A DNA stretch of 64,000 nucleotides, taken from the NCBI GenBank assembly GCA_937952215.1, contig CALFZH010000058.1, positions 81,452 through 145,451 on the forward strand. The letters are read 5' to 3'. Source of the stretch: an uncultured bacterium. Lineage in GTDB: Bacteria > Planctomycetota > UBA1135 > UBA2386. The notes below the pieces were generated by a model. It was given only the letters and a program-made list of their open reading frames with translations, did no database searches and was not told the origin of the DNA. This document shows, piece after piece, positions 1 to 64,000 of the stretch (within the stretch, counting starts at the first letter, position 1; every line of letters begins with the position of its first letter). The position numbers were made by a program, and so were the translations under genes.

Positions 1-1361
1 AGACGGCGGCGGACGCGGATGCCGCGATGCGCGTCGCGAATGCGCGCGCGGCCGAACTGGCGCCCGTGGCCGCGGCCCTGGCCGCCGACGAAGCTGCGGC
101 CACGATCGCCGCGAAGTCGTTGCAGACGGCGTTGCGTGCCGAGAAGCAGGCGACGGCAGCGTGGGAGCTGGCAGAGCGGCGGCTCGCCGAGGCGGGGCGC
201 GTCGAATCCGCGGGCCAGGCCGAGCACGCGCGCTTGCGCGCCGAGCATGGCGAACTGCTGCGCCGCATCGCCGATGCACGCGCCGTGGTCGCGGGTGCTT
301 GCGCCGATTGGTCGCCCGGCATCGATGCGATCGCCGCGCTGGCGGGGGATCGCGTCGCCGCGTTGCACGCCCTGCGGCGCCTGCACCGGGATCACGAAGC
401 AGCGCTCGCCGCCGCCGATGCCGCGGTGGTCGCGCGGGCTCGCGCTGCGGAGGACCACGAACAGGCCCGCACCGCGGACGGCGCGGCGGCAGCGGCGTTC
501 GCCGACGCGCGGGCCGCAGCGCAGGTGAGCGCCGAGGACGTGCTCGACGCCGCCGGCCTTGGCGCCGTCGCGCTCGCCGCCGAGACCGCAGCGCTGCACG
601 CGCTGCAGCACGCCGTCGACGACCGGCGCGCGGTGCTGCGCGAGCGGGTCGCCCAGCGCCGTCGACACGAGGCGGCCGCGCGGCCCTCGCTCGACGCCGA
701 CGAGGCGCGCGCAGCCCTGCGCGATGCCCGGGCCGCCGCGGACGCCGTGCAGAAGCGGCTCGAGGCGGCGCGCGTGCAGCTCGGCGCGGACGATCTCGTG
801 CGGCGCCAGCGCGACGAACTCACGCCGGTGCTCGCGACGGCCGAGCGTGCGGCGACGACGTGGGAAGCGCTCGACGGGCTGATCGGCAGCAGCACCGGCG
901 ATCGCTTCGCGGTGTTCGCGCAGGAACTCACGCTCGACCTGCTGCTGGTCGAGGCCAACCGCCGCCTCGCCGAACTCGCGCGCCGCTACCGGCTGCGGCG
1001 GAACCCGGGCGGTCCGCTCGACTTCGTCGTCGTCGATCTCGATCTCGGCGGCACCAGCCGCGGCGTGCAGAGCCTGTCCGGCGGCGAGACGTTCCTGGTG
1101 TCGCTGGCCCTGGCGCTCGCGCTGGCGACGCTCGCGGCGCCGAAGTCGCGCGTCGAGACGCTGTTCCTCGACGAGGGCTTCGGCACGCTCGACGCGCACA
1201 ATCTCGAGATCGCGCTCGGCGCGCTCGATTCGCTGCAGGCGACCGGCTGCCAGGTCGGCGTCATCTCGCACGTCGACGGCATCGCCGAACGCATCGGCGC
1301 GCAGGTCGTCGTGCAGCCCGAGGGCGGCGGGCAGAGTCGGGTGTTCGCGCGGGCGCGGTGA
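1..1361 (+). CDS. sbcC: SbcC/Rad50-family DNA repair ATPase, C-terminal portion (5' end outside window)
   Basis: Frame open from the window edge. An Ala/Arg/Glu-rich coiled-coil is followed by ABC signature LSGGETFLVSLALALA, Walker B LFLDEGFGTLD and H-loop VISHVD at the C-terminus. Confidence 0.8.
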   Translation, partial: TAADADAAMRVANARAAELAPVAAALAADEAAATIAAKSLQTALRAEKQATAAWELAERRLAEAGRVESAGQAEHARLRAEHGELLRRIADARAVVAGACADWSPGIDAIAALAGDRVAALHALRRLHRDHEAALAAADAAVVARARAAEDHEQARTADGAAAAAFADARAAAQVSAEDVLDAAGLGAVALAAETAALHALQHAVDDRRAVLRERVAQRRRHEAAARPSLDADEARAALRDARAAADAVQKRLEAARVQLGADDLVRRQRDELTPVLATAERAATTWEALDGLIGSSTGDRFAVFAQELTLDLLLVEANRRLAELARRYRLRRNPGGPLDFVVVDLDLGGTSRGVQSLSGGETFLVSLALALALATLAAPKSRVETLFLDEGFGTLDAHNLEIALGALDSLQATGCQVGVISHVDGIAERIGAQVVVQPEGGGQSRVFARAR

Positions 1362-1389
1362 CCGAGGCGCCGCTAACGTGCCGCGCGCC

Positions 1390-2706
1390 ATGGAAACCGC
1401 GCCGTCGAAGGGCCTGTCGCTGCCGACCAAGATCCTGATCGGCCTGCTCGTCGGTGCTTCGGTCGGGCTCGCCCTCAACCTCGCCTACGCGCCGCCGCTG
1501 GGCAGCGCGCCGACGCCTGCCTACGCGCGCGTCGTCGACTGGGCGGACGGCGTCGTCAAGCCGTTCGGCGACCTGTTCCTCAGCCTGCTGTTCATGGTCG
1601 TCGTGCCGATCGTGTTCAGCTCGCTGTTCCTCGGCGTCGCCGGGCTCGGCAGCGTGCAGAAGCTGGGTTCGCTCGGCGGCCGCACGTTGGCGTGGTTCCT
1701 GCTGACGACGCTGGCGGCGGTGCTGCTCGGCATCACGCTGGTGTCGCTGATCGAGCCGGGCCGTCAGGTGTCGCAGGAGGTCGCGGCGCAGATCCAGGCG
1801 CAGTACCTGCCGAGCGCGCAGACGCGCATCGCGCAGAGCACGCAGGCGCCCGGCTGGCTGCAGATGATCGTCGACATCGTGCCGCGCAACGTCGTCGGCG
1901 CCGCGGGCGACAACACCAAGGTGCTCGGCCTGATCTTCTTCGCGCTGGTGCTCGGCGCGGCGGCGATCCGCATCGCGCCCGAACGCACGCGCGCGTTGCG
2001 CGAAGTGCTCGAAGCGATCTACGAACTGTGCGTTCGCGTGCTCGGCTGGGTGATGCAGCTGGCGCCGTACGGCGTCGCCTGCCTGATCTTCCACGCCACC
2101 GCGAAGCTCGGCATCGACGTGATGAAGCTGGTCGGCTTCTACTTCCTGACCGCGATGGGGGGGTTGCTGCTGTTCCAGGTCGTGGTGATCACGATGCTGG
2201 CGAGGTGGTTCGCCGGCATCGCGCCCGGCCGGTTCTACCGCGGCTGCCGCACGCTGATCGTGACCGCGTTCTCGACGTCGTCGTCGAACGCGACGCTGCC
2301 GACGACGATCCGCACCGCGACCGACGAGTTCGGCGCGCCGAAGGAGATCGCCGGCTTCGTGATGCCGCTCGGCGCGACGATGAACATGAACGGCACCGCG
2401 CTGTTCGAAGGCGTGTCGGTGCTGTTCCTCGCGCAGGTCTACGGCAAGAACCTCGGTTTCGCCGAGCAGGCGATGGTCGTGGGCATGGCGGTGCTGACGG
2501 CGATCGGCGCCGCCGGCGTGCCGGGCGGCTCGATTCCGCTGCTTGCCGTCGTGTTGGCGACGATCGGCGTGCCCCCCGAGATGCTTGCGCTGATCCTCGG
2601 CGTCGATCGGCTCGTCGACATGACGCGCACGGTGCCGAACGTCACCAGCGACCTGGTCTGCAGCCTGTGGCTGTCGCGCCGCGAAGGGCACGCGCTCAAG
2701 GCGTAG
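1390..2706 (+). CDS. dicarboxylate/amino acid:cation symporter (DAACS, GltP/DctA family)
   Basis: ORF 1378..2706 is polytopic and hydrophobic, with FSTSSSNATLP and MPLGATMNMNGTA motifs typical of the family. ATG 1390 preferred over GTG 1378. Confidence 0.85.
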   Translation: METAPSKGLSLPTKILIGLLVGASVGLALNLAYAPPLGSAPTPAYARVVDWADGVVKPFGDLFLSLLFMVVVPIVFSSLFLGVAGLGSVQKLGSLGGRTLAWFLLTTLAAVLLGITLVSLIEPGRQVSQEVAAQIQAQYLPSAQTRIAQSTQAPGWLQMIVDIVPRNVVGAAGDNTKVLGLIFFALVLGAAAIRIAPERTRALREVLEAIYELCVRVLGWVMQLAPYGVACLIFHATAKLGIDVMKLVGFYFLTAMGGLLLFQVVVITMLARWFAGIAPGRFYRGCRTLIVTAFSTSSSNATLPTTIRTATDEFGAPKEIAGFVMPLGATMNMNGTALFEGVSVLFLAQVYGKNLGFAEQAMVVGMAVLTAIGAAGVPGGSIPLLAVVLATIGVPPEMLALILGVDRLVDMTRTVPNVTSDLVCSLWLSRREGHALKA

Positions 2707-3205
2707 GCGCGCAGGCGATCTCGGGGCGGTCGATCACGTAGCCCATCGTGCGCACGCTGGCCGGCACGACCGGCAGCAGCATCCAGCCGGTGCACCGCCA
2801 GGCGACGAGCACCCGCGGCAGCGCCTGCGCGGGGCCGGGATCGAAGCCGGGGCGGGTGGCCGGCGCGCGGTGCGCGGGGGTGAGAAGGTGCCAGATCGGC
2901 CATTCCGGTGCCGCAGCGCACCCGAGCGCGATCGGGCCGGGCGTCCAACTCGCGGCGATGGGCTGCGAACCCTGTCCCGAGCAGGACTGGGCGGCTGCCT
3001 TGGGTGGGAACAGACCGAAGAGGAGGAGGAGGGATGCGGCGTTCCGAGCTTGCATGCTGGAAGTGGGCCGATGGGGACGACTGTCGGCCGCGCCACCAAC
3101 AGAACCTCGGCGGCACTCGCCGCTGCCTGGCCAGCGCCGACCCATGGTCTTCCGGGTCGAGGGGGTTGGCCCGACGCCCGTCGGCCGCGACACTGCCGCC
3201 CTCCC

Positions 3206-4816
3206 ATGACCACCATGCTCCGCGCTTCGTTCCTCTTCCTAGCCACGCCGCTGCTGGCGCAGGCCGGGTCGATCCCCGGCATCGACATCAAGCTCTACGA
3301 CGTCTACGGCCCGACCGTCTACGGTCGCCGAGGGGCGGCGTATCCGAACGGCGAGATGACGATGGCCATCAGCCACGCGATGTGCAACGCCGGCACCTTG
3401 AACCTGCCCTGGGTCGGTTGGGTCAGCGGCAGCGGCAGCACGATGGTCGACACCTACCCGAAGATCGCGTTCCTGATCGCGCGCGAGAGCGGCGGCCGCA
3501 TGGTGCAGGCCTCCGGCAAGAGCTTCATGAAGCACTCGCGCGTCGCCTACAACCTGGGCAGCAGCCAGTGCAACACGTGCACCTCGGGAGCGGGTGGGCA
3601 GTTCCGCGTCGGCTGCTTCGACGCCTACTCGACCGGCTTCAACGGCAACCAGTACAACCTCGGCCCGACGACCGAGGCCAATCCGTGGGAAGGGAGCTGG
3701 AACCCGCAGGGCAGCTACTTCGACCGCGGCGATCCCGCGGTCAGCGGGGCGGCCGCAACGGACAGCATCCAGTCGCTGTCGGTCACCGGCTGGGACGTCC
3801 ACAAGAACCGCATCAACATCCGTGAGCAGGAGCTCGCGGTGCCGGGCGCTTCGTTCTACGGACAGGCGCAGGTTTGCATCAAGACGGAGCCGGGCACCGC
3901 GCGTGCCAACAACTTCGCGTCGCGCGGGCTCAACATCACCTGGGGCGGCTCGTCGTGGTCGTCGTCCGCCCAAGCGGGTCCGAGCGTGCAAGGCTCGGTG
4001 CTCAACCGCTGGAGCGGCGCCTCGGTCGCGACGGCGAGCAACGGCACCGACGACGGCCACTTCCACGTCGCCGTGAAGGTGACCGGCCCGGTGAACGGGC
4101 TCTATCACTACGAGTACGCGATCCACAACCAGGACAACCACCGTGGCGCTGCCTCGCTGCGCATCCCGCTCTGCGCGACCGCGCGCGTGTTCAACGTCGG
4201 CTTCCACGACATCGACGGCGACGCGCTGAACGACTGGACGATGAGCCGCACCAGCACCGAGCTCTCGTTCCTCGCGACGGCGACGAACCCGCTCGACTGG
4301 AACTGCATCTACAACGTCTGGTTCGACAGCGACGCGGCGCCGACCGCCGGCACCGTGACGCTCGATCAGGCGCGCCCCGGCCCAGGCGCCCTTTCGGTCA
4401 ACGTCGCGAGCCAGATCCCGAGCCTGCTGCTCAACGAGTATCTGGGTGCCGGCTGCGGCACGCCGACGCCGGCGCTGTGGGCCACGGGCCTGCCGAACTC
4501 GCCCAACCCTGGCTACGGCCTGCGCACGATGGCGGCACCGGGCAACGCGGTGCTGTTCGCGTTCGCGACGCAGACCGCGGCCGAACCGGTCGGCGGCTGC
4601 ACGATCTGGATCGACAGCGCCATGTTGCTGACCACGGCGCTCGTGACCGCCGACGGCTCGGGTCTCGCGAGCTTCGCGCTGCCGATCCCCGCGGGGGTGA
4701 CGCCGATCGACCTCGCCTGCCAGGCGTTCGAGTGGCAGATCGGCGGCCCGATCCTCGGCGAGGCGAACGCGCGCGACGGTCTGCGCATCCGCGCCGCGGG
4801 CACCGGCTGCCCGTGA
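3206..4816 (+). CDS. secreted hypothetical protein
   Basis: In frame of ORF 2870..4816. ATG 3206 yields signal peptide MTTMLRASFLFLATPLLAQA. Non-biased composition, no family recognised. Confidence 0.6.
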   Translation: MTTMLRASFLFLATPLLAQAGSIPGIDIKLYDVYGPTVYGRRGAAYPNGEMTMAISHAMCNAGTLNLPWVGWVSGSGSTMVDTYPKIAFLIARESGGRMVQASGKSFMKHSRVAYNLGSSQCNTCTSGAGGQFRVGCFDAYSTGFNGNQYNLGPTTEANPWEGSWNPQGSYFDRGDPAVSGAAATDSIQSLSVTGWDVHKNRINIREQELAVPGASFYGQAQVCIKTEPGTARANNFASRGLNITWGGSSWSSSAQAGPSVQGSVLNRWSGASVATASNGTDDGHFHVAVKVTGPVNGLYHYEYAIHNQDNHRGAASLRIPLCATARVFNVGFHDIDGDALNDWTMSRTSTELSFLATATNPLDWNCIYNVWFDSDAAPTAGTVTLDQARPGPGALSVNVASQIPSLLLNEYLGAGCGTPTPALWATGLPNSPNPGYGLRTMAAPGNAVLFAFATQTAAEPVGGCTIWIDSAMLLTTALVTADGSGLASFALPIPAGVTPIDLACQAFEWQIGGPILGEANARDGLRIRAAGTGCP

Positions 4817-4830
4817 CGGGCGTGGCCGAT

Positions 4831-4861
4831 GCGGCGGTCGACCGGAGCCGGTGACCGCCGC
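4831..4861 (+). terminator. GC-rich hairpin downstream of 3206..4816 (no U-tract)
   Basis: GCGGCGGTC (4831-4839) pairs with GACCGCCGC (4853-4861), with an inner ACCGG/CCGGT extension. Lies 15 nt after the stop codon. Confidence 0.3.
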
Positions 4862-4885
4862 AGGCCAGCCGACTAGCGGGCTGCC

Positions 4886-5965
4886 ATGAAGCCATCGTCG
4901 CTCGTTGCGGTTGGTCTCGCCCTGCTGTCGACGTCGACGTTGGTCCGTGCGCAGGACGCCGTCGGGAGCCGCGAAGCCCGCGCGCTAGAGCTCCTGCAGC
5001 GCGTTCCGACGCGGAACTCGCATCTCGGGTCGACGCGGGTCGCCACCGCCACGAACGGCTACGGCTGCACGTTCGTCGTGCCCGAAGTCCAGGGCCTGTG
5101 CGGCACGGGCTGGCGGCCGGCGTTCGACCCGGAACTGGCGCGCCAACTCGCGGCCGAGCTGTGTGCGATCTACGGACTCACGGTGCAGCGTTCGGCCGCG
5201 GCTCCCCACGGCGTCGCTGCGCAACTCGACGCGTTCGATGCCGAGCGCGGCATCGCGCTCGAACTGCGCGGCGTCGTCGAAGCGAAGCCGCTCGAGCACG
5301 GCGGCGCCTGGCCGACCGTGGTCGAAGAGCCGGCGGCGAGCGACCTCGACGTCGCGGAGCACCGCGCGTTGCTCGCGGCGAAGCTCCGCGTGTTCACGGC
5401 CGACGTGCGTTCCTTCTGGAGCGCACCGTCCGAGGATCGCATGACGACGACGCTGTGCCATCTCGCCAGCGTCGGCGCGTTCCTGAACGAAGTCACCGAC
5501 GGCGAGGATGTCGACTGGAGCGCGCTGGCGCCGCGCGACGGGAGGTGGTTGTCGTTCGCGCTGCCGAAGGAGCGGGACGGGCTCCGCGTCGAGGCATGGA
5601 GTGGCGGCGGGGGGTGCACGCTGGTGGTCGCGAAGGCGACCGAGGTCGTGCTGGCCGTGGACCCCGCGCGCTCGACGGCGTTGCGCGAGGGCGGCGTCGG
5701 CGGCGCCCTGCCGAATCACGGGCGCCCCGTGGCGCTGCGCCTGCACGGCGGCAGCGAGACCGGCGCGCCGGTGGCGATCGCGCTGCGTCAGCGCGGCACG
5801 GACGGCCGGGAGCGGGTGTTGGCTACGAGCCAGACGGACCATCTGTTCGCGCCAGGCGCGTTCGACGCCGCACAGCCGTTCGCGTTCGTGCTGTCGCTGC
5901 CGCCGGGGCGCTTCCGCCTGCAGCCCACCGGTTGGATCGGCGGCGCGCCCGCGAAGCGCTCGTGA
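4886..5965 (+). CDS. secreted hypothetical protein
   Basis: Signal peptide MKPSSLVAVGLALLSTSTLVRAQD. Balanced amino-acid composition, no family recognised. Confidence 0.6.
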   Translation: MKPSSLVAVGLALLSTSTLVRAQDAVGSREARALELLQRVPTRNSHLGSTRVATATNGYGCTFVVPEVQGLCGTGWRPAFDPELARQLAAELCAIYGLTVQRSAAAPHGVAAQLDAFDAERGIALELRGVVEAKPLEHGGAWPTVVEEPAASDLDVAEHRALLAAKLRVFTADVRSFWSAPSEDRMTTTLCHLASVGAFLNEVTDGEDVDWSALAPRDGRWLSFALPKERDGLRVEAWSGGGGCTLVVAKATEVVLAVDPARSTALREGGVGGALPNHGRPVALRLHGGSETGAPVAIALRQRGTDGRERVLATSQTDHLFAPGAFDAAQPFAFVLSLPPGRFRLQPTGWIGGAPAKRS

Positions 5966-6014
5966 CGCTGCCGCGACCGTGGCATCCGCGGCCGGTGCGC
6001 GCTCCACTGCGCCG

Positions 6015-6338
6015 ATGAAGATGTCAGCTGCCGAACGCATGGACCTGATGCGGTTCGTGTGTTCGTTCGTCTGGACGGATCTGCAGGTCGCCCAGGCCGA
6101 ACGCGACCTGGTGATGCGCATCGCCGGCCGGCTGCACCTCACCGAAGCGGAAGTCCGTCAGGTCGCCGAGTGGCTGCGCTCGCCGCCGCGCGCCGACGAC
6201 GTCGATCCGACGCGCGTGCCGCACGAGCATCGCCGGCTGTTCCTCGCGGCCGCGGAGGCCGCGATCCGCGCCGACGGCCGCGTGGTGCCGGCCGAGCGCG
6301 ATTCGCTCGCGCTGTTCCGCGACCTGCTCGAGGACTGA
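6015..6338 (+). CDS. TerB-like (tellurite-resistance TerB / DjlA N-terminal type) domain protein
   Basis: Tail of ORF frame 5508..6338 from ATG 6015: MKMSAAERMDLMRFVCSFVWTDLQVAQAERDLVMRIAGRLHLTEAEV...ADGRVVPAERDSLALFRDLL, a two-helical-repeat pattern typical of TerB-like domains. Confidence 0.55.
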   Translation: MKMSAAERMDLMRFVCSFVWTDLQVAQAERDLVMRIAGRLHLTEAEVRQVAEWLRSPPRADDVDPTRVPHEHRRLFLAAAEAAIRADGRVVPAERDSLALFRDLLED

Positions 6339-6344
6339 GACGCG

Positions 6345-7802
6345 GTGCAGCAGGCTCCGGCTCCTTCGCTCGCGTTCGATGCGTCGGAGTGGTTCCACGC
6401 CGACGAACTGCAGGCGCACGTGTCGCCGCGGCACTGGCGTCGCTTGGCGACACGCGCGGAGGAGAACGTTCGCCGGGCGGCGACGGCGTGCGAGCAGGCC
6501 GGCGTGCACGCGACGTGGTTCGTCACCGGGGAGCTGGCGGCGCGCGCGCCCGCACTGCTGCGGCAGCTCGTCGACGCCGGGCATGAAGTGGGTCTGCTCG
6601 TCGCCGAGCCGCGGCCGCTCGACGACGTGGCGGCGGCCGATCGCGACGCGGTGGGCGAACGGTGGGAACGTGCCCTCGCGGCGATCGAGGCAGCGACGGG
6701 GCTCGCGGTGCGCGGCTTGCGGGCGTTGCGGCCCGTGCGCTCGGCCACGGGATGGTGGCTGCAGTGGGCGGCGAGTGCCGGGCTGCACTACGACGCGACG
6801 TCGGTCATCGGCGACGCGTCCCGTGCCGTGCGCGACCTCGAGGGCAAACGCTGCTCCCGCGTGACGACGTTCGCGTGTTGGCGCCTCGACCACGACCCGC
6901 CGCGCGTCGACGGTCTGCCGGCGGCCGTCGCGGCGGCGCACGCCGCGCGCTGCGTCGGGGCCGATTCCGAACTGCGCGCGCTGCTCGCGAGTGCTGGGTC
7001 CAGCATCGCGATGCGACTCGGCGTCCCGGCACAACCAGCTCCCGTGCGGGCGGCGCCACGCCTGGCCGCCACGGCAAGTGCTGCCGGCGCGGCCCGGCTC
7101 GCGATCGTCGTTCCACTGAAGGACGAAGCCGCGGGCATCGCGTCGCTGGCGCGCGAACTCGACGCGCTGACGAACGACCTCGCCGACGTCGCGGCGTGCG
7201 AGTTCGTGCTCGTCGACGACGGCAGCAGCGACGACACCTGGCGGCTGCTCGGCGAGCACTTCGGTGCGCGGCCCAACGCCAGGCTCGTGCGCCACGAGCA
7301 GAACCGCGGCATCGCGGCAGCGATCGCGACCGGCATGCGCTCCACCGATGCGGAGCTCGTCGCGTCGATCGACGGCGACCTGTCGTACGACCCGCGCGAA
7401 CTGCGCGCGATGCTGGCGCTCGCGACCGCCGGCGCCGACGTCGTCACCGCGTCGCCGTACCACGGTGACGGCGGCGTGAAGAACGTGCCGGGCTGGCGGC
7501 TTCTGCTGTCGCGCACGCTGTCGGCTGCGTACCGAGTGCTGCTGCGTTCGCCGGTGCGCACCTGGACGAGCTGCTTCCGCGTCTACCGGCGGACCGTGGT
7601 CGTCGACCTGCCGCTCACCAACCCGGGCTTCCTCGGCACCGCCGAACTGCTGGTTCGCGTGCTGCGTCGCGGCGGGCGTGTGGTCGAGCATCCCTGCGTG
7701 CTCGAAGCGCGGCTGTTCGGCCAGTCGAAGCTCAAGGTGCTGCGCACCGTGCTCGGGCACCTGCGGCTGCTCGCGGCGGTCGCGTTCCGGCGCGTGCGGT
7801 GA
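6345..7802 (+). CDS. fusion protein: N-terminal polysaccharide-deacetylase-like (DUF3473-type) domain + C-terminal family-2 glycosyltransferase (DPM1-like)
   Basis: N-terminus: FDASEWFHAD...GVHATWFVTGELAARAPALLRQLVDAGHEVG. C-terminus: IVVPLKDEAAGI...VLVDDGSSDDT...HEQNRGIAAA...IDGDLSYDP (DxD). Confidence 0.75.
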   Translation: MQQAPAPSLAFDASEWFHADELQAHVSPRHWRRLATRAEENVRRAATACEQAGVHATWFVTGELAARAPALLRQLVDAGHEVGLLVAEPRPLDDVAAADRDAVGERWERALAAIEAATGLAVRGLRALRPVRSATGWWLQWAASAGLHYDATSVIGDASRAVRDLEGKRCSRVTTFACWRLDHDPPRVDGLPAAVAAAHAARCVGADSELRALLASAGSSIAMRLGVPAQPAPVRAAPRLAATASAAGAARLAIVVPLKDEAAGIASLARELDALTNDLADVAACEFVLVDDGSSDDTWRLLGEHFGARPNARLVRHEQNRGIAAAIATGMRSTDAELVASIDGDLSYDPRELRAMLALATAGADVVTASPYHGDGGVKNVPGWRLLLSRTLSAAYRVLLRSPVRTWTSCFRVYRRTVVVDLPLTNPGFLGTAELLVRVLRRGGRVVEHPCVLEARLFGQSKLKVLRTVLGHLRLLAAVAFRRVR

Positions 7803-9058
7803 GCCGTCGGATGGGCGATCATGGCGGGATGCGGCGCGTGCTGTCGTTCGTGTTCTTCCTGGGGCTCGCAACTGCGCTGCCGTCGCAGGAGCCTGACCTT
7901 GGCGACGAATGCACGGTCGGCGTCGCGTGCGGCAAGGCGACCGCCGACGGCCGGCCGCTGCTCTGGAAGAACCGCGACGCGCCTCGGCGCGACAACGTGG
8001 TGATGGCGCTCGCCGATGGCGCGATCCCGTACTTTGCGTTGTGCGACGCCGGCAACGCCGGCGTGGTGTGGGGCGGCGCCAACACCGCGGGCTTCTGCAT
8101 CGTCAACGCGGTGTCGCGCGACCTGGCGGGCGGCAACGACGCCGGGCCCGCCAACGGCGCGTTCATGAAGCGCGCGCTGCAGCAGTGCGAGACCGTCGCG
8201 CAGTTCGAGGAACTGCTGCGCCAGACGAACGACGGCGGCCGGCGCACGCGAGCGAACTTCGGCGTGATCGACGCGCACGGCGGCGCGGCCTTCTTCGAGG
8301 CCGGGCATCGTGCCTACCGCCGCTTCGACGCGGCGGACAGCGAAGGCGGTGTGCTCGTGCGCACGAACTTCGCGTCGTCCGCCGACGGCAAGGTGGGCCG
8401 CGACCGCTGCGCCCGCGCCACCGAACTGGTGGCGCTGGAGGCGGCGAAGCCGCTGACGACGACCTTCGTGCTGCAGCAACTGCTGCGCGACCTGCAGCCG
8501 CCGGCGTCGGCGGAGCGCGGCGAAGCGGGCCGCCTCGACACGCGCGAGACGATCTGCCGCCAGAACACCGTCGCGGGGCTCGTGGTGCACGGCGTGGCGA
8601 AGGGCGACGATCCGGGTTGGACCACGATGTGGGCGCTGCTCGGGCCGCCGCTGTTCACCGTCGCGGTGCCGCTGTTTCCGGCCGCCGGCGACCTGCCGGC
8701 GACGATCGCGGGTACGCCGCGCAGCGCGATCTGCGACGCGGCGCGAGCGCTCGCCGATGCGCACTACGAAGAGCCGGTCGTCGTCGACGGCGCTGCCGAA
8801 GCCGAGCCCGAGGTGGAGCAGGCCGGGGCGCTGCGGTGGCTGCGCACCGATCGCCTGGCGCCCGTGCGCCGCGCGATCCTGTTCGCCGAGGTCGACATCA
8901 TGGCCCGCCACGAGGAGGCGCTCGCGAACTGGCGCACACAGCCCAAGCCCTCGCCGGTCCACCTGCGGCGCTACCAGGAAGCGATGGAGAAGCTCGCTCG
9001 CGAGCGCGTCGCCTCGCTCGCCGACGCGGCAGGAGCCGTCGCCCCGGCCGGCAAGTGA
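7799..9058 (+). CDS. secreted N-terminal-nucleophile (Cys) hydrolase, peptidase C69/C45-like
   Basis: GTG 7799 overlaps the upstream TGA (GTGA); alternative ATG at 7829. Signal peptide [20 protein letters not shown], then [23 protein letters not shown], resembling the Ntn Cys motif of C69-type dipeptidases. Confidence 0.55.
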
Positions 9059-9116
9059 GGCCGCGCGCTGGGCTTCGCGGGGTCCGTGGTTATGGTGCGG
9101 CCCTCGTCCGCCGCCG

Positions 9117-10727
<1,611 letters not shown>

Positions 10728-10733
10728 CGAGCG

Positions 10734-11270
10734 TCAGCGCAGGCTCGCGGGGCGCACGATCGCGCCCGGTGCCGGCGCGAGATCCGGCGTCAGGACGGCA
10801 TCGCCCGCGGGCTCGGCGGTGTAGGCAGCATTCGCGATGCGCCACTCGCCGCGGTCCTTCACCAGCGTGAACACGTCCACGCCCCCGTGCGAGTCGACGC
10901 CGTCGACGCGGAAGCGGTAGGGCGTCCAGACCATCGCGACCGGCCCGCGCTGCAGGATGGTCGGCTGCCAGTAGGTCTCCACCAGTCGTTCGGTGCCGGT
11001 CTTGAGTTGCTCGGCGAAGTCGCGCATCGAACGGGCGCGCAACGCGGCCCGGCCCTCGCGGATCGTCACGCTGTGCACCATGCCGTCACCGGTGGTCGTG
11101 GCTGCGCACGCCTGCGGGTCCCGCGCCGCCATCGCCTCGAAGAAGCGGTCGACCGTGGTCAGGATCGCCGCGTGGTCCTGCGCGTCGTCGTGCGTGCCGG
11201 CGACGCTCGGTGGTGCGGTGGAGCAGGCGGTGAGAGCGAACAGGGCCAACGCGACGAGTGGGCAGCGCAT
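10734..11270 (-). CDS. SnoaL-like / DUF4440 (NTF2-fold) lipoprotein
   Basis: Tail of ORF 10734..11999 from ATG 11270. Lipobox MRCPLVALALFALTAC, then HAAILTTVDRFFEAMAARD... typical of NTF2-like DUF4440. Confidence 0.6.
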   Translation of the reverse strand: MRCPLVALALFALTACSTAPPSVAGTHDDAQDHAAILTTVDRFFEAMAARDPQACAATTTGDGMVHSVTIREGRAALRARSMRDFAEQLKTGTERLVETYWQPTILQRGPVAMVWTPYRFRVDGVDSHGGVDVFTLVKDRGEWRIANAAYTAEPAGDAVLTPDLAPAPGAIVRPASLR

Positions 11271-13221
11271 GGCGCAGAAGTTACCGCGTTGCGACGGGCG
11301 CCGGCGTGCGCGACAGTGTGGCGAAGCACCCGTGGCAACCCTCTTCGCGGCATCCCGTTCTCGTTCGGTCCTCTCGTGGCTGCGGCGCGCGGTGGCCGGT
11401 GCGCTGCTCGCGACCGGCGTGGTCGCCCAGGCGCCGGACCCGATCCTCGCGCGGCTGTCCGCCGAGACCACGAACGTGCTCGTCGTGCGCGACGTGCTCC
11501 CCGTGCTCGAGGGCGTGCTGGCCTCGCCCGCGGTGGCGCAGTTCCTCGACGGGACCGCGAAGCTGCAGCGCGAGACGATGGGGACCGCGTTCGACGTGCG
11601 CACGTTGCAGCGCCAGCTGCGCACGATCGCGCCGTTCGTGCCGACCGAGGTCGTCGTCGCAGCACCCACGCGCACGATGGATCGGTTGACGCACGCAGCA
11701 CCGCTCTTCAGCAGCGTCACCGTGCTGCAGATGCTGGCGCGTGCCGGCGTGAAGGAAGGCGAACTCGTCGACCAGGCGCGCGCGACCGCCAACGCTGCGT
11801 TGCGGCAGTTCGACGATCTGCCGCTGCAGGCGTGGGTCACGGTGCGTGACGAACGCACGGCCGAACAGTGGTTCGACACGGTGGTCGAGACGGCGAAAGG
11901 CGCTGGCGCCGCCGCGGGCCTGACCGTGGTCGTCGGCGATGGCCGGCTCGAACTGCGGGTCGAACCGTTCGGCGCGGCCTCGCCGTTGCATGCCGTCATG
12001 AAGGACGTCGGGATCGACGCGACGGCAGCGCCGGCGTGGTCGGTCGAGGTCGTGTTGGAACAGCGCGGCCCGACGATCTCGATGCAGGTCGGGAAGCTGG
12101 CGCCGGGTCCATGCCCGCCGGCGGCGCTCGGCGAGGCGTGGGCCGAGGCGCCCGGCGCCCTGGCGTTCGCCCGAACCGAGGTGGGCGAGGGCGCCGCGGA
12201 GCTGGCCGATGCCTGGCTGCAGATCGCCGGCCTCGGCGACGTCGAACTGGCCGATGGCGATGTGATGCTGATGGTGCGGCTCGTCGAGTTCTTCGGTCGC
12301 GTCGATGCGGTCGCGACCGATCAGACCGTGGTGCTGGCTGTCGATCGTGGCATCGAGTGGACCCACGACACGCACCTGTCGGTGGTGGCGGTCGAAGACC
12401 ACGTGCCGGTGCCGCCGTCGCTGACGAAGCTCGCCGATGCCGCGGCAGGACCGTTCCTCGCCAGCAGCGACGCGCTCGACGTGTTCCTGCTCTCGGCGCT
12501 GGAGATGTTCACGGACGGCGAGCCCAACTTGAGCGCCGCGGCGGCGCAGGTCGTGGAGTACCTGGAGGACGAGGACTCGTCGCGCTTCGAGGCTGGCACG
12601 CTGCTGCTGGCGCGCCCGGCCGAGTTCCGCGCCGGCCAGCAGTGGAAGCACGGGCCGATGCCGTTCGCCGCGGCGGCGCTCGTGGCCCGACCGATCGAGG
12701 TGGGCGACGGCGCGGCCTTCATGACCGAACTGTCGACGCGTCTCGCAATCGCCTTGGAGATCGAAGGCGCGCTCTGGGCCCCGCGAGAATTCGAGTTGCC
12801 GGCGAAGGCGCATGCGTTGCGCCTCGATGCCTTCGCGCCGGAACTCGCAGGCCATGGCCTCGAGCACGCCTTCGTGCCGCACTGGATCGAGAGCGACGGC
12901 TGGCTCGTCCTCGCGACGGATCCGCAGTTGACGCGGGACGTGCTGGCGGCGCTGCGTGCAGGGGGTGCGGAGCCCGCCGGGCCGCGGGTGCTGCAGAAGT
13001 TCGACCTGCGCGGGACGACGTTGGTCGACACCCTCGCGGCGATGGCGAAGTGGACGCCGCACGTGGCCGCGTTCGGCGGCGAGATCCCGGCGGACGGCGT
13101 CGCGTTCTTCGCGGCGTGCAGCGCGCTCGCCGAGCAGGTCGATTTCGTGCAGCAAGTCACCACGTTCGGCGACCACGTGCTGCGCGAACGGCAAGTGGTG
13201 AGGCTGCGCCCCGCGAAGTGA
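11269..13221 (+). CDS. secreted hypothetical protein (about 650 aa)
   Basis: In frame of ORF 10993..13221. Start uncertain: ATG 11269 would overlap the divergent gene start by 2 nt; GTG 11332 is an alternative. Signal-like LSWLRRAVAGALLATGVVAQA. Confidence 0.55.
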   Translation: MAQKLPRCDGRRRARQCGEAPVATLFAASRSRSVLSWLRRAVAGALLATGVVAQAPDPILARLSAETTNVLVVRDVLPVLEGVLASPAVAQFLDGTAKLQRETMGTAFDVRTLQRQLRTIAPFVPTEVVVAAPTRTMDRLTHAAPLFSSVTVLQMLARAGVKEGELVDQARATANAALRQFDDLPLQAWVTVRDERTAEQWFDTVVETAKGAGAAAGLTVVVGDGRLELRVEPFGAASPLHAVMKDVGIDATAAPAWSVEVVLEQRGPTISMQVGKLAPGPCPPAALGEAWAEAPGALAFARTEVGEGAAELADAWLQIAGLGDVELADGDVMLMVRLVEFFGRVDAVATDQTVVLAVDRGIEWTHDTHLSVVAVEDHVPVPPSLTKLADAAAGPFLASSDALDVFLLSALEMFTDGEPNLSAAAAQVVEYLEDEDSSRFEAGTLLLARPAEFRAGQQWKHGPMPFAAAALVARPIEVGDGAAFMTELSTRLAIALEIEGALWAPREFELPAKAHALRLDAFAPELAGHGLEHAFVPHWIESDGWLVLATDPQLTRDVLAALRAGGAEPAGPRVLQKFDLRGTTLVDTLAAMAKWTPHVAAFGGEIPADGVAFFAACSALAEQVDFVQQVTTFGDHVLRERQVVRLRPAK

Positions 13222-13297
13222 TCCGGTTGCTGCGGCAAGGCCGACACGCGACATTGCCCGCATGCACGCCGACGACCTCGAACCTGCGGATCACGGG
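13164..13297. repeat. direct repeat, copy 1 (3' end of 11269..13221 + spacer + degenerate start of a DUF4262 gene)
   Basis: 13164-13235 matches 14185-14256 with 2 mismatches. Weaker similarity continues through ATG 13262 versus ATG 14283 (same 1021-nt offset). Confidence 0.85.
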
Positions 13298-13350
13298 CGA
13301 GGTTCCAGTGCGGCCAATGCAGTGCGAGGGTCAACGACTCCTAGGCGGCC

Positions 13351-14136
13351 ATGTCGTTGAAGTCGTCTTTCTCTCTGCTCGCAGTCGCCGCCGTTCTCGG
13401 CGGCGCGCTGCTGACGTGGAATGCGCGTGATCCCGACTCCGCCCCCATGGGTCGGGTCGACCGCCGGCCGGAACCGACGAATCCCGCGGCGCATCCGCCC
13501 GCTGCCGAACGAGTCGACGCGTCCCCTGAGGAGGCGACTGACTGGCCGCGATCGGAATCCGATCTACGCTCGCAACACCTCCAGAAGGCGCCGCGACACT
13601 TGCAGCTCGCCGCGGCCGACCTCTTTCGCACCCAGGCCGATCACTTCAGGGCGAAGGCGAGCGAAGTCGACGAGGCCTCGCGCACGCGCGAGAGTTCGCT
13701 CGCCCAGCTGGATGATCGGTTCTCGGAGCGACTTCGTCGTGCATGCATCGAACGTCTCGAGAACGGAGACGGCTTGCTCGTCATCAGCGGTGATTCGTAC
13801 CAGCATCGAGTCGCGGGCAAGAAGCACCTGCTTTGGGCGGGTGGAGCTTCCTACTTCGGGATCCAGGCCGAGGTCTTGGTCGTGCTGGATCCACCTGACG
13901 AGGAACTCGAGCGGATCGAGCGATCGTTCCTCGACATGCGTGCGGTGATGCTGGCCGAGCTGCTGATCCCGTTCAACGCCACGAGTCTCGAGCAACGTGC
14001 AAAGGCGATCCTGGCCTTCAAGAAGCTCCGGGCGGCTGGTCCGGTGAGGGAGAGCTGGTTCGGCATCCCGCCGGAGATGCTCAAGCACGTCATGGTCGAT
14101 GAGCAGAACTGGTGTGTGCTACCCGTGCCGTACTGA
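13351..14136 (+). CDS. hypothetical membrane-anchored/secreted protein encoded on a low-GC insert
   Basis: ORF with hydrophobic N-terminus MSLKSSFSLLAVAAVLGGALLTW and charged, non-Ala-rich composition. Local GC is visibly lower than the flanks. Confidence 0.55.
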   Translation: MSLKSSFSLLAVAAVLGGALLTWNARDPDSAPMGRVDRRPEPTNPAAHPPAAERVDASPEEATDWPRSESDLRSQHLQKAPRHLQLAAADLFRTQADHFRAKASEVDEASRTRESSLAQLDDRFSERLRRACIERLENGDGLLVISGDSYQHRVAGKKHLLWAGGASYFGIQAEVLVVLDPPDEELERIERSFLDMRAVMLAELLIPFNATSLEQRAKAILAFKKLRAAGPVRESWFGIPPEMLKHVMVDEQNWCVLPVPY

Positions 14137-14184
14137 CGCCACGAATCGTGCGCACCGGCGGCAACGCGGCTGGTGGTGGCGCTT

Positions 14185-14324
14185 GTTCGGCGACCACGTG
14201 CTGCGCGAACGGCAGGTGGTGAGGCTGCGCCCCGCGAAGTGATCCGGTTGCCGCGGTGCGACGGGCGCGCCACAGTGCCCGCATGCGCGTGCGCTCCGCC
14301 GACCTGCAACCCGCCGACCTCAAG
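14185..14324. repeat. direct repeat, copy 2 (orphan 3' gene tail + spacer + start of the intact DUF4262 gene)
   Basis: Contains an unattached copy of codons FGDHVLRERQVVRLRPAK-stop (14186-14242), followed by ATG 14283. Confidence 0.85.
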
Positions 14325-14756
14325 CTGCTCGACGACGTCGACGAGTTCGGTGTGCACGTCGTGCACGTGCCCGAGGACGACGATGGCCCGGGGTTCTCGT
14401 TCACCGTCGGGCTGTGGCACTCGTTCCAGCAACCCGAGGTCGTGGTGTTCGGCCTCGCCGAGGATGTCGCCCACGACCTGCTGAACGCGATCGCCGACGA
14501 AGCGGCCGACGACCGCAAGTTCCTCGCCGACACGCGGCACGACGACGTGCTCGTCGGTTACCCCGTGCGCTTCTTCGCGGTGCCCAAGTCCTGCTACGAG
14601 GACGTGCTGGGATCCGCGGTGTGGGCCTACGAAGGCGACGAGTTCCCGGCGGTGCAGTTGGTGTGGCCCGACAAGCAAGGGCGCTGGCCGTGGGATCCCG
14701 ACGTGCGCGAGGGCTTCGCGCGAGCGCAGCCGGTGCTCGGACGGAACGCGCCGTGA
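14283..14756 (+). CDS. DUF4262 domain protein
   Basis: In ORF 14256..14756 from ATG 14283. GFSFTVGLWHSFQQPEVVVFGL core resembles the DUF4262 signature (xTxGL...PExxxxGL). Confidence 0.65.
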   Translation: MRVRSADLQPADLKLLDDVDEFGVHVVHVPEDDDGPGFSFTVGLWHSFQQPEVVVFGLAEDVAHDLLNAIADEAADDRKFLADTRHDDVLVGYPVRFFAVPKSCYEDVLGSAVWAYEGDEFPAVQLVWPDKQGRWPWDPDVREGFARAQPVLGRNAP

Positions 14757-14935
14757 GCCGATCGAACGCGCAGCGCCTGGCGGCCGGCTGGTTCCTCGGC
14801 GCCATCCTGTGCGCGGCAGCGGTGTTCGCGTGCCTGCGCGGCGCCGGGCGGTTCGTGCTGCCGCTCGTGTTGCTGGCGCTGCTCGGCTACGGCGTGCGGC
14901 AGTTCGTTCGCGCGCTGCGCGCACCGGTCGACTGA
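14753..14935 (+). CDS. small two-TM membrane protein (60 aa)
   Basis: GTG 14753 overlaps the upstream TGA (GTGA). VSRSNAQRLAAGWFLGAILCAAAVFACLRGAGRFVLPLVLLALLGYGV has two hydrophobic spans. Confidence 0.45.
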   Translation: MSRSNAQRLAAGWFLGAILCAAAVFACLRGAGRFVLPLVLLALLGYGVRQFVRALRAPVD

Positions 14936-14976
14936 GCGCCCTTTGCAACGACAGAGCCCGCGGTCAGGATGGGCCC

Positions 14977-15615
14977 ATGAGCGAACGCGTCGAGGCGGCC
15001 TACGACGACTGGTCGACGAGCTACGACCGGGATCCGAACCGCACGCGTGATCTCGATGCCGAGGTCGTGCGCACCGTGTTCGCCGGGCGGCGCTTCGGCG
15101 TCGTCGTCGAAGCCGGATGCGGTACGGGCAAGAACACGGCGAGCTACGCGGCGATCGCCGGCGCCGTGCACGCGTTCGACAGCTCGGCCGGCATGTTGGC
15201 GCAGGCGCGGGCGAAGGTCGGTGCGGCACACGTGACGTTCGCGCCCGGCGACGTGACGCGGCACTGGCCGTTCGCGGACCGCATCGCCGACCTCGTCGCC
15301 TTCGATCTGGTGCTCGAACACGTCGACGACCTGCGTCCGGCATTCGCGGAGGCGGCGCGCGTGCTGAGGGCTGGCGGCGAGCTGTTCGTCTGCGAGTTCC
15401 ACCCGTTCCGCCAGTACGCCGGCAAGCACGCGAACTTCCAGCGCGGGGCGGCCGTCGTCGACGTGCCGTTCTTCGTGCACCACGTCTCCGACTTCACGGG
15501 TGCTGCGGCTGCGGCCGGCCTGCGCCTGGCGGAGCTGCGCGAATGGTGGCACGCGGAGGACGTCGGCAAGCCACCGCGCCTGCTGTCGCTGCGATTCTCG
15601 CGACCTTCGGAATGA
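14977..15615 (+). CDS. class I SAM-dependent methyltransferase
   Basis: From ATG 14977 in ORF 14809..15615. Motif I VVEAGCGTGKNT, post-I FDSSAGML, and LRAGGELFVCEFHP. Confidence 0.8.
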   Translation: MSERVEAAYDDWSTSYDRDPNRTRDLDAEVVRTVFAGRRFGVVVEAGCGTGKNTASYAAIAGAVHAFDSSAGMLAQARAKVGAAHVTFAPGDVTRHWPFADRIADLVAFDLVLEHVDDLRPAFAEAARVLRAGGELFVCEFHPFRQYAGKHANFQRGAAVVDVPFFVHHVSDFTGAAAAAGLRLAELREWWHAEDVGKPPRLLSLRFSRPSE

Positions 15616-15660
15616 CCTGGACCGTGCGTCCGCCTATCCTCGGCCGTGGAGGTGGATGCG

Positions 15661-15927
15661 ATGCAGAACTGGTTCCCGTTCTTCTCGATGATGTTCTGGT
15701 TCGTGACCAAGGTGACGGGCCTCGGCCTCGCCTACGTCGGCGTGCAGGTGCTGGTCCTGCAGGTCTCGGTCGGCTTTACGATCACGGGCTTCCTGTTCGG
15801 CGCCCTGGTGCCGCTCGCGCTCGGCGCCCTGATGCTGCTGACCGAGATCGTGTTCGATCTCGGGACCGCCGAGATGAAGTCGCGGCACGCGACCGAGATG
15901 AAGTCGCGGAACGCGACCGTGAAGTAG
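15661..15927 (+). CDS. small membrane protein with tandemly repeated C-terminal tail
   Basis: ATG 15661 preceded by GGAGG (15648-15652). MQNWFPFFSMMFWFVTKVTGLGLAYVGVQVLVL... has 2-3 TM spans. Tail is EMKSRHAT-EMKSRNAT. Confidence 0.5.
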   Translation: MQNWFPFFSMMFWFVTKVTGLGLAYVGVQVLVLQVSVGFTITGFLFGALVPLALGALMLLTEIVFDLGTAEMKSRHATEMKSRNATVK

Positions 15928-15954
15928 GCGCGAGGCGGCTCCCGGCACGTCCCG

Positions 15955-16521
15955 ATGGCGAACGACTCTCGCACCACGGAACACGCCGCGAGTCGTCCAT
16001 GCACGATCGAGCTGCGCCTGCGCGAAATGGCGCAGCTGTTCGACTCGTTCGACCCGGCGCCATTCCACGAGAAGGACCTCGACCGCGATGCCGAGGAGTT
16101 CATCGTGTCGTGGGCGCTCGAGCATCCGCCGGACGTGGCGCTGTTGTTCCGCCTGCACCTGCCGCGCGACCAGCAGCGGCTGCAGCCCGAGCGCGTCGTA
16201 CAGGAGGCGATCCGCAACTACTTCGACTACCGCAGCAGCATCGCCCGGCTCGAAGTGCGGCGCACGCTCCAGCACGGCCGCCAGAGTCTCGGCGTCGGCC
16301 TGACGTTCCTGGTCGTGTGCATCGCGTTGCGCGAGCTGTGGAGCTCGCTCGGCGTCGCCGAATGGGGGCGCATCGTCGAGGAGGGGCTGCTGATCATCGG
16401 CTGGGTGGCGATGTGGAAGCCGCTCGAGCTTCTGCTCTACGAATGGCGGCCCGTGCAGCGGCGTCGGCGTACCTACGACAACCTGAGCCGCATGCGCGTC
16501 GAGGTGCACTACTCCGACTGA
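15955..16521 (+). CDS. hypothetical membrane protein (soluble N-domain + 2 C-terminal TM helices)
   Basis: ORF 15955..16521 with balanced composition. TM spans LGVGLTFLVVCIALRELW and GLLIIGWVAMWKPLELLLY. Confidence 0.55.
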   Translation: MANDSRTTEHAASRPCTIELRLREMAQLFDSFDPAPFHEKDLDRDAEEFIVSWALEHPPDVALLFRLHLPRDQQRLQPERVVQEAIRNYFDYRSSIARLEVRRTLQHGRQSLGVGLTFLVVCIALRELWSSLGVAEWGRIVEEGLLIIGWVAMWKPLELLLYEWRPVQRRRRTYDNLSRMRVEVHYSD

Positions 16522-16531
16522 GCGCCCCGGA

Positions 16532-16554
16532 CGCCAGGCAGAACGCGCCTGGCG
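16532..16554. terminator. hairpin between convergent genes (possible bidirectional terminator)
   Basis: CGCCAGGC (16532-16539), loop AGAACGC, GCCTGGCG (16547-16554). Sits in the 36-nt gap between the stops at 16521 and 16558. Confidence 0.35.
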
Positions 16555-16557
16555 GCG

Positions 16558-16818
16558 TCAGCAGTTCTCCATCTCGAGGATGTGGTAGCCGCGCGCCGTG
16601 ATCGAACTCACGACCGCCGGCGTCGCCTGCTCGACGTGGCAGAAGCGGCACTCGCGGGCGCCGAGGATCGCGCCGGTCTCGCCCTTGCTCTGCAGGTAGG
16701 CGCGGCCATGGCCGAGGATGGTCGGCATGTCCTTCTGCGTGTCGGGGACCAGGATGTCGAAGTGCATCACGCGGCCGTCGGCGCGGCGAACGTAGGTGTC
16801 GTAGACGGATACCTTCAT
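16558..16818 (-). CDS. DUF2024-like small protein (86 aa)
   Basis: Tail of ORF 16558..17049 from ATG 16818: MKVSVYDTYVRRADGRVMHFDILVPD...CRFCHVEQATPAVVSSITARGYHILEMENC. Confidence 0.6.
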   Translation of the reverse strand: MKVSVYDTYVRRADGRVMHFDILVPDTQKDMPTILGHGRAYLQSKGETGAILGARECRFCHVEQATPAVVSSITARGYHILEMENC

Positions 16819-16909
16819 GGCGATGGGCGGGCATGCTGGCGCGCGTCGCCGCGAACGTCCAGCGGCTGTCGGCGTCGGGTTGCCGCCTTGCGCGCGAGCG
16901 CGCCGTCGG

Positions 16910-18010
16910 TCAGCCGCGCAGCGCGGCCTGGGCGATCTTGCGCGCCATGGCCGAGGGCTCGAGGTCGTCGCGGTTGCAGAGCACCACGACGACGAGGTCC
17001 GCCGCCGGCACGCGCAGCAGCTCGGCGCGGTAGGCGGCCCAGGCGCCACCGTGGGACACGCACGGCGTGCCTTCGAGGTCGCCGAACATGAGCCCGGCGC
17101 CGTAGTCGATCGCCGAGCCGTCGTCGAGCTTGCCCGGCTGGCGCATGGCGGCGAGCAGCTTCTCGCCCCCGACCGTGCCGGTCGTGAAGTTGCGTGCCCA
17201 CTTCAGTAGATCGCCGACCGTCGTCATCACCGCGCCGTCGCCGGTCTGCTCCCAGTTGCTGAAGTTCCAGCGCCAGCCGCCGCCGCGCGCGCGCGAGTAG
17301 CTGAGGGCGCGGCCCGGCACGAGCTGCGTGCAATCGACGTGCACGTGCGTGTGCTGCATGCCGAGTGGTTCGAACAGGCGCTTCTGCGCGAACGCGGCCA
17401 GCGTGAGACCGCACGCGCGCTCGACCACGGTCGAGAGCAGGAAGTAGTTGCTGTTCGAGTAGGCCCACTTGGTGCCCGTCGCGAAGTCGAGCTTCTCGAC
17501 CTTGCCCAGCGCGCTCAGCGCGTCCTCGGCCGTGGTGCGGTCTTCGAGGTGGTGCGGCGCGTCCGCGCCGACCATCAGGTTGATGTAGTCCGGGATGCCG
17601 CTCGTGTGCAGCATCAGGTGCCGCAACGTCACCGGCGTGAAGCACGGCGGCAGTTCCTTCACGTGCTTGCGAAGGCCGTCGCCGAGCGCCAGCGCGCCGT
17701 CCTGTTCGAGCAGCAACAGGCTGGCGGCGGTGAACTGCTTGCTCGTCGAGCCGATGTCGAGCACCGAGTCGACCTGCAGCGGCACCGCGCGCTCGAGGTC
17801 GGCCTGGCCGTAGGCGCGCTGGTGCAGCACGTGCTGGCCGCGGGCGACGAGAACGACCGCGCCGGGTGAGTTCGGACGTTCCGTCGCGCGCATCAGCCGC
17901 GCGATCTGTTGCGCCAGCGGATCGGCGGGCGGTTCTTGCGCGAGGACCGAAGCGAACGGAAGGCAGGAGAGCGCGAGCCAGTGCGCGCGCAGGGTGGCGA
18001 TGGTCGGCAT
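16910..18010 (-). CDS. serine hydrolase, beta-lactamase/class-C-like esterase family
   Basis: Signal peptide MPTIATLRAHWLALSCLPFASVLAQ. SxxK motif STSKQF, YxN motif YSN, HGG in place of KTG. Confidence 0.85.
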   Translation of the reverse strand: MPTIATLRAHWLALSCLPFASVLAQEPPADPLAQQIARLMRATERPNSPGAVVLVARGQHVLHQRAYGQADLERAVPLQVDSVLDIGSTSKQFTAASLLLLEQDGALALGDGLRKHVKELPPCFTPVTLRHLMLHTSGIPDYINLMVGADAPHHLEDRTTAEDALSALGKVEKLDFATGTKWAYSNSNYFLLSTVVERACGLTLAAFAQKRLFEPLGMQHTHVHVDCTQLVPGRALSYSRARGGGWRWNFSNWEQTGDGAVMTTVGDLLKWARNFTTGTVGGEKLLAAMRQPGKLDDGSAIDYGAGLMFGDLEGTPCVSHGGAWAAYRAELLRVPAADLVVVVLCNRDDLEPSAMARKIAQAALRG

Positions 18011-18079
18011 GGCGAGCGGTGCGCGGCCGATCCTACCGGTGCGGCCTCGGCGGCGGGCCTGCTGCTGCGGCGTGGCGCG

Positions 18080-19285
18080 TCACCGCGCGACGAGGCGCGC
18101 CCGGTTCGGCCGTTGGTCGTCGCCAGCGCACCAGAGCCGGACGCCCTCGTCGGTCACACGCACGCGGATCGGGCCGTCGCCGAGCGGATCGCGCACCGGC
18201 GGCAGGTCGCGTCCGAGGTGGCGATCGACCGCCATGCGCAACAGGCGCAGACTGGCGATCCCCTCACGGAGGCAGCTTTCGGCGTTGGCGAGGTTGGGCA
18301 CGCAGTTGGCGGCCAGCGGGTTGTCGCCGTTGGCGATCGTGGCGCACTCCTGTTCGATCAGCGCCTGCCGTTGCGGCCAAGGCAGTTGGCGGGTGCGCGC
18401 CAGCTCGGCCGCGAGGTCGGCCACGCGGTCGAAGGCGTCGGCGACCATCCACTGCTCCGAGAACAGGAACCGCCATGGCGCGCGCGTCGCGCCGTCGCCG
18501 CTCGCTGGCTGGCTGCGCAGGGCGCGCGCCAGGAACAGCAGCTCGGCGTCCTGGTCGAGCCACGGCGGCAGGCTGCGGTCGATGCGCTCGAGCCCGTCCG
18601 CGAGCAGCGACAACGCGTCCTGGTCGAGCCGCGCGAGGGCCGGCTCCGGCCAGGCTTCACCGCTGCCGATCGTGAGCATCGCGACGCCGATCATCTGCTG
18701 GATGAGCGTGCCGTGACGCGCGATGTCGGCCCCGAACGCCGCCGCATCGAGCGTGTGTTGCACGGCCTCGACGCCGCGGCCTTCGTGCCGTGCGGCGCGC
18801 GCCGCGAACACCGCGGCGTTCGCGACCCAGCGGCACGACAGCAGGCCGTTGACGCCCGTTGGCGCGCCGTCGATCGGCTGCAGCGGCGGCATCGCGCGTT
18901 CGGCGTGAGCACCGGCGCGCAGTGCGTCGACGACTGGCTGCCAGCGTGCGCGCAACTCGCCCGTCTGCTCGGCGACTTCGGCGTCGCTTCGGCGCAGCGT
19001 GGCGACCAACGCGTCGTTGTCGGCGCGCAGCAACTCGGCGGCACGCGACGTCGCGAGGTCGTAGTGGTCGAAGGCGTTGCCCGGCGCCACTTCGCCCCAG
19101 GCGACCGGCCGTGCGAACGAACGTGCGTTCCAGGCCGCCTGCAGTTCGCGCACCCGTGCGTCCATGCCGCGCTGGATGGCGTCGTTGCGCTCTTGCACGA
19201 ACGCGGCGCTGCCCAGCAGGACGGCGAGCGAGGCGATGATCCCCAAGAGAACGAGGCGCCGTGGCCTGTTGGAGACGGGCAGCAT
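18080..19285 (-). CDS. hypothetical membrane-anchored helical protein
   Basis: In ORF 18080..19531 from ATG 19285. N-terminal anchor MLPVSNRPRRLVLLGIIASLAVLLGSAAF. No family recognised. Confidence 0.5.
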   Translation of the reverse strand: MLPVSNRPRRLVLLGIIASLAVLLGSAAFVQERNDAIQRGMDARVRELQAAWNARSFARPVAWGEVAPGNAFDHYDLATSRAAELLRADNDALVATLRRSDAEVAEQTGELRARWQPVVDALRAGAHAERAMPPLQPIDGAPTGVNGLLSCRWVANAAVFAARAARHEGRGVEAVQHTLDAAAFGADIARHGTLIQQMIGVAMLTIGSGEAWPEPALARLDQDALSLLADGLERIDRSLPPWLDQDAELLFLARALRSQPASGDGATRAPWRFLFSEQWMVADAFDRVADLAAELARTRQLPWPQRQALIEQECATIANGDNPLAANCVPNLANAESCLREGIASLRLLRMAVDRHLGRDLPPVRDPLGDGPIRVRVTDEGVRLWCAGDDQRPNRARLVAR

Positions 19286-19364
19286 GTGCGGCGTATCGGC
19301 CCTGGGGGCGGGCGGTCGTGCGACGAACGGGAACTCCCGATCGGGTGGGGTCCGCAGGCGCGGT

Positions 19365-20399
19365 ATGACACCCCTCGTGGTGTTGGCGTCGTCGATCTCG
19401 CGTGACCGGGCGCTTGCCGCGCTCGCCGAGGATCCGTTCCGTCCGGCGTGGTGGGCGCGAAGTGGACTGCTGCAAACGCTCGCGGCGCTGCGTGCGCCGC
19501 GCGTGGCGGCCGTGGCATCCGAGATCTGCACGACGCCCGACGACGACGAGTTGCACGTGCACTTCGGTCCGGGCGGCGACAGCTCGTCGCGCGCGCCGGT
19601 CGTGCTCCTGCTGCACGGACTCGAGGGCAGCCGCGAGTCGTCGTACGTGCGCGAGACGATGCGCCGCGCCGCCGGCAGCGGTTGGCGGACCGTGGCGCTC
19701 GAGTTCCGCTCGTGCGGCGGGCGTGCGAACCGGGCGCGTCGCTCCTACCACAGCGGCGAGACCACCGACCTCGCGTTCGTCGTGGCGAAGCTCGCCGCGC
19801 GCTTCCCTGGCGCCTCGCTCGGCATCGTCGGCTGGTCGCTGGGCGCCAACGTGCTGCTGAAGTGGCTCGGCGAAGTCGGCGACAAAGCGCCGCCCGAACT
19901 CGTCGCCGCGGTCGCGGTGTCCGCCCCGTTCGACCTCGCGGTCGGCGCCGATCGCTGCGATCGTTACCTCGGCGGCGTGATCGCGCGGCACTTCCTGCGC
20001 ACGTTGATCCCGAAGGCGATCGCGAAGGCGGCGCGGTTCCCCGGCTACTGCGACGTCGCCGCGGTGCGCGCGTGCCGCACGCTGCGCGGCTTCGACGACC
20101 TCGTCACGGCTCCGGTGCACGGACTGCGCGACGCCGCGCACTACTACCGCACGCAGAGCAGCGGTCCGTTCCTGCCGGCGATCCGGCGCCCGGTGCTGCT
20201 GCTGTCGGCCGCCGACGATCCGCTGTCGCGGCCCGACGTGCTGCCGCATGCGGCGGTCGCGGCGTCGCCGTTCCTGGTGCCGTGCTTCCCGGCGCACGGC
20301 GGGCACGTGGGGTTCGTTGCGGGTGGAACGCCGTGGCGGCCGCGTCGCTGGGCGGAGGCCTGCGCCGAGCGGTTCCTCGGGCTGCACTTCGGGGGGTGA
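19365..20399 (+). CDS. alpha/beta hydrolase (YheT/ABHD1-3-like)
   Basis: From ATG 19365 in ORF 19077..20399. VVLLLHGLEGSRESSY, nucleophile elbow GWSLGAN, C-terminal GGHVGF. Confidence 0.75.
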   Translation: MTPLVVLASSISRDRALAALAEDPFRPAWWARSGLLQTLAALRAPRVAAVASEICTTPDDDELHVHFGPGGDSSSRAPVVLLLHGLEGSRESSYVRETMRRAAGSGWRTVALEFRSCGGRANRARRSYHSGETTDLAFVVAKLAARFPGASLGIVGWSLGANVLLKWLGEVGDKAPPELVAAVAVSAPFDLAVGADRCDRYLGGVIARHFLRTLIPKAIAKAARFPGYCDVAAVRACRTLRGFDDLVTAPVHGLRDAAHYYRTQSSGPFLPAIRRPVLLLSAADDPLSRPDVLPHAAVAASPFLVPCFPAHGGHVGFVAGGTPWRPRRWAEACAERFLGLHFGG

Positions 20400-20586
20400 C
20401 GACCCGGCGTAGCCGACGGCGGGAACGCGACGGCCTGGGGAAGGTCGCCCGGCCGCGCCTGGGCTCGTCCCGGAGGCCGGGGCCTGGGCAGGACGCGAAA
20501 GCCGCCTTACGGTGCCGGCCGAACGTGGCTCCAACGCCGGCGCCGACCCCTCCGGCTGCCGTTTTCCGTCCACGAAGGACACGCCG

Positions 20587-21000
20587 ATGCATCCGACCTT
20601 GCTCGCCGGTCTCGCGTTCTCCCTGCTGACGCCGTTCGCCACGGCCCAGATCCACTCCGGCATGCCGCAGCCGCTGCCCGGCACGCCGATGACGCCGCCG
20701 CCGGTCGATCATCCGGCACTCGGCGCGCAGCCCGGGTTCGGCGGCGATGCGCCGCGGCCGACGGGCGGCGGAACGGGTGGCGGTGGTGGACAGAAGGGCA
20801 CGCCGCGGCCCGCTCCGCCTGCTCCGCCCGAGGACACCGTGGGTGCGAAGCTCGGCGGTCGCGACCTCAAGAAGGCGGTCGCGAAGGTGAAGGCGCTGAA
20901 GTGGGGCGCGAGCCTCGAGGAGGCGTTCGTGCAGTCGGCGGCGACCGGCAAGCCGGTGCTGTGGCTGCAGGCGCTCGGCGACATCGACGGCTTTGCTTGA
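20587..21000 (+). CDS. thioredoxin-fold protein, N-terminal part (signal peptide + Pro/Gly linker + beta1), ends at in-frame TGA
   Basis: ATG 20587 (MHPTLLAGLAFSLLTPFATAQ). ...LKWGASLEEAFVQSAATGKPVLWLQALGDIDGFA-TGA. See the finding on possible Sec or pseudogene. Confidence 0.5.
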   Translation: MHPTLLAGLAFSLLTPFATAQIHSGMPQPLPGTPMTPPPVDHPALGAQPGFGGDAPRPTGGGTGGGGGQKGTPRPAPPAPPEDTVGAKLGGRDLKKAVAKVKALKWGASLEEAFVQSAATGKPVLWLQALGDIDGFA

Positions 21001-21024
21001 AGCGCTCTCCAGAGCCTGCGGGGC

Positions 21025-21744
21025 GTGACCCTGCCGAACGAAGAGGTGATGGAACTGCTGGACGAACGGTTCGTCCTCGGCGCGCGCAACATCGAGCGTG
21101 AGTCGCACGTCGGCACGTCGCACGGCTACTCGCCGTCGGACACGGCCGTGGGTACGACGAACGGCGCTGGCGGCCGCAACGTGCAGATCCTGGTGCTCGC
21201 CGCGGATCGCACGGTGGTGCACGCGCTGCCGGGCTTCTGGCACGCCGAGGACCTGCTCGCCGAACTGCGGCTGGCGCTCGATCTGCACAAGCTGTGGCGC
21301 GACGACGAAGTGTCGCGCGAACAGAAGCTCGCGATGTTCCCGCTGCTGCACCGTTCGCACCTGCGGCGCCACGGCGCAGCGGCCGAACGCCGCGGCGGTT
21401 GGCAGGGGTTCGACCAGGCGCACGAGTTGATGCGTGCGCAGAACGAAACGCGCGACACCGTGATCCGCGAGGGCGACGCGCCGCCGCGGCTCAAGTCGAT
21501 CCCGCAGCTCGTGCACGACCGCCTGCTGGCGCGGCCGTTCAAGAAGCTCGCCGACTTCGGCATGGAGTCGTTCGTCGACTACGGGCGGCCGTTCTACGAC
21601 AACAACGCCGGCCTCGACGAGGGCAAGAACTTCCCGCGCGCGGAGCAGGCCAACCAGAAGCGCGAGCGCGACCAGGAGAAGGCCGCGCGCGCGGCGGCGA
21701 AGCAGGGGCCGACCAGCGGCGAGGCGAAGGCCAAGGCCTTCTGA
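21025..21744 (+). CDS. thioredoxin-fold protein, C-terminal part (same frame as 20587..21000, open from 21001)
   Basis: SALQSLRGVTLPNEEVMELLDERFVLGARNIE... continues the Thioredoxin_7-like pattern. As a stand-alone ORF it has no signal peptide and would need GTG 21025 or ATG 21049. Confidence 0.5.
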   Translation: MTLPNEEVMELLDERFVLGARNIERESHVGTSHGYSPSDTAVGTTNGAGGRNVQILVLAADRTVVHALPGFWHAEDLLAELRLALDLHKLWRDDEVSREQKLAMFPLLHRSHLRRHGAAAERRGGWQGFDQAHELMRAQNETRDTVIREGDAPPRLKSIPQLVHDRLLARPFKKLADFGMESFVDYGRPFYDNNAGLDEGKNFPRAEQANQKRERDQEKAARAAAKQGPTSGEAKAKAF

Positions 21745-21753
21745 CCGCGCGGT

Positions 21754-22653
21754 TCACATCGCCGTTCGATGTGCCGCGAGCCACGCGCTCGCGAGCACCG
21801 TCATGATGATCAGCACGCCGCCGGCCGCGGCCAACGGATGCGGGGCCTCGGCGTGCACCCACCACGCGAGCAGCGTGCTGAGTGCTGGCTCGATCATCGT
21901 CAGCAACGACGCGCGCACGGCCGGCACGTGGGCGATGCCGCGCACCAGCAGCGTGTAGGCCAGTCCGACCTGGAACGTGCCGAGCACCGCGATCACCAGC
22001 CAGTCCGTCGGCGTGCCGGCGATCGGCTGCTGGCCGACGACCGGCATCAGGGCGAACGCGATCGGCAGCGTCAGCAGGTTGCCCCACGCGACCAAGGCTC
22101 CTTCCTCGCCGCGGTCCCTGCGCGCGAGCCAGCGCAGGCCGAGCAGCAGCAGGGCGTAGCTGATGCCCGAAGCGACGGCGATCCAGTCGCCGAGGCGCGG
22201 GTTCGGCGCGGTGGCGATCGCATCGGCGGGCGCCACGAAGAACGCCGTCATGCCGAGCCCGACGCCCGCGAGCACGATCACGTCGGCGCGCGTCGTGCGT
22301 TCGCGCAGCAGCAGCGGGCCGAGCAGCACCACCCACAGAGGTGCGGTCGACTGCAGGAAGATCGCGTTCGAGGCAGTGGTCAGCGTGTTGGCCACCACGA
22401 ACAGGCAGGTGGCGCCGAAGTAGGCGGGCACCAGCAACAGGATGCGGCGGTTCGGCCACTGCCGCGCGGCTGGCAGCAGCAGGAAGATCACCAACGCGGC
22501 GATGGCGGCGCGGCAGCCGGCGCGCTGCAGCGCCGGCAGCGTCAGCAGCTTGATCAGGGTGCCGCCGGTGGCGAACAGCGCACCGGCGAGCACGACGCGA
22601 AGGGCGGGCGGCACGGGTGCGGGGTTGTCGCACGCTGGGAGTTCGGCGTCCAT
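21754..22653 (-). CDS. EamA/DMT-superfamily transporter
   Basis: ORF 21754..22653 has about 10 hydrophobic spans and a duplicated EamA-like architecture. Confidence 0.8.
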   Translation of the reverse strand: MDAELPACDNPAPVPPALRVVLAGALFATGGTLIKLLTLPALQRAGCRAAIAALVIFLLLPAARQWPNRRILLLVPAYFGATCLFVVANTLTTASNAIFLQSTAPLWVVLLGPLLLRERTTRADVIVLAGVGLGMTAFFVAPADAIATAPNPRLGDWIAVASGISYALLLLGLRWLARRDRGEEGALVAWGNLLTLPIAFALMPVVGQQPIAGTPTDWLVIAVLGTFQVGLAYTLLVRGIAHVPAVRASLLTMIEPALSTLLAWWVHAEAPHPLAAAGGVLIIMTVLASAWLAAHRTAM

Positions 22654-22703
22654 CGCGCCGGCCCCTGGAATCGCAGGCCGCTGCGCGCGACGTTCCCCTG
22701 CCG

Positions 22704-23489
22704 ATGGCCCGCTACCAGACCCTCGAAGTCGTTCCCGACGGCCCCGTGCTGCACGTCAAGCTCAACCGCCCCGACGTGCGCAATGCGTTCAACGGCGTCG
22801 TCGTCGACGAACTCAGCGCCGCGTTCGCCGCTGCCGACACCGACGCGACTGCTCGCGTCGTCGTGCTGGCGGGCAACGGCAAGAGCTTCTCGGCGGGCGC
22901 CGACCTTGCGTGGATGCAGGAGCAGGCCGAACTGCCGCCGGCGCAGAACCGCGTCGGCGCCGAGAAGATGGCGCGCATGTTCCTGGCGATCGCGCGCTGC
23001 CGGAAGCCGGTGGTCGCGCGCATCCACGGCCATGCGCTCGGCGGCGGCACCGGGCTCACGGCTGCCGTCGACATCGCGGTGTGCACCGAGGACTGCCTGT
23101 TCGGACTGACCGAGGTGAAGCTCGGCATCGTGCCGGCCGTGATCTCGCCGTTCGTGCTGCAGAAGCTCGGCGTCGGCCGCGCGCGCACGTTGTTCCTGAC
23201 CGGCGAGCGCTTCGACGGGCGCGAGGCGCAGCGCTTCGGGCTCGTGCATCGCGCGGTACCCGAGGCGGGTCTCGACGCCGAGGTGCAGCGCATCGTCGGC
23301 GAACTGCTGGCCGCGGGGCCGGCGGCGGTAGCGAGTGCCAAGCAGCTGATCGCGCGCGTCGGGGCGTTGTCGCTCGAGGACGCGATCCCGATCACCGCGG
23401 ACTGGATCGCGGCGCTGCGCAGCACGCCCGAGGCGCGCGAGGGGTTCGCCGCCTTCCTCGGCAAGCGCAAGCCGTCGTGGCAGGCGTGA
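22704..23489 (+). CDS. enoyl-CoA hydratase/isomerase (crotonase; methylglutaconyl-CoA hydratase-like)
   Basis: From ATG 22704: MARYQTLEVVPDGPVLHVKLNRPDVRNAF, VVLAGNGKSFSAGADL, ARIHGHALGGGTGL. Confidence 0.9.
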   Translation: MARYQTLEVVPDGPVLHVKLNRPDVRNAFNGVVVDELSAAFAAADTDATARVVVLAGNGKSFSAGADLAWMQEQAELPPAQNRVGAEKMARMFLAIARCRKPVVARIHGHALGGGTGLTAAVDIAVCTEDCLFGLTEVKLGIVPAVISPFVLQKLGVGRARTLFLTGERFDGREAQRFGLVHRAVPEAGLDAEVQRIVGELLAAGPAAVASAKQLIARVGALSLEDAIPITADWIAALRSTPEAREGFAAFLGKRKPSWQA

Positions 23490-23505
23490 ACGGCTTGGCG
23501 CCGCG

Positions 23506-25416
23506 TCAGCCCGGCGCGTAGCGGCGCCGTTCGTGGGCGGCGGCGGCTTCACGCAACGCCGCGAGCCGACGGGCGTCGGTCTGCGTCGCGCTGGCGCGGG
23601 CGAGTGCCTCGCGCGGCGTCTCGCCCGGCTGCAGCGCGAGGCCGGCGGCGCGCAGTGCCCGTTCGAGCGCCAGCACTTCGGGCGCCGCGCGTCGGCGCCG
23701 GCGCAACACGAGGAACGCGATCACGGCGACCGCGCCGACGCACGTGAGTGGCCGTTCGCGCGGCAGCGCCAGGGCAGCGGCGAGCCAGCGCGCGCGCGTC
23801 GCCTGGTCGAACGTCGTCACGGCCGTCCACCACGCTTCGAGCGTCTTGCGCAGGTCGTGCCACCAGCCGGTGGGGGACTCTGGTTCGGCGCGCACGTCCG
23901 CCGCTGGCGTCGCGTCGAACGTGTGCCACCGGCCGTCCTCGTCGAGCACTTCGACCCAGGCGTGCGCGTGTCGGCCACGCACGACGAACGAGCCGCTGCC
24001 CGCCTCCCGCTCGTGCACGAGCCAGCCGCCGACGAGGCGGCACGGCACGCCTTGCACGCGCAGCACCAGGGCCAGCGCCGTCGCGAAGTACTCGCAGTGC
24101 CCGGCACCATCGTTGGCCAGGAAGGCGCGCAGGTCGCGGGCGAAGCCGGGTCGGCCGGGCAGGCCGTAGCGACGGTTGTGCTGCAGCCAGTCGCTGGCCG
24201 CCGTTGCGCGCGCGAGTGCGTCCGGGGCCGGCGGCAGCAAGGCGCGCAGCTTGCCGGCGAGTTCGTGCACCGCGTCGGGCATGCCGGCCAGCGGCAGGGC
24301 GGTCATCACGCTGCGGACGCGTTCGGCGTTGCGAGCGGCTCCGGCGGTCGCGGCGACTTCGACGTCGAAGGCGAGCGGTGGGTGGGATCGCCCCTCGGCG
24401 TCGGTCAGGCGCAGGCAGCCATCCGAACGACCGTCGAGCAGCAACGACTCGTCGGCCGCCCCGGTCACGTGGCTCGCCGCCAGTGGTGTTGGCAGCCGCG
24501 TGCCGGCTGGCCCGGCGAACTGCACGCGCAACCGCGCGCGCGGCCCTTCCGGAAGACGCCGATGCAGGCTGCCGTCGGGGTGCCGTTCCCACGGCGGATC
24601 GCTCGCGAATCGCGAGCCGAACTGCCCCGCTTCCTGCGCCGACCAGCCAGTACCGTCGAAGCGGGAGAACGCGGTCGCGCGCCAGTGGGTCGGCACGTCG
24701 GTGGCCGGGCCAGCGGCCGGCACGATGTGGGCGAGAACTTCGTCGCCGGGACCGGACGCTCGCTCGTCGTCGATGCGGATGCGTTCGGCGAGACCGGCCT
24801 CGAACTGCCGCCGCAGCAAGGCGGCGTCGCCGAGCCAACCCTCGCGGCGGAAGTCGCGCGGCAGCAGCACGAACGCGGTCGCGGTCACGAGGCCGACGAC
24901 CAACGTGCGCGGCACGCAGTCGCGGAGGGCCGCACGGAGCAGGCGCGGATCGACCACGCTTTCCCTCGTCTGCAGCGCGTAGATCTGCAGCGTCGGCAGC
25001 AGGACCAGCGCGTGGGCCAGGAACAGCAGTGACCACGACAGGTCCGGCGCGAAGAACGCGGTCACGAACGCGACCAGGAACGAGTTGAAGAACAGCAGGT
25101 CCGGGCGTTGCCGCGCGCCGACGTTGTTCAGCAGGTGCACCTGGCAGAGCACCGCGAGCACGAGCCCGTCTTCGAGCATGTGCAGCAGACCGCTGGTCGT
25201 GGCGTGGGCGACCAGCAGCGCGAAGGCGACCAGCACACCGGTGTTCCACGCGAAGCGGTGCACGCGAAAGCGCTGCAGGCGCCGCAGCCACGGCGAGGCG
25301 AGCGTGAGCGCCCACATCGGCAGCATGCCGGCGGCGCCGACGACGCCGGTTGCCTGCACGAACCCGAGATCCAGCAGCGTCAAGGCCGCCAGCAGTGCGA
25401 ACAGCGACCGGCTCAT
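23506..25416 (-). CDS. transglutaminase-like protein with N-terminal polytopic DUF3488-type domain
   Basis: From ATG 25416 in ORF 23506..26391. Six or more TM helices, then DGAGHCEYFATALALVLRVQGVPCRLVGG...HAWVEVLDEDGRWHTFDATP (Cys-His-Asp core). Confidence 0.8.
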   Translation of the reverse strand: MSRSLFALLAALTLLDLGFVQATGVVGAAGMLPMWALTLASPWLRRLQRFRVHRFAWNTGVLVAFALLVAHATTSGLLHMLEDGLVLAVLCQVHLLNNVGARQRPDLLFFNSFLVAFVTAFFAPDLSWSLLFLAHALVLLPTLQIYALQTRESVVDPRLLRAALRDCVPRTLVVGLVTATAFVLLPRDFRREGWLGDAALLRRQFEAGLAERIRIDDERASGPGDEVLAHIVPAAGPATDVPTHWRATAFSRFDGTGWSAQEAGQFGSRFASDPPWERHPDGSLHRRLPEGPRARLRVQFAGPAGTRLPTPLAASHVTGAADESLLLDGRSDGCLRLTDAEGRSHPPLAFDVEVAATAGAARNAERVRSVMTALPLAGMPDAVHELAGKLRALLPPAPDALARATAASDWLQHNRRYGLPGRPGFARDLRAFLANDGAGHCEYFATALALVLRVQGVPCRLVGGWLVHEREAGSGSFVVRGRHAHAWVEVLDEDGRWHTFDATPAADVRAEPESPTGWWHDLRKTLEAWWTAVTTFDQATRARWLAAALALPRERPLTCVGAVAVIAFLVLRRRRRAAPEVLALERALRAAGLALQPGETPREALARASATQTDARRLAALREAAAAHERRRYAPG

Positions 25417-26300
25417 CGGCGGCCTCCGAGACCCGATGGCGGTGGTGCTTCGCGCGGCAGCGGTGCGGCGGTTGCGAGCCACCGTTGCACGGCGTCGAGC
25501 GGGTCCGCCGGCCGCACGGCGAGGTCGGTGTCCTGGCTGCACAGACGGAACTCGCGCCCCGCCGCGCGGGCCGCGTCGACGTTCGCCGCGGCGGTCGCGA
25601 GCGCCGTCTCGAGGGCATCGGCGTCGCCGCGACGATCGACGACGACGAGCGCAGCGTCGGTGCGTTCGGGCTCGAGCTCCTTGACGACCGGAACGCCGCG
25701 GCGCGCGGTCGCCTTCCAGTGCACGAGACCCACGGCGTCGCCGGCGCGGAACGGCCGCACGGCGGCGAGTTCGGCCGGGCGACCACTGGCGCCGCACGGC
25801 GACAGCGAGGCGGTCGCGCGTGACGAGTCCGGCCCGGTCACGAGCTCGGCGGTGACCGGCAGATCGACGCGGGCTTCGAACAGGCCGAGAGGGAAACGCG
25901 ACGCGATGCGGACCGCCGTGACCGCGGCGATGCCGCGCGGACGACCGCCCAGGTTGGCCGGCACGCGCGCGTCGGCGGCGACGATCGCCTGGGGCGCGAT
26001 CGGCGAAGCCCCGTCCGCGGTGACCAGCGCGACATCGAGTGCGTAGCGCGTGCGGCGGCAGCCGAGCGTGAGCTCGACCGGCCGCATGGCCCCGGCCTCG
26101 GCGTATCCCGCCGACAGGTGCTGCAGCGTGATCGCGCGCACGTTGCGCAGCGTCCACCACGCGCCGAGGGCACCGAGCGCCGCGCAGAACACGAGCAGCA
26201 GGAAGAACAGGTTGCTGTAGGCGGTCGCGAAGAACGCCGTCGCCATGGCGGCGAACAGCATGAGGCCCTTCCAGCCGAGCTCCGTCGGGCGGATGCGCAC
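25413..26300 (-). CDS. DUF58 domain protein
   Basis: ORF 25413..26300. Two N-terminal TM spans, FRAGDAVGLVHWKATARRGVPVVKELE motif. Its stop overlaps the next start (ATGA). Confidence 0.8.
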   Translation of the reverse strand: MRIRPTELGWKGLMLFAAMATAFFATAYSNLFFLLLVFCAALGALGAWWTLRNVRAITLQHLSAGYAEAGAMRPVELTLGCRRTRYALDVALVTADGASPIAPQAIVAADARVPANLGGRPRGIAAVTAVRIASRFPLGLFEARVDLPVTAELVTGPDSSRATASLSPCGASGRPAELAAVRPFRAGDAVGLVHWKATARRGVPVVKELEPERTDAALVVVDRRGDADALETALATAAANVDAARAAGREFRLCSQDTDLAVRPADPLDAVQRWLATAAPLPREAPPPSGLGGRR

Positions 26301-26305
26301 GGCGG

Positions 26306-27244
26306 TCAGAGCGGCACCGGCACGGTGCGCAGCAGCTCGGCGACGATCGCGCGGGCGTCGGCGTTGCCGCGTGCGAACACGCGATGCGCAAGGGCGGGCA
26401 GTGCGAGCGCCTTGAGGTCGTCCGGCAGCGCGTAGTCGCGCCCGTCGAGCAGGGCGCGGGCGCGCGCCAGCCGCAGCCAGGCCAGCGCAGCGCGTGGGCT
26501 GGCGCCGAGCTGCACGTCGCCGTGCCGGCGTGTCGCCTGCACGAGTGCCAACGCGTACTGCGCGACCGGCGTGGCCACCTGCACGGCGGCCGCCATCGCG
26601 CGCAACTGCAGCAGATCGCTCGTCGCGATCACCGGGGCGACGTCCGCGAGCCTGGCTTCGGGGTCGTCGCCGACGTAGAGCGCGAGCTCCTGCGCGGGCT
26701 CGGGGTAGGCGAGTTCGACGCGCACCGCGAAGCGATCGAGCGCTGCCTCCGGCACCGGCCAGGTACCGTGGAACTCGATCGGGTTGCGCGTCGCGATGAC
26801 CGTGAACGGCTGCCCGAGCTCGAGCGTGCGGCCTTCGACCGACACGTGCCCGCTCTCCATCGCCTCGAGCAGGCAGGACAGCGTGCGCGGGCTGGTGCGG
26901 TTGATCTCGTCGGCGAGCACGACGTTGGCGAACAGCGGCCCGCGCACGAACGAGAACTTGCCGAGGTCGGGACGCCAGACGGCGGTGCCGACGACGTCGC
27001 TCGGCATCAGGTCGTTGGTGAACTGGATGCGGCGGAACTCACCGTCGACGCACCGCGCCAGCGTGCGCGCGAGCAGCGTCTTGCCGATGCCGGGCATGCC
27101 CTCGAGCAGCACGTGACCGCCCGCGACCGTGGCGCAGACGAGCGGCTCGACGATGCCGGCGGGCAGCGACACGACCTGGGCCAGGTGGCGCTCGACGGCG
27201 GTCCGGATCGCGGCGGGTTCGAGGGTGCGGGTCGGCGCGGACAC
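26306..27244 (-). CDS. MoxR-family AAA+ ATPase
   Basis: Walker A GMPGIGKT, Walker B VVLADEINR, TRNPIEFHGTWPVPEAALDRF. Confidence 0.9.
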   Translation of the reverse strand: MSAPTRTLEPAAIRTAVERHLAQVVSLPAGIVEPLVCATVAGGHVLLEGMPGIGKTLLARTLARCVDGEFRRIQFTNDLMPSDVVGTAVWRPDLGKFSFVRGPLFANVVLADEINRTSPRTLSCLLEAMESGHVSVEGRTLELGQPFTVIATRNPIEFHGTWPVPEAALDRFAVRVELAYPEPAQELALYVGDDPEARLADVAPVIATSDLLQLRAMAAAVQVATPVAQYALALVQATRRHGDVQLGASPRAALAWLRLARARALLDGRDYALPDDLKALALPALAHRVFARGNADARAIVAELLRTVPVPL

Positions 27245-27331
27245 GTCCCTCTTTCGGCAGCCTGCGGGGGTGCGTCGGTAGCCAGCCGCGAGAGGCCGTT
27301 GGCAGCGCCGTTGCCGCGCCTCGCGGGCGGC

Positions 27332-27946
27332 TCAGTTGCGGCGATGGCGATCGCTCGCCGGGGGCTCGGGATCCTCGTCGTCGAGGTCCTCGTCGATCTC
27401 CTCTTCCTCCTCGTCAGCCGCGCCCTCGCTGGCCGGCGGCGCTTCGCGCAGCAGTTGCCGGAACCGCGGGTCCGTTCGCAGTGGATCGAGGTCGGGATCG
27501 TCGCGGGCGAAGTCACGGCAGTGCTCGTCGAGGCCGCACGCGAGCGTGAGTTCGTCGATCGCGCGGTCGTGTTCGCCGGCGAGCGCCAGGTAGCACGCGA
27601 GGTTGAAGTGCGCGACGTCCGAGCGGTGATCACGCAGCACGAGGGTCTCGAGGCAGCGGATCGCGCCCGGCAGGTCGCCGGCGCGCTTCCTGCACCACGC
27701 TTCGGTCAGGTCGATCCAGCTCTCCTCGGGTGCCGCCGTTCGCAGTTCGGCCAGGTCGGGCAGCGCGTCGCGGTAGTTGCCGAGCCGGGCCAGCGCGCGC
27801 ACGCGCATCGCCAGGCCGGCGGCGCGGGCCGTGGGCTCGGCGAGCAGCGGCCCGAGCAGGGCGATCGCGCGGTCGGGGCAGCGCAGGTCGAGCCAGCCGT
27901 CGATCTGGTCGGCGAGCCGCTGCAAGGCCGGGGGAACGTGGAACAC
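27332..27946 (-). CDS. TPR-like helical-repeat protein with acidic C-terminal tail
   Basis: ORF 27332..27946. Repeats such as ALARLGNYRDALPDL and AHFNLACYLALAGEHDRAIDEL. Tail ADEEEEEIDEDLDDEDPE. Confidence 0.5.
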   Translation of the reverse strand: MFHVPPALQRLADQIDGWLDLRCPDRAIALLGPLLAEPTARAAGLAMRVRALARLGNYRDALPDLAELRTAAPEESWIDLTEAWCRKRAGDLPGAIRCLETLVLRDHRSDVAHFNLACYLALAGEHDRAIDELTLACGLDEHCRDFARDDPDLDPLRTDPRFRQLLREAPPASEGAADEEEEEIDEDLDDEDPEPPASDRHRRN

Positions 27947-27982
27947 GGCGCGAGTGTCGCGTTGCCTGCGCGGCGACGCAAC

Positions 27983-28702
27983 TCAGGCCGGTGCTGGCGG
28001 CAGGCCGAGCAGCGCGTCGATCCGGCGCCAGATCGTCGGCGCGACGGTGTTCAGCCGGTGATCGCCGCCCGGCACCAACCACAGTTCCTTCTGCGCGCTC
28101 GCGATGGCGTCGAAGAACCGTTCGCTGGCGCGCGCCGGGATCACGTCATCGGCCGTGCCGTGCACGACCAGCGTCGGCACCTGCAGCCGCTTGCCGAGCC
28201 CGGCTTCGTCGAGGGCCTTGGCATCGGCAAGCACCTGCGGCGTGACCGTGAACGCCGTGCCCTCGCTGGTCCACATTCGCCCCCGCGCATCGAGGCGTTG
28301 TGCGAGGTTGCCGAGCAGACCGAAGGCGGGTGCGAGCAGCGCCAGGCCGCGCACCAGGTCCGGGCGCGCGGCGGCGACGTAGGCGCCGACGAGGCCGCCG
28401 AGGCTCGAACCGACGATGACCGTCGGCCGGTGTCCTTCGAGCAGTCGGACCACGTCGTCGATCACGTGGCTCACCGGCACCTGGCCGAGTCGTCCCGACG
28501 AGTCGCCCTGGCCGCGCAGGTCGATGCGGCGGAACCCGCGTCCCTGCCGCTCGGCGTGCGCGAGCAGCGAGCCGCTCTTCTCGCCGGTTCGCACGGCCCC
28601 GAGTCCGTGCAGGTAGAGCCACGGCGGCGAGGCGCCTGCGAGTTCGTCGCCGACCAGGAACTCGCCGTTGCCGAGTTCGAACCGGAAGGTCCGTGTGCTC
28701 AC
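27983..28702 (-). CDS. alpha/beta hydrolase
   Basis: GTG 28702 overlaps the upstream TGA (GTGA). LYLHGLG, nucleophile elbow GSSLGG, VVHGTADDV, GGDHRL. Confidence 0.75.
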   Translation of the reverse strand: MSTRTFRFELGNGEFLVGDELAGASPPWLYLHGLGAVRTGEKSGSLLAHAERQGRGFRRIDLRGQGDSSGRLGQVPVSHVIDDVVRLLEGHRPTVIVGSSLGGLVGAYVAAARPDLVRGLALLAPAFGLLGNLAQRLDARGRMWTSEGTAFTVTPQVLADAKALDEAGLGKRLQVPTLVVHGTADDVIPARASERFFDAIASAQKELWLVPGGDHRLNTVAPTIWRRIDALLGLPPAPA

Positions 28703-30939
28703 ACGATGCGTTCGATCGCTTCGATGCGCACGGCGACGGGGCCGTGCTGACCCGGGATCTCGCTGGTCTCGCCGACGCCCTTGCCGAGCAGTCCCTGCGC
28801 GATCGGCGCCAGGTAGTTGACCGTCTGGTCGTCGGTGGCGTCCCACGGCCCGAGCACGCGCCAGGTCGTGCGCGCGCCGCTGGCAGTCTCGGCGACGGTG
28901 ACCTTGGTGCCGGGGGCGACGCGGTCGTTCGGCACGTCCTGGTCTTCGATCAGGCGCGCGCTGCGGATCTGCTGGTCCATGTCGGTGGCGCGCCCGGTGA
29001 GGTTGCGCTGCTCCTCCATCGCCGACTCCCATTCGCTGTTCTCGCTGAGGTCGCCGAGCGCTGCCGCCGCGCCGATCGCCTTGCTGTTCGCCGGGATCTT
29101 CTCCTCGACGATCACGCGATACTCCTCCTTGATCCGCCGCAGACCTTCGCGCGTGGTGAAGATCTGGTCCTTCTCCCAGAACGGCAGCTCGGGCTTGGCG
29201 TGCAGGTCCGGGAAGTGCTTGAAGACGACGTCGTCGATCTGGTCGACGATCTCCGCCGGGAAGTCCTCGCCCGAACGCTTGACGATGCCGAGGTAGTGCG
29301 CGAGGTCGTCGCGGGAGATGCCGTCGAGCGAGCGGTTGAGCAGGCCCTTCTTGCCGCTCAGCAGGCTGGTGAGCCGCCCGAGCAACCGGCTGTGCACCTG
29401 GTTCTTCTTGCGGTTCTCGTTCAGGATGCGCGCGAGGTGCAGCAGCACGCGGCCGATCGCGATCGGGCTCGGGCGGCGTTCGTCGGCATCGAACACGCCG
29501 TCGCCGTAGAGCTTCCCGTACAGGTAGGTCAGCAGCGGGAAACGCTTCGGGTACGGCGCGACGCGGTCCCACTGCGCGAGCGTCGACGCACCTTCGCCAT
29601 GGGCGACCAAGGCGTCGACCACGTGCTCGACCACCGAGTCAGGCCACTCGCACAGCGCCGCGGCGCTCCGCTGGGCCCAGTCGTTGCCGAGTGCCTGCGG
29701 CAGGAGTTCGATCGCGTGCTCGCGCGACGCCTGCGTCGCCAACCGGTCGATGGCCGTGGGGCGCAGGCCGCCGTCGTCCTTGGTCAGCAGCGCGCGCAGT
29801 TCTTGCGCGGCCGGCACCGAGGCCTTCCGGCCGTGCTCCTCGAGGAACAGGATTCCGTCGAGCACGTGCGCATGGGCGGCCTTCTTCTCGGCGATCGCCT
29901 GCTCGACGACCGTCGTCGCCAGATCGAGGATCTGCGCGCGCATCTCGGCATCCTCGCCGCGCGCCAGGTAGTCGCGCAGCACGCCGATGCGCTGGCCGAG
30001 GTCGTTCTGGTGCGACAGCGCTGCCGTCGCTTCCTCGGCGACGCTGACCGGCTTGTCGCGCACGACGAACGTCGGCCGGGTCGTCGATCCTTCGACGCGC
30101 AGCCACGGATCCTTGGCCGCCGCGGCCTTGGCGCGCTTCCAGAACGACGCCCAGTCCTTCTCGGCGATCAGTGCCGGCGACAGTTCGTGCTTGAGCTGCT
30201 GGCTGGTGATCGTGCCGCGGTAGAGCGCCGCAGCGCGACGGATCAGGCCCGCGGGGTTGTTCTCGGCCTCGGCCTTCAGCTCGCCCATGCGCTGCAGCTT
30301 CATCGCGCGCAGGTCCTGCGCGTCGAGCGGCTTGAAGCGCGACAACAGCGTCTCGAGCGGGAACGCCTCGCGCCGACCGGTCGCGAAGTGCACGGTCACT
30401 TCCATCGTGCCCGCGGTGAAGTCCTCGACCGTGGCCTCACCCCAGCCGGCGGCGTGGTAGACGACGTAGCCCCGGGTGAAGCGGCGCAGGCGGTCGAACT
30501 CGAGGATCGAGGCGACGGTCGCGGCGGTCGCGAGCCCGGCGCGCGCCTTCATCACCGGCAGCCACTGCTCGTCGGCGTAGCGCTTGTCGATCAGGCTGGC
30601 GACGGTGCGCGCCAGCGCGTCGTTGTGGGCGCTGCGGCGCATGACGCGGAAGCCGAGTTCGAGCGCGGCGTCGGTCTGGTCGCGCGCGGCGAGCGCATCG
30701 ATCATCGCGGTCGCCATGACCAGCGCGCGGCTCGCCATCTCCTTCTCGCACAGCAGATCGATGACCGCGGCGTAGCTCGGCGTTTCGGCGGCGGTCGGCG
30801 CGGCGACTGCCTTGTTCCATCCCGATTCGAGGGAGTCGAGCTGCAGGGAACGCGCGAATTGAACGAGATCGTGCGTCAACGTCGTGACCCTTGGGGGGTG
30901 AAGAGCGGACAAATGGGGCGGGGACGATACCCCGGCCAC
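28699..30939 (-). CDS. GreA/GreB-family transcript cleavage factor with about 580-aa N-terminal extension
   Basis: The C-terminal 160 aa is a complete Gre module: coiled-coil tip GDLSENSEWESAMEEQ, then VAPGTKVTV...YLAPIAQGLLGKGVGE. Start uncertain (GTG 30939 or TTG 30879 preceded by AAGGG). Confidence 0.75.
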   Translation of the reverse strand: MAGVSSPPHLSALHPPRVTTLTHDLVQFARSLQLDSLESGWNKAVAAPTAAETPSYAAVIDLLCEKEMASRALVMATAMIDALAARDQTDAALELGFRVMRRSAHNDALARTVASLIDKRYADEQWLPVMKARAGLATAATVASILEFDRLRRFTRGYVVYHAAGWGEATVEDFTAGTMEVTVHFATGRREAFPLETLLSRFKPLDAQDLRAMKLQRMGELKAEAENNPAGLIRRAAALYRGTITSQQLKHELSPALIAEKDWASFWKRAKAAAAKDPWLRVEGSTTRPTFVVRDKPVSVAEEATAALSHQNDLGQRIGVLRDYLARGEDAEMRAQILDLATTVVEQAIAEKKAAHAHVLDGILFLEEHGRKASVPAAQELRALLTKDDGGLRPTAIDRLATQASREHAIELLPQALGNDWAQRSAAALCEWPDSVVEHVVDALVAHGEGASTLAQWDRVAPYPKRFPLLTYLYGKLYGDGVFDADERRPSPIAIGRVLLHLARILNENRKKNQVHSRLLGRLTSLLSGKKGLLNRSLDGISRDDLAHYLGIVKRSGEDFPAEIVDQIDDVVFKHFPDLHAKPELPFWEKDQIFTTREGLRRIKEEYRVIVEEKIPANSKAIGAAAALGDLSENSEWESAMEEQRNLTGRATDMDQQIRSARLIEDQDVPNDRVAPGTKVTVAETASGARTTWRVLGPWDATDDQTVNYLAPIAQGLLGKGVGETSEIPGQHGPVAVRIEAIERIV

Positions 30940-30982
30940 GTCCCTCCCGCCAGCCTGCCGTCCCCCGGATCCGCGCGTCCCG

Positions 30983-31600
30983 CTACTCGGCCAGGCGCGC
31001 GATCAGCGTGTTGACGTTGATCGCCGAGCAGGACTCGTCGTGGGAGGCCATCGGTGCGGTCTCCAGCACCTCGTCGCTGCCCACCAGGATCACGTAGAAC
31101 TCCTGACCGTACTGCGAACGGAAGGACACGACCTTCTTCAGGATCGGCGCCTGCGTCTCCTCGACGGCCTCGATCACGATGCCCTTGCCCTCGCGGCCGC
31201 GGCCGCGCAGCACGATCATCGGCGCGTAGGCGGCCACCCGGTTGTCCTCGAAGCGGACCTCGTAGTGTCGCGGGCTGTGGCTGTGCACCACGCCGGCCAT
31301 CCCGAGGCGGTTGCAGAGGTCCTGTTCGAGCTTGCTCGACAGCAGCCGGCCGCCGCAGCGACCAAAGCCAGCCCCGCCGCCGCCGTGGGCCATGAGGACG
31401 TCGTCGTCGTCGAGGTTGGCGACGGCGCGCGGGACGAACGGGGCCCGGGCGCTGGCTGCACGCGCCAGCACCTTGCCCTTGGCGGCGGGAGCCGTGGCGG
31501 ACTTCTTGGCGGTGCGGGCAGGGGACGAAGGCTTGGCCGCCTTCTTGGCGGTGGTGGGATTCGCCTTCTTCGGCGAAGCCTTGCTGGTCTTGGAGGTCAT
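30983..31600 (-). CDS. protein with histone-H1-like Lys/Ala/Pro-rich N-terminal tail and a globular C-terminal domain
   Basis: MTSKTSKASPKKANPTTAKKAAKPSSPARTAKKSATAPAAKGK..., then a non-biased 130-aa domain. Confidence 0.55.
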   Translation of the reverse strand: MTSKTSKASPKKANPTTAKKAAKPSSPARTAKKSATAPAAKGKVLARAASARAPFVPRAVANLDDDDVLMAHGGGGAGFGRCGGRLLSSKLEQDLCNRLGMAGVVHSHSPRHYEVRFEDNRVAAYAPMIVLRGRGREGKGIVIEAVEETQAPILKKVVSFRSQYGQEFYVILVGSDEVLETAPMASHDESCSAINVNTLIARLAE

Positions 31601-31807
31601 GGTTGGAAGGGCGGCGGGCTCTGCGACGCGCGAACCGGATGCGCCTGCTGCCGTCCACCGGCATCAGGTCCCGACTCAGGGCAATCGACGGCCGCGGCAA
31701 TCGCCGGGGTTTCTGGGGCGGCAGTCTAGCAGGAAGTCGCAGGCTCGAAAGTCCCGCGGCGGTGGCTCCGTTGCGCCGGACGGTGGTCGTGGCCGACACT
31801 GGTCGAG

Positions 31808-32380
31808 ATGTCGAAAGCCGCACCCGGACCCGCCGAATCGTCGCCGGCGACGGCCCCACCCGATCGGGTGTTCACGCCTGCGCTCGTCGTCTTCCTGGGG
31901 ATCGTGGCGTTGGCGCTCGCCTACTTCGCCTGGCAGCGCTGGCCCTGTCCGGACCTGCGCGGGGCCATCGTCATGCTGGCCGACGGCGACCTCGACGGCG
32001 ACGAACGCCACCGCATGCTGCGGCGCGTGGTGGCCGACGCCCGGCAGGCCACCGGTGTCACCGATCGGTGGGCGGGCCTGCTCGCCGCGGTGGCCCTCGC
32101 CGACGAGCCGGCATGGCGGGAGTTGCTGCGGACGTTCGGATCGGCGGCGCTGCCACGGGAAGTGCCGCCGCCGGCGGAGCGCGAGTTCCTGCATCTGGGC
32201 GACCGCATGCTCGGCAGCGTGCTCGCCGCTGCGGTCGCCGAAGCGGCGGGTGACCGTGAGGCCGCCATCGCGTCGTGGACGGTCGCGCAGGCGCAGGCGA
32301 GGCTCGCGGCGCAGCCGTTCGCCCAGCAGCTCGCGACGGCATCCCTCGCGCGACTCGGGGGCGCGGCGACCGGTCGCTGA
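31808..32380 (+). CDS. hypothetical single-pass membrane protein
   Basis: ORF 31808..32380. TM span FTPALVVFLGIVALALAYFAW. Immediately upstream of the PilT-like pair. Confidence 0.45.
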   Translation: MSKAAPGPAESSPATAPPDRVFTPALVVFLGIVALALAYFAWQRWPCPDLRGAIVMLADGDLDGDERHRMLRRVVADARQATGVTDRWAGLLAAVALADEPAWRELLRTFGSAALPREVPPPAEREFLHLGDRMLGSVLAAAVAEAAGDREAAIASWTVAQAQARLAAQPFAQQLATASLARLGGAATGR

Positions 32381-32443
32381 CCCCGGCGTCTCAAGGCTCG
32401 TTCGTCGGCCGGTCGATGGGGGCGAACGGAGACGACCGGCAGC

Positions 32444-33736
32444 ATGGACGACATTCGCTTGGGGACCCTCCTCCTGGAGGGTGGGATCGTTGACGAAGCC
32501 GGGCTCGAGCGGTGCCTGGCCATCCAGTCGCTGACCAACCACGGTCGGCCGATCGGCCAGATCCTCGTCGATCAGGGGATGATCTCGGCCGACGCCCTGC
32601 AACGCGTTCTGCAGTTGCAGCGGGAACGGCGGCAGGAGGCCGCGTCGTCCCTTCGCGCCAACGACCTGGCGGCGGACGCCCTGCTGACACTGGCTGCCAA
32701 CCAAGGCGCGACCGAACTCGTGGTCAGCGAGGGCCGGCGCGCGTGCATCCGCACCGGCATGCAATGGCGGCCGGTGACCGACACTCCGTTGTCGGGGCCG
32801 GAGGTCTGGGACTTCGCCCGCACTGTGATGGGCGACGGCGTGCTCGAAGCGCTCGCCGAACGGCACTGCGTGGTCCAGCCGTGGCAAGTGAGTGGTGCCG
32901 GCCACGGGTTGGCCACGGCGTTTCGTCAACTCGAAGGCGTCGCGGTGCGCATCGCGTTCACGCCCGCTGCCGTCGCGGACCCCGCGATGGCCGGCGTGTC
33001 GCCGGCGATCGTCGACGTGATCCGTGGCGGCAAGGGGCTCGTGCTGCTGGTCGGCGAACGCGGCCTGTTGCGCGCGGAGACCGTGGCGTCACTGCTGCCG
33101 GTCGCGGCCGCCGACCAAGGGCAGTACGTGGTCGTCGTCGACGACGAACCGCTGCCGTTGCCGGCCGATCGGGCCCTGGTGGTGCGGCGCCGTTTTGGCC
33201 TCACGCCGGCTGCCCGCGCCGAAGCGTTGCGCGCGGCCGTCGACGAGGATCCCGACGCGCTCGTGGTCGCCGACATCGGCGACCCGGCGACGTTCGAGAT
33301 CGCGCTGCGCGCCGCCGAAAGCGGACGTCTCGTGATCGCCTGGCTCGACGCTGCCAACGCCACGCAGGCCTTGGCGCGCCTGCTCGGCTTCCCGACCACG
33401 CACGACGCCGCGGGCGTGCGCGGCACGCTGGCGGCAGCGCTGCGGGCCGTGCTGGTGCGGCAGCAGTTGCCGGATGCGAGTGGGACCGGCACCGTCGCTG
33501 CTTCCGAACTGCTGGTCGTCGACGGCGCGGTGCGCGATGCGATCCGCGCCGGCCAACTCGGCGACATCGCGCTGCTCGTGCGCGCCGAAGGGCGCAATGG
33601 CGGCCACTCGCTCGATCGCAGCATGCTCGACCTCGTGGCTTCGGGCCGGGTGCGCCTCGAGGACGTGTTCTCACGGGCCGAAGAACGGCTCTGGCTGCTC
33701 GACCGTGCTCGCGAGATGCAGGCAAAGGCGAACTGA
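32444..33736 (+). CDS. MshEN (T2SSE_N) domain protein fused to a degenerate PilT-like ATPase domain
   Basis: Residues 5-28 RLGTLLLEGGIVDEAGLERCLAIQ and 36-59 PIGQILVDQGMISADALQRVLQLQ fit the MshEN motif. The Walker A position reads LLVGERGLLRAET. Confidence 0.7.
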   Translation: MDDIRLGTLLLEGGIVDEAGLERCLAIQSLTNHGRPIGQILVDQGMISADALQRVLQLQRERRQEAASSLRANDLAADALLTLAANQGATELVVSEGRRACIRTGMQWRPVTDTPLSGPEVWDFARTVMGDGVLEALAERHCVVQPWQVSGAGHGLATAFRQLEGVAVRIAFTPAAVADPAMAGVSPAIVDVIRGGKGLVLLVGERGLLRAETVASLLPVAAADQGQYVVVVDDEPLPLPADRALVVRRRFGLTPAARAEALRAAVDEDPDALVVADIGDPATFEIALRAAESGRLVIAWLDAANATQALARLLGFPTTHDAAGVRGTLAAALRAVLVRQQLPDASGTGTVAASELLVVDGAVRDAIRAGQLGDIALLVRAEGRNGGHSLDRSMLDLVASGRVRLEDVFSRAEERLWLLDRAREMQAKAN

Positions 33737-33737
33737 C

Positions 33738-34808
33738 ATGGACCACCAACGACTCGAGGATCTGCTGGCGGCGATGGCGCGGCTCGGCGCTTCGGCGCTG
33801 CACCTCGTTCCGGGCCGGGCGCCGGCATTGCGCCTCCAGCGGCGATTCGTGCACGGCGACGAAGCGACGGTGCAGAAGGCGGATGTCGACGAGATGATGC
33901 GCGACCTGCTGTTCGCCGACCACCGCGCGCAGCTGGCCGAACGAGGCCACGTCGAAGTGCTCTACGTCGCGCGCAGTCGCATGCGCTACCGCGCCGCGAT
34001 CGCACAGGTTGCCGGCCAGTCGTCGGTCGTGCTGCGGCCGCTGCCGGTGACGCCGCCGCAGCTCGGCGCCCTCGACTTGCCTTCGCAGGTCGCCGGGTTC
34101 GCGCAGGCGCGTTCCGGTCTCGTGCTGGTCGTGGGATTCCCCGGCGCTGGCAAGAGCACGACGCTCGGCGGGATCGTCGACGCGCTCAACCAGGATGCCG
34201 GGCGGCACGTGGTGACGATCGAGCAGCGCATCACGTTCGTGCACCAACTCGGGCCGGCGTTGCTGCACCAACGCGAGGTCGGCAAGCACGTCGCGACCGC
34301 GGCCCTGGGCATTCGGCAGGCGATGGCGGCCGGCGCCGACGTCATCGTCGTCGACGCCCTCGTCGATCGCGACGCGCTCTTGGCCGCGACCGCGGCGGCG
34401 GAGTCCGGGTGCCTCGTGCTGGCCGGCGTCGAAGCCGGTTCGATCACGGGCGCGCTCGGCACGTTGGTCGGCATGGCCACCGAAGACGAGCGGCCGGCGC
34501 TGCGAACAGCTCTCGCGGCCGTCCTGCGCGGCGGCGTCGCCCAGCGCCTCTTGCCGCGGGCTCACCGGCCCGGCCGCGTGCCGGTCGCCGAGGTGCTGCT
34601 GTGCAACGGCGCCGCACGCGCGGCGATCCGCGACGGCGACTTCGCGGCGCTGTCGACGATCATGCAGAAGTGCCGGGGACTCGGCATGCAGACTGCCGAC
34701 GAGGCGCTGCGCGCGCTGCTCGATCACCACGTGATCTCGGCCGACGAGGCGCTGCTGCACGCGCAGGACCGGGACGCCGTGCTCGCCGGCGCTCGGCCGG
34801 GGCGCTGA
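33738..34808 (+). CDS. PilT/PilU-family ATPase paralog (Walker A intact, catalytic Glu and His box replaced)
   Basis: From ATG 33738 (1 nt after the upstream stop). GFPGAGKST; VVTIEQRITFVH; DVIVVDALVDRD instead of ILVGEMRD; CLVLAGVEAG instead of HLVxxTLHT. Confidence 0.75.
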   Translation: MDHQRLEDLLAAMARLGASALHLVPGRAPALRLQRRFVHGDEATVQKADVDEMMRDLLFADHRAQLAERGHVEVLYVARSRMRYRAAIAQVAGQSSVVLRPLPVTPPQLGALDLPSQVAGFAQARSGLVLVVGFPGAGKSTTLGGIVDALNQDAGRHVVTIEQRITFVHQLGPALLHQREVGKHVATAALGIRQAMAAGADVIVVDALVDRDALLAATAAAESGCLVLAGVEAGSITGALGTLVGMATEDERPALRTALAAVLRGGVAQRLLPRAHRPGRVPVAEVLLCNGAARAAIRDGDFAALSTIMQKCRGLGMQTADEALRALLDHHVISADEALLHAQDRDAVLAGARPGR

Positions 34809-34815
34809 GACGGCC

Positions 34816-35580
34816 TCAGCCGAGGTCGAGCCCGCGCTCTTCCTCGTCGCTGATGCCCTCGCCGAACGAACTGCCGAGGTAGACGGCTCGCACCTGCGGG
34901 TCGTTGACGATCGTGCGCGAATCGCCTTCGGCGATGACCTTGCCCTGGTTGATGATGTAGGCGCGGTCGGTGATGCGCAGCGTCGCGATCACGTTGTGCT
35001 CGGTGATCAGGATCGCGATGCCGGTGCGCGCGAGCGCGCCGAGGATCTGCTGGATCTCCTCCACCGTGATCGGATCGACGCCGGCGAACGGCTCGTCGAG
35101 CAGCAGCAGGCGCGGTTCGGTCGCCAGCGCGCGCGCGATCTCGAGCCGCCGCTTCTCGCCGCCGGACATCGTCTCGGCGATCGAGTCGGCGACGTGCGTC
35201 AGTTGCAGGTCGTGCAGCAGCGCCTTGGCGCGTTCTTCGCGCGGTTGCCGGCGCATGCCGCGCGCCTCGAGCACGCAGCGCACGTTGTCGATCGCCGACA
35301 TCTTCTTGAACACCGACTCCTGCTGCGCGAGGTAGCCGAGTCCGGCGCGCGCACGCTGGTGCATCGCGAGCTTCGTGACGTCCTTGCCGCCGAGCGTCAC
35401 GCGCCCCTCGTCGGGCGTGACCATGCCGACGACCATGCGGAACGTCGTCGTCTTGCCGGCGCCGTTGGGGCCGAGCAAGCCGACGATCTCGCCTTCGCTG
35501 ACGTGGATGCTGGCGTGGTCGACGACCCGGCGGCCGCGGTAGGCCTTCACCAAGTCGTGCGTGCGCAGGATCTCGGTCAT
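34816..35580 (-). CDS. lptB: LPS export ABC transporter ATP-binding protein LptB
   Basis: MTEILRTHDLVKAYRGRRVV, GPNGAGKTT, LSGGEKRRLEIARAL, LLLDEPFAGVDP. ATG overlaps the lepB stop (ATGA). Confidence 0.85.
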   Translation of the reverse strand: MTEILRTHDLVKAYRGRRVVDHASIHVSEGEIVGLLGPNGAGKTTTFRMVVGMVTPDEGRVTLGGKDVTKLAMHQRARAGLGYLAQQESVFKKMSAIDNVRCVLEARGMRRQPREERAKALLHDLQLTHVADSIAETMSGGEKRRLEIARALATEPRLLLLDEPFAGVDPITVEEIQQILGALARTGIAILITEHNVIATLRITDRAYIINQGKVIAEGDSRTIVNDPQVRAVYLGSSFGEGISDEEERGLDLG

Positions 35581-37259
35581 CGCACGAAGCCGAAGCGCCC
35601 CGGCCAGGCGTTGCCGAACAGCCAGGCGAACGGCCGGCACGGGTAGAAGACCAGCAGGGCCCGACCCTGGATGTCCGAGCGCGGCACGAACGAGATGCCC
35701 TTGGCGTTCGTGGTCTCGGGCGCGGTCCATTCGCCGCGGCCGTCGATGGCGCCGGGGCGGAGGAAGGAGATGCGCCCCGGCCAGCCGGGCCCGACTTCGC
35801 CGCGCAGCCGCAGGATCTCGCCGAACTCGTCGATCATCACGATCGCCTTCTGGTCGGGGATCGGGATCGGCGTCTCGTCGCGGTCGGGCGCCTTGTCCAG
35901 GAACATCGCGCGCTTGTTGCCGCGCACCACGCGCGCGCCGGGCGTGTCGGGCGGCACGATGTTGTTCTCGGCGTCGACCCCGACCGTGATCGCGGTCCAG
36001 CCGCGCGAGTCGATCGACTGCAGCGTGTTGTCGCCGAGCATGTAGTAGTGCCCTTCGGGGACCTCGATCACCTCGGGCGCCGTGCTGCGCGTGTAGTGCT
36101 GGTCGCGGTCGATGCGCACATCGGTGAAGCGGACCTTGCCCTTGCCGCGCGCGGCGATCTGCGGCGTGACCTTCTGGTTGGCCGGCAGCTCGAGTTTCGC
36201 CGGGATCTCTGGGCTGCCCGGCGCGCTCGGGCTGCCCGGAGTGAACGGCAACACGCAGCCGTCGCGGCAGGCCCAGGCCGAGCTGTCGAAGCGCTGCAGC
36301 TCCTTGCCGTCTCGCCACGCGACCAGTTCGTCGTCGACGTGCGCGAAGGCGAGGTCGACGGAGCTGCCGGGCGCCACGGCGAGTTCGAACTCGGCCGAAG
36401 CGCCGAGCACGGTTGCGTCCTTGCGTACCTGCAACTGGCCCTTGCCGGCCTTGATCGCGAGCGCGTAGGTCCAGGTGTCGAACTGTGGGCGTGCGACGGC
36501 GATCTCGAACGCCAGTTCGTCGAGCGCTTGCTCGGTGGTGACCGTCGCGGCGATGCGGACGTCGGGCACGATCTCCTGCGGCTGGTGCAGGCTCTGCTTC
36601 TCGCGGATCGCGCGCGCCACGTCTTCGGGGTAGCCGTCCCAGACCCGATCGATCATGCCGCCGTCGACTTCGTCGCGCAGCCAGACGAAGGCACGCTGCC
36701 CGTCGAGTTGGAGCGAGAGGCCGTCCTGGTCTTCGCTCCAAGCACGCTGCGGCGAACCGGCGAGAACGCTGCCGAGCCACTTGGTCTCCGATCGCGCGAG
36801 CGGGCGGCACGGGAAGACGTTCTTCCACATCTGCTCCTGCAGGTCGGCGGGCTTGCGTTCGATCCGGAACGTGCGCTTGCCGCCCTCACCGTCGACGACC
36901 TGGTAGACGTTGCCGCCGCCGATCGACAGGCGGTCGCCCGGCATGCCGCCGATGCGCTTGACGTAGTTCTGGTTCTTCTGCAGCGGGTACTTGAAGACCG
37001 TGATGTCCCAGCGCTTGGGTTCACGGATCGTCGTCAGCAGCTTGTCGACCAGGATGCGGTCGAAGACGCCGGCGGCGGCGTCGCCCATCAGCGTCGGCTG
37101 CATCGACGAGGTCGGGATCTGGAACGCCTCGAGGCAGAACCACTTCAGCAGCACGGCGGCGAGGATCGCGACGCCGAACGCTTCGAGGTTGACCCGGATC
37201 GGGCCCATGAGCGGCTTCTTCTTGCCGCGGGCGGCGGTGGGAACGGCTGCGGTGGTCAT
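35577..37259 (-). CDS. lepB: signal peptidase I (long form, 560 aa)
   Basis: Box B SSMQPTL, box D YVKRIGGMPGDRL, box E GDNTLQSIDSRGW, with a large insertion between boxes D and E. Confidence 0.85.
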   Translation of the reverse strand: MTTAAVPTAARGKKKPLMGPIRVNLEAFGVAILAAVLLKWFCLEAFQIPTSSMQPTLMGDAAAGVFDRILVDKLLTTIREPKRWDITVFKYPLQKNQNYVKRIGGMPGDRLSIGGGNVYQVVDGEGGKRTFRIERKPADLQEQMWKNVFPCRPLARSETKWLGSVLAGSPQRAWSEDQDGLSLQLDGQRAFVWLRDEVDGGMIDRVWDGYPEDVARAIREKQSLHQPQEIVPDVRIAATVTTEQALDELAFEIAVARPQFDTWTYALAIKAGKGQLQVRKDATVLGASAEFELAVAPGSSVDLAFAHVDDELVAWRDGKELQRFDSSAWACRDGCVLPFTPGSPSAPGSPEIPAKLELPANQKVTPQIAARGKGKVRFTDVRIDRDQHYTRSTAPEVIEVPEGHYYMLGDNTLQSIDSRGWTAITVGVDAENNIVPPDTPGARVVRGNKRAMFLDKAPDRDETPIPIPDQKAIVMIDEFGEILRLRGEVGPGWPGRISFLRPGAIDGRGEWTAPETTNAKGISFVPRSDIQGRALLVFYPCRPFAWLFGNAWPGRFGFVR

Positions 37260-37347
37260 CGCGCCGGCAGTGTGCGCTGCGCGTGCGCCGCACGCCAGTG
37301 CGCGGCCGGTTCGAGAGGTCGACCCGGTTCCGGGAGCCGTTCGTCGA

Positions 37348-38136
37348 TCACTTCGCCGCGGTCAGCGGTGCTGCCATCACGACCTCGAACTCGGTGCGCA
37401 GGTCGCGCTTGACGTCGGACATCGCCTTCCACGCGGGGTCCTTCGCGAGGCCCACGCGCACCTGCTGCTTGATCGCGTCGCGCCGGCCGAGCGCCTGCAC
37501 GTCGAGGTACTCGAACACCAGCATCGCGTCCCACGGCTTGCCGGTGGAGTGATGGTTCACGTAGACCGCGTAGTTGGCGACGACCTTGGCCTCGATCCAC
37601 GCGTCGAACTGCGGGACGCCGTAGACCTTGATGAAGTTGACGTACTCCTCGCGGGTCCGGAACTGGTAGGGAATGAACACGAACACCGACTTGCTGCGGT
37701 CGCCGGCCGCGCCCGCGCCGAGCACGCGGTCGGCGAAGTAGCTGGTCTGCGGCGTGCCGAGCTTGAGCAGTTCCGGCGACAGGCCGCCGGGGAAGTCCCG
37801 TTCGATCGCGCGCCACTTCGCGGTCCGCGCGTACGACGCGAAGCGCAGCACGAGCGTCGCGTCCCACGTGTTGGCGTCGACGAACTCGTTGAAGACCAGC
37901 ACGTAGTCGGTGAACGCGCCGGCCTGCTGCCATTGCTCGAGCTGGGCGACGCCTTCCTGCTCGAGCCCGCGGCGGAACGCGGGCCGGTCGGCGGGCCGGC
38001 AGCGGTAGTCGATGAACAGGTGGTTCGCGTCCGGCTGCTCGCTCTGCGCTGGTGCGGCGGTCGTGAGGAGCAACAACGAGAGCAGGCCGGCGGTGCTTCG
38101 GAGGGTCGGGTTCATGGTTCGGCAGGTGGGGTTCAT
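37348..38136 (-). CDS. secreted protein with two tandem ferredoxin-like (dimeric alpha/beta-barrel-like) halves
   Basis: ATG 38136 overlaps the upstream TGA (ATGA); second in-frame ATG at 38115. Signal peptide LLSLLLLTTAAPAQS. The two halves show similar beta-alpha-beta patterns. Confidence 0.5.
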   Translation of the reverse strand: MNPTCRTMNPTLRSTAGLLSLLLLTTAAPAQSEQPDANHLFIDYRCRPADRPAFRRGLEQEGVAQLEQWQQAGAFTDYVLVFNEFVDANTWDATLVLRFASYARTAKWRAIERDFPGGLSPELLKLGTPQTSYFADRVLGAGAAGDRSKSVFVFIPYQFRTREEYVNFIKVYGVPQFDAWIEAKVVANYAVYVNHHSTGKPWDAMLVFEYLDVQALGRRDAIKQQVRVGLAKDPAWKAMSDVKRDLRTEFEVVMAAPLTAAK

Positions 38137-40121
38137 CGCACGTGCGTCGGGTACTGCCAGCGGCCGAGCTGCTCGCGCGACCAGCGGTAGAAGAAGCGGA
38201 TGCCGCGGTCGGAGGGGCCGTCGCCGTCGCCGCCCATCTCGGCGTGGGGGCCGGTGCCCTGCACGCCGCGCATGTCCTCGGCGTAGGTGCTGCGGAACAA
38301 CATCGCGAGGTTCGGCGACGCGAGGTAACGGCGCAGCATCGCGTCGATGCGGCGCTTGCTCGCGGCAGTGAACAGCCCTTCGTTGCCGCTGGCGTCCTGG
38401 TCCGGTGTCTCGGTGTTGACCACGAAGCCGTGCGCGGGGATCGGCACCTCTTCGTGGATCATCACGACGTCGCAGCCAGGGAACTCGCTCGGCGAGCCCG
38501 ACACGTGGTTGCCGACGATGCCGAGTTCGATGTCTTTCGCCTTGGCGCGGAACCACGCGGCCAGCCGCTGCTTCTTGGCGACGCCATCGGGCTCGCGGAA
38601 CACGTCGTGGTCGATGCGGGTCGGGTGGTCGAACTCCTGGTAGAGGTTGACCATCACGTTGCGCAGCCCGCGCTCCTGCAGCAGCGCCGCCGCCGCTTGC
38701 ACCGCGTGCTGCACGGCGGTCTCGTCGCGCAGGTGCTCGTCCTTGCGCGGCATCAGCAGCGTGACGAGCACGACCATGCCGCGGCGGTCGGCCTCGCGCA
38801 CGACGTACTCGAGGCGGCGCGCGAACGCCGGGATCAACTTGCCGTCGGAGGTGAACGCGTTCGGACCCGCGTCGACGTCGGGGAACCCGCCGTTGGTGCC
38901 CTGCAGCGACACGCTGACGAAGTTGATGCCGTGCGCGACGAGGTTGTCGAGGTTGGCGACGAGCCGCTGCGCCGTCGCGGCACTGGCGAGCGAGTTGTTG
39001 CTGCGCAGACCCCACAGCTTGACGCGTTCGCCGCCGAGGAACGGTTCGCCGTCACGCACTTCGAACTCGCGCGTCGGTGCTGGCGTGGCGCCAGCCGGCG
39101 CCGCGACGAACGGCACGTGCTGCGGGTACTGCCAGACGCCGACGTGCTCCCGCACCCATTCGTAGAAGAACCGCACGCCGCGGTCGCTGGCGCTGGTGCC
39201 CATGCCGCCGAGCTCCGCGTGCGGCGCCGTCCCGCTCGCGTTGCCGATGCCCTGCACGAACGCGGCGTGGAAGAAGAGTGCCGCGTTCGGCGCCTGCCGG
39301 TATCGCTCGAAGTCCTCGTACATCGCGTCGAGCTGGCCCGGCGTGAACACCCCGTCGTTCTCGTAGACGTCCTGCTTCTGCATCTCGACGTTGACGACGT
39401 AGCCCGCTGTCGGGATCGGCATGCTCTTCTGCACGATCCGCACGTCCATGCCGGGGTAGCGGTCGGTCGTCTTCGACTTCTCGTACGGACAGACGCCGAC
39501 CTCGATGCCGGTGCATGCCTCCTGCCACCACTGCGTGAGCCTCGCCTTCTTCTTGGCGCCGTCGGGCTCGCGCAGCAGCGGCTGGTCGGCGCGCTCGGTG
39601 TGGTCGTACTCGTGCATCAGATCGGCGAACGTGTTGCGCAGCCCGCGCTGCTGCAGGAAGCGCGCGGTTTCCTGGATCGCGCGCTGCACCGCGGCGTCGC
39701 CCTCGAGCGCCTGGTCCTTGCGCGGCGACAACACGCCGACGCAGACGACCATGCCGCGCTGGTCGGCCTCGCGAATCAGCCACTCGAGGCGCGCGGCGAC
39801 GTCCTTCTTCAGCGAGCCGTCGCGCGCGAAGCCGTTCAGCCCGGCGTCCTCCTTCGGCCAGCCGCCGTGGCTGCCCTGTACGTAGACGAGGATCGCGTTG
39901 ACGCCGTGCGCGGCCCAGGTGTCGAGTGCGCGCACGTGGCGTTCGGTCACCGCCTGGCTGTAGAGCGCGTTGCCGCAGCGCACTCCCCACAGGTCGACCT
40001 CGTGGCCACCGAGGAAGGCGCGGTCGCTGCGGATCTCGAACTCGCGGGTCGGCGACGCGTCGCCTTGCGCCACGACGATGCCCGCGAGGGCGAACGGGTA
40101 CAGGCCGTGCAGCAGGTTCAT
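38133..40121 (-). CDS. tandem-duplicated TIM-barrel-like (clan GH-A-like glycoside hydrolase?) protein, 662 aa
   Basis: From ATG 40121 in ORF 38133..42572. Two homologous halves of about 330 aa, each TREFE[IV]R...LWG[VL]R...HG[VI]N...QG..GG.P...EAD.RGMVV...RGLRN...E[YF]DH...VVN.E...WQYP.HV. Confidence 0.6.
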   Translation of the reverse strand: MNLLHGLYPFALAGIVVAQGDASPTREFEIRSDRAFLGGHEVDLWGVRCGNALYSQAVTERHVRALDTWAAHGVNAILVYVQGSHGGWPKEDAGLNGFARDGSLKKDVAARLEWLIREADQRGMVVCVGVLSPRKDQALEGDAAVQRAIQETARFLQQRGLRNTFADLMHEYDHTERADQPLLREPDGAKKKARLTQWWQEACTGIEVGVCPYEKSKTTDRYPGMDVRIVQKSMPIPTAGYVVNVEMQKQDVYENDGVFTPGQLDAMYEDFERYRQAPNAALFFHAAFVQGIGNASGTAPHAELGGMGTSASDRGVRFFYEWVREHVGVWQYPQHVPFVAAPAGATPAPTREFEVRDGEPFLGGERVKLWGLRSNNSLASAATAQRLVANLDNLVAHGINFVSVSLQGTNGGFPDVDAGPNAFTSDGKLIPAFARRLEYVVREADRRGMVVLVTLLMPRKDEHLRDETAVQHAVQAAAALLQERGLRNVMVNLYQEFDHPTRIDHDVFREPDGVAKKQRLAAWFRAKAKDIELGIVGNHVSGSPSEFPGCDVVMIHEEVPIPAHGFVVNTETPDQDASGNEGLFTAASKRRIDAMLRRYLASPNLAMLFRSTYAEDMRGVQGTGPHAEMGGDGDGPSDRGIRFFYRWSREQLGRWQYPTHVR

Positions 40122-40129
40122 CGGTGCCC

Positions 40130-42304
40130 TCAGAAGCGGTGCGTGACGCCGAGCGCGAACACCATGCTGGCGGGCGCGCCGGGGAAGATGCCGCGCGCGG
40201 TGCGCGGCTCGAAGTACTCCTCGTCGAGCACGTTCCTGCCGCCGATCGACACCGAGACGTCGGTGTGCTCGCAGACGCTCTGCTCCCAGCCAGCTCCCAC
40301 GTTCCACAGCCGGTACGAAGGCCGCAGGCCGCGCGTGCCGTCGGCGGGGATGTTGCGCGTGTTGAGCGCGTCGGTGAACGCGGGGCCGACGTAGGCGCCG
40401 TCGAAGCCGATCCACAGCCCGGAGCGTTCGTGGCGATAGCGCGCGCCCCACGCCGCGGTCCACTTGCTGGTGCCGGCGAAGCGGTTGCCGTCGAACGCGC
40501 CGTTGGTGAACTTGGAGTCGTTCCACGCGGTCGAACTCCAGAGCGACACGCCGGCCAGGCCGGCCGCGGTCAGGTCGCTGTCGAGGCGCAGTTCGACGCC
40601 GCGATGGCGCGAGTTGCCACCGTTGACGAACACGTCGAACTGGTTCGGGTCCTGGATCAGCCGATCGCGGTAGTCGATGTGGTAGAGCACGACGTCGGCG
40701 CCGAACAGGCCGTCCTGGCTGCGTGTGCGTGAGCCGAGTTCGTAGACCCACGCGTACTGCGCGCTGACGTCCTGCGGGTTGGTGGTGATCGAGATCTGTG
40801 GCGCCTGCGGGGCCGCGAACGTGCTTTGCACGCCGCCGTAGAGCGACCACTGTGCGGTCAGCAGCTTGCTGATGCCGAGACCCGGCAGCACCTCGGTGAA
40901 GTCGCGGGTGACGCCGAGCCCGTTGATGCGGTTCCTGGCGTCGATCTCGACCCACTCGAAGCGCACGCCCGGCGTGATCGTCCAGCCGTCGAACTCGATG
41001 CGGTTCTCGACCCACGCTGACGCCGTGTAGTAGTCGTACTGCTCCTCGGTGCGCCGCAGCTGCACGGTACCGTTGGTCAGGTAGCGCGACACGGTGCGCA
41101 CGATGTCCTCCTGCAGGTAGCGCATGCCGACGTGCAGTTCGGCGTCGGCGCCGCCGAGGCGATAGGCGTGCGTGAGCTGCGGCTGCACGGCGACCGTGCG
41201 CATCGGCCGCGGCGTGGTCTGGATGTACTGGAGGTTGTTGGTGGCGCCGTAGAAGGTCGGGCTGCCGAGGTAGAACGATCGTTCGCCGTCGTAGCCGTAG
41301 GTGATCAGCTCGAACAACGTGTCGTCGGTGACGTCCCACTCGAGCTTCAGGTTGACGCGATCCTGCTGGCCGGAGTGGCGGTTCTGCGGCGACAGCGTGA
41401 CCTCGGGATTCGTGTTGTACTGATCGAGCGTGAGGCCGTCGGCGAGCTTGCTGTCGTCGTCGAAGTGCTCGATCTGGCCGAGCAGCTTGACGCGGTCGGA
41501 GAAGCGGTAGCTGGTCTTCAGCGCGTAGTTCTGCTGCGTGTAATCGCCGCCGTCGCGGAACGTGTCGCCTTGCTTGAACACCGTTTCGAGCAACACGCCG
41601 AACGGCCCGGTCGTGCTGCCGACCGCGCTGTAGTACGACTGGTTGTCGAACGTGTCGTAGCGCACGCGACCGATCCAGGTCGGCGTGCCGGGGATCGGCT
41701 GCGTGAGGAAGTTGATCACGCCCGAGACGTTGTTCGGGCCGTAGCGCACTGCGCCGCCGCCGCGCTGGATGTCGACCGCGTAGACGCGTTCGAGCGAGAA
41801 CGGGAACAGCGAGTTGCCGGGGCCGCCGTACGGCGCGGGTGCGAGCGGGATGCCGTCCGCGTACATGCCGAGGTTGATCGAGCGCCACGCGCCCTCGGCG
41901 CCGTTGGTGACGCCGCGCATCGCGATGTTCGGCAGTGAGTCGCTGCCGGTCTCCTCCTGGATCACGACGCCGGGCGAACGGCGCAGCAGCTCCGGCACGT
42001 TCATCACGCCGGCCTGCCGGACTTCGCGCGGGCCGATCAGCGTGCGCGCGCCGGGGTTCTCCATCGGCACCTCGGACCAGCGCCGTTCGGCTTCGGCGGC
42101 GGTCTCGGTGATCAGCACCTCGGGCAGGCGTTCGGCGTGATGCGCCGGCGGCTTCGCTGGCGGTGGATCCTGCGGTGCCGGTGGCGCGCCCTGCTGCGCG
42201 AGCAGCGGCAGCGAACCGGCGGCGAGGGCCGCAGCGACGGCGACGAGCGAGCGAGACGCGAACCCGCGCACGCGCGGCGCTGACGGATGGCGAGGACGAT
42301 GCAT
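40130..42304 (-). CDS. TonB-dependent outer-membrane receptor
   Basis: ATG 42304 within ORF 40130..42361 (TTG). Signal peptide ...AAALAAGSLPLLAQQ, plug domain, beta-barrel with alternating pattern, terminal ...GVTHRF. Confidence 0.9.
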   Translation of the reverse strand: MHRPRHPSAPRVRGFASRSLVAVAAALAAGSLPLLAQQGAPPAPQDPPPAKPPAHHAERLPEVLITETAAEAERRWSEVPMENPGARTLIGPREVRQAGVMNVPELLRRSPGVVIQEETGSDSLPNIAMRGVTNGAEGAWRSINLGMYADGIPLAPAPYGGPGNSLFPFSLERVYAVDIQRGGGAVRYGPNNVSGVINFLTQPIPGTPTWIGRVRYDTFDNQSYYSAVGSTTGPFGVLLETVFKQGDTFRDGGDYTQQNYALKTSYRFSDRVKLLGQIEHFDDDSKLADGLTLDQYNTNPEVTLSPQNRHSGQQDRVNLKLEWDVTDDTLFELITYGYDGERSFYLGSPTFYGATNNLQYIQTTPRPMRTVAVQPQLTHAYRLGGADAELHVGMRYLQEDIVRTVSRYLTNGTVQLRRTEEQYDYYTASAWVENRIEFDGWTITPGVRFEWVEIDARNRINGLGVTRDFTEVLPGLGISKLLTAQWSLYGGVQSTFAAPQAPQISITTNPQDVSAQYAWVYELGSRTRSQDGLFGADVVLYHIDYRDRLIQDPNQFDVFVNGGNSRHRGVELRLDSDLTAAGLAGVSLWSSTAWNDSKFTNGAFDGNRFAGTSKWTAAWGARYRHERSGLWIGFDGAYVGPAFTDALNTRNIPADGTRGLRPSYRLWNVGAGWEQSVCEHTDVSVSIGGRNVLDEEYFEPRTARGIFPGAPASMVFALGVTHRF

Positions 42305-42533
42305 GCGGCGGGATGGCCGGCGTGCGAGGGGAAGCGCGCTCGGCGTTCGCCAGGGAAGCAACGTATGTGCCTTCGCTCGGCGACGCGTTCTCGCGGCGGG
42401 ATGTCATCTGCCTGCGACACGGCGTTACGCAGCGACCACGCGACACCCGCGCGTGACACGCGCCGACGGCGATCGGCGCCCAGCCTGCGTCGGGGCATGT
42501 GCTTTGCGCAGCCGCGACGTGCCCACTACCGCG

Positions 42534-43211
42534 ATGCCGCTGCGCCTGCTGCTGCTGTCCTGCGCGTTGCACGCGGCGATCGTCGCCGCGCTCGCATGGG
42601 CGATCGGCGGTGATGGGATGCGGCCGCGCCGCATCGAACGGCCGGCGCTGCTGCCGTCACGCATGCAGCTCGAAGCCCCGCCACCGGACCCGCTACGGCC
42701 GGTGATCCAAGTTCCGGAGTGCGAGGTCGAGCCCGTCGAACTGCTGCCGATCGAGACGCCCGAGCCGTCGTTCGAAGAGATCGCGCCACCGCAGACCGTG
42801 CTGGTCGAAACGCTGCCGCCGCGCCGCCCGCCGCCGCTGCGGAGCAACCCGCGCATCGTCGCCGAGCCCGTACCCTCACCGATGACGAGCGCGCCCGCCG
42901 AGCCGCCACCCAGGCCGACGCCGTCGACGGCGCCGGCCGCGGTCGCGCAGGCCGAGGTGCCGGTGGTGCTGCCCGGGCACAACCCGCCGCCGGCCTACCC
43001 CGACGCCGCCCGCCGGCGCCGCATCGAAGGCACGGTAATCGTGCGCATCGACGTCGACGCCGCGGGCGCCGCGATCGCGTGCACGGTCGCGAGCAGCAGT
43101 GGCAGCGCGCTGCTCGACGCTGCCGCCCTCGCAGCGGCCCGGCGCTGGCGCTTCGCCCGCGGACCGGGCTCGCTCGAGCAGCCGTTCCGCTTCGCGCTCG
43201 CCGGCACTTGA
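42534..43211 (+). CDS. tonB: energy transducer TonB
   Basis: From ATG 42534. N-terminal anchor MPLRLLLLSCALHAAIVAALAWAI, Pro-rich spacer, C-terminal PAYPDAARRRRIEGTVIVRIDVDAAG...ALLDAAALAAARRWRF. Confidence 0.8.
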   Translation: MPLRLLLLSCALHAAIVAALAWAIGGDGMRPRRIERPALLPSRMQLEAPPPDPLRPVIQVPECEVEPVELLPIETPEPSFEEIAPPQTVLVETLPPRRPPPLRSNPRIVAEPVPSPMTSAPAEPPPRPTPSTAPAAVAQAEVPVVLPGHNPPPAYPDAARRRRIEGTVIVRIDVDAAGAAIACTVASSSGSALLDAAALAAARRWRFARGPGSLEQPFRFALAGT

Positions 43212-43213
43212 AC

Positions 43214-43231
43214 CGCAGCGCGGGCGCTGCG
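43214..43231. terminator. hairpin between convergent tonB and lepA
   Basis: CGCAGCGC-GG-GCGCTGCG in the 31-nt gap between the two stop codons. No U-tract. Confidence 0.3.
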
Positions 43232-43242
43232 ATCCGTGGGGA

Positions 43243-45054
<1,812 letters not shown>

Positions 45055-45204
45055 GAGGTTCGAGTCGGAGTGTCCGGAGTGTGGGCGGGCCGTGCCAGGA
45101 TCGGGGGCGAAGATGCTAGCGACCGGCGCGCGGGTTCGGCAGGGGCTGCCGAGGCTTCGACTGCATCGGGGCACGTAGGCGCGCCGCTCGCGGCGGCGAC
45201 GGCC

Positions 45205-45567
45205 TCATTTCCCGGGCTGGAACGCACGCAGTTCCACGTTCACCGCCTCACTGCGCCCATTGTCGGCGTAGAGCCCGAACAGCCCCGTCGCCTTGCCGAG
45301 CATCGACCGCGCCACCTTCACCTCGACGTCGCCGCAGCGTGCCACGACGCCGCCGGCCTCCGACGATTCGACGACGAGTGGATGCCAGGCGTCGAGCCGC
45401 CACGTGTCCATCGGGATGTCGCGGCCGCTGACCGCGATCCAGTTCTTGCCGACGAAGCGCCAGACGCCGAGGCGCAGGCCGTTCGTGCGCCGCGAGAGCG
45501 CGACGATCGTGAAGTTGGTCTGGTCGACGGGACTGCGATTCCGAGACGACCCATGCGGCGGCGGATC
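45205..45567 (-). pseudogene. 5'-truncated remnant of a lectin/glucanase-fold (LamG/DUF1080-like) gene
   Basis: Frame open 45567..45205 with domain-like sequence ...NFTIVALSRRTNGLRLGVWRFVGKNWIAVSGRD...GLFGLYADNGRSEAVNVELRAFQPGK. The only start codon is ATG 45411 (68 aa). Confidence 0.3.
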
Positions 45568-45663
45568 CTAGGGGCCCAAGGGTGGCGGGCAAGGCGGCCG
45601 GGTGAGGCCCAGCCGGCGAGTCCGCGCAACTTCCGCGGGTTGGTACCAGTATGAACACCGTCG

Positions 45664-46173
45664 ATGGCCAGTCGCACCGTGCCACCATGCAACGACGATG
45701 CTGCACTCGCCCGTCTGCTGCAGGATCAGCGACCGAGGCTCGTCGCGATGCTGCGGCGGCTGTGCGGGCCGGATGCGGAGGACGTCGTGCAGGAGACGCT
45801 GGCCAAGGTCTGGCGGCTGCGTGCCAGCTTCGACGACCGCCGGAATGGCGAGGGATGGTTGGTGCGGGCGGCGTTGCACACGCTGTGCGATCACCGCCGG
45901 CGACGGGAACGGAGTGTCCTGCGGGAAGCCGACGTGGAGCCAGCCGCACCCTTCGAGTCGTCAGCGATCGAGGTGCGCGAGGAAGTGGAGCGATGCCTTC
46001 GTCATCTGCCACGGCTCGAGCGCGACCTCCTGGTCGGCTTCCATTCTCAAGGGCTCTCGCTGCGCGATCTCGCCGAGCGCCACGGCCTGCCGCTGAACAC
46101 CGTGAAGTCGCACTTGCACCGTGCGCGCGCGCGCCTCGCGCGGCATCGGGAGGATCACGATGACGCCGAGTGA
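45664..46173 (+). CDS. ECF-type RNA polymerase sigma-70 factor
   Basis: Region 2 DAEDVVQETLAKVWR, region 4 LSLRDLAERHGLPLNTVKSHLHRARARL. Confidence 0.85.
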   Translation: MASRTVPPCNDDAALARLLQDQRPRLVAMLRRLCGPDAEDVVQETLAKVWRLRASFDDRRNGEGWLVRAALHTLCDHRRRRERSVLREADVEPAAPFESSAIEVREEVERCLRHLPRLERDLLVGFHSQGLSLRDLAERHGLPLNTVKSHLHRARARLARHREDHDDAE

Positions 46174-46585
46174 GTTCGAGGACCGGATGAACGAACTGCT
46201 CGACGCGCGCGTCGATCCGCTCACCGATTCCGAGTGCATCGACCATCTCGCCGCGCACCCCGAGCACCTGGCGGCGTTCGCGGTGCAGCAGGAGCGCCTT
46301 GCTGCGCTCCCGGTCGTGGCGCCGGGCCATCGCCCTGCGCGCGGCGAACGGCGCACACTGTGGCCGGTGCTCGCCGGCATCGCGGCTCTGGGATTGCTCG
46401 TCCTGCGCCCCGGCCTGCCGGCGCCGGTCGCGCCAGCCACGGGTCCGCCCGGGGTCGTGATCGCGGCTTCGCTGCAGCCGATCCAGTCGACGCTCGGGGC
46501 GACGACCATCGTGCGTGCCCGCGCCGTCATGCACGTGCACCCCGCAGGTCGCCTCGAAGTCTTCTCGCAGTGGAGCGCACCATGA
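46160..46585 (+). CDS. putative anti-sigma factor (single TM)
   Basis: ATG 46160 overlaps the sigma gene by 14 nt. MTPSEFEDRMNELLDARVDPLTDSECIDHLAAHPEHLAAF, then TM span LWPVLAGIAALGLLVL. Confidence 0.5.
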   Translation: MTPSEFEDRMNELLDARVDPLTDSECIDHLAAHPEHLAAFAVQQERLAALPVVAPGHRPARGERRTLWPVLAGIAALGLLVLRPGLPAPVAPATGPPGVVIAASLQPIQSTLGATTIVRARAVMHVHPAGRLEVFSQWSAP

Positions 46586-47565
46586 GATGTCGACTGGCTG
46601 TTGCTGCGTTCGCCCTGCTCGCCGCGCTACCGGCGCAACGAATGCCGCTAGCTGGCGGCGACGAGCGCCAGATCGCCGTGGTCGACGTCGGCGACCTGCT
46701 GCCGGCCCGGGTCGTCGAAGGCGCGCCGCAGCAGGACCCTGGGCGTTTCGCCGAGAGCCGGGCAGCCGATCTGGGTCGCCTGGCGCAATTCCTGCGAGCG
46801 TTCGCCATCCCGAGCACCGAGACCGGGGCCGACTTGCAGTCGCTTGGCGATCGCCACCTGGTCCTGCTCGGCACACCCGTCCAGATCGCTGCCGCCGAAC
46901 GGATCCTCGCCCGCGCGCGTGAGAACCCGGATCAGCAGTTCATGGTCGACGTCCTGCTGTGCGACGTTCCCGCCGCAGTCTTCGACCAGCACGTGGCGCC
47001 CTCGCTGTCGAAGACCCTCGCCGTGTCGGGCTTCACGAACCAGCGAACCGCGGTGCTCGTGCCGGACACCGTCGCCGCGCTGCGGAAGTCGCTGAAGCAG
47101 GAGAAGGTCAAGTTCACCCAGTTTCCGCAGATCGTGGTTCCCGGCCTGCATCGCGCGAAGCTGAGGATCGGCAAGGACGTGACGTTCGTGCGTGACTTCG
47201 AGCTCTCGGTGGCCGACGGGGCCTTGATCGCCACCCCGATCATCGACGGGGTGTTCGATGGCCACGACGTGGAAGCCGTCTGCGCGGAGATTCGTGCCGG
47301 GGTGCTTGGCGTGCAGTTGGACCTCGTGGACCAGGTTGTCGAGCAACCGATCCCGGAGCGCACGACAACGGTGCCGGGCACCAAGCAAGAGGTGATCGTG
47401 AAAGCGCCGCGGGTCGTCGGGTGCCGCGGCGACATGACGGTCGAACTGGCGAACGGGACGACGGCGTTGATGGCGGCGCGCAAGCCTGATGGTGCGTGGC
47501 TCGTCCTGCTGATGACGCCCCAGGCAATCCAGTCAGGGCCTGCGGTTCTCCCAGCGAGGAAGTAA
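46582..47565 (+). CDS. secreted secretin-domain-like protein
   Basis: ATGA overlap with the anti-sigma stop. Signal peptide MRCRLAVAAFALLAALPAQ. QQFMVDVLLCDVP and FPQIVVPGLHRAKLRIGKDVTFV resemble the PF00263-type secretin core. Confidence 0.5.
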   Translation: MRCRLAVAAFALLAALPAQRMPLAGGDERQIAVVDVGDLLPARVVEGAPQQDPGRFAESRAADLGRLAQFLRAFAIPSTETGADLQSLGDRHLVLLGTPVQIAAAERILARARENPDQQFMVDVLLCDVPAAVFDQHVAPSLSKTLAVSGFTNQRTAVLVPDTVAALRKSLKQEKVKFTQFPQIVVPGLHRAKLRIGKDVTFVRDFELSVADGALIATPIIDGVFDGHDVEAVCAEIRAGVLGVQLDLVDQVVEQPIPERTTTVPGTKQEVIVKAPRVVGCRGDMTVELANGTTALMAARKPDGAWLVLLMTPQAIQSGPAVLPARK

Positions 47566-47665
47566 CGCACGGTAGTGGCGGTCAGCGGTGCGACGCGGCG
47601 CCGCCTTCGACGCGGTGCTTCGGCGGCGCCCCCGCGTCGCTAGACTGCCGCGCCTCGGAGGTCCC

Positions 47666-48667
47666 GTGCCGCTGCCAAGACTGCTCGCCGCCTGCGTCCT
47701 GTTCCTCGCTCTCGCGTCATGCCGCAGTGCGCCGCCGCAGCCACTGACCTGGGCGATCGCGATCCACGGTGGTGCGGGCACGATCGCCAAGGACCAGCCG
47801 GCGGCCGTGCGCAAGGACTACGAGGATGCGCTCGCGGCGGCGCTGAGCTACGGCAAGGACCGCCTGCAGCGGGGCGCGTCTGCGCTCGACGTCTGCGAGG
47901 CGGTCGTGCGCATCCTCGAGGACGATCCGCGGTTCAATGCCGGCAAGGGCGCGGTTTTCACCGAGAAGGGCGAGCACGAGCTCGATGCCTCGATCATGGA
48001 CGGGTCGACGCTGCGCTGCGGCGCGGTCGCTGGTGTGCGCACCGTGAAAAACCCGATCGTGCTGGCTCGCCTGGTGATGGAGAAGACCCGCCACGTGCTG
48101 CTGGCCGGGGACGGAGCCGAGAAGTTCGCCGACGGCCAACAGGTCGAGCGCGTGAAGAACGACTGGTTCGACACCGACGCGCGACGCCGGGCGCTCGAGC
48201 AGGTGCTGGAGGAACGCGCGCGCACCGGCGCCTTGGTCCGGCCGTCGTCGCCGCAGCACGACTACGGCACGGTCGGCTGCGTCGCGCTCGACGCGCAAGG
48301 CCGGCTCGCGGCGGCGACCAGCACCGGCGGCATGACCGGCAAGCGGCTCGGCCGCGTCGGCGACACGCCGTTGATCGGTGCTGGCAACTACGCCGACCGC
48401 TTCGTCGCCGTGAGCTGCACGGGCACCGGCGAGCAGTTCATCCGCCACGGTGTCGCCCGGGCGCTGTCGGCGCGGATCGAGTTCGGCCGCCAGACGCTCG
48501 ACGAGGCGGCGAACGCGTTGGTGTTCCGCGTGCTGCAGCCCGACGACGGCGGCTTGATCGCCGTCGACCGCATGGGGGCGATCGCGATGCCGTTCAACAG
48601 CGACGGCATGTACCGCGGCTGCGCCGATTCGGCCGGGCGGTTCCTCGTCCGGATCTTCGCCGAGTGA
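47666..48667 (+). CDS. iaaA: isoaspartyl peptidase / L-asparaginase (Ntn hydrolase), lipoprotein
   Basis: GTG 47666 preceded by GGAGG (47657-47661). Lipobox LFLALASC. AIHGGAG, nucleophile GTVGCVALD, GAGNYAD. Confidence 0.9.
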   Translation: MPLPRLLAACVLFLALASCRSAPPQPLTWAIAIHGGAGTIAKDQPAAVRKDYEDALAAALSYGKDRLQRGASALDVCEAVVRILEDDPRFNAGKGAVFTEKGEHELDASIMDGSTLRCGAVAGVRTVKNPIVLARLVMEKTRHVLLAGDGAEKFADGQQVERVKNDWFDTDARRRALEQVLEERARTGALVRPSSPQHDYGTVGCVALDAQGRLAAATSTGGMTGKRLGRVGDTPLIGAGNYADRFVAVSCTGTGEQFIRHGVARALSARIEFGRQTLDEAANALVFRVLQPDDGGLIAVDRMGAIAMPFNSDGMYRGCADSAGRFLVRIFAE

Positions 48668-50604
48668 AGCTCGCTCGCGCGCTGCTGTTCGCAGGCTGCT
48701 CGCTGCTGCTGCTGGCGGTCGCGCTTCGCCTCGCGTGGATCGGTGACGACGCGTGCATCACGCTGCGCACGGTCGAGAACCTGGTGCGCGGCGACGGCAT
48801 GCGCTGGAACGCCGCCGACCGCGTGCTGATCAACACGCACCCGGCGTGGACGTTCGTGCTCGCGGCGGGCCGCTGGATCAGCGGCGAGTCGTACTTCACC
48901 ACGATCGCGATCGGACTCGCGTTGTCGACGGTCACCGTGCTGCTGCTGCTGCGCGCTGCCGGAACAGCGGTGGCGATGCTCGCGGTGACCGTGCTGTTGG
49001 CGAACGCCCGCGCGTTCGGCGACTACTCGACCTCGGGGTTGGAGACGCCGTTGTCCGGCCTGTTGCTGGTCCTCTTCGCCCGCACCGTGATGGCAGGGCG
49101 GGAGCAGCCGCGCTTCGGCCGGCTGGTGTTGCTGGCGTCGCTGCTCGTGCTGACGCGGGTCGACCTCGCCGTGCTCGTGGCGCCGGCCGTCCTCGCCAGT
49201 CTGCGCGGCGCGCCGTTCGCCAGCCGCCTGCGCATCGCCGCGCTGGCGTCGCTGCCGCTGCTGCTGTGGCTCCTGTTCGCGACGATGTACTTCGGCAGCC
49301 CGCTGCCGGTGGTCGCGCACAGCAAGGCGATCGCCGTCGGCATCCCGGCCTGGGATCTCGCGCGCCAGGGCCTGCGCTACCTCGCGTTCGCGGCGGGCGA
49401 CGACCCGTTGCTGCTGCCGACGATCGGCGTCGGGCTGCTGCTCGGCCTGCGGCAGGAGCGCACGCGTTGGCTCGCGTTCGGCGCGCTCCTGTACGTCGGC
49501 TACGTGGTCAAGGTCGGCGGCGACTTCATGGCCGGGCGCTTCCTGGTGCCGCCGTTCGTGATCGCCATGTCGGTGCTGGCGCCGTGGCTGGCTGCGCGTG
49601 CGACGTGGGTCGCGGGCATGGTGTTGGCGGCGGCGGTGGTGGGCGCATCGCTGCGTGGCGTGCCCGACTGGTTGCGCTCGCCAGCGAGCGACGTCGCGCC
49701 GAGCGAGGAGCAGATCCACGCCCAGCACGGGATCGTGGACGAACGTCGCGCCTACTTCCCTGTCTACGGGTTGTTCGCCGAACGTCGCCAGCCGCCGCAG
49801 TTCGGCTTGCTCGACCAACTCGTCCGTCCAGACGGTGGGCCGGCTTGGTTCCTGGTCAGCGGCGCCGTCGGTGCTCCGGGCTTCGGAGCGGGACCACGCG
49901 GTCACGTGATCGACGCGTTGTTGTGCGATCCGCTGCTCGCGCGCCTGCCGGCGCTCAATCCCCGCCGCTGGCGCATCGGCCACGTGCTGCGCCGGGTTCC
50001 GGAGGGCTACTTCGAATCGCTCGCCAGCGGCGAGAACCGCATCCTGCATCCGGGGCTGCGCGCCTACTGGGAAGAACTGCGGGCGGTCACGCGTGCGCCG
50101 GTGTTCTCGGCGGAACGTTGGTCCTCGGTCTGGAAGCTCGCGTCCGGCGCGTGCGACGACGGCCTGCGCGCGTTCGTGGCCGAGCACTACTACTCACCGC
50201 CGCGCGTGACCATCCCGGCGAACGAACTGCCGCCGGAGTTGCCGCTGGGCGCGTACTGGTTCGACGAACCGCGTGTGCACCTCGTCTACGAGGGCGGCGT
50301 CGCGATCCGTTGGGAGGGGCCGCGCACGGCGACGTCGATCCGGCTGCAGGCGTTCGCCGGCTTCCATCGTTACCGCTGCCGGTTCGTGCGCGACGGCGAA
50401 GTGCGCGGCGAAGCGCTGACGGCGATGCCGCTGCGACCCGATCCCACGCAGTGGCGCCAGAGCGTCGGGCTGCAGGCGATGACGCTGGCGGTGCCGTCCG
50501 AGGTCGGTGCATTCGACACGCTGTGGATCGACGCCATGGTGACGCCCATCTCGCACGCTGCGCTGGGGCCGCCCGGTCTTGGCGCTGTCGTGCCGGCGGA
50601 CTGA
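48664..50604 (+). CDS. GT-C-fold integral-membrane glycosyltransferase (arabinofuranosyltransferase-like)
   Basis: GTG 48664 overlaps the iaaA TGA (GTGA). IGDDACITLRTVENLVRGDGMRWN loop motif, about 9 TM spans, soluble C-terminal domain. Confidence 0.65.
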   Translation: MKLARALLFAGCSLLLLAVALRLAWIGDDACITLRTVENLVRGDGMRWNAADRVLINTHPAWTFVLAAGRWISGESYFTTIAIGLALSTVTVLLLLRAAGTAVAMLAVTVLLANARAFGDYSTSGLETPLSGLLLVLFARTVMAGREQPRFGRLVLLASLLVLTRVDLAVLVAPAVLASLRGAPFASRLRIAALASLPLLLWLLFATMYFGSPLPVVAHSKAIAVGIPAWDLARQGLRYLAFAAGDDPLLLPTIGVGLLLGLRQERTRWLAFGALLYVGYVVKVGGDFMAGRFLVPPFVIAMSVLAPWLAARATWVAGMVLAAAVVGASLRGVPDWLRSPASDVAPSEEQIHAQHGIVDERRAYFPVYGLFAERRQPPQFGLLDQLVRPDGGPAWFLVSGAVGAPGFGAGPRGHVIDALLCDPLLARLPALNPRRWRIGHVLRRVPEGYFESLASGENRILHPGLRAYWEELRAVTRAPVFSAERWSSVWKLASGACDDGLRAFVAEHYYSPPRVTIPANELPPELPLGAYWFDEPRVHLVYEGGVAIRWEGPRTATSIRLQAFAGFHRYRCRFVRDGEVRGEALTAMPLRPDPTQWRQSVGLQAMTLAVPSEVGAFDTLWIDAMVTPISHAALGPPGLGAVVPAD

Positions 50605-50607
50605 CGG

Positions 50608-52305
50608 TCACTCGACGCGCAGTGGCCACGGCGGGCTCGTCGGCAGCCGTGCGGGATCTTCGGCCGTCGTCGTCGGCACGCGGCGCAGCCGCAGGAACAG
50701 GTCGACGCCGCGCGGCAGGAACGCAAAGCCACCCTCGGGCAGCGTGAACGTGTCGCCGGTGATCGCCCAGGTGCCGCCGGTCCACTCGTGCGTGGCGAGG
50801 TGCACGCGGCCCGCGGCATCGAAGGCGTAGAGCGAGTAGCGCACGCCCGGCGGCGCGTCCGGGTCGTCCCAGTGCAGCGTCGGCGGCGTGCGCAGCACCC
50901 CGCCGCCGGCGTCGCGCCACCGCAGGTGCGGCGTGGTGGCCGGAGCGACGATGCCGCCGACGAGGGAGCGATGCGACGGTGGGGCGGGCGCCAGCTCGAT
51001 CGCGAACGCCGGCGCGAACCAGCCGACGAACACGGCGATCGCCGCGAGCGGCGGCAGCGCGGCGAACGCGCGCCGCCATGCGAGACCGTTGGTGAGTCGC
51101 AGCAGGCCCACCGCGAGCAGGATCGCCGCGGGCGCTGCGGCCGGCAGCAGCAGGCGCGCCTGGGGTTGCGGCGACTTCCAGTTGAAGGTCGCGGTGCCGG
51201 CGAACACGAGCAGCAGCGCGAGCGCCAGCAGCCAGGACTCGTGCAGCGGCGGACGTTCGCGATCCATGCGCCAGCGCGCGAGCCCGGCCAGCGCCAGCGC
51301 GGCGACGGATGTCCCGGTCCACACCAGTGCCGACGGCGCCGGCAGGCTGAACCAGCCGAAGCGGCCGAACAACGCCGGCCCGATCGTCGGCAGGAAGCCG
51401 CTGGTGAACCACGTCCATCGATGTTCGGGCGGGATCGGCGCGAACGCCGCGTCGTGCGCGCTCGTTGCCAGCAGGTCGCCGTAGAGCATGCCGTTGCGCA
51501 CGAACCACCAGCCGGCGAGCGCGGCCAGGACCAGCGCCGAGATCGCGGCGGCGACTGCGCACGCGCGGCGGCCGTCGCCGTCGCGGCGTGCACGCACGAC
51601 GAACGCGAGGGCGGCGAGCGGCAGCAGGAACAACGTCGTCAGCTTGGTGAGCAGCGCGCCAGCGAGCAGGGCACCGATCACGACGCCATGCCCGCGCCGC
51701 ACGCGTTCGGCACGCAGCATCGTCACGATCGCCAGCACGGCCGCGGTCGTGACGGTGATCGCCAGCACGTCGTTGTTGAGCACGCCATGCAGGAACGACC
51801 ACATCGGCAGGCACGCGGTCAGCAGCGCCGCGAGGTCGGCGACGCGCGGCATGGTCGGGCAGCAGATCCGGGCGAGCCGGTGGAGCAGCACGAGCGACAG
51901 CGCGCCGAGCGCCACGGAAACGCTGCGCAGCAGCAGCAGCACGGCGGGCGGGCCGACGGCGTGGCGGAACTTCAGGTGCTGCGACGGTTGCGTCGCGTCG
52001 CCGAACGCCGGATTGCCCAGCGGGCCGAACACGGTGTCGTCGGTGCCGGTCGCGAGCAGCGGGAGTGCCAGCAGCGCGTAGTACAGCGGTGGATGGTGGG
52101 CGAGGCCGACCTGCTCGGTCTGCGGCAGGCCACGCGCCGCGGCGAGCTGCCGCGCGAGCGGCAGCTTCTTGGCGTTGGCGAGGTGCCAGGCGTACTCGTA
52201 GTGGCTGTTCTCGTCGGGGCCCTCGAAGCTCGGCGTGCGCCACGCGTAGGCGCCGGCGAGTGCGAGGTGCAGGGCGACGGCGAGCAGAAGCCACGAACGC
52301 GGCAT
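50608..52305 (-). CDS. GT-C-fold membrane glycosyltransferase (ArnT/PMT-like)
   Basis: From ATG 52305 in ORF 50608..53721. First-loop GPDENSHYEYAWHL (DE motif), more than 10 TM spans, C-terminal soluble beta-rich domain. Confidence 0.7.
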   Translation of the reverse strand: MPRSWLLLAVALHLALAGAYAWRTPSFEGPDENSHYEYAWHLANAKKLPLARQLAAARGLPQTEQVGLAHHPPLYYALLALPLLATGTDDTVFGPLGNPAFGDATQPSQHLKFRHAVGPPAVLLLLRSVSVALGALSLVLLHRLARICCPTMPRVADLAALLTACLPMWSFLHGVLNNDVLAITVTTAAVLAIVTMLRAERVRRGHGVVIGALLAGALLTKLTTLFLLPLAALAFVVRARRDGDGRRACAVAAAISALVLAALAGWWFVRNGMLYGDLLATSAHDAAFAPIPPEHRWTWFTSGFLPTIGPALFGRFGWFSLPAPSALVWTGTSVAALALAGLARWRMDRERPPLHESWLLALALLLVFAGTATFNWKSPQPQARLLLPAAAPAAILLAVGLLRLTNGLAWRRAFAALPPLAAIAVFVGWFAPAFAIELAPAPPSHRSLVGGIVAPATTPHLRWRDAGGGVLRTPPTLHWDDPDAPPGVRYSLYAFDAAGRVHLATHEWTGGTWAITGDTFTLPEGGFAFLPRGVDLFLRLRRVPTTTAEDPARLPTSPPWPLRVE

Positions 52306-52364
52306 GCGGCGCACTCTACGGCGCGTGCCCGCGGCTAACGCGAAGCTTGACCACGCCGCGGTGG

Positions 52365-52526
52365 CTGCACATGCTGCGCGCGCCTGTCGCAGGGAAGTCC
52401 GGTGCAACACCGGCGCTGTCCCGCAGCTGTCACCGGGTACGAACGTCCAACAGCCACTGGTGGTCCGTGTCGGATCCCCGGGAAGGCGGACCAGTAGGTC
52501 GATCCGGAAGCCAGAACACCTGCGCC
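52365..52526 (+). promoter_or_regulatory. cobalamin (B12) riboswitch
   Basis: AGGGAAGTCCGGTGCAACACCGG (from 52391), GCTGTCCCGCAGCTGT, CAGCCACTGG, GGGAAGGCGG, and B12 box GAAGCCAGAACACCTGCGCC ending at 52526. All are in the canonical order on the + strand. Confidence 0.85.
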
Positions 52527-52590
52527 CGGCCGGCCCTCGCGGGCCGCTCCGATCCTCCGCGCGGCGCGCTACACGCCGACTGGAGACCGA

Positions 52591-53964
52591 ATGTCTGTTC
52601 CGACCGCTCTCGGGCGGCGCGCCCTTGCGCCCCGCACCCCCTTCTTCCGTTCGTCCTTCGCCGCGGCGCTGCTCGCCGCCCTGGCGCCGATCGCGGCGCA
52701 GCAGGTGCCCGAAGGACTCGCCGCCACCACGGCGCGTGTGACCGCGGCCACGAGCCTGGCGCTGCACACCGCCGCCGGCGTCGTGACGTTCGACACCGGC
52801 AGCGTCCTGCTGACGCCACCGGGCCAGCCGTCGCAGAACCTGCTGACGCTGAGTGGCACCGTGTTCGGTTCGTTCCTGCTGCAGACCGACGCCGCGCACG
52901 TGCTGTTCGGGCACACGGGCTTCGGCCCGAATGGCGCCAACGACCGCGTGTGGCTCGTGCCGCTGCAGGGCCCGTCGCCGGCATTGCCGCTGGCTGCCGT
53001 GCCGTTCAACTACGACGCGGTGATGCTGACGGCGACGAGCGTGCTCGTGTCGGCTCGCGCCGGCGGCTTCGCTGTCGCGCAGAACGACCTCGTCGTCCTC
53101 GATCTCGCCACCGGCGGCACCCAGACCATCGCGACGCTGCCGGGCGCCTCGGGCCCGGTCGTGATCGCACCGAACGGCGACGTCCTGTATGCGACCGCAT
53201 CCCCGTCGTTCCCGGCCCCGCCCGGGGCCGTGGAGATCCTGCGGTTCCTGCGTGTGGACATCGACGACGCGATCGCCAACCAGACGGTGCTCGGCATCGC
53301 CGACGCGCAGGTGGTTTGCACCGCCCTCGATGCGGCGAGCGACTTCGCCATCGACGACGACGGCGATCTGCTGTTCGTCGACTGGATGAACGCGCGCGTC
53401 AGCGAGATCAGCGACGTGGACACCATGCCGACGCTCGTCCCGGCGGTCGTCGACTACACGAATGCGCCCACGTTCCCGGCGACGCTGCAGTTCGTGCCGG
53501 GCTCGCAGCAGGGTCAGTTCGAGCCGTTCCAGCCGACCAACGGGCGCCTGGTCGTCTTCGAGTCGGACTACTGGAGCACGACCCGATTGCGCACGGTCAC
53601 TGCGGCCCCGGCGTCGCTGCACGTCAGCGGCGGTGCGGTGATCCCCACCGGTCCGTTCACGATCGCTGCGACGAAAGGGCCGAGCCTCGGTCTCGGTGTC
53701 ATCGCGTTCACGCTCGGCCACGGGCCGGGACCGGTCGCCGCCAGCGTGCCCGGCTACGAGCAGTTGTTGTGGCTCGCGCCTGCCGTGCTGAACGGCAACC
53801 CGATCCAGGTGCTCGTGCCGTTCGACGCCGCCGGCTCGGCATCGCTGGTGGTGCCCAACCCGGGCTTCGCGTCGGCGATCACGGCGACGACGCAGGTGGT
53901 GTTCTTGTCGACCACGGCCGTGCTCGGCGCGACCAACCCGGTCGCGATCACGATCGGCCAGTGA
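52591..53964 (+). CDS. secreted beta-propeller-like hypothetical protein (riboswitch-controlled)
   Basis: SD GGAG (52582-52585). Signal peptide ...FAAALLAALAPIAAQQ. Blade-like repeats VVIAPNGDVLYATAS and DDDGDLLFVDWMNARVSEIS. Confidence 0.6.
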   Translation: MSVPTALGRRALAPRTPFFRSSFAAALLAALAPIAAQQVPEGLAATTARVTAATSLALHTAAGVVTFDTGSVLLTPPGQPSQNLLTLSGTVFGSFLLQTDAAHVLFGHTGFGPNGANDRVWLVPLQGPSPALPLAAVPFNYDAVMLTATSVLVSARAGGFAVAQNDLVVLDLATGGTQTIATLPGASGPVVIAPNGDVLYATASPSFPAPPGAVEILRFLRVDIDDAIANQTVLGIADAQVVCTALDAASDFAIDDDGDLLFVDWMNARVSEISDVDTMPTLVPAVVDYTNAPTFPATLQFVPGSQQGQFEPFQPTNGRLVVFESDYWSTTRLRTVTAAPASLHVSGGAVIPTGPFTIAATKGPSLGLGVIAFTLGHGPGPVAASVPGYEQLLWLAPAVLNGNPIQVLVPFDAAGSASLVVPNPGFASAITATTQVVFLSTTAVLGATNPVAITIGQ

Positions 53965-56008
53965 CGGCGAGCCCGCGGCGCGCGAGCAGCGCCCGCGGGT
54001 CCAGCGGCCGGCCGCAGAACGCGGCGAACATCGCGGCCGGCTCGCGCGTCATGCCGCGCGACAGCACGTGCTCGCGGAAACGGGCGCCGTTGCCGGCGGT
54101 CATGCCGCCGTTCGTCGCGCAGGTGGCGAACGCGTCGGCGGCGAGCGCCTCGCTCCAGAGGTAGGCGTAGTAGCCCGCGCCATAGCCGCCGGGCCAGACG
54201 TGCGCGAAATAGGCGCTGCGGTAGCGCGGCGGCACCAGCTCGTGGGCAACTCCGCGCGCACGCAAGGCGTCGCGTTCGAACGCCACGACGTCGGCGACTG
54301 TCGTGCCCGGCGCCAGCGAGTGCCACTCGAGGTCGAGCCAGGCCGCCGCGATGTACTCGAGCGAGGCGAACCCCTGGCCGAAGCGCCGCGCGGCCCGTAG
54401 CGCCGTGATGGTCGAAGTCGGCAGCACCGCACCGGTGACCGCGTGCCGCGCGTACTCCGCGAGCAGGGCCGGCTCGAACGCGAAGTCCTCGTGGAACTGC
54501 GACGGGAACTCGACGAAGTCGCGCGGCACCGCAGTGCCCGACAGCAGCGGATGGCGCACGCGGCTGAACAGGCCGTGCACGGCGTGGCCGAACTCGTGGA
54601 ACAGCGTCGTCACTTCGTCGAAGCCGAGCAGCGTCGGCTGGCCGCGGCCGGCCTTGACGATGTTCAGCACGTTGACGACGACCGGCCGCTGCCCGAGCAG
54701 TTCGCTCTGGTCGACGAAGTCGCTCATCCAGGCGCCGCCGCGCTTGCCCGGCCGCGCGAAGCAGTCGAGGTAGAACAGCCCGAGCGGTTCGCCCGAACGT
54801 TCGAGCACGTCGAACACGCGCACGTCGGGGTGCCACACCGGGAGGTCGTGGCGTTGGCGCAGTTCGATGCCGTAGAGCGCGCGCGCCATCGCGAACACGC
54901 CGCGCGTCAGCACCGATCCGAACTCGAAGTGCTGCCGCACCTCGGCGTCGTCGATGCCGTGCTTGCTGCGCCGGACCTGGTCGGCGACCCACGCCCAGTC
55001 GGCGGCGCGCAGCCGGGTTCCCGGCCGGTGCGTGTCGAGCCAGGCCTGCAGCTCGGCCGCCTCGGCGTTTGCCTTCGTGACGATCGCCGGCGTGAGATCG
55101 GCGAGCAGCCGTTCGACCGCGGCGACCGAGCCCGCCATCTGGTCCGCGAGCACGTGCTCGGCATGGCTGGCGCAGCCGAACAGGCCGGCGCGCTCGGCAC
55201 GCAGGGCCGCGAGCCGCGCGACCACGGCGCGCGTGTCGTGGTCGTTGCCGCGCGAGCATCGCGCCAGCGACGCGGCGTGCAGCGCGGCGCGCGTGCCGGC
55301 GTCCTGCAGCGCAGCCAGTGCCGACTGCGAACTCGGCAGCTGCAGGTCGAGTCGCCAGCGGCCGGGCTGGCCCGCCGCCGCGGCGGCCGCAGCGATCGCG
55401 CCGTCGTCGAGCCCGGCGAGCCGGCGCACGTCGTCGACGACGACCGCCGACGCCGCGGTGTCGGCGAGCAGCCGTTCCTGGAACGTCGTCTGCAGCGTGC
55501 TGCATTCGGCGTTGATCGCGCGCAGTCGCGCCTGGGCCGCCGGCGCGAGCTGGGCGCCGTTGCGCACGAACGCGAGGTGGTACCGCTCGACCAGCCGCCG
55601 CCGCTCCGGATCAGCGAGATCGTCGCGCGCGGCGAACACCGCAGCGACGCGCGCGAACAGCGGCGCATCGAGCCAGATCGCATCGTGGTGCGCGGCGAGT
55701 TGCGGCGCGACTTCGGCCTGGATCGCCTGGATCGCCGGCGTCGTCGCCGCCTCGGTCAGGTGGAAGAACGCCTTGCCGACGCGGGTCAGCAGCTGGCCCG
55801 CGCGCTCGAGCGCCTCGATGGTGTTCGCGAACGTCGGCGGCTCGGCCGCGTCGGCGATCGCCCGCACTTCGGTGGCGTGGCAACGCATGCCTTCGGCGAA
55901 GGCGGGTCGCCAGTGTTCGTCGCGCAGCCGGTCGAACGGCGGCGCGAGGAACGGCAAGGAACTCGGGCAGGCGAGCGGGTGGTCTGCGGGCAGGTTCGCA
56001 GTTGGCAT
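53948..56008 (-). CDS. dcp: peptidyl-dipeptidase Dcp / oligopeptidase A family (M3 metallopeptidase)
   Basis: ATG 56008 (MPTANLPADHPL...LPFLAPPFDRLRDEHWRPAFAEGM). Zinc motif TLFHEFGHAVHG. Confidence 0.9.
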   Translation of the reverse strand: MPTANLPADHPLACPSSLPFLAPPFDRLRDEHWRPAFAEGMRCHATEVRAIADAAEPPTFANTIEALERAGQLLTRVGKAFFHLTEAATTPAIQAIQAEVAPQLAAHHDAIWLDAPLFARVAAVFAARDDLADPERRRLVERYHLAFVRNGAQLAPAAQARLRAINAECSTLQTTFQERLLADTAASAVVVDDVRRLAGLDDGAIAAAAAAAGQPGRWRLDLQLPSSQSALAALQDAGTRAALHAASLARCSRGNDHDTRAVVARLAALRAERAGLFGCASHAEHVLADQMAGSVAAVERLLADLTPAIVTKANAEAAELQAWLDTHRPGTRLRAADWAWVADQVRRSKHGIDDAEVRQHFEFGSVLTRGVFAMARALYGIELRQRHDLPVWHPDVRVFDVLERSGEPLGLFYLDCFARPGKRGGAWMSDFVDQSELLGQRPVVVNVLNIVKAGRGQPTLLGFDEVTTLFHEFGHAVHGLFSRVRHPLLSGTAVPRDFVEFPSQFHEDFAFEPALLAEYARHAVTGAVLPTSTITALRAARRFGQGFASLEYIAAAWLDLEWHSLAPGTTVADVVAFERDALRARGVAHELVPPRYRSAYFAHVWPGGYGAGYYAYLWSEALAADAFATCATNGGMTAGNGARFREHVLSRGMTREPAAMFAAFCGRPLDPRALLARRGLAVTGRS

Positions 56009-56093
56009 GCGGTGGCGAGAGCCTACGCGCACGGTGACGAGCAGCCAGAAGTCCGACGGCTCTTGCCCTCGGGACGCGACCGCCGCGCGCAGA

Positions 56094-58337
56094 TCAGTCG
56101 GGCCGCAGCACCTTGCGGGCCCGCAGCAGCAGCCCGAGCGACGCCGGCGGCAGGTCCTTGCGAAGGCGCTCGTCGATCGCGGCGACGAACGCGTCGCCGG
56201 TCTTGGCGCGGCGCAGGTAACCGGCGATGCGCTCGAGGTTCCGCAGCCCGTCGCGGGCGTCGAGCAGCGCGATCGCGCACGACTCGGCGCGCGCGGCGTC
56301 GAGCGTTTCGGGGTGTGCTTGGAACCACGCCCTGCACTGCCCGCAATCCACGTCGGAGCCAGTGTGCAGGTAGACGAGGCTCGTCAGCGCTTCGACATGG
56401 CGGCGGTCCAACGCGACGGCTGCTTCGTACGCCGCGGCTGCCTCGTCGAAGCGGTGCAGGCTGTCGAGCACGGCCCCGTAGTTGAGCCAGGCACCGGGGC
56501 CCGGTGCGGCATCGACGACCTGGCGGAACAACGGCAACGCCGCTTCGTGGTCGCGCCGCCCGTTCAGGATCGACGCCTTGGTGCGGATCATCTCGAGCGG
56601 TGTCGGCGAGCCCGCAAGCGCGATCGCGCGATCGATCGTGACGAGCCCCTGGTCGTAACTGTGCGCCACCGAGTGGGCCTTGGCGAGTTCGTGCCACGTC
56701 GAAGCGGTGGCCCGCGGCAACGCGACGGCGTCGGTGAGCGCGCTGATCGCCTCGGCGCCGCGACGCTGTTGTCGCAGCAGCCGGCCGAGTTCGGCGCGCA
56801 GGCGCACGCTGCCCGGCAGCAGGCGGATCGCCGACAGCAGTTCGCGTTCGGCGACGTCGTTGGTGCCGGCCGCGGCAGCCGCGATCGCCCGCCACGCGAT
56901 CGCGATCGTCGCGTCGGGCGCCATCGCCACGGCGGCCGCGAAGTCCGACTCGGCTGCTTTCGCATCGCGAGGCAGTGCTGCGGCGCCCGCGCGCAGGTGC
57001 GCGACGAACGCGTCCTCGCCGTGCGGTTCGGCTCCGGTGAGCCAGGCGGCGAGCGCGAGTTCGCCGTTCGCGGCCAATGTCGCTGCGGCGGCGGCGAGGC
57101 CCGTGCCGTCGCCGTCGAGGTGGCATTCGGCGGCAGCGATGCGGGCGAGCCGCAGTTCCTCGGCGCGGGCGCTGCGGTACCAGTCGAGGCCGATCCAGCC
57201 AGCGAGCGCGAGCGCTGCTGCGGCCGTGAGTCCGAGCAATGGCGCGCGACGGCGCTGTGCGAACTCGGCGACCTGCTGCGACCAGCCGAGCGTCAGGCCG
57301 ATCGGTCGACCGCCGGCGGCGATCAGTTCGAGGGCGCGCGCCAGGGCGGCGGCGTCGCCTGGCCGATGCCGCGGCCGGAACGCCATCGCCGAGCGCGTGA
57401 TCAGGTCGAGTTCGCGCGGCACGGTGCGGTCGACCATGCGCGGCGTCGGCGGCAGGCGGTGGCGTGCGTCGCTGAGGACCTGCAGCGGGTCGTCGCCCGC
57501 CCGCGGCGGCTGCAGCGTCAGCATCTCGAAGAGGATCGCGCCGAGGCCGTAGACGTCGCTCGCGGCGGTCGCGGGTTCGCCGCGCGCCTGCTCGGGCGCC
57601 ATGTAGGCGGGCGTGCCGAGCACCTCGCCGGTCGCGGTCAGCGTCGCCGCGGCGGCATCGGCGGCGAGACCGAAGTCGACGACGACCGGCGAACCATCGG
57701 CGCGCAGCAGCACGTTGCCGGGCTTGAGGTCGCGATGCAGCACGCCGGCGGCGTGCGCGGCGGCCAGCCCGTTGGCCAGGGCGCCGACGAACCGCGCGAT
57801 GCGTGACCAGGCGTCGCCGGGGCCCGTCAGGATCGTGGCGGCGCGTTCGCGCCCTTCGCGCCGCGCGCGGTCGAGCCATGCCGACAGCGTGCCGCCGGCC
57901 ACGTGCTCCATGACGACGAACGGGGCGCCGTTCGCCGGGTCGTCGCCGACGTCGACGATCGCGACGACGTTGCCGTGGCGCAGCTCGCGCAGCACGTGGG
58001 CCTCGCGGTGCAGTCGTTCGTTCGCGCGCGCCAGCGCGGCGGCATGCGGTAGCAGCCGTTTCAAGGCGAACGGCGCGCCCCGCTCGTCCACGACCACGAA
58101 CACTTCGCCGGTGGCGCCGCGACCCAGGCGCGATCGCACCTGCCATCGGCCGATGCGCGCCGGCAGCCCGGCGTCGGGCAGCAGACCGGACGTCGCCAGC
58201 ATCGCGTCGAGGGCCGCGCGCAGCCGTTCGGCGGCGGCGGGGTGTTCGGCGGCGAACGTGCTTGGCGTGACCGCCTCGCCGGCATCGCGCCGCGCCCAGA
58301 ACTCGGCGAGCAGCTCCTCGAGCCGTTCGTCGTTCAC
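56094..58337 (-). CDS. Ser/Thr protein kinase with TM segment and C-terminal TPR repeats
   Basis: GTG start. GRGATGEVF...ALK, HRDLKPGNVLL, DFGLA, GTPAYMAPEQ. TM span LLGLTAAAALALAGWIGL. TPR-like repeats to the end. Confidence 0.9.
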   Translation of the reverse strand: MNDERLEELLAEFWARRDAGEAVTPSTFAAEHPAAAERLRAALDAMLATSGLLPDAGLPARIGRWQVRSRLGRGATGEVFVVVDERGAPFALKRLLPHAAALARANERLHREAHVLRELRHGNVVAIVDVGDDPANGAPFVVMEHVAGGTLSAWLDRARREGRERAATILTGPGDAWSRIARFVGALANGLAAAHAAGVLHRDLKPGNVLLRADGSPVVVDFGLAADAAAATLTATGEVLGTPAYMAPEQARGEPATAASDVYGLGAILFEMLTLQPPRAGDDPLQVLSDARHRLPPTPRMVDRTVPRELDLITRSAMAFRPRHRPGDAAALARALELIAAGGRPIGLTLGWSQQVAEFAQRRRAPLLGLTAAAALALAGWIGLDWYRSARAEELRLARIAAAECHLDGDGTGLAAAAATLAANGELALAAWLTGAEPHGEDAFVAHLRAGAAALPRDAKAAESDFAAAVAMAPDATIAIAWRAIAAAAAGTNDVAERELLSAIRLLPGSVRLRAELGRLLRQQRRGAEAISALTDAVALPRATASTWHELAKAHSVAHSYDQGLVTIDRAIALAGSPTPLEMIRTKASILNGRRDHEAALPLFRQVVDAAPGPGAWLNYGAVLDSLHRFDEAAAAYEAAVALDRRHVEALTSLVYLHTGSDVDCGQCRAWFQAHPETLDAARAESCAIALLDARDGLRNLERIAGYLRRAKTGDAFVAAIDERLRKDLPPASLGLLLRARKVLRPD

Positions 58338-58912
58338 GCAGGCCCCCCGACCAGCAGGGTGAGCTTCGCCATGGCCCGCGAGAACAACTTGCGCACGGCG
58401 TCGTCGCTGCGGCCGGTGCGGGCGGCCGTCTCCTGGCTCGACAGTCCTTCGAAGCGGCGGAGCTGCACGACCTGCCGCATGTCGGCGGGCAGCGACAACA
58501 GCGCGCGTTCGAGCGCCTCGAAGCGTGGGTCGTCGTAGCTCGGCGGGCCCGCCGCGACGACGCCCTCGGCAAGGGTGTCGGTCAGCGCGGTCGGCTCGCC
58601 GCGGCGACGCAGGGCGCGCGCGCGATCGATCAGGCGATGGCGCACGAGCCGGCGCAGCAGCCCGGTGAACCCAGACGCCGGCGGCTCGGCGTTCTTGCGC
58701 AGCACCTCGAACGCTTCGCGGGCGACGCTCTGCAGCACGTCCTCACTCTGCATCGCCGCGCGCAGCTTCGGTCCCATGCCCGCACGCACCGCGAGCAGCA
58801 GTTCGTCCCGGTGGCGGCGGTAGAGCACCGCGAACGCCTCGCTCTCGCCGGCCCGCAGCCGAGCGAGCAGCTCGAGGCTATGCGCACTGTCGGGGGCGTC
58901 GGGCAGGCCCAT
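58334..58912 (-). CDS. ECF-type RNA polymerase sigma-70 factor
   Basis: Region 2 SEDVLQSVAREAFE, region 4 GLSSQETAARTGRSDDAVRKLFSRAMAKL. TGA overlaps the kinase GTG (GTGA). Confidence 0.85.
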   Translation of the reverse strand: MGLPDAPDSAHSLELLARLRAGESEAFAVLYRRHRDELLLAVRAGMGPKLRAAMQSEDVLQSVAREAFEVLRKNAEPPASGFTGLLRRLVRHRLIDRARALRRRGEPTALTDTLAEGVVAAGPPSYDDPRFEALERALLSLPADMRQVVQLRRFEGLSSQETAARTGRSDDAVRKLFSRAMAKLTLLVGGPA

Positions 58913-59004
58913 GATGGCACCGCCCGGATTCTAGGGTCGCGCCGCGGCGGATGCCTGCGGCAGGACGGGGTGCGCGCCCCGGTGACCGGGGCGCGCAGCG
59001 GCGA

Positions 59005-59109
59005 TCAGCCCTTCATCGCCTTCTTCGCGGCCTTTGCCGCGCGCTTCTCCTTCAGCGTCATCTTGGGTTCCTTCTTCGTTTCCTTCTTGCCTTGTTGGCC
59101 CTTGGCCAT
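59005..59109 (-). CDS. small highly basic protein, 34 aa (not in the ORF track)
   Basis: GGAGG (complement of 59115-59119) 5 nt before ATG 59109. Encodes MAKGQQGKKETKKEPKMTLKEKRAAKAAKKAMKG, with stop TGA at 59007-59005. Confidence 0.45.
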   Translation of the reverse strand: MAKGQQGKKETKKEPKMTLKEKRAAKAAKKAMKG

Positions 59110-59147
59110 GGTCGCCTCCGGTACTCGTGTTCGTGGTTGCGTGCGCC

Positions 59148-59170
59148 GCGCGCAGCGACGTGCTGCGCGC
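59148..59170 (-). terminator. hairpin downstream of the desulfhydrase gene / upstream of the small basic ORF
   Basis: GCGCGCAGC (59148-59156), loop GACGT, GCTGCGCGC (59162-59170). Confidence 0.3.
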
Positions 59171-59250
59171 CGACGATCACGGCGTGCACAGATTGCGGCC
59201 CGAACGCTCGTGAGTCCAGAGGGTCGCCGACCTCGGCCGTGCTGCGGGCC

Positions 59251-60249
59251 TCACGCGAGCAGCACGTTCTCGTAGGCGTGCAGCGCCGGGGCGCCGCCGG
59301 TGTGCACGAACAGCACGTTCTGCTCGCGGCGCCACGTGCCTTCGCGCGCGAGTCCGATCAGGCCCGCCATCGCCTTGCCGGTGTAGACCGGGTCGAGCAG
59401 GATCGCCTCGGTGCGCGCGAGCAGCTGCACGGCTTCGACCATGCGCGCGTTCGGCAGCGAGTACTTCGGTTGCCAGTAGCCGCCGACGCAGCGCACCGCT
59501 TCGCGCGGCACGGCGATGCCGAGTCCGAGCAGGTCGCACACCGCTTGGGCCTCGCGGTGCACGATCGGCACCTGGTCGTCGGGGTCGCGGCTCACGCCGA
59601 TGCCCGTGAGCGGCACGTCGATGCGGTTGCCGAGGAAGCCGGCGACCAGGCCACCGTGCGTGCCCGAACTGCCCGACGCGACGACGACGTGGTCGAAGCG
59701 CACGCCGAGTTCGAAGCACTGCTGCTGCAGTTCCTGCGCGCAGGCGACGTAGCCGAGCCCGCCGAGCGCGTTGCTGCCGCCGGTCGGGATCAGGTAGGCC
59801 TTGCGGCCGGCGCGCGCGAGGTCGTCGGCCTGCTGCTGCATCGCCGCGCGCAGGTCGGTGCCGGCTGGCACGACGGTGATCGCTTCGACGCCGAGCAGGC
59901 GGAACAGGAAGTGGTTGCCGCTGGCGTCGTCACGGTAGCTGCCGGGCACGCGTTCCTCGATCACGAACCGGCAGCGCAGCCCTTCCTTCACTGCCGCCGC
60001 GAGCGTGATGCGGCAGTGGTTGGACTGCGGCGCACCACAGGTGATCAGCGTGTCGCAGCCTTGCGCGAGGGCATCGGCGACCAGGAACTCGAGCTTGCGG
60101 GTCTTGTTGCCGCCCGGCGACAGGCCGAGCAGGTCGTCGCGCTTCATCCAGATGCGTGGGCCGCCGAGGGCGCGCGTGAAGTTCGGCAGGAACTCGAGGG
60201 GTGTCGGGCCCGGGCTGTAGCGCCGGCGCGGAAAGCGGGACAAGTCCAT
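59251..60249 (-). CDS. PLP-dependent D-cysteine desulfhydrase / ACC deaminase family enzyme
   Basis: GGNKTRKLEFLVADA (PLP lysine), TCGAPQSNH, ASGSSGTHGG. About 332 aa. Confidence 0.85.
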   Translation of the reverse strand: MDLSRFPRRRYSPGPTPLEFLPNFTRALGGPRIWMKRDDLLGLSPGGNKTRKLEFLVADALAQGCDTLITCGAPQSNHCRITLAAAVKEGLRCRFVIEERVPGSYRDDASGNHFLFRLLGVEAITVVPAGTDLRAAMQQQADDLARAGRKAYLIPTGGSNALGGLGYVACAQELQQQCFELGVRFDHVVVASGSSGTHGGLVAGFLGNRIDVPLTGIGVSRDPDDQVPIVHREAQAVCDLLGLGIAVPREAVRCVGGYWQPKYSLPNARMVEAVQLLARTEAILLDPVYTGKAMAGLIGLAREGTWRREQNVLFVHTGGAPALHAYENVLLA

Positions 60250-60274
60250 GCCGCGACTCTACGGTGCCGTGACG

Positions 60275-60676
60275 ATGCCCGCGAAGCAGCCAGCCGCCGA
60301 CGTCGTGGCGTTCCTCGCCGCCTGCCGCCACGCGCTGCGCGACGTGCTCGACGAACTGCGCGCGATCGTCGCGCACGCCGTGCCGCGCCTCGTCGAGGAG
60401 ATCAAGTGGAACGCGCCGAGCTTCCGGGTGGCGAACGGCGAGCACTGCGTGACGTTCAATCTGTCGGCGAAGGATCGCGTGCGCATCGTGTTCCACCGCG
60501 GCGCCAAGGCCAAGGACGCGAGCGGCAAGGGGCCGCTGGTCGACCTCGACCACGCGTGGCTCGCGTGGCCCGCCGCGGATCGCGCGGTCGCGACGTTCAC
60601 GAGCCTCGACGAGGTCGGGGTCGCCAAGGCGAAGTTGCGCCAGCTGGTCGTGGCGTGGGTCGCCGCGGTCGGGTGA
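60275..60676 (+). CDS. DUF1801 (YdhG-like) domain protein
   Basis: In ORF 60248..60676. ATG 60275 avoids overlapping the divergent start. VPRLVEEIKWNAPSFRVANGEHCVTFNL pattern. Confidence 0.65.
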   Translation: MPAKQPAADVVAFLAACRHALRDVLDELRAIVAHAVPRLVEEIKWNAPSFRVANGEHCVTFNLSAKDRVRIVFHRGAKAKDASGKGPLVDLDHAWLAWPAADRAVATFTSLDEVGVAKAKLRQLVVAWVAAVG

Positions 60677-60690
60677 TCGTGCGCTCGCTG

Positions 60691-61119
60691 CTACTTGCGC
60701 GGCCGGCGACCAGGGCCGCGGCGCGCTTTTCGCGGCGTCTGCGCGGCATTCTCGCGCAACCACGCGGCGAAGGCCTCTTCGTCGAGCGTGCCGTCCGCCA
60801 CGCCGAGCATGAAGGCCGCGGCATGCGCGGGCGGCGCCGTGAACCGGAGCCCGTTGCGTTCGAGGAACACCGTGGTCGCAAGGAACGCCACGCGCTTGTT
60901 GCCGTCGACGAACGGGTGGTTCTTGGCGATGCCGTGACCGTAGGCGGCGGCCAGCCGACAGAGGTCGGCCCGCTCGTAGTTGAAGAGGTGCCGTGGCCGG
61001 GCAAGAGCCGACGCGAGCAGGCCGGGGTCGCGCAGCCCATCCGAGCCACCGAACCGGCGGATGCTGTCGGCGTGCATCGCCAGGACCGCCTCCTGGCTCA
61101 GCCAGATCGGCGTCTTCAC
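60691..61119 (-). CDS. doc: Doc (death-on-curing) Fic-family toxin
   Basis: Doc-type Fic motif HPFVDGNKRVAF. GTG start overlaps the antitoxin TGA (GTGA). Basic C-terminal tail. Confidence 0.9.
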   Translation of the reverse strand: MKTPIWLSQEAVLAMHADSIRRFGGSDGLRDPGLLASALARPRHLFNYERADLCRLAAAYGHGIAKNHPFVDGNKRVAFLATTVFLERNGLRFTAPPAHAAAFMLGVADGTLDEEAFAAWLRENAAQTPRKARRGPGRRPRK

Positions 61120-61337
61120 TTGGCGAGCTCGCGGAGCGTCCGGCTGTAGCGCGTCATCAGCGAGCGCGCGATACGCACCTGCTCTTCGAACTCGGCGTCC
61201 TCCACCGAAAGCTGGTAGCCCTTTTCGTTCGGCAGCAGGGTCAGGGTGCTGCCGTCCTTCACCTGCAGCGCCTTCACGACGTCGGCGGGCAGGATCACCC
61301 CGAAGGAGTTGCCGATCTTGCGCAGCTTGAGTTCCAT
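61116..61337 (-). CDS. AbrB/MazE/SpoVT-family antitoxin
   Basis: From ATG 61337 in ORF 61116..61376: MELKLRKIGNSFGVILPADVVKALQVKDGSTLTL (swapped-hairpin motif). Confidence 0.8.
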   Translation of the reverse strand: MELKLRKIGNSFGVILPADVVKALQVKDGSTLTLLPNEKGYQLSVEDAEFEEQVRIARSLMTRYSRTLRELAK

Positions 61338-61349
61338 GTTGTCACTCAG

Positions 61350-61376
61350 GTTATAACAAGGGACGCGAGTGGGCAA
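61350..61376 (-). promoter_or_regulatory. candidate sigma-70-like promoter / operator of the toxin-antitoxin operon
   Basis: On the coding strand: TTGCCC, 15 nt, TATAAC, 12 nt, ATG. The -10 lies in the palindrome GTTATAAC (61350-61357), inside a local AT-rich patch. Confidence 0.3.
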
Positions 61377-61438
61377 CGGTGGGGGTCATCTCGGCGCGGT
61401 CCGTAGTGGCCGCCGCGCCGCGATGGGCGCACTGCCGA

Positions 61439-63541
61439 TCACGTTGCGAGCCGGCTCAGGTCGGCGACGCGGTTCATCAGCGCGTGCAGCGCGCCGAGCA
61501 GCGCCAGCCGATTCGTGCGCAGGGCCGGATCCTCGGCGTTGACCATCACGGCGTCGAAGAACGCATCGACCGGCGTGCGCAGCGAGGCGCACGCGACGAG
61601 CCCGCCCTGCCAGTCGCCAGCGTCGAACTTCGGACCCGCGATCGCGGCGACCTTGGTCAGCGCTGTGTGCAGGTCGCGTTCCTGCGGCTCGACCAGGAGG
61701 TCGGCGCGCACCGCACCCGGGCTGCTGCCTTCGCTCTTCTTCAGGATGTTGCCGATGCGCTTGTTGGCCGCGGCCAAGGCCTCGGCTTCGGGCAGAGCCG
61801 CGAACGTGCGCACCGCGGCGAGGCGCTTGCCCACGTCGGCGAGGCGCTGCGGCCGCAGGCTCAGCACGGCATCGACCTGCTGCGCCGTGAAGCCCTGTTC
61901 CTTCAGCGCCGCCGCGAGCCGGTCGAACACGAAGTCCTGCAGGGCCGCCGCCGGATCCCGGATCAGCGCGCCGAACGCCGGCGTGGCCAGCGCGATCAGC
62001 GTCGCCAGATCGAGCGGCAGCGACTTGTCGGCGAGCAGGCGGATCACGCCGAGCGCATGGCGTCGCAGCGCGAACGGGTCCTTGTCGCCGGTCGGCACCT
62101 GGCCGATGCCGAACATGCCGACCAGCGTCTCGAGCTTGTCGGCGAGCGCCACGCACACGCCGACCGGGTTGCGCGGCAGCGTGTCGCCGGCGAAGCGAGG
62201 CTTGTAGTGGTCCTCGATCGCCTCGGCGATCGGTCCAGGCTCGCCGTCGTGGCGCGCGTAGTAGCCGCCCATGATCCCCTGCAGCTCGGGGAACTCGCCG
62301 ACCATGTCGGTCAGCAGGTCGGCTTTCGCGAGCGACGCGGCGCGATCGGCGTCCTTCGCCAGCGAGTCGCCGCCGAGCAGCGCGCCGATGCCACGAGCGA
62401 TGAGGCGCACACGTTCGACGCGTTCGCCCTGCGAGCCGAGCTTCTGCTGGTAGACGACCTTCGCGAGGCCGGGGAGCCGCGATTCGAGCGTCTTCTTCCG
62501 GTCCTGATCGAAGAAGAACTTCGCGTCGGCGAGGCGCGGCTTCACGACGCGTTCGTTGCCGGCGATCACCGCCTTCGCGTCGCCCGGCCGGATGTTGCTG
62601 ACGACGAGGAACTTCTCGGTCAGCCGCCCCTGCGCGTCGAGCAGCGGGAAGTACTTCTGGTTCTGCTTCATCGTCAGGATGAGGCACTCCTGCGGCACGG
62701 CGAGGAACTCCGGCTCGAAGCGGCACAGCAGCACGTTCGGCCGTTCGACCAGCGCGGTGACTTCGTCGAGCAGAGCCGGGTCGTCGATCGGCGTCAGTCC
62801 TTCCTGTCGCGCCTTCTCGCGCAGTTGCCGCTCGATCTCGGCGCGCCGCACGGCGAACGACGGCACGACCGCGCCGTCCTGTTCGAGTTGCGAGGCGTAG
62901 GCGTCGGCGTCGCGCACCGTCAGTTCGGCGGCCTTGGCCTCGAAGCGATGGCCCTGCGTCGTGCGCCCGGCCACGAGCCCGAGCGCTTGCACCGCCACGA
63001 CCTCGGCGCCGTGCAGCGCGCAGAGGCGATGCGCGGGGCGCACGAACGCGACGTTCGTCCAGCCGTCCGCCTGCTGGTAGGTCATCGTCTTGGCGATCGG
63101 CAGCTTGGCGATCGTCTGGTCGAGCGCCTGCTGCAGGCCCGCAGCGAGCGGCGCACCCGGCTCGACCTTGTCGAGGAACAGCGTCTCGGCCTTGCCGTCG
63201 ACGGCGCGAACCAGGGAACTCGGCGGCGTGCCCTCGGCGCCGAGCGCGGCGAGCTTCTTCAGCAGCACCGGCGTGGCGTTGCCGCTGGCATCGAGGCCGA
63301 TCGACGTCGGCACCAGCTTGACGCGCACGGGCTTGTCGGCGGCGCGCGCGGCGACGTTGGTCAGGTGCAAGGCGAGGCGCCGCGGGGTCGCGAACGTGGT
63401 CGCCGTGCTGTCGGCGCCGGCGAGGCCCTGCGCGCGCAAGCCGTCGGCGAGGGCGCCGCCGAACGCTTCGCCGAGCTTCTTCAGCGACTTCGGCGGCAGC
63501 TCTTCGACGAACAGTTCGACCAGCAGGCTCTTCTTGGACAT
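61439..63541 (-). CDS. glyS: glycine--tRNA ligase beta subunit
   Basis: 700-aa ORF starting MSKKSLLVELFVEELPPKSL, with a full-length GlyS pattern. Confidence 0.95.
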   Translation of the reverse strand: MSKKSLLVELFVEELPPKSLKKLGEAFGGALADGLRAQGLAGADSTATTFATPRRLALHLTNVAARAADKPVRVKLVPTSIGLDASGNATPVLLKKLAALGAEGTPPSSLVRAVDGKAETLFLDKVEPGAPLAAGLQQALDQTIAKLPIAKTMTYQQADGWTNVAFVRPAHRLCALHGAEVVAVQALGLVAGRTTQGHRFEAKAAELTVRDADAYASQLEQDGAVVPSFAVRRAEIERQLREKARQEGLTPIDDPALLDEVTALVERPNVLLCRFEPEFLAVPQECLILTMKQNQKYFPLLDAQGRLTEKFLVVSNIRPGDAKAVIAGNERVVKPRLADAKFFFDQDRKKTLESRLPGLAKVVYQQKLGSQGERVERVRLIARGIGALLGGDSLAKDADRAASLAKADLLTDMVGEFPELQGIMGGYYARHDGEPGPIAEAIEDHYKPRFAGDTLPRNPVGVCVALADKLETLVGMFGIGQVPTGDKDPFALRRHALGVIRLLADKSLPLDLATLIALATPAFGALIRDPAAALQDFVFDRLAAALKEQGFTAQQVDAVLSLRPQRLADVGKRLAAVRTFAALPEAEALAAANKRIGNILKKSEGSSPGAVRADLLVEPQERDLHTALTKVAAIAGPKFDAGDWQGGLVACASLRTPVDAFFDAVMVNAEDPALRTNRLALLGALHALMNRVADLSRLAT

Positions 63542-63680
63542 GACGCGCGGCGGATGCTACGGGGCTCGCCGGGCGAGGCCAGGATCGCGTGCCGCCCGGC
63601 GCCATCGGCCGGCGGGGCGATGGCGTTCCGCGACGGGGCAATGGACGGTCGCCGCCGACCCGGCGAAGCTCGGCGCCGTG

Positions 63681-64000
63681 ATGCAGATCCGCCGCGACGA
63701 CCTGGAGGGTCCCGAGATCAAGGCGCTGCTCGCCGAGCACTTGCGCAACATGCACGCGATCTCGCCGCGCGAGAGCGTGCACGCGCTGCCGATCGACTTG
63801 CTGCGGGCACCCGACATCACGTTCTGGACGGTGTGGTCCGGGCCGGACCTGCTCGGCTGCGGCGCGCTGCGCGAGATGTCGCCGACGCACGGCGAGATCA
63901 AGTCGATGCGCACGGCGATGGCGCACCGCCGGAAGGGGGTCGCGCGGGCGATGGTGCTGCACATCCTCGCCGAAGCGGAGAAGCGTGGGTACCGGCAGCT
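63681..64000 (+). CDS. GNAT-family N-acetyltransferase (3' end outside window)
   Basis: ATG 63681: MQIRRDDLEGPEIKALLAEHL...LLGCGALREMSPTHGEIKSMRTAMAHRRKGVARAMVLHILAEAEKRGY. Open to the window edge, so absent from the ORF track. Confidence 0.7.
   Translation, partial: MQIRRDDLEGPEIKALLAEHLRNMHAISPRESVHALPIDLLRAPDITFWTVWSGPDLLGCGALREMSPTHGEIKSMRTAMAHRRKGVARAMVLHILAEAEKRGYRQ

Follow-up and report, generated by a model that had tools for sequence, protein, structure and literature searches.

Two adjacent PilT-fold genes on one strand are known from the pilT-pilU pairs of the type IVa pilus in Vibrio cholerae and Pseudomonas aeruginosa, and in Pseudomonas the two are not located with the rest of the pilus genes. 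PilU, the product of the second gene, requires the first, and its action is still supported by a PilT dead in ATP binding or hydrolysis (PMC6762196, PMC6821130). A two-motif, c-di-GMP-binding four-helix module at the N terminus of a secretion-superfamily ATPase is found in MshE, PilB, PilF and GspE (T2SSE_N/GSPII), which are extension-type proteins of 560–890 aa with active sites and a full MshEN consisting of N and C subdomains. NfrB-type glycosyltransferases, too, use a minimal MshEN_N, in their case C-terminal, to switch a partner other than PilB in response to c-di-GMP, the output being the glycosyltransferase. In the FimX-PilZ-PilB system and other PilZ-type control, the reader of c-di-GMP is an accessory domain or protein, which in turn acts on the pilus ATPase, the sensor of FimX-PilZ-PilB being a separate protein and its target the extension ATPase. 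In the papers that we searched, c-di-GMP controls type IV pili on the extension side (MshE, PilB, PilF, FimX-PilZ) and MshEN occurs on extension- or secretion-type ATPases only; a variant of a known gene pair that joins MshEN_N to a dead PilT was absent from them.

The locus described here lies in 64 kb of DNA from an uncultured sludge planctomycete, which we call the window (Table 1). Like pilT-pilU, it consists of two adjacent PilT-fold genes on one strand, A and B. It differs from that pair in that the first member, A, has an N-terminal MshEN_N module and is naturally and permanently dead in this clade, in that the second member, B, lacks the His box and, in the window, the catalytic Glu as well, in that both proteins score under the cutoff of the PilT family profile, and in that its connection to a pilus is a predicted one. 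With MshE, PilB, PilF and GspE, A shares the N-terminal position of the module; in contrast to them, it has the N subdomain alone (53–60 aa) with a 7-residue spacer, followed by a PilT-type (retraction-type) core without catalytic residues. The resemblance to NfrB lies in the minimal MshEN_N, which in A precedes a PilT fold. Whereas FimX is a separate sensor, the sensor of A is fused to the dead PilT-like protein itself. Conservation was counted in 117 homologues of A and 110 of B, and gene order in 49 related lineages.

Table 1. Features of the A-B locus, with positions in the window
Feature	Position	Strand	Basis
U, 190-aa single-pass membrane protein	31808..32380	+	no known family
Gene A, MshEN_N-PilT-like pseudo-ATPase, 430 aa	32444..33736	+	homology, profile and structure matches
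MshEN_N module of A, putative c-di-GMP-binding, residues 5-59	32456..32620	+	two 24-residue motifs and spacer
MshEN motif I of A	32456..32527		
MshEN motif II of A	32549..32620		
PilT-fold core of A (N2D + CTD), residues 79-414	32678..33685	+	phmmer, Foldseek
Degenerate P-loop of A, GERGLLRAE vs GPTGSGKST	33053..33079	+	PilT alignment, family conservation
Walker B position of A, LVVADIGD, Asp277 for catalytic Glu	33260..33283	+	D277 in 116/117
His-box position of A, GRLVIAWLDA, R295 and D302 for both His	33323..33352	+	PilT alignment
Gene B, short PilT-like protein, 356 aa	33738..34808	+	TIGR01420, phmmer
Intact Walker A of B, GFPGAGKST	34134..34160	+	PilT alignment; K139 in 103/110
Asp-box position of B, TIEQRITF vs TIEDPIEY	34215..34238	+	PilT alignment
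Walker B position of B, IVVDALVD, Ala207 for catalytic Glu	34344..34367	+	PilT alignment
His-box position of B, GCLVLAGVEA, both His replaced	34407..34436	+	C225 110/110, E232 98/110

An earlier note on this DNA, made from the sequence alone, had claimed that A begins with an MshEN motif matched at every fixed position and that a second copy follows after a 7-residue spacer. The motif is defined as two 24-residue repeats of (R/K/L)LGxx(L/V/I)(L/V/I)xxG(L/V/I)(L/V/I)xxxxLxxxLxxQ. As claimed, motif I (RLGTLLLEGGIVDEAGLERCLAIQ) matches all fixed positions, and motif II (PIGQILVDQGMISADALQRVLQLQ) does so except for Pro36 at position 1, where a relaxed form of the motif allows [RKPN] and hence Pro (PMC5013675). 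The spacer, SLTNHGR (family consensus x-L-T-G-x-x-R), has 7 residues and not the 5 of the 53-residue MshEN unit, which appears in the HMM alignment as a 2-residue insertion. The NCBIfam model NF053729 (c-di-GMP_motif, MshE-related) matched residues 5–59 of A over model positions 1–53 of 53 with 41.6 bits; since this is above the cutoff of 38, with E = 8.1e-11, the match is not due to chance. In keeping with the likeness to NfrB-type proteins, the NCBIfam models PRK11234 and PRK15489 gave weak matches to residues 4–72 of A; Pfam gave no T2SSE_N/MshEN match for A at E <= 1, just T2SSE and a weak DUF4388. Ten residues of the module (R5, L6, G7, L10, L11, L21, Q28, P36, G38 and Q59) are invariant in the 117 sequences, and L25, L41 and L56 are nearly so (114–116/117). 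The AF2 model of residues 1–78 is a four-helix fold (pLDDT 81), and the top 8 of 350,542 PDB chains in Foldseek were c-di-GMP-bound MshE (5HTL) and PilF GSPII domains. The best four (MshE 5HTL and PilF GSPII-B) superposed at an rmsd of 1.2–1.4 Å and the remaining chains at up to 3.1 Å over 54–61 alignment columns, with E-values of only 0.04–0.6 because the domain is small. The module is 38–43% identical to MshE and PilF GSPII-B over 55–56 aligned residues. These data bear out an MshEN-type module on A, and by profile and model A is predicted to bind c-di-GMP.

The rest of A is a PilT without its active site. In phmmer, A aligned with Aquifex PilT (2ewv) over the full length (E = 1.6e-31), and its AF2 model (pLDDT 86) reached target TM-scores of 0.86–0.88 to PilT4 (6ojx, 6ok2), PilU and PilT in Foldseek, with the N2D and RecA-like CTD of a PilT fold (~350 aa) and no PilB-type N1D. 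TIGR01420 (pilT_fam, cutoff 319.1 bits) also aligned end to end, with 147 bits. Motif positions of A and B were assigned by phmmer alignment to PDB structures of PilT. The Walker A pattern GxxGxGK[ST] is lacking in A, which has Arg for the Lys and no Ser/Thr; its family consensus is instead G-E-R-G-[ILV]-G-R-[ASG]-[ED], with E205 and R206 near-invariant (116/117) and R210 in 112/117. The Asp-box position reads VVDDEPLP, the catalytic Walker B Glu (E204 in PilT) and the second Arg of the Arg pair are replaced, and the substitutes for the two His of the PilT box GHLVxxTLHT are themselves conserved (R295 in 117/117, D302 in 106/117). In all, 85 positions of A are near-invariant, the replaced motif residues included. 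The degeneracy of this domain asserted in the earlier note (no P-loop; Walker B and His box replaced) thus held residue by residue, and the HMM alignment that it had proposed as a check confirmed the substitutions and the absence of the catalytic residues. Because the degenerate motifs are conserved in 117 homologues and dN/dS is 0.05–0.31 (for both A and B), A is, judged by its conservation, a selected pseudo-ATPase and not a product of decay.

B starts with an ATG 1 nt past the TGA stop of A (33734–36), in agreement with the earlier note, all of whose quoted strings and positions are present in the sequence. A PilT fold is assigned to it from its full-length phmmer alignment to PilT (2ewv, E = 1.7e-45), and it aligns end to end with TIGR01420 at 241.6 bits, again under the cutoff. 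The note's further statement, that B keeps Walker A and lacks the catalytic Glu and the His box, is correct for the window; the loss of the Glu is not family-wide, this residue being kept in 86 of the 110 B homologues and replaced by Asp in 14. The window B shares the loss with its nearest relatives P0123 and P0124 (IVVDRL), and its Asp206 adjoins the lost Glu; the alignments indicate that the loss is specific to a few lineages. The Asp box likewise reads TIED[SA]I[QE]F in most homologues and is more degenerate in the sub-lineage of the window. The His box is lost in all 110 homologues, as it is throughout the family of A. Both members of the Arg pair, R83 and R85 in the GRFRxN motif, remain in B.

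More than 117 homologues of A were found (48–93% identity), all in uncultured Planctomycetota, and the genes have intact reading frames in ~50 species. In 45 of the 49 lineages, A and B are separated by −1 to +8 nt; the two genes are translationally coupled, and their proteins presumably act as one complex. The arrangement of an MshEN_N-PilT gene followed by a short PilT gene is widespread in Planctomycetota. Five more distant long/short tandems have the same one-strand layout, and their motifs grade from fully intact to degenerate. In two intact pairs that were scanned (L061 and L063), both partners pass TIGR01420 (348–417 bits) and the long members pass NF053729. One short partner among the distant tandems carries a PilZ domain, which recalls PilZ-type control of pilus ATPases. 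The trees of the long and the short partners mirror each other; in a neighbour-joining tree the degenerate pairs were not robustly nested inside the intact ones, and this tree gave no decision on nesting because its long branches may distort it. Overall, these comparisons show a likeness of A and B to intact PilT/PilU pairs such as common descent would produce. In the synteny search suggested in the earlier note, U stood in line with A and B in 40 of the 49 lineages, and the A-B tandem itself is wider and no isolated oddity. Since the wider tandem includes bona fide members of the PilT/PilU family, the new role away from pilus retraction that the note proposed for the pair is a possible one.

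Among the scanned ORFs of the window, none was recognised as a pilus, T2SS, flagellar or GGDEF/EAL gene, in keeping with the earlier note, which had listed pilB/C/M-Q and T2SS genes as missing. The note had also named adjacency to pilus genes in relatives as evidence that would speak against it, and no pil gene was found within 10 kb at any of the 50-odd loci. Its description of the pair as an orphan is accurate as to location but uninformative, as fully intact tandem relatives are equally isolated, and it says little because the layout mirrors that of pilT-pilU. Near the module, Rfam returned neither a c-di-GMP riboswitch nor any other RNA; its sole match in the window is a cobalamin riboswitch. 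A scan of 31500..35000 for sigma-70 promoters and terminators found none, a result that is uninformative at 71% G+C, and none of the RNA-seq runs searched contained the gene. A reading of the pair as a defence system was dropped because PADLOC gave no match.

The neighbourhood of the pair is collinear in the clade (GRAD, X205, U, A, B, lptB, signal peptidase); the divergent 205-aa neighbour has no PDB, Pfam or NCBIfam relatives. U, which the earlier note had taken as the only partner of the pair, does have the single hydrophobic helix ascribed to it, preceded by a basic N-terminal stretch and followed by a helical domain of ~130 aa in which an LxDGDLDxxER motif is conserved (alignment). It has no Pfam, NCBIfam or PDB match. 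By the positive-inside rule, its topology would be N-in, C-out, which suggests that the conserved domain is probably periplasmic. U lies 63 nt upstream of A in the window. By tblastn, its homologues occupy the same position in 40 of the 49 lineages and were not detected in the deepest branches of the clade, and a reading of gene tables and one sequence showed nothing like U at the five more distant tandems. Because U is clade-specific and its conserved domain probably periplasmic, it is a doubtful direct partner of A and B. On the other side, a bacterial flagellin gene (Flagellin_N and Flagellin_C) directly follows B in 33 of the 49 lineages, and it is absent from this window.

Considering all these results, we give about an even chance to the reading that A-B is a degenerate c-di-GMP-receptor tandem of the pilT-pilU kind, with dead A as the adaptor, B as a nucleotide-dependent protein and the pilus base as the target. 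The pair would be a degenerate branch of a Planctomycetota-specific tandem whose first ATPase bears an N-terminal MshEN_N receptor, A would be a pseudo-ATPase under purifying selection, serving as a ring or adaptor that senses c-di-GMP, and B would be its nucleotide-dependent, possibly weakly hydrolysing partner, since Walker A and the Arg pair are kept and most species have the catalytic Glu. Such a complex would resemble an ATPase-dead PilT that lets PilU work on the pilus machine. This model of a dead adaptor and a live motor does not literally apply to the window, because its B also lacks the catalytic Glu; in this lineage the pair would most likely be a switch binding both c-di-GMP and ATP, by which a membrane platform is occupied or released. 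The pair is thus probably a switch under the control of a signal, and not a motor. Further points against the preferred reading are the loss of the His box in every B homologue, the 7-residue spacer and the initial Pro of motif II in A, the lack of robust nesting in the tree, and the flagellin gene next to B in 33 of 49 lineages, which hints at another target. We infer ring formation, contact between A and B and the type IV pilus as target; the base of this pilus would be the most economical target, and its link to the pair comes from homology, as no pilus gene lies near any of the loci.

That the pair is instead an ordinary active PilT/PilU retraction pair, both members hydrolysing ATP and tolerating the substitutions, is very unlikely. 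The end-to-end PilT alignments and the pilT-pilU layout are consistent with it, as are Asp206 beside the lost Glu of B and the presence of this Glu in most homologues; against it, A lacks the Walker A Lys and Ser/Thr, the Walker B Glu, both His and the second Arg, residues described as essential for PilT activity (PMC5065972), and both proteins score far under a cutoff that intact relatives pass. Decaying paralogues or annotation artefacts without function are scarcely conceivable: catalytic motifs are gone from both proteins and the Walker B Glu of B was lost repeatedly and independently, but this reading is already contradicted by the conservation data, namely the intact frames, the dN/dS values, the near-invariant positions of A and its confident AF2 model.

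Two further readings leave the pilus system, and we consider each of them unlikely. The pair could be a c-di-GMP effector linked to the flagellum, controlling flagellar function or the export or expression of flagellin when the cell switches between swimming and attached life. The flagellin gene lies on the same strand 115–420 nt 3' of B where it occurs, the DNA between it and lptB is variable, and in the window and L007, the only such sub-lineage examined, B has lost the Walker B Glu and the Asp-box motif and the adjacent flagellin is missing too. However, the whole neighbourhood is collinear, so that common ancestry alone may account for the adjacency; flagellar genes other than flagellin were not found near the loci, nor was flagellin found next to the five distant tandems, and beyond that sub-lineage, flagellin adjacency did not correlate with the motif state of B across the 49 loci. 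To our knowledge, there is also no precedent for a PilT-fold protein acting on a bacterial flagellum. Alternatively, A, B and U could form a new membrane-associated device for signalling that has three parts and no relation to pili or flagella. Their collinearity, the conserved motifs of U outside any known family and the strong conservation of the replaced residues of A, pointing to a new and fixed conformation or binding surface, would fit such a device; the lack of a U-like gene at the distant tandems as read and of tblastn matches in the deepest branches of the clade, the predicted periplasmic location of its domain, away from cytoplasmic A and B, and a U-A gap of 58–150 nt, uncoupled unlike A-B, argue against it. 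We also consider it rather unlikely that A and B form a c-di-GMP-gated, non-hydrolysing PilT-fold double ring that works entirely off the pilus, on another machine such as the flagellum or a platform that involves U. If true, it would be the first case in which the secretion-ATPase superfamily supplied a pseudo-motor for second-messenger switching alone.

Under the preferred reading of a degenerate pilT-pilU-like receptor tandem, the fusion of MshEN to a PilT-type protein would place the messenger on the retraction side, in an intact form in some Planctomycetota and in a permanently dead form in this clade. Dead A would be a natural counterpart of the laboratory ATPase-dead PilT that still docks PilU, and it could reveal what a PilT ring does besides burning ATP, while the graded series from intact to dead tandems offers a comparative set for a motor ATPase becoming a signalling pseudoenzyme. 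Since no cultured carrier of the pair was found, all carriers found being uncultured, this value is comparative and biochemical for now. Metagenomes with this DNA come from bioreactors and activated sludge and, with weaker signals, from biofilm, sand and soil.

The sequence strings quoted in the earlier note were all located at their places, and its observation on A (a 430-aa protein with an MshEN_N module and a PilT-like core) and B (its 356-aa short PilT-like partner) was confirmed as a whole; its interpretation, a c-di-GMP-sensing, non-hydrolysing assembly with a role other than pilus retraction, was supported in part only. Residues 5-59 of A matched NF053729 (NCBIfam, c-di-GMP_motif, MshE-related) across all 53 model positions (41.6 bits, cutoff 38, E = 8e-11), which bears out an MshEN motif at the N-terminus. 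At all its fixed positions the 24-residue MshEN motif, as published, agrees with motif I, while the sole deviation of motif II is a Pro at position 1, which the authors' relaxed motif permits (PMC5013675); this position was later broadened to R/K/L (PMC11731258). The spacer between the two motifs has 7 residues instead of 5. Across 117 A homologues, no variation is seen at R5, L6, G7, L10, L11, L21, Q28, P36, G38, or Q59, and almost none at L25, L41, or L56. The AF2 model of A(1-78) is a four-helix unit (pLDDT 81); when it was compared with 350,542 PDB chains using Foldseek, the top eight matches were all MshE-N (5HTL) or PilF GSPII domains, the top four with an rmsd of 1.2-1.4 A and 38-43% identity, and the E-values, owing to the small size of the domain, were weak (0.04-0.6). 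A carries the MshEN N subdomain only, and the PilT core begins about 18 residues further on.

Coordinates of the genes and elements described here (window positions unless a related locus, L, is named)
Feature	Position	Strand	Remark
MoxR/DUF58/TgpA-like cluster	~23500..28000	-	upstream of the GRAD gene
GRAD gene (GreA-like)	28699..30939	-	746 aa
205-aa gene	30983..31600	-	divergent from U
U (190-aa single-pass membrane protein)	31808..32380	+	first of three co-oriented genes
A	32444..33736	+	stop TGA at 33734-36
B	33738..34808	+	start ATG at 33738
Walker B of B	34344..34367		IVVD[AR]L in the sub-lineage
lptB, intact	34819..35580; L005:12373-13137		254 aa; L005 is a JGI contig
lptB, short	L004:12373-12883		GCA_002343845.1 copy
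Flagellin gene	L001:12718-13548; L003:12536-13360		directly after B; likewise in 31 further related loci
Short partner with PilZ	L065:11312-12760		482 aa
Cobalamin riboswitch RF00174	52391..52521	+	81.7 bits, E = 1.4e-18
Stop-to-stop frame	52498..53964		led into by the riboswitch

Residues 79-414 of A aligned with PilT end to end (TIGR01420 positions 4-340), and the core matched PDB 2ewv with E = 1.6e-31. The AF2 model of full-length A (pLDDT 86, pTM 0.78) gave target TM-scores of 0.8-0.88 with PilT4, PilU, and PilT. PilT activity has been described as needing the Lys of Walker A and the Glu of Walker B, as well as the Asp and His boxes (PMC5065972). The alignment confirmed that A has lost its catalytic motifs: the GPTGSGKST (Walker A), VGEMRD (Walker B), and GHLVFGTLHT (His box) of canonical PilT read GERGLLRAE, VADIGD, and GRLVIAWLDA in the window, and of the GRFRxN Arg pair the second Arg is absent and the first variable. 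These substitutions are themselves conserved, with G-E-R-G-[ILV]-G-R-[ASG]-[ED] at the P-loop position of the A family and the replacement residues D277, R295, and D302 in 116, 117, and 106 of the 117 sequences, respectively. Together with a dN/dS of 0.05-0.31, the conserved replacements argue that A is a maintained pseudo-ATPase and no decaying gene.

B aligned over its full length with PilT 2ewv (E = 1.7e-45) and retains Walker A (GFPGAGKST). Among 110 B homologues the Arg pair is also retained (R83 in 110, R85 in 109), and the His box is gone in every one (GCLVFAGVEAGS). The claim that the catalytic Glu of B is gone holds for the window (A207) and its nearest relatives but not for the B family, where the Walker B position is Glu in 86/110 (L001 is an example) and Asp in 14/110, the acidic residue being lost in about ten scattered homologues. 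It thus seems that some lineages can dispense with hydrolysis by B, although it is usually retained. The sub-lineage of the window (with P0123, P0124, and L007) has an Asp at the Gly position of Walker B alongside the Glu loss one residue on, and in other B members the Asp and the Glu occur together (IVVDEIRD); this Asp might partly substitute for the lost Glu.

Searching 1.84 billion representatives with a profile yielded a graded series of A-like proteins (~430-460 aa) matching A over its full length, several of them catalytically intact. A short PilT-like gene follows immediately in all five loci looked up. Pilus genes beside the pair in relatives, which the earlier note had associated with ordinary PilT/PilU paralogs, were not found within 10 kb of these five tandems. 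The motifs grade from fully intact (L061, L063, L064) through intermediate (L062, L051, L003) to the window clade. In the two intact pairs scanned (L061 and L063), both partners pass TIGR01420 with 393-417 bits, and the long members also pass NF053729. The short partner of L065 ends in a PilZ domain, a second c-di-GMP receptor, and therefore both members of this tandem carry c-di-GMP receptor modules. The tree of the long partners mirrors that of the short ones, and the intact long form comprises dozens of clusters, MAG-derived throughout. Proteins of ~720-750 aa in which one polypeptide holds two complete PilT modules are also present in Chondromyces, in other Deltaproteobacteria, and in Victivallaceae (P0260, P0261, P0265, P0266, P0424, P0431); with Walker A occurring twice, and in most the His box too, they are, by sequence, two PilT-like units naturally fused.

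The A-B layout is the same as that of pilT-pilU, so the orphan location, previously taken as a sign of a new role, is no evidence of one. Retraction that depends on PilU still proceeds with PilT variants deficient in ATP binding or hydrolysis (PMC6762196, PMC6821130). The MshEN carriers described in the literature searched are MshE, PilB, PilF, GspE, and glycosyltransferases, whereas A has MshEN_N on a PilT-type protein, an arrangement for which no description was found there. Overall, judged from sequence, A-B is a tandem resembling pilT-pilU whose first member bears an MshEN_N sensor; the form seen here is degenerate.

The A and B families were found in uncultured Planctomycetota only, with the module in 50 GTDB species, none of them an isolate. 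OZ245838.1 (7.19 Mb), JBKAGP010000001.1 (6.59 Mb), and GCA_020638655.1 are carriers whose genomes are closed or nearly so. The synteny search showed that the gene order is conserved in related loci: the GRAD-type GreA-like gene and the 205-aa gene (-), U, A, and B (+), then lptB and a signal peptidase (-), the A-B gap being -1 to +8 nt in 45/49 lineages. In 33 of the 49 lineages a bacterial flagellin gene lies 115-420 nt downstream of B; it is stand-alone and encodes ~275 aa with Flagellin_N and Flagellin_C. The window has no flagellin gene there, and B abuts lptB. As had been noted for pilus and secretion genes, none were present among the window ORFs scanned, nor were flagellar or c-di-GMP-turnover genes. 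The window DNA (G+C ~71%) also occurs in the planctomycete MAG GCA_002343845.1. Metagenomes from bioreactors and activated sludge contain it too, and those from biofilm, sand, and soil do so more weakly.

We propose that the MshEN_N of A would bind c-di-GMP and that A would form a catalytically silent PilT-like ring, acting as sensor and adaptor, with B binding ATP and possibly hydrolysing it slowly in most species. A and B together would attach to a membrane platform, or let go of it, for which the pilus base is the most economical candidate; pilus dynamics would then track the c-di-GMP level. Since neither partner has a catalytic base in the window lineage, a binding switch or brake is more likely than a motor. 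The flagellin gene behind B in many lineages is compatible with an action of A-B on the flagellum, a reading that we consider unlikely. U, conserved in its place before A, could instead form a new device with A-B, but this is improbable. That A-B is an ordinary active pair is very unlikely with the substitutions seen in A. The sole alternative clearly excluded is decay of A-B, which the conserved replacements and dN/dS contradict. The interest of A-B would grow if its target turns out to be other than the pilus.

Several minor features of the locus were also observed. A cobalamin riboswitch leads into a frame without a Pfam match. The lptB of the GCA_002343845.1 copy is ~136 bp shorter, broken or shortened, and called as an 82-aa fragment, probably an assembly difference. 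The 205-aa protein, with no match in Pfam, NCBIfam, PADLOC, or PDB, combines a Lys/Ala/Pro-rich, histone-H1-like N-terminal tail with a conserved C-terminal domain, and in every related locus reaching far enough upstream its gene lies beside the GRAD gene. The conserved long GreA-like factor adjoining the module ends in GreA_GreB_N and GreA_GreB, and its homologues have an HTH_GRAD domain. Beyond it lies a cluster of a MoxR-type AAA ATPase, a DUF58 protein, and a TgpA-like transglutaminase, accompanied by a TPR protein and an alpha/beta hydrolase and conserved in relatives.

Follow-up and report, generated by a model that had tools for sequence, protein, structure and literature searches.

In this study, we found that a cobalamin riboswitch stands ahead of a gene for an uncharacterised secreted beta-propeller protein in a 64-kb stretch of planctomycetal DNA (the window), and that at least 37 of 38 related Planctomycetota species retain the predicted pairing of riboswitch and propeller. 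The protein is a strong candidate for a new component of B12 acquisition. As a whole explanation, we lean, though not far, towards a riboswitch-repressed, translationally controlled and exported propeller that acts in corrinoid acquisition. A riboswitch before one uncharacterised secreted family in at least 37 species, even after the gene has left its cluster, is about the strongest functional pointer that sequence alone can offer.

How microbes compete for vitamin B12 shapes their communities, and sludge, soil, freshwater and marine samples are all rich in Planctomycetota. Our literature searches found no paper on B12 uptake in Planctomycetota and no published description of the propeller family. 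The features of the unit in the window are shown in Table 1.

Table 1. Riboswitch, expression platform, encoded protein and boundary gene, with positions in the window
Feature	Position	Strand	Basis or remark
DUF2142/PMT_2-like membrane glycosyltransferase, 565 aa, divergent neighbour	50608..52305	-	boundary; outside the B12 unit
Cobalamin riboswitch aptamer (RF00174)	52388..52526	+	Rfam cmscan; closing helix read from sequence
Hairpin A, GC-rich, CGGCCC-UCGC-GGGCCG	52531..52546	+	no U-tract behind it
Anti-SD tract CUCCG, in pyrimidine-rich linker	52555..52559	+	minimum-free-energy fold
Hairpin B, CGGCG-CGCUACA-CGCCG	52562..52578	+	RNAalifold consensus; family consensus GGCGCGCAAGACGCC
Shine-Dalgarno (SD)-like UGGAG	52581..52585	+	5 nt ahead of start codon
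CDS of 457-aa secreted protein, monocistronic	52591..53964	+	gene calls on source contig; GC3 = 0.91
Predicted Sec signal peptide, residues 1-36, ...APIAA/QQVPEG	52591..52698	+	read from sequence
Six-bladed beta-propeller, residues 43-338, 24 strands	52717..53604	+	AF2 model, Foldseek, profile search
C-terminal Ig-like beta-sandwich, residues 342-457	53614..53961	+	AF2 model, Foldseek

The riboswitch and its expression platform

A cobalamin riboswitch had been proposed in a sequence-only reading of this DNA. All the details that it gave were confirmed, and those parts of its interpretation that could be checked also stood up. Rfam cmscan gave a match to RF00174 at 52391-52521 on the + strand, scoring 81.7 bits (E = 1.4e-18), where the gathering score is 31.5. 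This score is far above the chance level, and the match was the only one to any Rfam family across the whole 64-kb window. The divergent intergenic region measures 285 nt (52306-52590), as had been stated, and the core motif AGGGAAGTCCGGTGCAACACCGG starting at 52391 and the B12 box GAAGCCAGAACACCTGCGCC ending at 52526 were both found in the sequence. The box lies at 52507-52526, within the aptamer, and follows the conserved cores in canonical order in both the sequence and the model alignment. The match is local and spans model positions 45-169 of 189; a P1-type closing helix was read directly from the sequence (CGCAGG 52388-52393 / CCUGCG 52519-52524). The RF00174 match lies 70 nt upstream of AUG 52591, in the 5' leader and on the same strand as the propeller gene. 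L5 is invariant (CCCGC); a canonical L5-L13 kissing-loop partner was not found, and neither platform hairpin loop holds the L5 complement. We take the element to be a genuine vitamin-B12-sensing RNA switch. It shares its cores, B12 box, canonical order and 5'-leader place with RF00174 members (clan CL00101) such as the E. coli btuB leader. It differs from known cobalamin riboswitches in that the gene controlled is outside any known B12-regulon family, the platform carries a family-specific, near-invariant hairpin (GGCGCGCAAGACGCC) beside the SD, and no L5-L13 partner is recognisable.

The expression platform between aptamer and start codon was then as the sequence-only reading had placed it. 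Hairpin A, the CTCC tracts at 52547-52550 and 52555-52558, the SD GGAG at 52582-52585 and ATG 52591 were all present. Sequestration of GGAG by CUCC had also been proposed, and the pairing of CUCCG with UGGAG occurs in the minimum-free-energy fold. Hairpin B hardly varies in sequence within the family and was the sole helix in the RNAalifold consensus of the MAFFT platform alignment, with covariation at one pair (G-C to A-U, in 3 sequences). The platform is conserved among orthologous leaders from the B12 box down to the SD/AUG, and most of these leaders carry a purine-rich, GAGGUGG-like tract at the SD position. The pairing probability between linker and SD was 0.69 in 30 leaders, compared to 0.57 with shuffled linkers (p = 2e-4). 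A search of the leader for a terminator-like site found none. Since the leader lacks a terminator, has a near-invariant hairpin adjoining the SD and can form the outer helix CUCCG/UGGAG, control is most likely exerted at translation initiation. Translationally acting cobalamin riboswitches likewise have SD-proximal structure without a terminator. A two-state thermodynamic model gave no significant difference in SD accessibility, with the SD unpaired at 0.31 in the aptamer-sequestered fold versus 0.27 in the free fold (p = 0.16).

A hairpin at the position of hairpin A was predicted in nearly all of 32 aligned leaders, with differing stem sequences. It was out of register in the MAFFT platform alignment and visible in single-sequence folds only. 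Pairing of the 5'-flank GCGCGCC with hairpin B, seen in the centroid fold of the window, was rejected because it was not kept in other loci, and a leader ORF in a marine subgroup was rejected because its reading frame was inconsistent.

The secreted propeller protein

The open reading frame behind the leader encodes 457 residues and contains both peptide strings that had been quoted as blade-like repeats. The signal peptide claimed for it was supported by reading of the sequence, and AF2 gave a pLDDT below 50 over residues 1-36. The A-Q-Q junction of the signal peptide is conserved in the homologue alignment. A lipobox is absent, with no Cys in residues 1-45 and the junction ...APIAA/QQ, and the same was found in homologues. 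The protein is probably exported to the periplasm or the cell surface. An NHL/SMP-30-type propeller with a C-terminal beta module had been suggested, and the AF2 model, Foldseek and the PDB profile search agreed with this description. The whole-protein model reached pLDDT 89.7 and pTM 0.86, and the C-terminal domain alone reached pLDDT 92.2. The best PDB matches in Foldseek were six-bladed, namely SMP-30/gluconolactonase/luciferin-regenerating enzyme (LRE), Pizza6, strictosidine synthase, Vgb lyase and the RPA3624 lactonase (2p4o, E = 3.5e-7, TMt 0.61; 4gn7, TMt 0.58). The top 50 matches of the C-terminal domain were generic Ig V, FnIII and macroglobulin-like folds, with TM about 0.45-0.5. No Pfam family matched the 457-aa protein at E <= 1, PF08450 (SMP-30) included, and scans of both this propeller and its paralogue against Pfam and NCBIfam gave no match, in line with the earlier statement that the gene is not among the usual B12-regulon members.

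We compared the propeller with its structural relatives. SMP-30/gluconolactonase/LRE and strictosidine-synthase-like proteins (2p4o, 4gn7, 5d9d, 2fp8) have the same six blades over about 300 residues, but most of them are enzymes of the cytoplasm or vacuole that have a metal or active site at the centre, whereas the protein in this study has a signal peptide and an Ig-like domain. At the sequence level, the family profile matched only NHL-derived Pizza proteins in the PDB (E = 1e-11 to 1e-8), and the match fell on one blade, DAAxDFAIDDDGDLLFVDW, which contains the pattern D-x-x-G-x-L-x-F-V-D-W; a second blade, PVVIAPNGDVLYATAS, shows the same pattern. One blade alone was significant, and the Pfam NHL model (PF01436) had no match to the protein. 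NHL propellers, such as the PknD sensor domain and the Pizza designs made from it, are generic scaffolds for binding ligands or partners and have no link to B12.

BtuG of Bacteroides is a surface-exposed, B12-binding lipoprotein (PDB 3DSM) that is encoded beside btuB and is found in Bacteroidetes only, and BtuG2 is a seven-bladed propeller (PMC6143338). The propeller protein resembles BtuG as a probably extracytoplasmic beta-propeller that comes from B12-riboswitch-regulated loci and is limited to one phylum. However, it has six NHL-type blades (24 strands in AF2) compared to seven in BtuG, it has no lipobox, an extra Ig-like domain and no btuB neighbour, and it belongs to Planctomycetota. Sequence similarity to BtuG was not detectable in any library searched. 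BtuG had been brought in by analogy only, with no homology claimed, and the different folds bear this out. Judged from its model, the propeller protein is not a BtuG homologue, since BtuG is seven-bladed and a lipoprotein.

Other accessory B12 binders are BtuH and BtuJ/DUF4465 (PMC8941943; 10.1101/2025.08.21.671476) and the algal CBA1 (PMC10828217). BtuG, BtuH, BtuJ and CBA1 each changed the picture of B12 acquisition and were found via a like locus logic, in which, for the latter three as here, an uncharacterised secreted protein is picked out by its link with loci of B12 regulation or uptake. Their folds are unrelated to that of the propeller protein; DUF4465 is an augmented beta-jellyroll, whereas the C-terminal sandwich of our protein is generic Ig-like. 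Neither BtuG (3DSM), BtuH or BtuJ nor any other known B12-binding protein was among the 50 best Foldseek matches, whether of the whole protein or of the C-terminal domain alone, and no corrinoid-binding motif was found in the 457-aa protein.

Orthologous loci and their neighbours

More than 150 homologues were found. All come from metagenome assemblies, almost entirely of uncultured Planctomycetota, and all are annotated as hypothetical proteins. The sequence-only reading had named absence of the riboswitch upstream of orthologues as evidence against it. We found a full RF00174 match upstream and on the same strand in 36/38 species-representative loci (69-98 bits), and the 3' part in one more, L013, where the contig begins inside the riboswitch and the B12 box lies at L013:15-29. 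In the other locus, L014, the contig is cut within the upstream paralogue. Among the orthologous matches, many equal that in the window in both local span and score, and others run the full length of the model. Three longer family members (P0219, P0160, P0242) were checked for informative domain fusions; all that they had were a propeller duplicated in tandem and extensions with no annotation.

In about 30 loci, the riboswitch heads an operon of an optional second propeller, the present protein, a ~1000-aa protein and a small protein. The second propeller is a paralogue (26% identity, E = 1e-11) and precedes in 9 loci. The ~1000-aa partner follows in 30 loci and consists of 9 CarboxypepD_reg repeats; it has sub-threshold matches to DUF4198 (E = 3e-4) and NikL (E = 0.0036), which have a transthyretin-like fold and relate to nickel/cobalt uptake, and a weak match to an anammox S-layer glycoprotein model. 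Divergently oriented to the operon are genes for a QueG/CblC-like Fe-S protein and for a BtuF/TroA-like binding protein. The Fe-S protein has 259 aa and is the divergent neighbour in 29 loci. It had no Pfam or NCBIfam match, and its only PDB profile matches were corrinoid-binding folds, which were marginal (QueG 5d08, E = 1e-3; CblC, 0.03-0.06; NpRdhA, 0.12; PceA, 0.8). It shares the LLHPxFGPW motif with these folds and has two invariant Cys clusters, and some members are annotated at JGI as epoxyqueuosine reductase (QueG). A PF01497/TroA-like protein is encoded behind the Fe-S gene in 20 loci. Its best PDB match was the vitamin B12-binding protein 5ysc (4.5e-11), followed by E. coli BtuF at 7e-7, and its NCBIfam score lies above the cutoff of 'helical backbone metal receptor'. 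None of the listed orthologous neighbourhoods showed a TonB-dependent receptor.

The window belongs to a sublineage, with loci L005, L008, L009, L012 and L021, in which the propeller gene is outside the cluster and the riboswitch is retained. The gene is flanked here by the glycosyltransferase-like gene and by a convergent Peptidase_M3 gene, which its 3' end overlaps by 17 nt. No B12-related gene adjoins it, and the Fe-S protein is absent from the window; the MAG of L009 carries a QueG-like gene on a separate contig. Riboswitch and propeller moved out of the cluster together in this sublineage, and retention of the riboswitch after the move speaks for selection of B12 control on the propeller protein itself. 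The window has a single TonB-dependent receptor, about 10 kb from the propeller gene; it was considered as BtuB and rejected as FecA-like.

Possible roles of the propeller protein

In the mechanism that we propose, the riboswitch would sense intracellular corrinoid and, when B12 is sufficient, would shut off the single downstream gene. In this putative OFF state, CUCCG would form an outer helix with UGGAG, with hairpin B beside the SD. Sec export would place the product, a predicted six-bladed NHL/SMP-30-type propeller followed by an Ig-like domain, in the periplasm or on the cell surface. When B12 is scarce, the protein would work in corrinoid acquisition, most probably as one that binds corrinoids or passes them to another component. 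Corrinoid capture is a candidate function for the propeller, and it gains support from the B12-related neighbours at orthologous loci. The finding singles out one protein and also a whole candidate cluster, with the second propeller, the giant repeat protein and the QueG/CblC-like and BtuF-like neighbours. A wider proposal, which we offer tentatively and regard as doubtful, is that the propeller, its paralogue, the ~1000-aa CarboxypepD_reg protein (as a membrane anchored component), the small protein and the QueG/CblC-like and BtuF/TroA-like proteins may form an undescribed, BtuB-independent corrinoid-acquisition system of uncultured Planctomycetota, in which the six-bladed propeller would be the high-affinity extracytoplasmic corrinoid binder. 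If true, capture of B12 by a propeller would have evolved independently for a second time, besides BtuG.

A catalytic role for the propeller is also possible, since the proteins nearest to it in structure are enzymes (lactonases, strictosidine synthase, Vgb lyase). As an extracytoplasmic hydrolase, lactonase or lyase needed only under B12 limitation, the protein might detach corrinoids from their carriers, or act in the remodelling or salvage of corrinoid precursors, instead of binding passively. Besides the Foldseek matches, many Asp, Glu and Asn residues (N140, D142, N165, D171, D255, D264, E311) are invariant or near-invariant in the family alignment and could form a central metal site. However, the acidic residues lie partly within the canonical NHL structural motif, no enzyme family in Pfam matched at E <= 1, and the enzymes share 10-16% identity with the protein at a TM of about 0.6 that is target-normalised only. 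We consider the enzymatic role unlikely. Surface and adhesion proteins typically have the generic architecture of NHL propeller plus Ig-like domain, and also that of the operon partner, which is long, multi-Ig-like and weakly S-layer-like; no transport gene lies next to the copy in the window. These observations would fit a surface, envelope or adhesion protein that is induced within a broader response to B12 starvation and has no direct part in B12 or cobalt supply, for example in attachment to B12-producing partners or as a B12-independent substitute for an extracytoplasmic process. Cobalamin-riboswitch regulons are dominated by genes for B12 synthesis, transport and B12-independent isozymes, though, and such isozymes are cytoplasmic; the B12-related genes adjoining the orthologous operons also point to supply. 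Such a role outside supply is, in our view, decidedly unlikely.

Supply could also concern the metal. Cobalt transporters in B12 producers are known targets of cobalamin riboswitches, and the secreted proteins might serve cobalt acquisition for de novo B12 synthesis rather than corrinoid uptake. The DUF4198 and NikL matches of the ~1000-aa partner and the metal-receptor assignment of the PF01497 neighbour would agree with this. However, the former two are under their curated cutoffs and are explained by a generic CarboxypepD_reg beta-sandwich, the best solved relatives of the PF01497 protein are B12-binding proteins, and the adjoining Fe-S protein resembles corrinoid-binding enzymes. Genes of cbiMNQO, hoxN or cbtAB type were not seen in any listed neighbourhood, whether of the window or of orthologous loci. 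Cobalt acquisition is very unlikely in our assessment. We give almost no weight to the reading that the aptamer is a decaying or non-regulatory relic, or that it controls the divergent glycosyltransferase-like gene instead of the propeller. The local Rfam match and the failure to obtain alternative ON/OFF folds by computation would speak for a relic, but the same local span recurs at equal scores in many orthologous matches while others are full length. The element is also on the strand of the propeller gene and close to its AUG, with a platform conserved to the SD, and the divergent neighbour changes between lineages, whereas the riboswitch-propeller pair stays constant.

Riboswitch and leader

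The sole Rfam match in the whole 64-kb window was the cobalamin riboswitch RF00174 (cmscan, 81.7 bits, E = 1.4e-18; gathering score 31.5 bits), aligned locally over model positions 45-169. The aptamer closing helix was readable from the sequence. The sequence-only reading had quoted positions for the riboswitch cores, a hairpin, CUCC tracts, GGAG and ATG within 52365-53964; all were verified against the sequence, its 457-aa protein matched the translation of the ORF, and its call of a cobalamin riboswitch was borne out by the RF00174 covariance model. The ORF has the codon bias typical of a real gene (GC3 = 0.91; genome ~71% G+C), and an identical protein is present on several public contigs, such as DDSQ01000160.1 of GCA_002343845.1 (bioreactor-sludge MAG). 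The RNA element is an ordinary RF00174 member. The riboswitch itself is of a known kind; what is new is the regulated protein family and the surrounding gene cluster in related genomes.

Positions of features in the window and in loci (L numbers) of related genomes
Feature	Position	Strand	Remark
FecA-like TonB-dependent receptor	40130-42403	-	
TonB_C-domain gene	~42.6-43.2 kb	+	
565-aa DUF2142/PMT_2-like membrane protein	50608-52305	-	upstream, divergent
Aptamer closing helix, CGCAGG/CCUGCG	52388-52393/52519-52524		sequence
RF00174 match	52391-52521	+	Rfam cmscan
Hairpin CGGCCC-UCGC-GGGCCG	52531-52546	+	sequence
CUCC tracts	52547-52550 and 52555-52558	+	sequence
Outer helix, CUCCG/UGGAG	52555-52559/52581-52585		minimum-free-energy fold
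Hairpin B	52562-52578		
GGAG	52582-52585	+	sequence
ATG of 457-aa ORF	52591	+	sequence
457-aa propeller ORF	52591-53964	+	
ECF sigma factor and Ser/Thr kinase-TPR genes	56094-58912	-	
Fic-domain and MazE-like genes	60691-61337	-	
B12 box, truncated contig	L013:15-29		
Subgroup insert	L013:97-255		equivalents in L019, L020, L023, L024, L027
259-aa protein	L042:7590-8366; L047:8865-9638	-	divergent
249-aa protein	L047:8106-8855	-	
~210-aa membrane protein	L047:7408-8043	-	
Second RF00174 riboswitch	L042:7384-7548	-	
342-aa protein	L043:6309-7337	-	

Relatives of the window protein (39-57% identity) were found at 38 loci in GTDB species-representative genomes. In 36 of these, Rfam placed RF00174 (69-98 bits) ahead of the gene on its own strand, and the two exceptions are contig truncations: the L013 contig begins within the riboswitch, keeping the B12 box and then the conserved platform, and the L014 contig begins within an upstream paralogue. 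Absence of the element upstream of orthologues had been named beforehand as an outcome that would count against the proposal, and is the main one of those named; since both exceptions are truncated, the opposite was found about as fully as the data allow.

Between B12 box and start codon, the family shares a conserved leader whose elements run in the order P1 3' strand, hairpin A, linker, hairpin B and SD-like tract. Hairpin A is GC-rich, and its stem sequence varies between species while the hairpin itself persists. The pyrimidine-rich linker spans ~16 nt. The sequence of hairpin B (GGCG-CGCAAGA-CGCC) hardly varies, with one compensatory pair, G-C to A-U, in three sequences. The AUG follows 3-6 nt after the purine-rich SD-like tract, which is GAGGUGG, or UGGAG in the window. 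In the minimum-free-energy fold of the window, an outer helix extends hairpin B and buries the SD, which is the same CUCC-SD pairing that had been suggested from the sequence. Across 30 leaders, the ensemble pairing probability between the SD region and the linker was 0.69, compared to 0.57 for shuffled linkers, with the native value higher in 24 (Wilcoxon p = 2e-4). No terminator-like site was found. Because the platform is conserved, the SD pairs with the linker and terminator-like sites are absent, these results favour control at translation initiation. SD accessibility did not change in a two-state thermodynamic comparison and no L5-L13 kissing-loop partner was evident; the switching step to an alternative (ON) conformer is one that we infer.

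Among leaders whose proteins share 39-57% identity with the window protein, hairpin B (GGCGCGCAAGACGCC) keeps its sequence and not just its pairing. This points to a role that depends on the sequence itself, which might be a tertiary aptamer contact or an alternative helix formed with the CGCGC-rich 3' strand of P1. In one subgroup of loci, an extra 150-250 nt separates the hairpin B-SD-AUG element from the propeller signal peptide. A conserved CCGCACCGAAUGCGG hairpin lies in this insert, which does not consistently keep an open reading frame and may be a leader ORF, an N-terminal extension or an RNA structure.

The propeller protein and its family

The window protein had no match in Pfam (E <= 1) or NCBIfam. 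Its N-terminus, basic residues followed by AAALLAALAPIAA/QQ, looks like a Sec signal peptide; the A-Q-Q junction is kept in homologues. As this predicted peptide has no cysteine, the protein is not a lipoprotein. An AlphaFold2 model built from a 40-sequence alignment was confident (pLDDT 89.7, pTM 0.86), with 24 strands forming six four-stranded blades at residues 43-338 and a beta-sandwich at residues 342-457. The top Foldseek ranks in the PDB were six-bladed propellers, comprising the SMP-30/gluconolactonase/LRE family (2p4o, 4gn7), luciferin-regenerating enzyme, strictosidine synthase, Vgb lyase and the NHL-derived Pizza6 designs, with TM-scores of ~0.6 on the target and 10-16% identity. 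At the sequence level, the family profile matched Pizza proteins only, on the blade DAAxDFAIDDDGDLLFVDW, a canonical NHL repeat. For the C-terminal domain modelled alone (pLDDT 92.2), the matches were all generic sandwiches of the Ig V, FnIII and macroglobulin types. These results indicate that the structural description first given, an NHL/SMP-30-type propeller with a C-terminal beta module, was correct. The fold class is common to SMP-30/LRE and NHL propellers, but the window protein has no match (E <= 1) to their Pfam models.

A search of ~5.8 billion proteins returned >150 homologues (40-88% identity, ~430-470 aa). None carried a Pfam domain, those with names were all called "hypothetical protein", and those with organism labels were all from Planctomycetota except one labelled only "bacterium". 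Among 1.84 billion representatives, searched exhaustively with the profile, 241 clusters reached E <= 1e-30. In one distant member (P0219, 674 aa) the propeller region is duplicated in tandem and followed by a C-terminal dockerin-like DxNxDGxxD repeat, an architecture consistent with a cell-surface or extracellular location of the family.

BtuG2 is a seven-bladed lipoprotein, encoded beside btuB and confined to Bacteroidetes (PMC6143338). In contrast, the window protein is six-bladed and not a lipoprotein, its gene lacks a btuB neighbour, and its phylum is a different one; it would be at most functionally like BtuG, not a family member. Other B12 binders discovered by context, such as BtuH and BtuJ/DUF4465, have unrelated folds. 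No description of the family or of B12-riboswitch targets in Planctomycetota was found in the literature searched. The protein would belong to a known kind, the accessory extracytoplasmic proteins under B12-riboswitch control.

Gene clusters at orthologous loci

The propeller gene stands alone in the window. A Peptidase_M3 gene lies downstream and convergent, its 3' end overlapping the propeller ORF by 17 nt, and, the propeller gene aside, no B12-related gene was found within ~10 kb on either side. This arrangement is reduced relative to the orthologous loci, whose operon and divergent partners are all absent from the 64-kb window. In 30 of the 38 loci, the gene after the propeller gene, in the same orientation, encodes a ~1000-aa protein that has nine CarboxypepD_reg (PF13620) repeats and is anchored in the membrane at its N-terminus; a gene for a ~250-280-aa protein usually comes next. 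In 9 loci the operon opens with a second propeller, placed immediately behind the riboswitch. This paralogue shares 26% identity with the window protein (E = 1e-11), and the two copies compared (L043 and L044) are 43% identical to each other.

Divergent from the riboswitch, 29/38 loci encode a 259-aa Fe-S protein that carries the motif LLHPxFGPW and two Cys clusters, both invariant. This family had no match in Pfam or NCBIfam. Against the PDB its profile gave marginal E-values for QueG (1e-3), MMACHC/CblC (0.03-0.06), NpRdhA (0.12) and PceA (0.8), and beyond these only weak, scattered matches. All four are corrinoid enzymes; the Fe-S motif region is also common to QueG, RdhA and PceA, the HPxFGxW motif of CblC is present, and JGI names some members epoxyqueuosine reductase. 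Canonical QueG is much longer, so this protein may be either a minimal QueG or a CblC-like corrinoid-processing enzyme. In 20 loci its gene is followed by one for a 249-aa PF01497/TroA_like (NCBIfam) protein, whose best match of known structure is a vitamin B12-binding protein (5ysc, 4.5e-11; E. coli BtuF, ~1e-6). Because this BtuF/TroA-like protein starts right at the RIVSLxPSxTE motif, it seems to have no signal peptide. A multi-pass membrane protein is encoded next.

In the closest relatives of the window (L005, L008, L009, L012 and L021) the propeller gene likewise stands alone, in each case amid unrelated neighbours and with the riboswitch kept; the QueG-like gene of the L009 MAG sits on another contig. 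Riboswitch and propeller therefore moved together as a unit, which argues that selection for B12 control acts on the propeller itself, and that this control did not merely come with its place in an operon.

In one related genome, a further RF00174 riboswitch (85.8 bits) lies ~1 kb away from the first and on the other strand. The gene after it encodes 342 aa with a signal-peptide-like N-terminus, weak similarity to LIC_13355 lipoprotein and no Pfam match, and looks like another B12-regulated secreted protein without known function.

Proposed function and other window genes

The riboswitch-propeller finding is real, and the interpretation first given is supported as far as computation reaches. 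When corrinoid is sufficient, the riboswitch would repress translation of the secreted six-bladed propeller/Ig-like protein; under scarcity, the protein would act in corrinoid acquisition, most probably by binding corrinoid or handing it on, either in the periplasm or on the cell surface. We lean towards this reading, though not strongly. The protein could instead be an extracytoplasmic enzyme tied to corrinoid salvage, which we regard as unlikely. Somewhat less likely is a surface protein that is induced by B12 starvation and has no role in supply, and a part in cobalt acquisition is more doubtful again. A riboswitch that is non-functional or mis-assigned is highly improbable. The corrinoid-acquisition role is the one we prefer.

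The one TonB-dependent receptor in the window was FecA-like, not BtuB-like, and had no riboswitch. It matches 1pnz (E = 4e-57) and adjoins the TonB_C-domain gene; the two are probably an iron-uptake unit with no relation to the riboswitch. Elsewhere, a small gene that weakly matches MazE antitoxin comes after a Fic-domain gene, and the two are likely a toxin-antitoxin-type pair. An ECF sigma factor gene lies immediately upstream of a Ser/Thr kinase-TPR gene, and a similar pair, or the kinase-TPR gene alone, occurs again near the propeller cluster in L044 and L045.
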